Source: Zygophlyctis sp. KS116 (lineage: Eukaryota; Fungi; Chytridiomycota). From it: a stretch of 32,000 nt of DNA. The translations under genes and the position numbers were made by a program. The notes beneath the pieces are model-generated. The model saw only the letters and a list, made by a program, of their open reading frames with translations, was not told the origin of the DNA and made no database searches. Shown piece by piece: positions 1 to 32,000 of the stretch (position 1 is its first letter; each line of letters begins with the position of its first letter). The stretch spans positions 6,397-38,396 of the forward strand of contig BAAFSQ010000082.1 in NCBI GenBank assembly GCA_054661495.1. Reading direction: 5' to 3'.

Positions 1-2847
1 TGAGAAGCTTCAGAAGATACGGGAGGATTGAAGAAAGTAGGAGCATGACGGCTCTCCACCCAATTCTCATTTGCAAGATAACGTAAAGGTTTCGTATCAC
101 GAGCATTACCTCCGGTAAGAGCCATCAATGCAATAAAGTCTTCAGCAGATATTTTGAATAACGGTTCTTCTGCGACTAGCCATTTGACTCCCTCAGTACA
201 TGGAGGAGTAGTTAAAGATCCGATGTATTTGTAAAACGTCGGTACTTCTTTAAGTTCAAGAACGAATTCATCATAATTTGGTAAAAATGGATGATGGCCA
301 TGAACGGGAATATCCACAGCATGACTAACTAGTTCAGCTATAAATTCAGAGGAGAATTCAGCCAATTCGACAAAAGCACCTATAACTGCAAGGTGATTCC
401 CCAGTTTATGAACAAAATGAACTTCTGCAACGAATTCTCTTCCTTCGACTCTATGTTCAGAAGGAGTATGAATATGCCACTGAAGCAAATTGAAGGCTCC
501 TTCAGGGCGAATATATTTTCCAGTTACTTTGTTAGGAACAAACTTAATCACATCCCCTAAATGCTTTAGTTCCCCAGAAGTATTAGGATATATCAGCCTA
601 GGCAATGCACCATGGTTCTCCAAAACTCCATGAATTTCTTCCATTTCACGAGATTCAACTAATCATTAACAAGTTGTATATATTACAGTTTATCGGAGTT
701 TGATACATTCCATTACATTGAGGAGCAGTAAGTCCCCAAAAGAGAGGACCTTCAAATCCTTCATAAAAAACTTCGTGTGATTGCTCTGCTGAGTGTTGCT
801 CCTTATGATGATCAACGTGAGGATTGAAAATTTCTAGTCCTTTTCTTTGAGAAACCCAGTCATAATCTGCATTATTTTTCAGAGGAAGGGTATCACGTGC
901 ATTAAAACCAATTCTTTCCAAAAACATTTTTATGTGTTCTGGAGAAATAGTAAAAATAGGTTCTTCGGCAATTAGCCACTTAACACCTTCGGTACAAGGA
1001 GGTGTTGTCAATGATCCAACGTATTTAAAATATTTAGGACTTTCTTTGAATTTTTTTACAACTTCGTCGTATATTGGATGAAAGTGCACATGGTCACCTT
1101 TCGTCATATTCAGACCAACTTCAAGAGCTTGAGCTAAGAATTCATCTGTCTTATCCGCAATCTGGACAAAGCCTCCTAAAACAGCCAATGAGTTATCAAG
1201 CTTATGGACAAAATGAATTTCTCCGGGAAAGTCTCTTCCCTCTACTCTATGTTCTGAAGGTAAATGAATATGCCACTGAATCAACTGATGAATACCGTCA
1301 GTTCGATATAACAAGCCTTGGTCTGCAGCAGTTGTATTGACTACAAACTTTATGGTGTCACCAATATGCTTTAGTTCACCTTCAGCATTTGGATAAAAAA
1401 TGTGCGGCAAAAGGCCTTTATTCTCGACAAGGCCACCAATCGCTTTAAAATCTGCCGATTCTGGCTCTATATCAATTGGAGTTTGACGATTTCCGGCACA
1501 TGCAGGATAATTAATTGACCATCTTTCCGGCCCATATAATCCATTATATTCCCAATCAGTTGATACATTGTAGCCCACACCTAAAGGTGGATTGTAGAAC
1601 TCTTGTCCTTTTCGATGTTGGGTCCAGTTTACATCTTCCGCAAAATGTAGAGGCTGAGTTTCTCGGGAATTAAATCCCCACTTCTCCATCATATGTTTGG
1701 CATCATCCGGTGAAACTGTATAGATTGGCTCTGAAGCAATTAGCCAACGAACGCCTTCCTAAAAGTGAATATTAACAAACGTACAGTACATGGCGGGGTA
1801 GTTAAGGACCCGACATAACGATAAAATTTGGGGGATGATTTCAAGGCACCAATTGTTTCTGTATAATTGGGAGTAAACGAAGCATATTGACCGTAATTTA
1901 AAGGAGCCATTGCCTTGATCATATTACTCAGGATCGAGCTAGTAACATTTCCTATTTCAATAAATCCTCCAATAACAGCCAATTCTTTTCCTAGCTGATG
2001 AACGACTACAATTAATATAAATGAAAAAAGTACAATGAATCTCAGCGACATAATCTCGTCCTTCAACTCGATGCTCAGATGGTGTATGAATATGCCATTG
2101 AATCATATTATACTGTCCATCATTATGGGTATAAGTAGCATCTAATTTGCTGGGGAAGAACTTCACAACATCTCCAACATGTTTAAGTTTACCGGCAGAG
2201 TTAGGGTATGATATTTGAGGTAAAAAGCCATTATTATTAAGGACTCCGTGAATTTCTTCTGAAAAATGAGAACCCTCTTCAGGCATAACTTAAAATTATT
2301 AAATAGAAAGCATACTGTCTATTGGAGTTTGGTATTTTCCTTTACATTGCGGGAAACTTATTCCCCAACGTTGAGGACCTTCAATCCCTTCATATCCCCA
2401 TGGTTGACCATGTTTACAATAAGGAGATTGCAAGAAAATTTGCAATAGCTTACTGTTGATCCAAGCTCTTTTTGCAACTTTTCCGGCTGATTTAGATGTA
2501 TTATATGTTTTAGCAGCGGCAATCGCATCTTCTGCCAGCTTGCTTGAGGAAAATACATTTTCATCTATTGGTGTTATTAATAATTTTAATACATAAACGA
2601 AGTGCATATGATTTATGAGCTGGACACTCTTGGGCAAATTGGGAAGAATTCGATAATTTCAACTGATCCAAAAAGTCTCCTAATTGTGAATTTGGAATAA
2701 ATTACTTGCTTCATGCATTACGCGTTGATATCTCCATACTCGGCGTGCTACGACTTTAGCTTCATATTCAGTTGAATTAGTTCGATTTTGAGCTGCAGCG
2801 GTAGCTATTAGCAATCCAAGAATATAGATTGCCTTTGAGAGCAACAT
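1..2847 (-). CDS. Secreted multidomain alpha-carbonic anhydrase (CA-1; at least 3 tandem CA domains; 3' end runs off the window)
   Basis: ATG 2847 gives signal peptide MLLSKAIYILGLLIATAAA. Hand-spliced GT-AG introns 2680-2705, ~2565-2592, 2289-2315, 2006-2033, 1759-1784 and 659-686 give one frame. Each of three domains has Q[ST]PI[DN], QWHIH..SEH, E[IV]HFVH and GSLTTPPCTEGV.W. No stop before position 1. Confidence 0.9.
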
Positions 2848-2857
2848 AATTTATTGT

Positions 2858-2913
2858 ACGCGAGTAAATCAACGCGTAAATGGGCGCGTTCAATGTGACG
2901 TAATTGATCCTTG
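2858..2913. promoter_or_regulatory. CA-1 proximal promoter module: three CGCG boxes plus TGACGTAATTGATCCTT
   Basis: ACGCG 2858, ACGCGT 2872, GCGCGT 2884, TGACGTAA 2896-2903; the same architecture occurs upstream of all four CA genes. Confidence 0.65.
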
Positions 2914-2996
2914 TTTACTTTTACTTAAAGGTAATCATCCACCTCTCAAATGAACTGCAACAAACTTTGGGAAGAAAAGATCATTTATTTCAAGAC

Positions 2997-3941
2997 TTAA
3001 GACATGTAATAATCTGATTTTCGATTAATAGCCCAGTTAGGATCAGCTGGCATATACAGTGGCATGGTATTTCTGTAATTTGCAATAAGCTTCGATTTTA
3101 AGATATTAAAGTCAGCTACAGAGATTGTCAATAATGCATCGTCTGGAGATAAAACATGCCACTTAACGCCTTCCTATCTAATCAAACTTGTTAATATTAC
3201 AGTGCATGGGGGTGTCGTAAGAGATCCGGTATAACGATATATTTTTTTGGCCTTTTTAAATAAGGGTTGGATTTCCGAATAGTCTGGTTTATAGCTAACA
3301 TATGCCTCATGAGCAAGATTTTTTCCAGCCTTATATTAGGTAATCATATTTTTACATTAATCAACTGAGCAACAAATGGTGAAGAGACAGAGCCAACTTG
3401 GATCATGATTCCAATAACAGCCAAAGCAGTTGCATTTCTTTTTTGGTGAACAACTATTACTAAGATCAAAAATACTATTACAGTGAATCTCGGCAGCATA
3501 TGCTACTTTATGAATTCGATGTTCAGATAAGGAATGGATATGGAACTGAATCATATTGTAAACTCCATCTGGGCGAGTAAAAATGCCATCGTTTCCAGCA
3601 GACCCTGGAATATATTTCCAGGTATCGACAATATTTTTCAATTTACCTCCAGTAGTTGCGTTATAATTTGTTTCTGGCTTTGTTCCGGCAGCATTATCAA
3701 AGATTCCACTGATATTTGTTGCGAATGCAGCTTCCTCTGGATCGACTATGAACAATTATATTTCAAAGAAAATACTATTGATGGGGGACTGATATAATCC
3801 TTGGCACACACCTTCCTGTTCAAATCCCCATCGGGCCGGTCCAGGCAATCCTAGATAATTAAGTTATATCTATTTACCATTGTAAAGATCATCGGCAGAA
3901 ACATAAGTAAAAAGAAAAAGAGCAAAAGATAAGGAGAACAT
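2997..3941 (-). CDS. Secreted single-domain alpha-carbonic anhydrase (CA-2)
   Basis: MFSLSFALFLFTYVSA-DDLYNGLPGPARWG; QSPIN, QFHIHSLSEH, EIHFVH, GSLTTPPCTEGVKW; five short GT-AG introns (e.g. 3851-3877, 3746-3775); ends RKSDYYMS* with TAA at 2997-2999. Confidence 0.9.
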
Positions 3942-3961
3942 TATAAAACTGACTACTCTAA

Positions 3962-4005
3962 CCGCGACGCGAATAAGAAGCGCGTTGAGATGACGTAACA
4001 GATCC
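3962..4005. promoter_or_regulatory. CA-2 proximal promoter module
   Basis: CCGCG 3962, ACGCG 3967, CGCGT 3981, TGACGTAAcaGATCC from 3991, 50 nt from the ATG. Confidence 0.65.
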
Positions 4006-4061
4006 CCAAATTCAAGTCTCAAAGAGAAATTAAAATTTTAGTAAAAGAATTTACTTCGAAT

Positions 4062-5013
4062 TTAAGCGTAATAATCCGACTTTCGGTTTGTGGCCCAATT
4101 ACTGTCAGATACATAGTAAAGTGGCTGAGTCATTCTAGAATTGAATGGCATGACGTTTTTCAACGATTTATAGTCATCAGGGGAAATTGTCAAGAATACT
4201 GAAGAGGCAACATGCCACTTTACGCCCTCCTAATTTTTAATGTAAAACTTATACAGTGCATGGAGGAGTAGTTAGTGATCCGGTATATCTAAAGATTTTT
4301 GGGCTGGCTTTCAATCCTGAAATTACTGAAGAGTAATTGGGAGAAAAACTGGCGTAGGCTAATGGAGCCAAGTCTTTTCCTGCCTAAAATCAATAATTTT
4401 GTTGAATACATTAATAAAAGCAGATGTAAATGGATCGGTAACGTTAGCAAAATCGACAAACACTCCGATAACCGCAAGTTCACTTCCTCCTTGTTTTTTA
4501 TGAACAACTTTTAAATTAAAATATAAATACTTTTTACAGTGGAATTCTGCTGCAAAAGATCTGCCATCAATTCGATGCTCTGATGGAGAATGGATATGGA
4601 ACTGGATCATGTCATAAACTCCATCGGGTCTTGTGAAGTTTCCATCTGGTATAGTCACACTTCCGGCTGGATAAGTAGGGTAGTATTTTAGTTCCTCTCC
4701 TAAATTCTTGAGTTTTCCAGTGCCAGTTGCAGACCAGGCGACATTTGGAAAACTTCCATTGTTGGTCATGATCCCATTCAAAGTAGTACCGAAATGAGTG
4801 TCAGCTAATTCGACTACAGTTAAAGATTAAATATGTACAATTGATTGGGGATTGCAATCTGCCTAGGCATTGATTGGAACCGTATTTTTTTTCCTGTCCC
4901 CAACGAGCTGGGCCATATAATCCTTTCTAATTAAAATTAATGCGTGTACCATTATAAAGATCATCTGCATGGACACAGCTTAAAAGTAGCAAAATAGAAG
5001 TTAAAGATATCAT
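4062..5013 (-). CDS. Secreted single-domain alpha-carbonic anhydrase (CA-3)
   Basis: MISLTSILLLLSCVHA-DDLYNGLYGPARWG; QSPIN, QFHIHSPSEH, EFHFVH, GSLTTPPCTEGVKW; short introns at the same positions as CA-2; ends RKSDYYA* with TAA at 4062-4064. Confidence 0.9.
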
Positions 5014-5039
5014 ACTAGGTTCTTTCAGTAAGAGTTGAT

Positions 5040-5100
5040 ACGCGACTAAGCGCGCATAACGCGACGCGTTTAATGCTACCTGTGACGTAATTGATCCTTG
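5040..5100. promoter_or_regulatory. CA-3 proximal promoter module
   Basis: Four CGCG cores (5041, 5051, 5060, 5065); TGTGACGTAATTGATCCTTG at 5081-5100 is identical to 2894-2913. Confidence 0.65.
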
Positions 5101-5191
5101 CCTTCAACATGCACTGCTATGAATTCTTTAAGGTCATGATTTACTGATAAAATATATTCCAGATTCAGGAAAAAAAGAATTTTATTCTTAT

Positions 5192-6128
5192 TTAGGCGTA
5201 ATAATCAGACTTTCTTTTCACATTCCACTGTTGATCACCAACATAATAAAGAGGCTTTGTTAATCTAGCATTGAATGGCATAACCTTCTTCAATGCATTA
5301 TAATCACTGGGGGATATCTTTAAAAAAACATCTGAAGCAACATGCCATCTGACTCCCTCCTAAAATATAAAACTTGAAAAATTACCCAGCATGGTGGAGT
5401 TGTCAATGATCCCATGTAGCGATAGATTTGTTTACTGGCTTTTAACCCACTTATTACAGTGGAATAACCAGGCGTAAAAGATACATTAGCATGTTTAGCC
5501 AAGTTTTTTCCAGCCTATTCTTTAAAACCAAAGCATTCTTACATTAACAAAGGCAGCAGTGAATGGGTCTGACTGGCTGTCAAGATCCACAAATGCTCCA
5601 ATAACTGCAAGTTCACTTCCTCCTTGTTTTTTATGAACAACTTCTTGGTTAATCACTATCAATTTTACAGTGGAATTCGGCTGCAAAAGATCTGCCATTA
5701 ACACGATGCTCTGATGGAGAGTGGATGTGGAATTGTATCAAGTCATAAACTCCATCGGGTCTAGTAAAAGTGCCATCCGGAGAGCTGGGGTAATATTTAA
5801 GTTCCTCGCCAAGATTCTTGAGTTTGCCGCCAGCATTTGCAGTCCAGGCAACATTTGGAAAAGTTCCATTGTTAGTCATGATTCCATTCAAAGAAGTGCT
5901 GAAATCAGCATTTTCTGTTTCAACTGATTATTAAGGATTGAAGAAACTTTTACTATTGATTGGTGATTGGTAACTACCATGACAATCGTTAGGGCCAATT
6001 CCATCTGCGAAACTCCATCGTGCAGGTCCGATTATTCCTATATAATTAATTCGAATGCATTCACCATTGTAGATGTCATCAGCGACAACACTGCTAAAGC
6101 TCAAGCCCAAGATTATTAATGAAATCAT
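5192..6128 (-). CDS. Secreted single-domain alpha-carbonic anhydrase (CA-4)
   Basis: MISLIILGLSFSSVVA-DDIYNG..GPARW; QSPIN, QFHIHSPSEH, EFHFVH, GSLTTPPCWEGVRW; conserved short introns; ends RKSDYYA* with TAA at 5192-5194. Confidence 0.9.
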
Positions 6129-6143
6129 CTCAGAAATGATATA

Positions 6144-6175
6144 ACGCGTAAAGGATCAATGACGTAATAGATAAG
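6144..6175. promoter_or_regulatory. CA-4 proximal promoter module
   Basis: ACGCGT 6144-6149; AAGGATCAATGACGTAA 6151-6167, whose reverse complement matches the CA-1/CA-3 element at 15 of 17 positions. Confidence 0.65.
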
Positions 6176-6287
6176 TATGAGTCGATTAATTTATTATATT
6201 GATCAAGATGAGTATGATGTCCTAATTTAGCAAAAAAAATGGTTTATAATGACTGGTTAGATTTTAGAATCTAGATTTTAATTGTGA

Positions 6288-7443
6288 CTAACTTACACTC
6301 AATTCAATGTCTGGAACGGTCGCAGGGGTTTGATCTTTGTTATCTTGGAGTCTATCAGTACTATTGATCAGATTCTTTTGAGCTTCTGGAGCTGGATCAG
6401 CTTTATACATCTTGATGTAGTTTAAAAAAAGTATCATTGCTGCAGCAGATACTAAAAAAAGTGCCCAAAAAAATCCAAGATAATCTGCTGTACAGCCGAT
6501 TGGAGGGGAACCAGGCTGAACATTACGAATAGCTGGGAGTGCGAATATCATACTAGTTCCTACTCCCAGTGTTGGAGGCTCAACCTTTCTTCTTCGTATA
6601 CAGAGAGTAAAAGCCAACCAAAACATGCTAAGAGAAAGCAGCCACATTAACGATGCAATAAATAAAGAGAAAAATCTTTGGGTTGGGCCTCTGTATATAT
6701 TAACTTCCACAATTAGAATTTGAAAATTATCATCAGAAGCGTCCCGTAATGTTGTCGCCATTTGCCATCCTTCTAAATTATTCATTATTGAGAGTGACAT
6801 TGGTACTTTAGAACTAGATATTTATTATAATATTATAATTACCTTTCATTTTTAAAAGTATTGGTCCAAGAGCCTGATAAAATAAAATCCGCAGAGTACT
6901 CATCAAAAGGATAAAAATTTGGATTTCCTGATTTGAAAGTAAATGTGATGTCTGGAGATGACATCATTTGATTTGATTTGAAATTCTCTGTGATTGCATC
7001 AAAATTAAATGTAATCTATAAATAAATTCTCCATAATCATACCTGTCCATTCGGTGTCCGATCAAGACCATCTAGATTATCTCTCATGTTACCCCTTGGA
7101 AAAAGTCCAAAATGAACTCTATATGTAAGTAATTTTGTATCCAGACTTGTTAGATTTCCATAAATCGCTAATCCCTTGCATTAGATCTATACTAAATTAC
7201 AGTAAAATTGTCCGGTATATCCCAATTTTTAATTCGATTGATTGACGTAAAAGTCCCAATTCCTAAATTGCTTTGCTTCCCATAAGCAACAAGAATTGAT
7301 AATATAGTTGTCAGCATTAAAAATCCCAAAACGATTACTAAACTCTTACTGAATTTCTTAATCTTTGGAGTATTAAATTCATTACTGATCGCCGCTAGAT
7401 TTTCTTCACTAAATCTTATATATTTATTTCTAAAAGCATTCAT
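6288..7443 (-). CDS. DUF4436-type membrane protein with Pro-loop pentameric ligand-gated ion channel-like motifs
   Basis: Introns 7175-7200, 7016-7042 and 6814-6842 join ORFs 7192..7443 and 6288..6800. The protein has an N-terminal TM, then SLDTKLLTYRV, NFYPFDEY, NIYR, and three hydrophobic helices with MIFALPAIRNVQPGSPPIGCTAD (DUF4436-like signature, recognised from memory). Confidence 0.8.
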
Positions 7444-7483
7444 TAAATAAGGAATTTTTAGAAAACGTCATCGAATGAAGTCA

Positions 7484-8197
7484 TTAGACCATCATCGGAA
7501 TCCATTTCTTGAATCTTTTTGGCGTATCATATCTTATCTTATACCATTTCCACTGCTCTGTGGCAGATAAATGTAAATCCACAATAACCCAAATTAAAAC
7601 CAGCAATGAAATAAAATGAAATTGAGACATGATCGTCATTCCAAAATACAAGATCACTTCAAAAAAGTAATGTGGGCATGCTGTATTTGAGAAATATCCT
7701 TGATTAGGCAGGGGATACTTTTGTTTAGAGCAGTGTAATTCTCTTAAATAAGAATGAGCCATGAATTGTTCTATAGTCCCAAACAGCCATATTGAACCTC
7801 CCAACAGTAAATTCCTACTTGGAATGATATCCCAAGCCCAACTTGTATGTAAATAATATAAAATTCCAATCATATAATGAGTAATATGCATTTTTGACTC
7901 TGATCTTTTCGAAACAAGACATTCATAGAATCGTCTGACACAGTGAATCAAGAACAGCAAAGTAACAATCGGCTGATCATACCGTTTCCAGACTAGAGCG
8001 ATCAAACTAGAAAATATCCCAACTATATAGAAATGTAAAAACCAGAATTTAGGAACCAAGTACTTCCTATCATGATCTACCAATGTTTTCCCAAACGGAA
8101 AGAATATATCCTTGAGAATTGGAATATTTGATATAATCAAAACCGAAATTGTGGCACCAGAGTAAAACAGTGCTAACCAAAAGTGTAGAAAATTCAT
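7484..8197 (-). CDS. DFG10: Polyprenal/polyprenol reductase (steroid 5-alpha-reductase family, DFG10/SRD5A3-like)
   Basis: Multi-TM ORF with VPKFWFLHFY, HCVRRFYEC, MHITHY, CPHYFFEVILY and WKWY; intronless. Confidence 0.85.
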   Translation of the reverse strand: MNFLHFWLALFYSGATISVLIISNIPILKDIFFPFGKTLVDHDRKYLVPKFWFLHFYIVGIFSSLIALVWKRYDQPIVTLLFLIHCVRRFYECLVSKRSESKMHITHYMIGILYYLHTSWAWDIIPSRNLLLGGSIWLFGTIEQFMAHSYLRELHCSKQKYPLPNQGYFSNTACPHYFFEVILYFGMTIMSQFHFISLLVLIWVIVDLHLSATEQWKWYKIRYDTPKRFKKWIPMMV

Positions 8198-8209
8198 TTT
8201 ATTATAAAA

Positions 8210-9088
8210 CTAATCCGTTACAGTCAATGGTTTCTCTAATTGAATAATTTCTCTACGAATTCCATCTACAGAAACAAAAACTGTCGAGATCTTCCAATTT
8301 TGAAAGACTCTTCTGATATGATTTAAAAACATTGTTAATGATCCTGAACATCCAAAATACTGATATTTAGCAGCTATTAATACTTTTCCTCCTGGTGATA
8401 AACAATGATCAATTAATAAAGTTTGACTATTATAACTAGATGAATCATAAATAGTTTCTGAACTTAGAATCAAATCATATTTTTGAGTCAATTCCATTGA
8501 TAATGATTCCCAATCCCCTGCCCAAAATTCTGCATTCTTTAAATTCTTTATAGATAATAAGTGTTCAAATATTCCATTATCAAAATTAACCTTTATCTCC
8601 TGATCTGTATTTAAAATAGCATTTGGTAGAGTAGCATGAGTTAAAACCTGAATATTATAATCTTGAAATGTAACACTAGCATTATTCATTAAAGCATAAA
8701 TCCCAGGTAATCCCGATCCACATCCTAATTCAAGTACTCTGATCCCATTTAAAGAGTCAGGATCTAAAGCCAAATATCTTGTTAAATCTAAGCAACATTC
8801 CCAAGTTTTAAATCCGCCTTGATAGACTAGAGGAATAATATCATTAGATTGCAACATCTCAACAGTCTCTTGATCATCAACAGTCGAAAGTTTAATGTCT
8901 GAAATCATTCGCTTGATCATTATGAGATTATTTGAAATTGAAATCGGCTCCGACTCTACTATTATCTCTGAATCTTGAAAGGAGTTTATATTAAGCATAA
9001 TGCATGGTAAGGATTTGACTGTCATATTTTGTCCGAATGCATCAGAGTCTCTGGTAATTGGATCTGACTCCGACTGAAACAAGAGCAT
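8210..9088 (-). CDS. HPM1: Histidine protein methyltransferase 1 (HPM1/METTL18-like)
   Basis: VYQGGFKTWECCLDL, SAM motif VLELGCGSGLPG, FQDYN, YDLILSSETIY, AAKYQYFGCSGS. Confidence 0.85.
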   Translation of the reverse strand: MLLFQSESDPITRDSDAFGQNMTVKSLPCIMLNINSFQDSEIIVESEPISISNNLIMIKRMISDIKLSTVDDQETVEMLQSNDIIPLVYQGGFKTWECCLDLTRYLALDPDSLNGIRVLELGCGSGLPGIYALMNNASVTFQDYNIQVLTHATLPNAILNTDQEIKVNFDNGIFEHLLSIKNLKNAEFWAGDWESLSMELTQKYDLILSSETIYDSSSYNSQTLLIDHCLSPGGKVLIAAKYQYFGCSGSLTMFLNHIRRVFQNWKISTVFVSVDGIRREIIQLEKPLTVTD

Positions 9089-9157
9089 TATACACTAACC
9101 CTGAAACCAAAAGTTGATTTCTTTCAAAAGAGTTTTACCATCCAAAGATCTACTCTA

Positions 9158-9646
9158 ATGATCCCTAGTCATTTTGGAGATATCATGTCCCTCAAGGAAG
9201 AATCAGTAATATTCCCAGCAGAGAGTCAATTCAATCGGATAGAAAGGATCTTGCTCACCGCCAATGGAAACCTACAAAGAATTCTTTCGGCATTCTTTAA
9301 TGCAACCGTTTTTGTCAAAATTATTTATAATAATCCTGTTGGGGATTTTGAATTTGATAGAAGAGTAATTTTACAAGTCAATCAAGAGGTACCTTTAAAT
9401 TACTGATCAAAGGATATTTGCACCGCTGATTCTAAAATTATTATTTCTGATCCGGACATTCTAGATCTAATCAAGAGTAATACTATTGGTATTGGTCAAT
9501 TGTTTAGACATTTGAATATTCTTCCAGAATTTAAATTGCATTCGGTTGGTAAGGCCGATAAAGAGTTTTGGAGAGAATATTCTTTGGAATCTAGAGGGAT
9601 TTCTTGTCAGATTAGAGAAGTATTTAAAGTAGCGGCATTTAATTAG
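9158..9646 (+). CDS. Small protein resembling the chorismate-lyase (UbiC/DUF98) fold
   Basis: Intron 9389-9412 (24 nt) extends the ORF to TAG 9644-9646. Motifs ERILLTANGNLQRILSA, GIGQLFR and FWREYSL..IREVF recall DUF98/UbiC-like proteins. Confidence 0.6.
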
Positions 9647-9756
9647 AAATATTAATAATATTCAAAAAGATCTTATCGGTGAATTACCTGATAACAATGA
9701 AACTGATATACGTAATGCATCTCACGTCATCCCTTGTTTACAATTATTTAGAGGAA

Positions 9757-12700
9757 ATGGGAGCATCGCTGTCAAGTCGATTTGAGTGGTCTCCAGGAAC
9801 AACAGAAACTTCTGGGATATTGTTGACTACTGCGCAGAATCAAGCATTGCTTTATGAAATTATTTCATTCATTAATCAATTAGCTACAAAGAATTCAGTT
9901 GAAATTAAGGCTGAATTCAAAAGAGGAATACAATGGACAACAGAATTGAATTTATCAATCTTTGCTAATTCAGAACTATTTATTGTACAGCAAAGTGCAA
10001 AGTATGTTTAATTTACTAAAATTATAGAAATCCAAAATCTACAGTGGCATCGACAATCAATCGTAATGATGGTCAACCAGTTTTTTATATGGAACAGGTT
10101 GGATCAGAGTTGGCAACTGTAAAGGTTTCAACTTTGGAATACTTTTATAAAATTCTTGAATTAGCGGGAGATGATAAATTAAAGGTTCTTCAGGAAGTCA
10201 TTCAAGCTAATCGAAATTTGATTGGAGCAATATTTTTTACAAATTCGGACAGTGCTAAAATTCTTTCAGATGCATTTGACTCTGTTGAGGCTGAAAAAGA
10301 TCAGAGAAAAAAGGATCAAAATATTAAACTTTACAAATTACTATTGGCATTAAATGCATTTGATTTACAACTCATGAAAGCATCAGTATCTGCTTCTAAA
10401 AAGTAATCATACATTTTCTAATCAATAGAGAAAAAGTTATTGATATGAAAAAAGCAACTGATGAGTTTCAAATGCTTCAATCTTTTTGTGGAAAAGATGG
10501 GAAGTATTCATTGTTATCTATTGACTGGGATTCTGGTAAGAGAAATATATTTTGATTTGAAGATTATACTTTTTCAAATGGATGTAGATCGCCTCCTTGG
10601 AGACAGCTCTATGGAGAGTTATGCTATATAGTTGTTAGATGTCATGATAAAGATAAGGTTGTGATTACAGCTTCAAAGGAAGGATACTTTGTAAATAAAG
10701 GATACTCGTTGGATGAAAAAGGTAATCAGAAACCTCAAAGAGTAACACATTAGGAATTGAACATTTAAATTTTGAGCGGGAGTCTGATATTTATCCTTCG
10801 ATTACAGATTTGTTAAAAGCAAAGTCACAGCATTTTGCAAATACGATAGATAAGCAAGTGTATATCTATGAGAAAAAGGAAGAAGAAGTTTTACAACCTT
10901 CTGAAGTATTCTTCACCTCTGAAAAAACAGAAAGTGGCATTGAATCAGCTGCTGATCGTGAGCACAGTGGGAAGAAACAAGATGTCGCTGTCAAGAACTT
11001 AAATGCTGGAAAGAAAAAAGCACCTGAATCTAAAAAGCAGAATTACAATAACGAACCATCACTAAAATGGCGTGCTTTGGGTCTTAGTGCGCAAAAAACT
11101 GCTGGCTCTGGAAAATCCAGAAAAAAGAAAACCGAAGTAAAAAAGACTGATCGCTCTAGTGCTCAAAAAGATCATAAGATATATGCCCGACAAAAGAGCT
11201 TTGAGGAAGAGGAATTTGAAATCAGCAACTCTGAGGAATCGGATGAAGATAATCAAGACTCTCGAAATGATACAAATGAGTTATCTGCAGAATATTATCA
11301 AATACAAAAGCTAGTAAAATATCTCAGATGTGGTAATCCAACTGCAACAATAATTGCTATTTGTGCTTTGCGCGATTTTGACCTGAAAAATGAAGTTAAT
11401 CAGCTGGCTATTAGAGACATTGGTGGGCTAGAAACCCTCGTAAATCTTCTGGATACTGATAATCCTAAATGTAAAGTCGGTGCTCTTAAGATATTAAAGG
11501 AGATCTCTAAAAATGTGCAAATAAGAGCAGCTATTGCCGAACTTGACGGGATACGACCACTTGTTGAGCTTCTGCGCGACACCGATGATGAACTAAAATG
11601 TCTAGCTGCAGAAACAATTGCTCATTGTGCCAAGAATGCTCAAAATCGCCGAGATGTTCGTCGTTATGGAGGTATCCGAAAGCTGGTACGGCTCCTAAAA
11701 GCAAAACCGGGATCTAAAGAAGAAGAAACGGCGATTTCGGGTGCATGTGCACTAGCAACTTGTTCAAAAAGCTCCAAAAACAAAGAAGCGATACAAGAAG
11801 CTGGTTCAATTCCTTTGCTTGCTAACTTATTGACATCTCAAAATGAGCGGCTTCTCATTCCAGTGGTTGGAATTTTACAGGAATGTGCCAGTGATGGTAA
11901 GCAAAAAAATAATAATCTTAGAAAACTATCGCATCGCTATCCGAGCCTCAGGAATGATCAAGTTTTTAGTCGAAAATCTTAGTAGTAAACACCCAGAGCT
12001 TCAGACGCATTGCGCGAGTGCCATTTTCAAGTGCGCAGAAGAAGGTAGGCATTGAAACTATTGATCAACAGATGAAGCTAGAAATCTCGTACGACAATAT
12101 AATGGTTTGACACCATTGGTGAGTCTTTTAGACAATACATCAAATAAAGATCTGCTTGCCGCCGCTACTGGTGCTGTCTGGAAATGCTCGCCAAATTGTA
12201 AGTTTAATTTATCTAAGTTTTAAGTGGAAAATGTGACTGCGTTTACAAAATTGAATACAATCAAAAAGCTGGTTGCGCTAATGGAAAATCAGCCTGAAGA
12301 TGTATTGGTCAACGTTGTTGGAGCGCTCGGAGCATGTGCCAAAACACCTGCAGGAAGACAGGGTATTAGAGAAGCCGGAGGAATTATCTCTCTAGTAAAT
12401 CTACTGACTGGGACTAATCAAGCTCTTCTTGTAAATGTAACAACAGCTGTTGGCGCTTGTGCTTTAGATAGTAAGCTTTTCAAATTTTAATCATAAAAGA
12501 TGATAGTATGGCTGTAATTGATAGATTAGATGGTGTTCGTTTATTGTGGTCTCTTTTAAAATCGCCCAATCATCAAGTTCAAGCATCTGCTGCATGGGCC
12601 ATCTCTCCATGTATCGAGCATGGTAATAAAATCAAATATATTAACAAATAGCCAAAGACGCAGGAGAAATGGTTAGATCATTTGTTGGAGGACTTGAACT

Positions 12701-13264
12701 AATTGTTTCACTCTTAAAGTCTGAACAACCTGAAGTTTTAGCTAGCGTTTGTGCCGCAATTTCCAACATTGCAAAGGATGGTATTCTATGATTGATGTTT
12801 ACAATTAGAGGAGAATTTAGCTGTTATTACTGATCATGGTGTAGTTCCAATGTTATCTAAACTTACTTATACAAGAAATGACAAGTTGAGAAAACATTTA
12901 GCAGAAGCCATAGCTAGATGTTGTCATTGGGGAAATAACAGAGTTTCATTTGGATCTTCCAATGCTGTTGCACCATTAGTAAAATATTTGAAATCTCCGG
13001 ATCACGATGTTCATCGTGCAACTGCAAGAGCTCTTCATCAACTTTCCATGGATCGTAAGATTATAATACATTTATCAATAGCTGAAAATTGCATTGCCAT
13101 GCATGAGCACGGAGTAGTGCAATTACTTTTAGGAATGGTTGGATCTTCTGATCCGACTCTTCAGGAAGCTGCAGCAGGAACCATTGGAAATATCCGACGG
13201 TAATTAAACAGATTTTTTGATTATTAGATTGGCACTTGCGTCTGAAAAAGCTTCTTTATCATAA
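9757..13264 (+). CDS. ODAD2: Outer dynein arm docking complex subunit 2 (armadillo repeat protein ARMC4)
   Basis: Starts [11 protein letters not shown]; contains [45 protein letters not shown] and multiple ARM repeats; spliced C-terminus [15 protein letters not shown] (TAA 13262-13264); many short introns. Confidence 0.92.
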
Positions 13265-14655
13265 TGAGTTTTGAAGAAGAGAATTTATTACTTGAACTTG
13301 ACTCTGAGAATGAGGACTGTAACGGTCCAATATCCGCAAACTCTAATGATTATGCTCATAAAAAGCATCAAAACTTTAATTTTACTCAACGGCTTGCAGA
13401 GTCGAATCAGCTTTTAAGAGGCAGAGAAGCTGAACAGTCATACAGCACCAGTTTTAAACTCGTTAAACGCCCAGGATCGCCGTCAATATTTACAGAGCAG
13501 ACAACAAGACTACGCATTCAAGATAAATCGTTTGCTAGTCAAGATTTCTCAAAGCTGATACATCATAGAATCATACCAATCTCGAAACTTAAATCTCTAG
13601 TCAAAGGTGGGCTGATACAGAGTGATTTTGTTATTATTGCAGCAATTTACGAAAAGACCGGACTCAAAACTAGCGTTAATGGATCAAAGTATATAATGCT
13701 CAAGATAACAGATCTAAATAGTAAAATGAATCTATTCTTGTTTAATAATGCATTGGCTAAATTCGAGAACGAGTCAGTTTCAACGTCAAAAGTAATTGCG
13801 CTTCTTAATCCGGTAAGATCTAGTTTTTAAGTTTTTAGAAGATTTTAAATCCATCAGAGGTAAGTGTAGCATATTTTATATGTAGGGCGATGGTACTCTT
13901 GGATTATCAGTTGATAGTAAAGGGAAGTGGATGTCTTTGGGAACGTCAGTTGATATGGGATTTTGTACTTATGATCCAATTCATCCATGCAAGGAAATTA
14001 TTAACAAGTAATTTTAAATTCATGTATATATTAGGAATAAAGAATTGTATTGTGAAACACATATAATCTCAAATTATCAAAAGTCGTGTTTGAAAAGACC
14101 AGAATTTGGTGTTGGGTAATATTTGTAAGAATTTAAATTTAGAAATGCTACTTTTACTCTCACAGATCCTATACAAAAAGCTAAAAAGGCCAAATTAATA
14201 AAGAAAAGAGATATCGGGACATACAAACTTAATAACAATACAATCATTTCAATGAATGAATCGAGCGTGAAGTCGCATAATGTAATAAGACAAGGTCAAA
14301 AAAAGGAAAATGATCCAGTTCAAAAGGCCATTTTGTACATTTTACATTTTTAATCTATAGAGAATATGTTATTCAGTCTAATTCTCAAGCAGCAAGAACA
14401 GTTTTGGCCCATGTTAAAACTTGTGATTCTTTAAAGGGAATTGCTAATGCAGTTAGGTCCAAAAGCGTCTTTAATAATGATGCCATCAAGAAAATGGGAT
14501 TTAATCCATTCACAGGAAAACAATTTTTAGCTGCACCTACACAAAAGAAAGATGCTATCAAAGATTCTGATAAGACTGTGATTGTGGATTCAAATGTTCC
14601 AAAAATAGGCACAGAAACAGAAATGATTGAATTGGAAATTGATGATGAAGATTAG
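13264..14655 (+). CDS. MCM10: DNA replication factor MCM10-like (OB fold plus CCCH zinc finger)
   Basis: GSKYIMLKITDL..LFLF..VIALLNP|KIL, then spliced LGTSVDMGFC..PCKEIIN..YCETH and RPEF; includes a 21-nt microexon at 13839-13859. Confidence 0.75.
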
Positions 14656-14658
14656 ATG

Positions 14659-17508
14659 TTATTTTCTTAGAGCATCTCTTACAATTTCTCCAATTTTTGA
14701 TAATTCATATTCAATATCTGCGATTTTTGTGGTATTTTGAGAGTCACTGCTTCGAAGAATTTCCAACTGCTCTACCATGGACTCTACAAATCCGAGTGTA
14801 GAATGTCTGACGTGCTTCTTTTGGTGGATTATCTCCTCTTTGCTATTAATAAACTGAAACCAACCTTTAATAATAACATTTTGATCACTGATTTCCAAAT
14901 CATCTTGACTTTCTTCATCGTCCTCGACTTCTCCTATGTTCATTGAAGGTGATTCTATAACATCATTCGTTTCTCCATTTTTTATAATGATTCCAAGTGC
15001 TTTAACTCTATCTTCATTATATTCATTACGTTTAGTCCCGGAGAAATCACTTTTACTTCTGATATGATTCAACTTCTCTGAAGATTCTTCAGCGCTTTTC
15101 ACCGTCATTCCCGCCAAATCAAGAGAATCCAAAACTACATTTAGACCGCCTTGAGCTTCATTTGAAGAAGTGGGAGCGCATTTTTCGCTTTGGTTAATGA
15201 GTTTAATGTTTTTCGATAGATCCCACTTTTCACGTTGAACTATATCGAATTGAAGTGACTCTGTATTATCTTTTTCATTAGAACAATCTTCAATAGTTGG
15301 AACTGCGATTTCTGCAGAGAGTCGCTTCTTTTTTCGATCTAGAAATGGTGCCACCAGAGGAACTTTCAAATCAGTGTCTGAATGTAAACGAATTCCCTCT
15401 ATTGAGATTCTCTTTATATTATTACGTGATTATTATACCTGTGCCCATCTTCCCTGGGGAATGATATGTCGATTAAGTGCTGGAACATCACTCTTTGAAT
15501 GTTTCCTGACCCAAGCCGGAAAAGATCCAGAAGGCAAATCAACAGAGTCTAAACTCAACACATTTTCTGAGAAAGATCGTGTAATATTAGGGGATACTTT
15601 AATCTTCCAAGCAATCAGCACACCGTCCTCGCCGGATGAAAATAAAATATCTTCTCCATCTTTTGCGAATTCAATTCCTAAAATCTTTTTGGAATGGCCA
15701 AAAAATCTATCCACCTTTCTTCCTGTATTCAAGTCAATCAATAAAATCGAATTATCTGAGCACACGATTGCAGCCATGGATTTGAAGCTATTCAAATTTA
15801 CTTTACAAAATAAAATAGAATTTCCAATACTGTCCCAATTTTGTGATGCTAATTTTCTCCCGTCCTTCAAAGAGAAGAATGAAATCTTTCTATTTTCTGA
15901 TACACTTAATAATTGATCACGCTTAACATCATATCCAATATCACAAACAGGATCTGTACATTCCAAACGGAAAAAACCGTCAAATAAATTCTCCTAAAAT
16001 CAGTTATCTAATTAATAAATCATACATCATTTAATTTTCTGACAATAATACAATCAGCTGCAGCTGTGACAAGCGCCTGACCTTCCTGGCAGTATAGTAC
16101 TGCAAGAATTGACGACTGGACCCCTTTAATTGTCTGTTTAAGCTTTAAACCACCATCAACTTCAAACACATTAATTGTTTGATTATCGCATACAGAAACT
16201 AAACTGCATTTTGTGCGAGAATCTTTAATTAATAAATTTACAAGATACCTGAAAACCCCAATTTTTGAATACTTGAACAATGTAAAAAACTTGAGCCTTG
16301 TTCCTCTAAATCCGATAAATTATAAAGTTTTATCAATCCCTGATCATCACCACTAGCTAAAATCCCATGAGTCCTACTAGAGGCCAAAACTATTGAATTA
16401 TTTAGTCTATCAACAGAAGCCATCATAGTTTTCTTTCTAAACTCTAAAGTTGATTGATTGTCCATATCCCATAAACAAACCTCTCCATCTCTTGAGAGTG
16501 TTAATAGTGAATCTATGCCATTATAAATATCCAATATTGGACTTGAAAGCGCATATTTCCTTTTAATCAACTTTACTCTTGCTAAATCTTGAATATCCCA
16601 AAAATCCACATCATAATTGGAATAAATTAAAGCGATTACAAAACCAGACACACAATGTAATGATACCACATCTAAACGCGACTTTTTCCTAATTATTAAA
16701 TTGAAATTTTTGCAAAATACTTGAATGTAAACTTATAAGTCAATGTATCCAATTCAAAAATCCTAAAAATAATTAAAAATCATCAATTTCACCTTGTAAA
16801 AGACCCCCCAACAATTACAAAATTTCCCAAACCTAATATACAATTGACAGTATTCATCTTCACATCTACTGTCCTATCTACCCATAAATTATCCCTTATA
16901 ACCATTAAAATCCCTGTACTCGAGACTGCATGAATAGAATTTGACCCACTCCTGGACCAGAACCCACCCACAAACCTAGAATTCGAGACAACAGAGTCCA
17001 GTTGCAGAGTATTTAAAACTGTAAAATTCTTGTAATTGTCTCCAAAAGATAGATGAGACACTTTAAATTCGTATTTTTGAATAATCTTTTCAGAAATTGT
17101 AATAAAACATTCTTCCCTTTTATCGAAATCCACTTTAATAATTTCTTTATAGTTTGAAATAGAAACTATTAGTTGCAAATCTTTTGAAAAAATCTCTAAT
17201 CCCTCTTCTCCCACCACTACCAATTTTGAATTTCTAGAATAAAATAATCCATTGACTCCAATTAAATTAGTATTTACCATTATTTCATGATTTAGTCCTT
17301 TATTCTCTATTATTACAATACATTTTCCATCAGAAACCGCCATTTTTGATTTCCCATCTACTACTGCTACAGACTTGCAAGATTTTAGAGTTGTTTTAGA
17401 ATAACTTGTCTTGTCTAGACTCTCAGAGACTATTAAAGACCCAGTTATCCAAATTAAATTAAAACATGTAGTAATTTGGGACATACCAATAGAATAATAA
17501 ACATTCAT
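14659..17508 (-). CDS. WD40-repeat protein, WDR62/MAPKBP1-like, with a low-complexity C-terminal region
   Basis: Five ORFs joined by short introns; LASGDDQGLIKLYNL, LKQTIKGVQSSILAV and GHSKKILGIEF..SSGEDGVLIAWKI resemble MAPKBP1/WDR62 blades. Confidence 0.7.
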
Positions 17509-17514
17509 TAAAAA

Positions 17515-17754
17515 TTATTTTATAAAACTAGATTGTTTCCCCGTCTTATTTAGAATTTTCAAGATTTGATCACTAGAGACATTGTCTACAGGAGTTACCA
17601 AGACTGTCTGATCAGATAATGAAATATTAAACTTATCAACTAATTCACTTTTAGATAAGACTCTATCAACAGCCTTGAATTATTACTTTTAAAAAATTAC
17701 ATTTACACATCCCTGACATGTCATGGCTACAGTATACTTGTATTCCTTGTTCAT
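17515..17754 (-). CDS. ATX1: Copper chaperone Atx1 (HMA domain), 70 aa
   Basis: Not in the ORF track. MNKEYKYTVAMTCQGCVN, intron 17674-17700, then AVDRVLSK...ILNKTGKQSSFIK*; has the MxCxxC and KTGK motifs. Confidence 0.92.
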
Positions 17755-17918
17755 TTCTGCTATACTTAACTAATTTTGCTAGGTTTTACATTTTTACAGT
17801 AGGTTTGACCAGTCGGTCCTAGTGGCTTATCTACCGTTAAAGGCTATAAGAGTATAGTGAGTGCCATCAAGTCAGTGCCCACGCATTCATCAAATTTATC
17901 CGCCGAGACTTGTTTAAA

Positions 17919-18464
17919 ATGAACACTTTGGATGAGCCAGTGTCGGCTACAATCATGAGAGACTTGAAAGCCATAGGATGGAAAATGAAACAAGTCATTA
18001 TACCAAAGGGAAATACTAAAAGTCTTTTAAAAGACTGGGATTTATGGGGTCCGCTCGTACTTTGTTTAGTATTGTCTATAAGGCTAAGTCTATTTGCTCC
18101 TGCAAATACAAATAATTCAGATGATGTTTTCAGTTACTCGTTTGCTATTGTTTGGGGTGGAGCGGCCGTTGTTACGCTGAATGCAAAGTTATTGGGAGGA
18201 AAACTTTCATTTTTTCAGTCTATATGTGTGCTAGGATACTGTATTTGTCCATTGGTTATTATATCATTGTTATTACCACTAACAAATGTACTAGGATATC
18301 CAGTAAGGCAGTTGTTGAAGTTGGGATTAATTATTTTGGCTTATATTTGGTCAAGTTACGCTTCGCTAGGATTCTTTTCAGATATTAATTTAGAAAAGAA
18401 AAAGTTTTTGGCTCTCTATCCAATATATTTCTTTTACTTTGTACTCTCTTGGCTGGTATGTTAA
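17919..18464 (+). CDS. YIPF6: Yip1-domain Golgi membrane protein (YIPF6/Yip4-like)
   Basis: NTLDEPVSATIMRDL, DWDLWGPL, SFFQSICVLGYC, LALYPI; ATG at 17919. Confidence 0.88.
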   Translation: MNTLDEPVSATIMRDLKAIGWKMKQVIIPKGNTKSLLKDWDLWGPLVLCLVLSIRLSLFAPANTNNSDDVFSYSFAIVWGGAAVVTLNAKLLGGKLSFFQSICVLGYCICPLVIISLLLPLTNVLGYPVRQLLKLGLIILAYIWSSYASLGFFSDINLEKKKFLALYPIYFFYFVLSWLVC

Positions 18465-18489
18465 ATAAGGTTGACAATAGATTTTGTGC

Positions 18490-21401
18490 CTAGGCTAATA
18501 TTCCAGTAACAGACTCTTGGAATAGTGGTAAAACTGAACTAGTTGTACTCTTGACTGTAAATGAGGCTAGAGAGTCTGTCTTCTTTTCTACTAGAGCTAC
18601 AATAATAAAAATTTTGTTGGTTGCAATTAAACGTAGTTGACCACTTAATGAATCTCCTGGGATTGGTAGGATCCCATTACGTATAAGACGAGGTTCAAGG
18701 TCATTGGGTATTTGGCAGTCAAATTCCAAAGATTGGGATTCTAGAGAGTTCCAAACTTGTTCAAATCCATATAGAGATGGCGCACAACTCTCATCAAATA
18801 GTACGTGGAGAGGTAAAAGAGTTTGGAAGTAAAATATTCCAGCACTGCTTTTTAAAGCCACTTGTAAAGCATTAAAAGGTTCCTTGATTTGTATATCTCT
18901 ATTAGGGCAAAGTGCAACTTGTATGTCAACAGAGCCATTTGGTGCTAAAGGTTGAGGAACTGATAATGGTGCCGCATTTGCTAATCCAAAACTAAATATT
19001 ATACATCAAAACCTTACGAGTTTACGTTAAATTGAATTGCGAAATCGGAGATGGGATCTGACGATTGATTTTCAAAATGCAAATCCATGTACACAGTGCC
19101 AAGTTTACGGTAAAAAGTTCCCTATACTATTTAAGAAAATAAAATATACGTCTAGAGATAATCCATGACAATCAGCACCGGATAAAAATACTGTTTTAGG
19201 AAAAGAGAATCCAGGCTGCAACGAATATGGGCTTGGCATCATTCCAGAAGTTGGAGAACCAGACAATGAAACAGGGAATGACATGGAGTCTTCTTCAACA
19301 GATCCAAGCAAGTCATCGATTGTAGAAACTTGTTTTGCATGCGTGACTCCTAAATCAGATGAAGGCTGCACAGTTGATGACCCGAAATCTAAATCTAGCA
19401 GATTTCCAACATCTCCGCCTAATGCTTTTGCAGCTTCTTGGACTACAGCCTGAATTGGCTGCTCAGGTTCCCCGTCTTCGTAATCAGTCGATGTTGTATG
19501 AGCGGATTCTTTTGTAACAAGAGATACTGGTTTATAGTATACTGATGCTAGATTTGATAAATTATTGACCATTTCGTCTAACAGTAAATCATTCACAGCT
19601 TTTGTGTCCATTTCTATGGGGATTTTTTCAGATAGAACTACAGTCTATTTCATAAAAACACTAACTCTCACCTTTGCAGCCTGTGGACTTGAAGAAAGTA
19701 ACCTCCAATACACATAAGCACGGTCACGAATATCTGGATTCTCACTGTTTTGTGTAGCCATATTCAAGACTCTCTGAACAAGCTCCTGTGCTTCTCCGGG
19801 TTTATTCAAAAAGAGCTTAACTGTAGAAGTTATCAGCTGCAGTTGAACCTAAGAATTAACTAATATTTAAAGTTTACAATAGATCGTTCTTCTTTAAAAG
19901 TTTCCAAAAAATACTCGAGAATCTCTGATGCATTATCAATACGACCTGCATATTCCCCAATAATCCAAATAAGCGCAGCTCTAGATTCTGCCCCATCTAA
20001 TGATTCTAGACTTTCACACAGATTTGGAATAATTCCTTCGTAGTGGTAAGGATATTTACGAAAAATATCACAGGTGACAATGACAGCTTCCTGAACAACA
20101 TAATTGACTTTAGATTTAATCAAATCCAGTAAAACTTGTACGCACTTGTCAGCTGCAGACTCAATCTTTATCGCACAGCGACCAATCGTCTTTACAGATT
20201 TACGAACAAATTCAACATCAACTTCACTTGCATACCTAAAGATCAAAACTTTTACACTTACTCTTTGAGTTCTGACAAAACTTGATCAATGTTTTCTTCA
20301 TTGCTCAGCTTTAAAATAATATCCAACTTTTCCAATTTAACATACGGCGGATCATTATACTTTGTGAAGAAAACCCTCATTTCTTGGCTTAAAACTTGCG
20401 GCTTTTTCTGCAATATAATTCCAATGTTTCGAAGAACCACAAATTGAATTTCAGGCTCTGACGCCAACAATGTAACTTTTTTTAAGAATGTAAACCATAC
20501 CTAGAGACGGCGCCAATTTCTTGTTTACTCCATTTAAAACTTCCCCTTCACTTAAAATATCGTAATACACAAGAATGACCTAAAGATCATTTTTAATAAT
20601 ACTCTACCTTTACAGCCGCTAAAACCACACTAGCATTTGCATGCTGAAGCCTTGGAATAACCTTTTCTACAATATCTTCAGCTTCTCTACTATTTATAGG
20701 CTTATATGAAGCCAAAGACTCTAGTATACATATTTGACCCCATCTAATTTTTAATTTTTCTAATTAGAAAATTACTCTGTACATTCATTGATTGCAGCCA
20801 ATAATTTCGCCAAAACCACTGAATCTACTACAAAAAACCCCAAACTTTTCTGATTTATTTCCATGAGTGCTGTAACTACATTTGCAATCACCATTGGATT
20901 TTTATCACTCAACATTTCCTGTAGATACGCAACAATCCCTGCATCTATTGCGACTGATGGATTTAAATCATAAAACTTTGCAACACATAATGCAGCCGTT
21001 TTCCGCACATAAGGATCTGAATCCTCTAATCCTTTTTTCAGAGGCTCTAAAATGTATGCAGTAATTTTATCTACTCTTATACATCCCATTGTCCTAATTG
21101 CCAGAGCTCTAATAAGAGGATTTCTGTCATCAGAGTCCTTTACAAAAGTATTCACCGCCAAAATGACTAGTTCTGGTTGACTTTTAGCGTAATTGATCAA
21201 GTATAGATAAACCAATTTCTTAAGTTCTATATCTTCTGTTTGCATATTTTTAACAACATCGGCAAATAGTCCAGAAACATCTTTTCCAACAGTCATGTTC
21301 GCAATGACTTTTTTAACCGCTTCCTTCCTTTTATCTCTAAATCCAGAGTTTAGTTCAACCTTGAGCTCATAGTTCTCTCCTTTGGCTTGAGTTTTAAACA
21401 T
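18490..21401 (-). CDS. AP-1/AP-2 adaptor complex beta subunit
   Basis: [69 protein letters not shown], then hinge and appendage domain; several short introns. Confidence 0.93.
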
Positions 21402-21489
21402 TTCAGATTGTGACTGGGGCTGTTTTCCTCAATTTATGGCTCAAAAGAACCTACGCGAAATCAACAGTCCGAAATTATCTATTTTAAAT

Positions 21490-22365
21490 CTAATAATGAT
21501 GCATCAACACATATCCTTCATCATCTCCTGTAACTCCAAACAAGTTTCCATGATTGACCAGTAAACTAGATGTAATAAAATTATCATGCTTTTTAAATTC
21601 TGCAACTTTTTCCAATACATTATTTCCAACATGATACCATTCCCAAGTATTATCAGATGTATTTCCATTTAAATATAATCTCTTGTTTTCAAAATCATAG
21701 TCTAATCCTAGAATATTATTCAAATTTGAAATAGTTCGGACATCTCCAAAATCAACAATTTCATCACCATTAAAATCCCAAATTCCAAAAGTTTCTATAT
21801 GACTTGTAGCCCATATGTAACCTTGAAAAAATCCTAATTTATGAATAGAATCGTACTTTATAACTTGAAATAAATCTTCTTCCTCGTTAAATGTAGATAG
21901 ATTAAAAATATTTAATAATCCATCAGTTGATCCAGACAAGAGTTTTTGAGAATTTATAAATTTTAAAGCAGTTATGTCATCTGAATGACAATCACTAAAT
22001 ACAGAAATTGGTTCTTTTAGATTTCTAAAGTCATAAAAAGATATGTGTGACTCTTGATCTTTTAAATTAGATCCAATAGCTATAATATCATCATATATAT
22101 CAAATGTAGTGATTTCAAAGGGAATATTGATTGCATTAGTACTTGCAGTCTCTTTAAATTTTGAATTAGAGTCAATAAACCGGAATTCATTGCAAGTAGA
22201 ATAAAATATGGAATTTCCATTGGTTTTAGTGCATGATATAAAATCTTGAATCTTGAGTGTATGAAGAATCTTTGAGTAATCAGATATATCTATTCCGCCT
22301 GATGATGTAATGCATAATGAGTCTCTGAGCGGTAGAATACTAGAAATGTATTTACTGGTTTGCAT
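21490..22365 (-). CDS. WD40-repeat protein, WDR89-like
   Basis: FSDCHSDDITALKF, LLSGSTDGLLNIFNL..EEEDL, SHIETFGIWD, TGDDEGYV. Confidence 0.75.
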   Translation of the reverse strand: MQTSKYISSILPLRDSLCITSSGGIDISDYSKILHTLKIQDFISCTKTNGNSIFYSTCNEFRFIDSNSKFKETASTNAINIPFEITTFDIYDDIIAIGSNLKDQESHISFYDFRNLKEPISVFSDCHSDDITALKFINSQKLLSGSTDGLLNIFNLSTFNEEEDLFQVIKYDSIHKLGFFQGYIWATSHIETFGIWDFNGDEIVDFGDVRTISNLNNILGLDYDFENKRLYLNGNTSDNTWEWYHVGNNVLEKVAEFKKHDNFITSSLLVNHGNLFGVTGDDEGYVLMHHY

Positions 22366-22484
22366 AAAATTTTTCTAACTGATAAGGTGAGGAAATTTTT
22401 GTTACTCGTGGGGCGCTGATGCTGCAACTGGAAGCGTTTATTCTCAAAAGCTGGCTTATCAGTTTCAAGTGATCAGGAAATTAA

Positions 22485-23683
22485 ATGAAATTGTGTCTTT
22501 TGTTGTTTGTGCTAAACGTATTTGCTAGAAACTATACAGGATATCGCTTATTAAGACTCTATGACTACTCTGGACAAGAGGATTTTGACATTTGGAAAAA
22601 AGGAAATGGATGGATGGATGTCATGGTGTCTCCAACCAAGGAATTTGATTTTTCAGAAACTAAACACAAGGTTTTAATTCATGATATACAGGCAGATATT
22701 GATCTTGAAAGAAAACATCGGTCAAAACACTCAAATGTTTTATATAAAACTCCAACTGCAACTGATATCTTTAAAGATTATCAAGACTATGATACTTTAA
22801 TTTCATTTTTAGATAGCCTTCCTTTAAAAACTTCTAAAATTTCAATTGGTAAAACTTTCTTGGGAAGAGATATTTATGCTTTTAATTTTGGTCAAGGGAA
22901 AAAAAGAATTATTATTCATGGTGGGATACATGCAAGAGAATGGATAGCTCCTGCTGTTGTGACTTGGATTGCTTATTGGTTGAATACTGCAAATTCAACG
23001 GCTCAGACTTTATTAGAAGAATATTCTTGGTCTATTATACCAGTCTTGAATGTTGATGGTTATGATTATACAAGAAGTCATGATCGATTATGGAGGAAAA
23101 ATAGACAGCCCAATCCAGGATCACGCTGTGCAGGAGTTGATCCAAATAGAAATTTTGGGTTTCAATGGGGAACTGGTGGTTCTTCAAGCAATCCGTGTGA
23201 TGATGCCTTTAGAGGTTATAGTCCTAATTCCGTACCATGTACAGTTGCAATTACTGATTTTGTCTCTTCTTTTCCAAAGGGTGAAGTTTTGGCATATTTT
23301 GATTTTCATTCATACTCTCAATTATGGCTCTATCCTTTTGGATATAATTGCAATTTGAAAGTAGCGGAATTTGATATTATAGAACAAGCATCTAAAATCG
23401 CAATTTCTACAATAGAAGCAGTTGGAGGTACTAAATTTGTTCAAGGTCCTATTTGTAATACAATCTATAAAGCTTCGGGATCTTCAACTGATCATATGTA
23501 TTCATTAGGAGTCCCATTATCATTTGGAGTTGAATTACGTGACAAAGGTCGACATGGATTTTTATTGCGTAAGAGATTTATTTTTAATCATTAGCACCTG
23601 ATGAAATTATTCCCAGTGGTAGAGAAATGGTATCTGGACTCTCAGCCATGTTTGAATATATATTAAAAACAAGATTATATTAG
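22485..23683 (+). CDS. Secreted zinc carboxypeptidase, family M14A, with propeptide
   Basis: Signal peptide; HGGIHAREW, WRKNR, GVDPNRNF, DFHSYSQ and catalytic Glu in GVELRD; one 3' intron extends the frame to TAG 23681-23683. Confidence 0.92.
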
Positions 23684-23698
23684 ATCAGGAATCTATTA

Positions 23699-24147
23699 TT
23701 ATCTATCTTGACGCATTGAGTTCCACACCATACTCATCGCTAAAATCGTGGTTTCTGATAATATTACTCGGTAGGAATATTTTGGATACCATTCATTTCC
23801 ATATAACTTTTTCCATCGACTATCGTCCTTCATATCATGCCACTTGTTTGTAACGCCCGGAAACCATTTACAACGCAGTAAAATGTTGTACAGTAGCCAG
23901 TTTCATCCTCTCCACCATAACCGACAATTGAGTCATATGGGCTTCCGCTTTTTCCGGGACCATTATTATCTGCGATCTCATCTTCAGTAATGACTGATGA
24001 ATTCCAATATGGACAATCTTTTCTAGCCCGTTGATATGCATACGTTTTAGCATCTTCTAGATCATTAAAGCCTTTAAGAAATCCTGACTTTAAATTTTTT
24101 CTGTAGTTGAACCAACGGACGACGGCATACTTGAATGTTTTAGACAT
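23699..24147 (-). pseudogene. Orphan intronless ORF with a probable 1-nt frameshift near 23867
   Basis: MSKTFKYAVVRWFNYRK...FYCVV, then a protein-like continuation WFPGVTNKWHDMKDDSRWKKLYGNEWYPKYSY in another frame. As read, the ORF stops at 23830. Confidence 0.4.
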
Positions 24148-24236
24148 TTTGTTGAACAAGTTTTCACCTACTAAAGTTGGTCACAACCCCCGTCATTGTC
24201 GAACTTTGTTGGGAAAAACAGGATTGTCAATTTGCA

Positions 24237-25243
24237 ATGAACAAATTCATTCTAGAGAGGCAAGTAGCAATCAGTGCTGTTATCAAGGCTGCAAAACTAT
24301 GCAAGAAAGTATCATTGAAAATTGCAACTGTAAAATCAGATTCTTCGCCTGTAACGATCGCAGACTTTGGTTCTCAAGCGATTATTATTGATGAATTATC
24401 CAAGGCATTTCCAAATGATGTGATTGTTGGGGAAGAAGACTCTAGTCAGTTGAGATCTGATCAAAATCTGATGAAATCTCTTGTAGAATTGATGGATGGG
24501 CAGAGTCCAGAACGTATTTGTTCCCTTATTGATCTTGGGAATGATAATGGTGGGCCTCACAAGAGGTTTTGGACTCTAGATCCAATAGATGGTTAGTCAA
24601 GATCGAATAATGTTAAATAGGTACTAAAGGATTTTTAAGAGGAGGGCAGTATGCAATATGTCTGGGATTGATTGAAAATGGAATCCCAATGGTATCAGTA
24701 ATGGCAACTCCAAATCTTCCCTTTCCAAATTTAGAATCTACAGAATTAGGTACTATATTTGTCGCTGTAAAGAATCATGGTGCTTTTCAGGCACGATTGG
24801 CAGATAATAATGAGCCATTGCACGAAGAATCTATTCATTCAGGATCAGATAAAAGTTTTAATAATTGTAGATGGACTGAATCTTTTGAACCTGCTCATTC
24901 TTCACAAAATAAATCTGCATCTGTTCTTTCACATTTAGGGATCAGTTCTTCCAGCATTAGAATGGATTCTCAGGCTAAATATGGTCTGATTGCACGGGGA
25001 GAGGCACACGTATATCTCAGAATACCTACAAAATCTGGTTATGAAGAAAATATATGGGATCATGCTATTGGGACTTTACTGGTTAGTGAAGCTGGGGGAG
25101 CGGTAGGTGATCTAGATGGAAATCCTCTCGACTTTTCAAAAGGAAGAACATTAGGAAAAATAAGTGGTATAGCTGCAGTCAATAGCAATCAAACTCTTGA
25201 AAAGGTTGTTCTCGCTCACACAGAAATCAGGTCAAAATATTAA
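24237..25243 (+). CDS. MET22: 3'(2'),5'-bisphosphate nucleotidase (Met22/Hal2)
   Basis: KSDSSPVTIADFGSQA, IVGEEDS, WTLDPIDG, intron 24592-24620, TKGFLRGGQYA, MDSQAKY, ENIWDHA. Confidence 0.93.
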
Positions 25244-25274
25244 TAATGGTTACTATTTTAAAACATAATATAAT

Positions 25275-28200
25275 CTAATTGGAATTATCTTTGATTACAG
25301 GTAGTTTAGATGACTTATTTCCAAACATTTTTCTGAATAAGAAGTTATTTATCAGTGGTATACGTGTATTATTCAAATATGGAGCTGATTCATTCGGTTT
25401 TTTTGCAATTTGTAATGATGCTGAATTATTGATTGGAACCGGAACGGAATTCAGATGGTCCAGCTTTAGTTTAGCAGATAAAGACTGATTTTGTGGATCC
25501 CATGCATATACTATCTTTGCATCGTCAGTTTGTAGGATTTGGGCTATTGGTTTTAGTTTTGTAACACCTGATGAACATCGTGAATTAAAGGGGTTTGTAG
25601 AATTTCCTATTTCACGAATCTTTTCTGCCGGCTTTTTAGTGATCTTTTTGGGGGAGTTTTGAATTTTTTGAGAAGCGACGCTGCACCATTCTGAGACCCC
25701 ATTGGAATGTGCAGAATCAGGCTTAGATGCTAATGCAGGGTGAATAAGGCCCTTCTTATCCAATGACTCATATAACCGCCTAATTGAAATCATGTCGTTT
25801 TTGGTTTGAAGATCCTGTTGATCTTCAAAATTTGATGCAGTTTCGAAATGCTCTTCCCTGATAGGCGAGCTTACCTCGGATGGCCTATTAAAGGTATTTT
25901 CATATGTACGAGAAACATCGTTTGGGAGCATAAAAGATGCGTGGCCGATTGGTGTAGGGACGAGCCTACGTTTGCCCAGCAGAATAATTTCTACCGGATG
26001 ATATGGATGACGAATTGGAGCCATAGGATCGTTATATTCCCAAGATTGATTCTAGACATTAGGAATATGAAATTACTGAAACTTTGTTATCCTTTAAGTC
26101 AAACATATCGCTGGTTTCTATCTCTTCTTTGAAGTGTACCAAATTTTCCGAAGATAAGTAAGAATCCATTTTTTCATCGAATTCATTTTCATTGACACTT
26201 CTCAGCCAAGTGTCTAGATTTCCATCCTCAATCATTCCATTGTCTGTATCATCGACAGAAGTTTTAAGTGGCAAAGGCGATTCTAGTTAATTTACAAATG
26301 AAAAAATTGTACCATTTCGATTTTTGAATGAAGTATTTGTTACAGATTTTTTACCGGCTTTTCTAGCAATATATCCTTGTAAATGAGATGTAATGATTTG
26401 CTACCTCTCCATACGCTTTGTATTTTAACAACACTCCTGTTTTCTATTGCATCTTGACGCAGAAGAGCTTTAGCTTTCTTTCCTGGCTGGCGAAAATTGA
26501 TTATGTTTCTCCACGCCTTTTGAATTAAAATACTTGCTATTATTAGGCCAAAATAAAGTACCATTGCGAATCTCGTTATATTTTTTCCTCTCTTTTCTCA
26601 TCTTCGATATAGTCTGAGCATAGATTACTGCTTGAACTTGAAACTCACTTTTAATCCGTGTCAATATATGCAGAAGACAATAATCACTAGAAAAGCATAA
26701 GTACTTGATGAAAATACCCCGATAGCGGCTCAAATTGAGCAATTTGACGATATATGTCACTTAAAAATGCACTAGATGTTATCAGGCACTGCTCTTCAGA
26801 AATGAATGATTGTGTTTTCAAGATCCCATATTTGAAATTACCGAGTAAAAAGTTTAAAAATGGTTCTTGGTAGGAACCCAATATTTTTAACATTTTCTAT
26901 TGATTAGGCTAATATTCTCAGACTTACAGTCTCGAAACCTTTAAAATCGTTTCTAAAAGTTTGAAATTTTGAGACTTTCTCGTTTGTACGGTTGTCATAA
27001 ACTACATATTGTTCCAAAAAGGCCAATACAACTCTGATTAGCCCTAGCACTTTTAGAGGATTGTTTAGAAATCTAGAATTAAGATTTGATTCTATATTTT
27101 CATTCTAATATGAATAAAACTGAAAGATACCTGAACTTTTCCGAAAAATATTTCAAAAATATATTTTAGCCGATAATCGCTATAGATATCGTTTCCGGTT
27201 AAATCTATTACACGTAAATCTTGACAAGGAACAAGAGCAGCCAAACAGTTGATGTCATCGATAAAATTATCTTTCAAATATATTTCCTCTAAAAATGGAC
27301 ATGACCATATAGCTCCAATAGACTGAATTTTGCATCCAACCAACTTCAATACTTTTAACATGGGAAGAAATGATGTGAAACTGAAATTTCTATAATTTAT
27401 AAGAAACATTTCTTACGGAATTTCGTTATAAGATAAATCGAGCAGCCGAAGCATCTTCATTGGAATTGGAGGGGCTTTGCTATACAGATTATTCGAAATA
27501 TTTAGATAGAGCAAGTTAGTACAGCTCTGAAGGAAATCCAAATCCATTCCCGCCAGCCCACTATTTTCTAGATCTAGATAGAGCAATGAAGTGCATTTGC
27601 CTAGCTGAGTTATTTCCGTAACTTGAGTATTCTTTAGGATGCAGATATATAAGTCTATGGCGCAAGATATAGATTGGGCGCTAACGGAGACATTTTTCGA
27701 TAAATCAAGAAATGTCACAGACTTGGGCATGCTGGAAACCGAAACAATCCGATTATTTGCCGCCCTAATCCGATGAGGAGATGACAAGCTCTCACAGTCC
27801 AATGTTTCAATAAGATTATCCTTCCATTTAAAACTAATACACTACCTCTAAATTCAAGTCAACTAACTTTGTGACATAATCAAGCGACTCGATTTTTTTG
27901 ATTTGGTTTTTGGAAAGATTGAGAAACATTAAATTCGAAGTGTCCCTAAGAATATGTGGAATCTATTATTAATTTTAAATATTCAGGACAAACCACTTGT
28001 AAGCCAGAATCCATCATATCAAGATGCTCGAGCTGGGCTAATTGCGAAATATTTTCGATATTGTTTTGCTTCAATGCATTGCTGATCGCCTCCATTTCTT
28101 TAATTTTTGTTTGCCGTTCATTTGAAACTCTATGTCCAATATGAGAAAGTTTCATTTCTGTTAATCGTTCATTTTCTGATTTTAGGGCCTCAATCTCTAA

Positions 28201-30149
28201 TGCTTTCTGTTGATTTTCCTTTTCAAGGGCTTCTGATTCCTCACGTAGCTTTTGAAGGAAATGAATTAAACTTCCCTTTTCATTTAAAGACTTTGCCAGA
28301 TATTCTTTTTGAGTATTTTTGATAATGGATTGTTTTTTATGTTCTAGCAGCTTAAATTCACCAGCTTTTTGAAGCAGCTTATTGGCACGATATTTTTCTT
28401 TCTGGTATATATCCATAGCGTATTTCATAATCCATTCTACTACTAAAGCTAACTTTTCGTTTTGTTTAATCAGAAACAATTTTTCCGCTCTAACTTCCCC
28501 TTTAATGGCTTTTCTTAGAGTTTTTGTTTTTTCCAGCTGGATCGTTAATTCATTTTGAATTTCGATTTCACTTATGAGAGCATTCCTAATCAGCTCATAT
28601 TGTTCGAGACATGAGGCTAGCATTGCTTGAGCATCTTTGAGAATTTTGTCTTTGATGAGCTCCCTTTGCTTTAAATCTTCAGGAGAAATCTCTTGAGTAG
28701 GAGTGGCTTTTTCTCTCATCAAAAATATAGATCTCTTTTTGGATGCTTCCAGCTCTCTCTTGAAGCCTTTTAAGATTTCTTCTTCGGTAACTTCAATTGC
28801 TTCGAGATTTCTAAAAAATCATTTTGCTAATCTTACTTGAGTTTTCCTTTCAAATCTTCATCGTGCTCGTCTTTTTGAGATGAATCAACATTATGCTGTT
28901 CAATTGAGGCTTTGGGAATACTAAACTTGAGATAAAATCATATTACACTGTTGGTTCGTATGGTTGTGCTTCAGAAGCTATATTAAGAGGAACATGTGCA
29001 ATAGCAGTCTTTTCCGAATCCAAATTTTGGCTTGGAACATCATTTTGTACGCTTGCATCTGTTTCTTGAATTATCTCTGTGGAATATACTATTGAATTAA
29101 AAGCGTCTTTTTCATCTGCAACAGGAATATTTGGCACTGATCGGGATTTTCCTAATTCTATTACATACGATTCTTTAATTTCTTTGATATCTTTTACGAA
29201 ATCATCTTTTGTAACACCATCATTTTCTTCTGTTTGATTAATCAAACCCTGAATTTCCTCTTGCTGAACGATATTATTCTTTTTTAAATCATTATTGAAT
29301 TCTGTATCCTCATTTTCTCTCTCTCTTGAATTATTAGGAGATGATTCCCTTTTATCTACAAAACCCAGATTCACGATTGACTTTTTGTATTCTACTCTAT
29401 CCTTTTGACCCAACTTTAAACCTTCGGGAGTTTTAGGAATATTTATTGATTCCATTTGCAAGGAAGTTCTTGAACCTTTATCTATTTTTCCTCTTGTAAG
29501 AGATGCCACATCCAAAGTACTCTTTTTCCTAAAATCTCTATTATTTTCACTTTCCTCGCGAATATCATCATTCCTAGATAAATTATGCAACGACATTGCT
29601 CCTAAATTTTTACGACCATGTTTTTTCCTATCTAAAGAAAGAGATCTCTTGTCTGTAGCTCTTAATCTCTCTTTTTTCTCTTCCTTGACAGAATTTTCAG
29701 AGACTATAGAATTTTCAGCACTTGAATAAATCTGATCCTTTAGGTCCATCTCACTATCACGATGATTTCCTTGTAATAAATCTTGCTGTAACTGATTATT
29801 ATGCAACATAATTTCATTATTTTGATTTGATTCTTCCTGAATTGAAATTTCCGATATAAAATCTGCTCTAGTCATTGTCTTCATCAAATCCTGCCAACTC
29901 CCTAAACTTTCTAAAGATAATCCTTGCAATTCATTCATTTTCTCATTTTCCAAATCTGGTAAATCTGGTAAATCTGGTAAAAACCCAGGCTCTAATTCCT
30001 GAATTTCTTCCTTTTTCTGAATAATCTAAAATTTTAAATTCTATAATTACATCTAATTCTTCCAATGCAATCATTTGCTGCCGTATAGTTTCTTCAATAT
30101 CCAAATCATCATGTGGCTCATCAGAGAATGAAAAATCATGTAGATCCAT
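25275..30149 (-). CDS. Large LRR- and IQ-motif protein, LRRIQ1-like
   Basis: Short introns join an acidic N-terminus (MDLHDFSFSDE..), a low-complexity/coiled-coil region, LRRs (LxxLDLSxN) and IQ motifs (IQKAWR, IQSVWRG). The single-gene model is hand-spliced and not every junction was verified. Confidence 0.6.
29952..29983. repeat. 9-bp tandem repeat AAATCTGGT x3 (encodes LPD repeats on the minus strand)
   Basis: Directly visible in the sequence. Confidence 0.85.
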
Positions 30150-30192
30150 TTTTAGTTTATTAGTTGATAAATCTCCTACTGAATTCCATACG

Positions 30193-30616
30193 TCATTTTG
30201 ATTTTTTCTTTGCTCTTTTAAGTCTTTTTTTAGCAGTTTTAGCATCATCCAATTCCTTTAATTCCTTTAATTTGACTTCAAATTCCACTTGTTCTACTGC
30301 CTTTAAATTAGAGAATAAAAATATAAAATACCATTTTCCTCTCATTTTCCAATAGTTCTTGTCTATGCATTTCCTTCCTTCTTGCGACTCTGTAAGCATG
30401 AAATTCAGCAGCCGTCGACCCTGTCTGATGCGGATTCCCGACTGGTTTAGTGTCTTGGAGCTCTTCCTTTTCCTGTGCTTCTACTATTGGCTCATGAATC
30501 TTTTCAAACAATTTGTCAATTTTGAACTTTTGTACTTGAACAACATCCACTGGTTTATTCCTGAAATGTGAATTAACTAGTTCCTGTACATCTCGTTCTT
30601 TTCTCTTTTTTTCCAT
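30193..30616 (-). CDS. PRKRIP1: PRKR-interacting protein 1-like splicing factor (DUF1168)
   Basis: GSTAAEFHAYRVARRKE, one short intron, then EFEVKL..KTAKKRLKRAKKKSK*. Confidence 0.82.
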
Positions 30617-30684
30617 TTTGGCTTGTCTTTTACTGATTTATTTTATAGATTGCTGTTGCTATTGTTGTTTTTGCTATTGTTGCG

Positions 30685-30823
30685 CTGACCCACAATTCCA
30701 CACTAGCCCACACTGACCCACTGTATTAACCCACGCTAACCCACGCTAACCCACGCTAACCCATACTGAGGGAACCACACTGGGAACCACACTGGGAACC
30801 ACACTAGCCCACACCAGCCAACA
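30685..30823. repeat. C/A-rich degenerate tandem array (TAACCCACGC x3, GGGAACCACACT x3 and variants) in a divergent promoter
   Basis: 10-mers at 30727-30756, 12-mers at 30770-30805, flanked by CTAGCCCACA/CTGACCCACA variants. Confidence 0.9.
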
Positions 30824-30868
30824 GTCTCAAAGTGCGACGTCAAGTACAGACTAAACAGCAGTAGTAAA

Positions 30869-31366
30869 ATGGATTTGAGCGGTTACAATTCTCAGGATTC
30901 ACAAGAGAATGAACAAGATCAGACTGTAGAAATGAGAGATTTGGAGCCTCAAGAAATTAGAGATTTGGAAGAAATTCAACAATCGATTGCATGGAATAAA
31001 TATATTTCTCTAGAGTCATTTACAGTCAAAAACGTTGTTGGGCAAGTAGATGAATTTCAGTTGAAATCTATTCAAAAGTTGGCTAGTCTAAGAGCTAAAG
31101 GATTGCGATTTAATGATCAATTAGTAAATACAAAGGCTTTTAAAAATCCTGGAATCATGGAGAAAATGTTGGAGTATCATAATGTAAATTCTCATGGGAG
31201 TTTTATTTTGGTCGATGACTCTTTTGAAAAAGTATATACAGAATTGCAATCTTTTATTTCTAATGCTAATGCTAATGCATCGTCTAAACCAGTAAAGGAA
31301 AGTAAGAAATCTATAGAGTTTGTAAAATCAAGTCATAAATCATATGATAAAAGAAGAAGGATTTGA
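30869..31366 (+). CDS. SAP30-binding protein / HCNGP-like
   Basis: Starts MDLSGYNS; contains GLRFNDQLVNTKAFKNPGIMEKMLEY..GS, resembling the HCNGP domain motif F[RK]NP.I.EK. Confidence 0.75.
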   Translation: MDLSGYNSQDSQENEQDQTVEMRDLEPQEIRDLEEIQQSIAWNKYISLESFTVKNVVGQVDEFQLKSIQKLASLRAKGLRFNDQLVNTKAFKNPGIMEKMLEYHNVNSHGSFILVDDSFEKVYTELQSFISNANANASSKPVKESKKSIEFVKSSHKSYDKRRRI

Positions 31367-31388
31367 TTTTGCTAGAATTTTATTAGTA

Positions 31389-32000
31389 CTAGTCAAATTT
31401 AATAGAATAAGAATTCATGTCAATTTTTCCTCCACGGTAAGATCCCTTCTTTTTCTTGTCTTTTTCTTTTCTGAATCCATCACCGCGTGTTTTAATAAGA
31501 TCAAGATGTGCCTTGTAACCATAGGAATTTATAGATCCGCCTTTAGACATGTAGGTATTGTCTTTTAATTTCTCATCAGCAAATTCAACTTGTTCTGGTT
31601 TGACTCTTTGGAATCGCTAAAATTAAATTATAATATTTACATTTTCAATTCCATTGGATCCTGAATCTTTGATTTTAGGAGTGTCGAGGGGAGTTGGGAG
31701 TGTTTTTGCGGTTTTTGATTTCTCTTCTTCTTCTGACTTCTTGGCAGTTTTGACTTTTTCTGACTTCTTGGCAGTTTTGACTTTTGCATCTTTAGCTTCT
31801 TCTTCAGAGCTTTCATCAGAGTCAGAAGAGGAAGAGGAAGATTCACTCTTTGCTTTTTCTGACTTCTTGGCAGTTTTGACTTTTTCTGACTTCTTGGCAG
31901 TTTTGACTTTTGCATCTTTAGCTTCTTCTTCAGAGCTTTCATCAGAGTCAGAAGAGGAAGAGGAAGATTCACTCTTTGCTTTTTCTGACTTCTTGGCAGT
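31389..32000 (-). CDS. SRP40: Srp40/Nopp140 (NOLC1) nucleolar protein, 3' part
   Basis: Ser/acidic and Lys-rich repeats, intron 31617-31640, then RFQRVKPEQV..DNTY..YGYKAHLDLIKTRGDGFRKEKDKKKKGSYRGGKID..SIKFD* (SRP40 C-terminal domain). Confidence 0.92.
31731..32000. repeat. Perfect 126-bp coding tandem repeat (more than 2 units) with an internal 27-bp duplication
   Basis: TTGGCAGT recurs at 31741, 31867 and 31993 (period 126) and at 31768 (period 27); unit TAKKSEKAKSESSSSSSDSDESSEEEAKDAKVKTAKKSEKVK. Confidence 0.95.

Follow-up and report, generated by a model that had tools for sequence, protein, structure and literature searches.

Apart from the DUF4436 family itself, the described systems that come closest to the locus presented here are the Pro-loop channels (pLGICs), the carbonic anhydrase (CA) promoter of yeast, and the secreted or duplicated alpha-CAs. 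GLIC, a proton-gated channel from Gloeobacter, belongs to the first of these. As to the promoters, a CRE-like site is the target of a bZIP dimer, and MCB-type ACGCG(T) boxes are recognized by APSES/MBF factors. A census from 2016 reported no pLGICs in fungi and described landmarks of the superfamily such as the [F/Y]PxD motif, which lies at the tip of the beta6-beta7 loop and whose Pro is 100% conserved (PMC4795631). The kink proline of M1 is 77% conserved in the superfamily. In yeast, the bZIP factor Cst6/Rca1 acts on the carbonic anhydrase gene NCE103 via TGACGTCA, resulting in induction at low CO2 (PMC3257301).

The window, i.e., the whole stretch of 32,000 nucleotides from Zygophlyctis sp. 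KS116 that was analysed, carries four alpha-CA genes, all on the minus strand and thus in the same orientation. CA1 (5192..6128), CA2 (4062..5013), and CA3 (2997..3941, with short introns) each encode a single-domain, predicted-secreted enzyme, as recognized by Pfam match and motifs. CA4 (1..2847, start codon at 2847-2845) encodes a predicted-secreted enzyme of five domains, recognized by PF00194 and motifs. It exceeds the window edge: three of its five domains lie inside, the gene reaches contig position C82:4896, PF00194 finds five matches on C82, and the open reading frames carry on in L007. A preliminary description of this DNA had proposed four co-oriented secreted alpha-CA genes with at least six catalytic domains; the array is confirmed by PF00194 and the motifs, and the domain count rises to eight (one each in CA1-CA3, five in CA4). 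The motifs QxHxH..SEH, ExH, and GSLTTPPC, corresponding to the three zinc-binding histidines and the Glu106/Thr199 network, are kept in all eight domains, and PF00194 scores reach up to 112.6 bits with a protein query and up to 107.8 bits in the genome search (cut-off 27). Secretion is suggested by the N-termini only: read from the sequence by eye, each is short and hydrophobic, ends before DD or Q, and resembles a signal peptide.

RNA contigs lie on CA4 (2801-2836), CA3 (3497-3647), and CA2 (4538-4679), the last of these ending at the predicted 5' splice site. The array would have originated by duplication both of genes and of domains, and its enzymes would speed the extracellular equilibration of CO2, HCO3-, and H+. 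We know of no five-domain alpha-CA that has been described, and a literature search on this point yielded little.

Alignment of the CA upstream regions reveals an invariant ATC-NN-TTACGTCA accompanied by ACGCG boxes before each of the four start codons. On the minus strand, the modules comprise ATCTATTACGTCA with one ACGCGT box for CA1 (6144..6172), ATCAATTACGTCA with ACGCG boxes for CA2 (5040..5095), ATCTGTTACGTCA with ACGCG boxes for CA3 (3967..4003), and ATCAATTACGTCA followed by three ACGCG boxes for CA4 (2858..2908); all four have an equivalent in the near relative L153. The window holds five copies of TTACGTCA against 0.53 expected, a number reached in none of 100 shuffles, and four of the five sit 32-70 nt upstream of CA start codons, with ACGCG boxes clustering alongside. 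Genome-wide, the composite pattern occurs at the four CA promoters and at four other places, compared with seven control matches. In the 13.8 kb of L153, TTACGTCA occurs exactly four times, within spacers that have otherwise diverged, and each site is followed by CGCG boxes and then by a CA start codon.

Could this similarity be a mere residue of recent tandem duplication, devoid of any regulatory role? The four CA genes are indeed paralogues, CA1 and CA2 even being close copies, but the 13-nt core is invariant while the upstream regions as a whole are only 51% identical, and L153, at ~61-74% protein identity, retains four of four modules despite differing spacer sequence. We therefore deem this explanation extremely improbable. 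Because L153 keeps exactly four modules at its four CA genes, we regard the module as a real, conserved cis-element, as judged from sequence comparison, and the earlier proposal of a promoter module common to all four genes is upheld by window enrichment, alignment, and conservation in L153. It would drive all four CA genes through a CRE-like ATC-NN-TTACGTCA, bound by a bZIP dimer, and the one to three ACGCG(T) boxes that follow, such that the array would be switched on as a unit. Candidate readers are present in the genome, with at least five bZIP and at least four KilA-N/APSES matches. By analogy with the control of NCE103 by Cst6/Rca1 in yeast, the array may be regulated by CO2, low CO2 being its possible trigger.

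Directly upstream of the array, the preliminary description had placed a co-oriented membrane protein gene with channel motifs. It proves to be a DUF4436 gene (6288..7443, minus strand, ~357 aa; PF14494 at E 1.9e-22, frames read), equipped with YPFD (encoded in exon 3), an Arg before a membrane helix, and the RNxQPG loop. Its four exons (7443-7201, 7174-7043, 7015-6843, and 6813-6288) are separated by introns of 26, 27, and 29 nt, and PF14494 scores 80.2 bits on exon 4 and 84.2 bits in the genome search (cut-off 23.2). The gene is expressed and spliced: one contig from a metatranscriptome lacks the 26-nt intron (7175-7200), and further RNA contigs lie on exon 4. The predicted layout consists of an N-terminal membrane helix, a beta-sandwich ectodomain with YPFD, and three M1-M3-like helices with the conserved RNxQPG loop. 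DUF4436 is widespread in fungi and also occurs in Actinomycetota and Pseudomonadota, with ~1,300 cluster representatives at E <=0.001 and six copies in one Mycobacterium genome. The searchable literature assigns it neither a function nor a fold. Four copies are found in the genome studied here, and the one in the window is the only one adjoining CA genes.

To place this family structurally, we relied on template-free models. These represent homologues, which share 46% identity across the last exon, rather than the window's own spliced protein. For the first model (pLDDT 86.5), all Foldseek matches listed from the PDB are pLGICs, at E ~1e-9, with at least 500 at E <=0.001. VIA-align superimposes the DUF4436 models on pLGICs with Z 9-10 over 210-226 residues, the ectodomain and M1-M3 being collinear, and one set of these alignments gives Z 10 over 216-225 residues; as the stated background is Z 7-8, a Z of ~10 is only modestly higher. 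An exhaustive comparison of a DUF4436 model against 48,161 chains placed pLGICs in all of the first 10 ranks. Among the matches listed, those to other proteins span only ~70-110 residues, nearly all in the helical part, and both domains are matched collinearly by pLGICs only. A second model, of a Mycobacterium member (pLDDT 89.6), gave the same pLGIC outcome.

Profile comparison points the same way. With hhalign, DUF4436 aligns to bacterial pLGICs over 152 columns at E 2.5e-4, whereas shuffled controls reach E 0.04-0.9 and are thus more than 100-fold weaker. In this register, YPFD falls on FPFD, the pre-M1 Arg is matched by an Arg of DUF4436, and the M2-M3 Pro by the Pro of RNxQPG; the register recurs in a sub-threshold PDB profile match to a pH-gated chloride channel, and YPFD aligns to the YPFD of PDB entry 9rgn. 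These positions are strongly conserved on both sides. The Y and P of YPFD are at least 90% conserved across the DUF4436 family; a near-invariant Arg directly before the second membrane helix meets the invariant pre-M1 Arg; and the RNxQPG Pro, at least 90% conserved, meets the M2-M3 Pro, which is invariant among the bacterial sequences. The three most conserved features of DUF4436 fall exactly on signature positions of the superfamily, with matching spacing (PMC4795631). The suggestion that the protein is channel-like hence gains ground, both from the two models that match pLGICs over both domains and from the three aligned signature positions.

DUF4436 might nonetheless resemble pLGICs in shape only, as a membrane-anchored beta-sandwich with a three-helix bundle that arose by convergence or reflects a modelling effect, and serve as a sensor, scaffold, or enzyme partner. 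Several observations agree with this. Even with E relaxed to 10, none of 73 DUF4436 proteins matches PF02931 or PF02932, and PF02931 finds no match in the genome. TM-scores of the DUF4436 model against solved channels are only 0.3-0.4, with an rmsd of 5-6 Å, and three-helix bundles by themselves reach Z 8-9. The models contain no C-terminal M4 helix, three post-ectodomain helices being followed by a disordered tail, and the bacterial pLGIC proline that kinks M1 has no counterpart in the M1-like helix of either the family consensus or the window protein. The neighbours of bacterial DUF4436 genes (glmS, a rhomboid-like gene, and a sulfatase with FGE) provide no hint of ion transport. Such a likeness of shape would still have to accommodate collinear two-domain matches confined, among those listed, to pLGICs, the agreement of two independent models, the coincidence of the top three conserved features with signature positions, and the weakness of the shuffled controls; we consider it unlikely. 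True homology to pLGICs, for which we found no description in the literature, is in our judgment quite probable. As a divergent Pro-loop relative, DUF4436 would have a conserved ectodomain-membrane interface in which the YPFD loop joins the pre-M1 Arg and the M2-M3 loop, and would assemble into an oligomeric receptor or channel. Oligomerisation and ion conduction are our inference, and a role as channel or receptor is conceivable, with the chances somewhat below even.

The preliminary description had gone further by suggesting a functional coupling between the two gene types. The co-oriented adjacency is kept in L153, where the whole 13.8-kb block is collinear, including the context genes on the far side of DUF4436: a polyprenol-reductase-like membrane reductase of the Steroid_dh family (7484..8197, minus strand; PF02544, E 1.5e-13), which holds the same position in L012 as well as in L153, and a Methyltransf_16-type methyltransferase (8210..9088, minus strand; PF10294), which lies 12 bp from the neighbouring gene and is likewise in place in L153. 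Being embedded in a fully collinear block, the adjacency in L153 is uninformative. In L012, the second near relative, no CA start codon or module occurs within 195 bp downstream of DUF4436. CA neighbours are also absent from the three other DUF4436 paralogues of the genome, from five other DUF4436 loci (in four NCBI genome assemblies, two of which we take to be from zoosporic fungi, and one metagenome scaffold), and from the Mycobacterium copies. The linkage is thus limited to the collinear block, and the adjacency most likely represents inherited gene order and not a functional unit.

The 40-bp gap upstream of DUF4436 does contain the TGACGT core ascribed to it (7465-7470, minus strand). The core is part of GATGACGT (7465..7472, minus strand), 22 nt upstream of the start codon, which a comparison of three species (the window, L153, and L012) found to be invariant between varying flanks. 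Taken as a bare 6-mer, TGACGT does not rise above chance in the window, with 13 occurrences against six expected and seven of the 13 outside CA promoters, and GATGACGT has 223 copies genome-wide. The composite module is missing from the gap, which has no ACGCG box and no ATC spacer and carries the core inverted relative to the CA promoters. No TGACGT occurs within 1.5 kb of the three CA-unlinked DUF4436 paralogues. Since GATGACGT is invariant in three species and the unlinked paralogues are without TGACGT, a bZIP input shared by DUF4436 and the CA array is possible.

These observations bear on a more ambitious reading of the locus, in which the CA array and DUF4436 constitute one extracellular CO2/pH sensing module, with H+ or HCO3- made by the CAs gating the channel and one CRE-type regulator driving both. 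In two species, the CA array and DUF4436 are neighbours with the same orientation, a TGACGT core lies near the start codon of all five, and it is the unlinked paralogues that go without one. Both products would face the extracellular side, to judge from predicted topology and signal-peptide-like N-termini, and RNA contigs of CA and DUF4436 both occur in lake metatranscriptome run X19. Gating by pH is moreover known for some pLGICs, and GLIC, sTeLIC, and a pH-gated chloride channel appear among the titles of the matched PDB entries. A superfamily-level resemblance to GLIC, however, makes no statement on the ligand of DUF4436. The absent spacer and boxes, the inverted core, the abundance of GATGACGT, and an adjacency that is either embedded in a collinear block or absent elsewhere speak against the proposal, and the combined sensor module, still a hypothesis, is improbable, as is any coupling of DUF4436 to the CA array. 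Bolder still would be a hitherto unnoticed, topologically permuted Pro-loop branch with its outer helix at the N-terminus, whose fungal and actinobacterial members would be oligomeric ligand-gated channels and of which one chytrid copy would be wired via a conserved bZIP half-site to the CA array and would read the H+/HCO3- made there; this combination we hold to be highly improbable. On balance, the locus probably comprises two separate things that are neighbours in a highly compact chytrid genome: a CA array with its own module and a divergent Pro-loop relative.

Each of the two would matter in its own right. Should DUF4436 truly be related to the Pro-loop proteins, fungi could no longer be counted as a kingdom devoid of pLGIC-type receptors, contrary to the 2016 census (PMC4795631), a widespread family that includes mycobacterial copies would gain a testable mechanism, and the superfamily would be seen to tolerate the loss of M4 and its replacement by an N-terminal helix. 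The array's promoter, combining a bZIP site with MCB-like boxes, may offer a compact, conserved system for CO2-responsive transcription outside yeasts, and the unusual five-domain, predicted-secreted alpha-CA of a lake chytrid bears on carbon chemistry at the interface between fungus and host or substrate.

Set beside the known systems, DUF4436 shares with the pLGICs (GLIC, ELIC, GluCl, and GABA-A; PF02931 and PF02932) a modelled beta-sandwich ectodomain followed by M1-M3-like helices, a [F/Y]PxD motif in the membrane-facing loop, and a clustering of conserved residues at the ectodomain-membrane interface. It differs in lacking both the C-terminal M4 and the large M3-M4 loop and in having an uncleaved N-terminal membrane helix instead, which runs in the same in-to-out direction as the missing M4. 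Its M2-M3-like loop is also longer and extremely conserved (RNxQPGxPxIGxxxD). With Cst6/Rca1 and NCE103, the CA array has in common a CRE-type bZIP site in CA promoters (PMC3257301), and TTACGTCA matches the yeast TGACGTCA at seven of eight positions. In the array, the distance from the site to the start codon is 32-70 nt, whereas the yeast site is at -285; the pairing with ACGCG boxes is a feature of the array, and the enzymes served are predicted-secreted and alpha-class here, whereas yeast NCE103 is cytosolic and beta-class. CA1-CA4 belong to the same catalytic family and carry the same motif set as the secreted fungal and duplicated eukaryotic alpha-CAs. One homologue, 558 aa long and from a rotifer, matches over 86% of the query, and other homologues of ~600 aa have room for two domains, whereas the locus described here strings five domains, all with their motifs intact, into a single polypeptide and combines them with three single-domain paralogues in one array.

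All genes of the locus lie on the minus strand and are separated by intergenic gaps of 12-180 bp, in an assembly of 12.7 Mb and 1,175 contigs (the window being positions 6397-38396 of contig C82). The sequencing runs that contain this stretch come from metagenomes of lakes and other fresh waters. Between the methyltransferase stop codon and the Steroid_dh start codon there are only 12 bp (window 8198-8209), and in L153, a locus from a near relative, the called genes even overlap by 4 nt (909-912), which implies either promoters inside the upstream genes or co-transcription.

A Pfam scan matches PF00194 to ORF pieces all along window positions 1-6128. Read on the minus strand, together with the stretch to the left of the window, these pieces form four carbonic anhydrase (CA) genes: CA1 (6128-5192), CA2 (5013-4062), and CA3 (3941-2997), each defined by frame reading and PF00194, and CA4, which runs from 2847 to C82:4896 and concatenates five domains. 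The four co-oriented CA genes of the preliminary description are thereby borne out. Its figure of at least six catalytic domains is an undercount, since eight domains carry intact motifs. QxHxH..SEH, ExH, and GSLTTPPC, the motifs with the zinc-binding residues and the Glu/Thr network, are kept in all eight. As read from the sequence, every gene opens with a short hydrophobic leader and none has a hydrophobic tail, so the products are likely secreted in soluble form. In the genome-wide profile search C82 had eight matches to the CA domain, and C232 carried a further CA-like gene (6844-8262). The latter, the sole CA-like gene outside the array, lies within a 532-aa open frame, and its matches are split in two parts. 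The literature searched, with most subscription journals outside its reach, contained nothing relevant on multi-domain alpha-CAs.

The window contains five copies of TTACGTCA where 0.53 would be expected, and four of these lie 32-70 nt upstream of a CA start codon (one per gene), with ACGCG boxes concentrated in the same spacers. Across the aligned CA spacers ATC-NN-TTACGTCA is invariant, at an overall spacer identity of only 51%. Since paralogy alone could account for a common promoter sequence, an independent test was sought in related species. On L153, a 13.8-kb metagenome contig, TTACGTCA is present exactly four times; downstream of each copy come CGCG boxes and then the start codon of a CA gene whose leader looks signal-like, and the spacer around the copies differs from that in the window. 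The module kept at all four L153 CA genes is a phylogenetic footprint; the shared promoter element proposed earlier is thus upheld by both the enrichment in the window and the four conserved modules in the relative. The fifth exact copy (7243-7250) was rejected as a functional site: it sits in the coding sequence of DUF4436 exon 1 and is probably a chance occurrence, because it is not conserved in L012, a locus from a second near relative. A wider CO2 regulon is not evident either, as the composite pattern is found genome-wide at the four CA promoters and at four further sites, close to the control level, which adjoin DUF3987-like and GATA/RING genes. TTACGTCA...ACGCG also precedes two paralogous DUF3987-like genes with near-identical spacers (C236:8788-8828 and C484:4740-4765) and is found at C112:29670.

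Immediately upstream of the array, the ORF at 6288-6800 matches DUF4436 (PF14494, E 1.9e-22, Pfam scan). Frame analysis gives this gene four minus-strand exons (7443-7201, 7174-7043, 7015-6843, and 6813-6288), separated by introns of 26, 27, and 29 nt (7175-7200, 7016-7042, and 6814-6842, respectively). A metatranscriptome contig from a lake sample spans 7100-7387 minus exactly 7175-7200, and further RNA contigs fall on DUF4436 exon 4, CA2, CA3, and CA4; being assembled contigs, they inform about presence and splicing, not about expression levels. The DUF4436 gene is transcribed and spliced in nature, as these contigs cover its exons and skip the 26-nt intron. Spliceosomal introns at the locus measure only 26-30 nt; CA2 has one of 30 nt at about 4507-4537, and a CA2 RNA contig ends at its predicted 5' splice site.

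DUF4436 is a widespread family. With exon 4 as query, an exhaustive HMMER search returned approximately 1,300 cluster representatives at E <=0.001, and full-length proteins typically measure about 350-380 aa. Aligned, these proteins begin with a membrane helix at the N-terminus, followed by an ectodomain of about 170 aa in which YPFD hardly varies. The next helix is preceded by an Arg of the invariant class, and the last one by the extremely conserved RKVEPPT ... LFALPAxRNxQPGxPxIG..D; all of these features are found in the window's own exons. The family is bacterial too (ESM Atlas clusters, TM 0.70). Mycobacterium rhizamassiliense encodes six copies, with Pfam model scores of up to 328 bits, at about 566-568 kb, 651-656 kb, 4.02 Mb, and 5.55 Mb of its contig C1 (loci L141-L144), and four of the six form two close pairs. 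Furthermore, a 9.6-kb cluster of four DUF4436 genes lies on contig JADGKC010001541.1 of GCA_027604625.1, and two stand side by side on a metagenome scaffold (L157). Such clusters fit a family that is expanding locally, as channel subunit families do.

The preliminary description had called this membrane protein GLIC-like. Standard profiles do not place it there: in a relaxed Pfam scan none of 73 DUF4436 members matched PF02931 or PF02932, the domains found in pLGICs (pentameric ligand-gated ion channels), and a profile search did not find PF02931 in the Zygophlyctis genome. The family does give a sub-threshold profile match to a pH-gated chloride channel (9rgn), in which the two YPFD motifs coincide and the Arg falls on the one that precedes M1. 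In hhalign, DUF4436 aligns with seven bacterial pLGICs at E 2.5e-4 over 152 columns, versus 0.04-0.9 for reversed, column-shuffled, and block-shuffled controls, and in this register FPFD lies opposite YPFD, the pre-M1 Arg opposite the family's Arg, and the M2-M3 Pro opposite the Pro of RNxQPG. The YPFD loop, pre-M1 Arg, and M2-M3 Pro belong to the positions that the superfamily conserves most, and no member of the superfamily was found in fungi (Jaiteh et al., PMC4795631). Within the same literature reach as for the CAs, we found no paper linking DUF4436 to pLGICs and nothing relevant on fungal or permuted pLGICs.

Predicted models of homologues of the window's protein, on which all fold evidence is based, point the same way. 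The model that AlphaFold2 built without templates for a 369-aa homologue (pLDDT 86.5, pTM 0.77) consists of a helix (12-46), a beta sandwich (48-216), and three further helices (218-247, 254-271, and 283-314). Searched against the PDB with Foldseek, it had at least 500 matches at E 0.001 or better, and all 50 matches listed were pLGICs (GABA-A, GluCl, GlyR, DeCLIC, GLIC, and alpha7), with a best E of about 1e-9 and probability 1.0, yet TM-scores of only 0.3-0.4. VIA-align gave Z of about 10 for a collinear match of 216-225 residues that starts at beta1 and extends through M3. When VIA compared the model exhaustively with 48,161 representative chains, ten pLGICs led (Z 9.1-10.0); the other matches listed at similar Z are helical proteins or bundles, aligned over no more than about 70-110 residues. 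The second model (pLDDT 89.6), built for a Mycobacterium member from a different first sequence, likewise had pLGICs as all 50 Foldseek matches listed, GLIC at 18-19% identity. A three-copy complex prediction for residues 8-320 of a homologue scored 0.24 and 0.02, the mark being 0.32, which speaks neither for nor against an oligomer. Judging from the two models and hhalign, the predicted GLIC-like fold in this fungal DUF family, the surprising part of the interpretation, withstands testing.

Whether CA array and DUF4436 form one coupled extracellular CO2/pH module is another matter, and we consider this improbable. The two are adjacent and co-oriented in both the window and L153, and both give RNA contigs in the same run. 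However, L153 (74% identical for DUF4436 exon 4, 69% for Steroid_dh, and about 61% for CA) is collinear over all nine genes from methyltransferase to palmitoyl thioesterase, so the kept adjacency is the default rather than a signal. Three species share an unchanged GATGACGT 22 nt ahead of the DUF4436 start codon, amid variable flanks, and TGACGT is absent within 1.5 kb of three other DUF4436 paralogues. On the other hand, GATGACGT has 223 copies genome-wide, and the DUF4436 gap has neither ACGCG boxes nor the ATC spacer of the composite module, its core being inverted and its second half-site variable.

Comparison of loci also argues against coupling. L012 keeps Steroid_dh adjoining a DUF4436 gene 87% identical to that of L153, but the 195 bp past its stop codon (1990-2184) contain no module and no CA start. 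Instead, the apparent end of a convergent ORF follows, and this tail has no match in the Zygophlyctis genome; the differing DNA suggests a rearrangement or an assembly chimera where DUF4436 and the CA array would meet. The contigs of the genome's three other DUF4436 genes carry no CA, and at five other loci (four NCBI assemblies, two of which we take to be zoosporic fungi, and one metagenome scaffold) the neighbors are unrelated or further DUF4436 copies. In M. rhizamassiliense the neighbors are glmS, a Rhomboid_2 protein, a sulfatase with an FGE-sulfatase, and a TylF methyltransferase, without a consistent partner or a CA. Conserved linkage was thus seen only in the collinear L153; the sequence observation stands, the interpretation is supported in part, through the predicted GLIC-like fold, and the module idea gains no support.

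Compared with pLGICs, DUF4436 lacks M4 and the M1 proline and has an N-terminal helix instead. By the positive-inside rule this helix runs in-to-out, as M4 does, so the order M4-like helix, ectodomain, M1-M3 can be described as a putative permutation. For the CA promoters, DNA-binding domains encoded in the genome include at least five of the bZIP and at least four of the KilA-N/APSES type, so that either half of the module has candidate readers; a profile search detected no CG-1/CAMTA domain. In yeast, the carbonic anhydrase NCE103 is induced when CO2 is low, through the bZIP protein Cst6/Rca1 acting via TGACGTCA (PMC3257301). By analogy, the chytrid array may depend on CO2 as well, and this yeast pair is the closest known precedent for its promoter module.

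Follow-up and report, generated by a model that had tools for sequence, protein, structure and literature searches.

The alpha-carbonic anhydrase array and its upstream elements

The window, i.e. the whole stretch of 32,000 nucleotides that was analysed, carries four genes for alpha-type carbonic anhydrases (CAs; PF00194), CA-1 to CA-4, which lie in tandem on the minus strand and encode secreted enzymes. CA-1 is a multi-domain gene that extends beyond the window. The intergenic spacers are short (~120–180 nt), and each contains a 3′ end as well as a promoter. According to lake metatranscriptome contigs, CA-1, CA-2 and CA-3 give rise to spliced transcripts; since these contigs stop short of the spacers, the elements described below could fall partly in 5′ untranslated regions. 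No Rfam family was detected between 2300 and 6500. The elements are located as follows.

2848–2910, minus strand: CA-1 promoter module, conserved in the related contigs L119, L020 and L152
2859–2862, 2873–2876 and 2885–2888: CGCG boxes of CA-1, the second within ACGCGT at 2872–2877
2896–2903: CA-1 core TGACGTAA (sense TTACGTCA), with GATCC at 2906–2910 and the A of the ATG at 2847
3942–4005, minus strand: CA-2 promoter module
3963–3971: CGCGACGCG of CA-2, with CGCG at 3981–3984, the core at 3991–3998, GATCC at 4001–4005 and the A of the ATG at 3941
5014–5097, minus strand: CA-3 promoter module
5041, 5051, 5060 and 5065: CGCG boxes of CA-3, with CGCGACGCG at 5060–5068
5083–5090: CA-3 core, with GATCC at 5093–5097 and the A of the ATG at 5013
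6129–6167, minus strand: CA-4 promoter module in mirror form, as also in L020, L152 and L119
6144–6149: ACGCGT of CA-4, with GGATC at 6153–6157 between box and core, the core at 6160–6167 and the A of the ATG at 6128
7243–7250, plus strand: fifth TGACGTAA, within the open reading frame (ORF) of the next gene, which is DUF4436-like

Read on the sense strand, these promoters share the element GGATC-NN-TTACGTCA, downstream of which stand one to four (A/T)ACGCG boxes. The core, TGACGTAA, lies at 2896, 3991, 5083 and 6160, ahead of the ATG of each of the four CA genes; it is found five times in the window against 0.56 expected, a number reached in none of 100 shuffles; TGACGTAANNGAT is found four times against 0.01 expected. 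The core ends 48, 49, 69 and 31 nt before the ATG (CA-1 to CA-4). Counting from the first base instead reproduces the distances of 49, 50, 70 and 32 nt given in a first-pass annotation of this DNA, whose census of CGCG was likewise exact: of 19 occurrences in the window, 11 fall within the four core-to-ATG spacers (~197 nt) and eight lie elsewhere. ACGCGT occurs four times (0.79 expected), so that the boxes are clustered in the manner of MCB promoters.

The octamer is TTACGTCA in all four window promoters and in every ortholog that has the site; it is thus a hybrid, and not the perfect palindrome TGACGTCA. One half, GTCA (= TGAC), is the canonical half-site of a CRE, while TTAC is of the PAR/CEBP/Yap type, and the sequence as a whole qualifies as a CRE-type site. 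In CA-4 the direction of the core is unchanged, with GGATC on its opposite side. This bears on the earlier proposal that GAT always follows 2 nt past the core: the proposal holds for CA-1 to CA-3, where the word is in fact GATCC, but not for CA-4, where GAT is absent in related species. Given the mirrored GGATC, the GAT seen at CA-4 is a coincidence. The copy of TGACGTAA at 7243 was rejected as a member of the module, as it lacks both GATCC and CGCG and is missing at the equivalent place in L020. In CA-3, a TGAAAGAA-like word is also present between the CGCG boxes and the ATG.

A 20-mer is identical in CA-1 (2894) and CA-3 (5081), and the closest coding paralog of CA-3 is CA-4 (86% nucleotide identity, as compared with 72% for CA-2); both points had been made before and were confirmed. 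Because the four promoters are paralogous, however, counts within one genome are not independent.

Conservation between species

The array was compared with syntenic contigs from two separate species (L020 and L152) and from a near strain (L119), as well as with two more distant relatives (L120 and L156). L020 and L152 are diverged to ~62% amino-acid identity and to 41% identity at four-fold sites. All 13 specified letters of the motif are nevertheless intact in the four promoters of both species, including the mirror form of CA-4. Between the window and L020, 52 of 52 specified motif letters and 42 of 44 CGCG letters are identical; the corresponding figures are 291 of 514 for the remaining spacer letters (57%, a value optimised by the alignment) and 32 of 78 for four-fold sites. 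TTACGTCA occurs exactly four times in the 13.8 kb of L020, each time in a CA promoter, and L152 and L119 present the same pattern, again with the mirror form at CA-4. The geometry is similarly constrained. The distance from the core to the first box is 7/7/7 in the orthologs of CA-1, 6/5/5 in CA-2, 14/9/9 in CA-3 and 11/11/11 in CA-4, the gap between GGATC and the octamer is 2 bp (1 bp in CA-1 of one clade), and the core points the same way in all of the 12 or more CA promoters from the window and its relatives. Among ten strain variants within the spacers, none falls in the motif or a CGCG core, against 1.65 expected, a difference that is not significant.

The comparison between species shows the module to be under purifying selection, neutral sites being near saturation. 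As it stays letter-perfect in species whose neutral DNA has been randomised, it is a real control element, a conserved cis-regulatory module. The claim that a module is shared upstream of the four genes is thus confirmed by the window counts together with cross-species conservation, and the preference for selection over recent copying is borne out by motif letters kept at such a four-fold divergence.

Alternatively, the repeated words may have no function of their own, being either relics of tandem duplication or gene conversion, or 3′-end signals of the upstream genes. Indeed, the four genes are paralogous, and spacers of this length hold a 3′ end next to each promoter. Both versions are, however, contradicted by the retention of the motif across species at 41% four-fold identity. 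Moreover, the paralogous spacers are otherwise unlike (the longest other common words measure 8–10 nt), the motif is absent after CA-1, where 26 nt separate the stop from a convergent choline-transporter-like gene, the gene upstream of the CA-4 copy is not a CA gene, and like architecture precedes unrelated genes on other contigs. Accordingly, relic and 3′-end signal were both rejected, an origin of this kind being extremely improbable.

The CGCG boxes are conserved more widely than the octamer, namely in L020, L152, L120 and L156. In the CA promoters of the latter two only the CGCG pair is retained, and a fifth alpha-CA gene of the genome (contig C232) likewise has CGCG boxes but no octamer. 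CA expression as such may therefore not require the octamer. A metagenome scan with a single CA domain as query gave no relative; a scan with a CA alignment gave predominantly bacterial alpha-CAs and one short relative, which does not include the promoter.

Genomic distribution, candidate factors and rival readings

The complete 15-mer, GGATC-NN-TKACGTMA, occurs nine times in 12.7 Mb, four of these in the present array. When spacings of 0–5 between GGATC and TKACGTMA are admitted, 9 of 11 matches have a spacing of 2. The identified neighbours of the other copies are a GT2/GPS membrane protein, an unknown 498-aa protein and a START/formin gene pair, and TGACGTCA with CGCG is also found upstream of actin. 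The module is rare, yet not CA-specific; the genome-wide count that had been proposed as a check thus upholds its rarity but not an exclusive association with CA genes. The core TGACGTAA alone is present 234 times, with five copies in the 4.4 kb considered here. Expectations were based on composition, since reverse-pattern controls overestimate chance for CpG words (909 in the control for TGACGTAA). Triple CGCG clusters mark ~27 loci, four of them ahead of CA genes (CA-1, CA-2, CA-3 and the fifth CA on C232), and CGCGACGCG occurs 17 times, of which three are ahead of CA genes; ACGCGAA(A) forms are seen in other CGCG clusters of the genome.

Bare ACGTCA behaves as a commoner, general proximal promoter word, as the first-pass annotation had suspected. 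In a small background sample (44 unrelated ORF starts from 72 kb of the genome), sense ACGTCA precedes 3/44 starts, as compared with 0.9% of random 80-mers, and antisense ACGTCA none; in the window, the copies at 9724 and 30837, which had been raised as a caveat, sit 32–34 nt upstream of two other ATGs. The octamer might accordingly be a strong version of a lineage-wide basal word located ~15–70 nt before the ATG, CA control then coming from CGCG and/or GGATC. This would be in line with the single direction of the core and with the CGCG boxes being what the fifth CA gene and the most distant relatives still share with the array. However, the sample is small, the full octamer precedes none of the 44 sampled starts and is rare genome-wide, and its eight letters are, with GGATC, invariant between species, beyond what a loose core would need. 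We regard this explanation as possible, although the balance is against it.

As for the factors involved, the genome encodes ATF/CREB/Jun-type basic regions (N-x2-A-A/S-x2-C-R): the bZIP protein on C639 (NRIAARKCR) has JunD/c-Jun as its best PDB matches and that on C268 (NRVSASRCR) has ATF-2. CEBP/PAR-, Yap- and Gcn4-like genes are present as well. There are four to five KilA-N/APSES matches, whereas neither the CG-1 (CAMTA) domain PF03859 nor the E2F family gave a match in this fragmented assembly.

The APSES genes are relevant to the CGCG boxes, as ACGCGT/CGCG is the MCB core and CGCG is read by the APSES wing (PMC4862756), in agreement with the earlier identification of ACGCG as an MCB core. 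If an MBF/SBF-like APSES factor acted on the boxes as MCB/SCB sites, the CA array might be expressed in a stage-specific manner, e.g. in the growing sporangium or at zoospore release. The ACGCGT and CGCGAA-type words, the ACGCGAA(A) forms of other clusters and the presence of KilA-N genes next to the lack of a CG-1 match in this fragmented assembly would all fit such control. On the other hand, none of the ~27 triple clusters lies at MCM2-7 or RNR1 loci (a comparison that concerns triple clusters), no CGCG is found close to the start of the MCM10-like gene in the window, and secreted CAs would be atypical G1/S genes. Stage or cell-cycle control thus appears unlikely.

The presence of a conserved CRE-type core ahead of all four CA genes also suggests, as a hypothesis, a CO2 regulon in which an ATF/CREB bZIP related to Cst6/Rca1, or acting like it, induces the secreted alpha-CAs at low CO2; the ATF-2-like and Jun-like bZIPs would be candidates. 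The precedent, correctly cited in the first-pass annotation, is S. cerevisiae NCE103, on which Cst6 works via TGACGTCA, a site without which the gene is not induced in air (PMC3257301); ChIP-exo of Cst6 yields the motif GTGACGT (PMC4959655). In secondary citations, the diatom beta-CA gene PtCA1 is likewise described as having CO2/cAMP-responsive TGACGT/C elements, targets of a CREB/ATF-like bZIP (PMC7464044; bioRxiv 10.1101/2023.09.20.558591). Yet the three beta-CA (NCE103-type) loci of the genome have neither the composite nor TKACGTMA with CGCG, although two of them may have a lone TGACGTCA nearby, and no octamer precedes the fifth alpha-CA gene. The 15-mer before the non-CA genes listed above and the actin upstream region also speak against a dedicated regulon. 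Furthermore, the bZIPs matched only the generic bZIP_1/bZIP_2 domains, which leaves orthology to Cst6/Rca1 hypothetical. In S. cerevisiae the site occupies a distal position (−285), and already the NCE103 promoter of C. albicans has not conserved it (PMC3257301), so that the wiring is unlikely to descend from a common ancestor. Altogether, we consider a CO2 regulon quite unlikely. Its more specific form, in which the module would be a CO2/bicarbonate (or pH) response element where a bZIP heterodimer, a GGATC partner and an APSES factor induce the alpha-CAs when inorganic carbon is scarce, is more doubtful still.

A probable compact composite promoter and its counterparts

Whatever the signal, a compact composite promoter made of octamer, GGATC and CGCG boxes very probably drives and co-regulates each alpha-CA gene of the array. 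The counts and alignments establish the presence, rarity, fixed direction and position of the module as well as the purifying selection on it; its binding proteins and the co-regulation of the array we infer from sequence. Each tandem gene would possess such a promoter 30–110 bp upstream of its ATG. The directional CRE-like octamer would most likely be bound by bZIP proteins as a dimer, in which an ATF/Jun-type subunit might be paired with one of the PAR/CEBP or Yap type. GGATC, placed 2 bp outside the octamer on either side by mirror symmetry, may be recognised by a partner protein or represent an extended contact. The one to four (A/T)ACGCG(T/C) boxes, often CGCGACGCG, which lie 5–14 bp downstream of the octamer, are MCB-like and would most likely be read by an APSES/KilA-N factor of the genome. 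The module seems to be older than the split of the compared species and to have been retained in every copy through the tandem duplications, which would imply that the array is co-regulated.

To our knowledge, the promoter grammar of chytrid-like fungi is almost unknown, that of uncultured ones least of all. Here, it was enough to compare environmental contigs with one another to define a compact module of ~60 bp that lends itself to testing; its direction is fixed, its partner word is mirror-placed and the spacing of its boxes is kept per ortholog. Probes for factor discovery can be taken from it directly, chytrid genetics gains a short promoter that is a candidate for regulated expression, and the question of whether CAs come under CRE-type control repeatedly across eukaryotes can be put in concrete form. 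If the signal were CO2 or pH, a lake fungus that may be a parasite would have its battery of secreted CAs linked to the carbon chemistry at its surface.

Several known systems resemble parts of the module. Like fungal MCB/SCB promoters controlled by MBF/SBF, the CA promoters have several ACGCGT/CGCGAA-type boxes within ~100 bp of the start, in a genome that encodes APSES proteins. They differ in that the targets are secreted enzymes, that the triple clusters do not lie at the MCM or RNR1 genes and that a predicted bZIP site accompanies the boxes, separated from them by a short, fixed distance. Heterodimers of ATF-2 and c-Jun bind asymmetric CRE-like sites (PDB 1t2k), and the putative composite element described here would be comparable, at the level of sequence, in its asymmetric octamer, fixed polarity and adjoining candidate partner site; two bZIPs of the genome have ATF-2 and Jun as their best solved relatives. 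For the GGATC partner word and its mirror placement, no described counterpart was found in the literature.

The similarity to the Cst6/Rca1–NCE103 system lies in an ACGT-centred CRE-type bZIP site upstream of a CA gene, and CA-1 and CA-3 have GTGACGTAA where the Cst6 motif is GTGACGT (PMC4959655). The yeast target, however, is a cytosolic beta-CA and not a secreted alpha-CA. The site described here is in addition a directional TTAC/GTCA hybrid coupled to GGATC and CGCG boxes, and it lies 31–69 nt from the ATG instead of at −285. The diatom CCRE (TGACGT/C; PtCA1/PtCA2, PtbZIP11) shares the CRE-like words in CA promoters and, according to secondary citations, a CREB/ATF-like bZIP and defined distances from the minimal promoter (PMC7464044; bioRxiv 10.1101/2023.09.20.558591). 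In contrast to the present module, it is described there as two or three dispersed hexamers, without a GGATC or CGCG partner, serving beta-CAs in an unrelated lineage. It is tempting to speculate that, if the module did respond to CO2, it would represent a third independent case of CRE-type CA control after yeast Cst6–NCE103 and diatom PtbZIP11–PtCA1, now in an early-diverging fungus and with CAs of another class as targets.

Architecture of the promoter module

The four tandem genes CA-1 to CA-4 encode alpha-carbonic anhydrases (PF00194) on the minus strand, all four with signal-peptide-like N-termini; CA-1 is multi-domain and extends past the window edge (the spliced proteins were searched one exon at a time). 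The assembly holding them comprises 12.7 Mb in 1175 contigs, and the window's DNA is also found in freshwater and lake metagenomes. The lineage is uncultured, and the label of early-diverging fungus is reasonable, since the conserved M14 peptidase encoded in the window has its best named relatives among chytrids (44–48% identity). Introns of 26–28 nt, unusually small for a fungus, are skipped in lake metatranscriptome contigs:

2565–2592, tiny intron
2679–2704, tiny intron
3329–3354, tiny intron
4383–4408, tiny intron

Just 26 nt separate the end of CA-1 from that of the convergent choline-transporter-like gene (C82:4870–4896 on the window's contig; L038), and their 3′ ends therefore overlap or are extremely short.

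On the sense strand, the promoters of CA-1 to CA-3 read (A)AGGATC-NN-TTACGTCA, followed 6–14 nt on by a first (A/T)ACGCG(C/T) box and possibly by further CGCG boxes, often in the form CGCGACGCG; the distance from core to ATG is 48–69 nt. The CA-4 promoter reads TTACGTCA-TT-GATCC, then TTT-ACGCGT, and the distance from core to ATG is 31 nt. The core is asymmetric and points in the same direction in all four genes, the GGATC word alone having switched sides at CA-4, as a mirror image. The GAT that the first-pass annotation had placed after every plus-strand core thus holds for CA-1 to CA-3, while at CA-4 it is a coincidence, because related species lack GAT there.

The figures of that annotation were all borne out. 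The core, read on the plus strand as TGACGTAA, occurs at 2896, 3991, 5083 and 6160 (0.56 copies expected in the window), a fifth copy lying at 7243 within an ORF of the neighbouring gene, and TGACGTAANNGAT occurs four times for an expected 0.01. Eleven of the 19 CGCG in the window fall within the ~197 nt separating cores from ATGs, and ACGCGT is present four times (0.79 expected). The CA-1 and CA-3 promoters share an exact 20-mer; the closest coding paralog of CA-3 is CA-4 (86% nucleotide identity, versus 72% for CA-2).

Several CA promoters, from different species, carry a TGAAAGAA-like word downstream of the CGCG boxes and ahead of the ATG; it may mark an initiator or start site:

window ~5020–5035 (minus strand)
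L037:1468–1478
L120:531–540
L156 ~410–420

Selection on the module

L020, a 13.8-kb environmental contig of a relative, has the gene order of the window (methyltransferase, steroid dehydrogenase-like, DUF4436, four CAs, choline transporter), with CA domains of ~62% protein identity. It contains TTACGTCA exactly four times, once per CA promoter, 37–62 nt upstream of the ATG; the GGATC offset is as in the window except at CA-1 (one base closer), CGCG boxes come next, and the mirror form of CA-4 is present. The same pattern is found in L152, which represents a third species in that clade, and in L119, from a near strain in another lake. The distance from core to first box is conserved per ortholog (7/7/7, 6/5/5, 14/9/9, 11/11/11).

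Identity between the window and L020
Specified motif letters: 52/52
CGCG letters: 42/44
Remaining spacer letters: 291/514 (alignment chosen to maximise identity)
Four-fold degenerate sites: 32/78

This retention on syntenic contigs is the decisive evidence that the module is a cis-element under purifying selection, as judged from sequence comparison. Recent copying or gene conversion is ruled out by the same conservation, together with the paralog spacers in the genome, whose longest common words outside the module are 8–10 nt. The earlier preference for selection over copying is thus upheld.

Distribution in the genome

GGATC-NN-TKACGTMA has nine matches in the whole assembly, as compared with ~0.6 expected from composition; for words that contain CpG, a reversed-pattern control sets the chance level too high. 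Allowing spacings of 0–5 yields just 11 matches, which makes the 2-bp spacing a feature in its own right. This genome-wide count, of a kind that the first-pass annotation had proposed, places five matches outside the array, three of them before unrelated genes, in the same direction and 57–75 nt upstream of an ORF-opening ATG:

C38: giant GT2 glycosyltransferase with GPS motif; ACGCGT boxes in between
C482: upstream of an uncharacterised 498-aa protein; ACGCGT also present
C107: START/formin divergent pair
two short contigs: one match each

The C38 gene (C38:21830–28600; L035) encodes a giant membrane protein in which an EGF-like word and a GT2 glycosyltransferase domain are combined with a GPS-like motif ahead of the last transmembrane segment. 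A paralog lies directly upstream, and C220 carries another copy of its promoter (common word AGCAAATCACGAATCGCG).

The separate elements are more widespread. TKACGTMA lies within 30 nt of CGCG at ~40 loci, including the actin upstream region; CGCG clusters (three within ~40 nt) occur at ~27 loci, four of which precede CA genes; and of the 17 copies of CGCGACGCG, three lie upstream of CA genes. Among the four CA genes preceded by a CGCG cluster is a fifth gene containing an alpha-CA, Cys-rich in its N-terminal part (C232:5422–5456; L037:1423–1457), which has four CGCG 25–65 nt before its ATG, where TTACGTCA was not found. In the more distant relatives L120 and L156, the CA promoters retain two CGCG boxes and, upstream of the ATG, a TGAAAG word, and have not kept TTACGTCA. 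Since all three retain CGCG without TTACGTCA, the CGCG boxes are the deepest CA-linked feature, and the octamer with GGATC is a conserved addition in two clades. A TKACGTMA-TTGAGATAAGAAA-type word recurs at C167:21086, C340:1266, C573:3824, C236:8788, C484:4740 and C112:29670; at C167 and C236 it adjoins CGCGACGCG, as in CA promoters.

The first-pass caveat that the bare core might be a general promoter element fits a 72-kb background sample taken without regard to motifs. Three of its 44 ORF starts have sense-strand ACGTCA within 80 nt, versus 0.9% of random 80-mers, and the hexamer may therefore serve as a general proximal promoter word in this genome; antisense ACGTCA and the full octamer were each found at 0/44. 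Sense-strand ACGTCA also lies 13–70 nt upstream of unrelated ATGs (9724–9729, 30837–30842, L031). The octamer's core would then be a strong form of this commoner word. Short tandem repeats with ~10–12-nt units (30700–30825) directly precede the gene starting at 30869; C119:3182–3270 is a tandem array of the 11-nt unit CGCGAAACGCA, and a CGCGCACACGCGGCACACACGCG word recurs on C89, C145 and C204.

Candidate factors and regulatory logic

The assembly encodes two bZIPs that carry the Cys-Arg signature, one Jun-like (C639) and one ATF-2/CREB-like (C268), along with others that are CEBP/PAR-like, Yap-like or Gcn4-like, and four or five KilA-N/APSES genes; CG-1 and E2F had no match, a weak negative in so fragmented an assembly. 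The only link found between these bZIPs and Cst6/Rca1 is the generic domain. The constant polarity of the TTAC/GTCA hybrid suggests that the core may be bound by a bZIP heterodimer or may overlap a directional core word. The module's factors are plausibly a bZIP dimer and an APSES-type protein. Interpreting the CGCG boxes as MBF/cell-cycle sites of the classical kind is not supported, because MCM and RNR1 genes lack dense CGCG clusters.

By analogy, the CRE-type module might make the array CO2-responsive. The yeast precedent had been cited accurately: Cst6 induces NCE103 in air via TGACGTCA at -285, a site that NCE103 of C. albicans does not have in its promoter (PMC3257301), and its ChIP-exo motif is GTGACGT (PMC4959655). 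Diatom PtCA1 is a second precedent, its TGACGT/C elements being bound, according to secondary citations, by a CREB/ATF-like bZIP (PMC7464044; bioRxiv 10.1101/2023.09.20.558591). However, neither the composite nor an octamer adjoining CGCG was found at the genome's three beta-CA loci, the octamer is missing at the fifth alpha-CA gene, and the same 15-mer also serves unrelated genes. A CO2 regulon therefore seems unlikely.

We conclude that a compact composite promoter module, real and selected, very probably co-regulates the alpha-CA array. It combines the same kinds of element as are known from CRE-like and MCB-like sites, from which it differs in its mirror-placed GGATC word and its fixed polarity.
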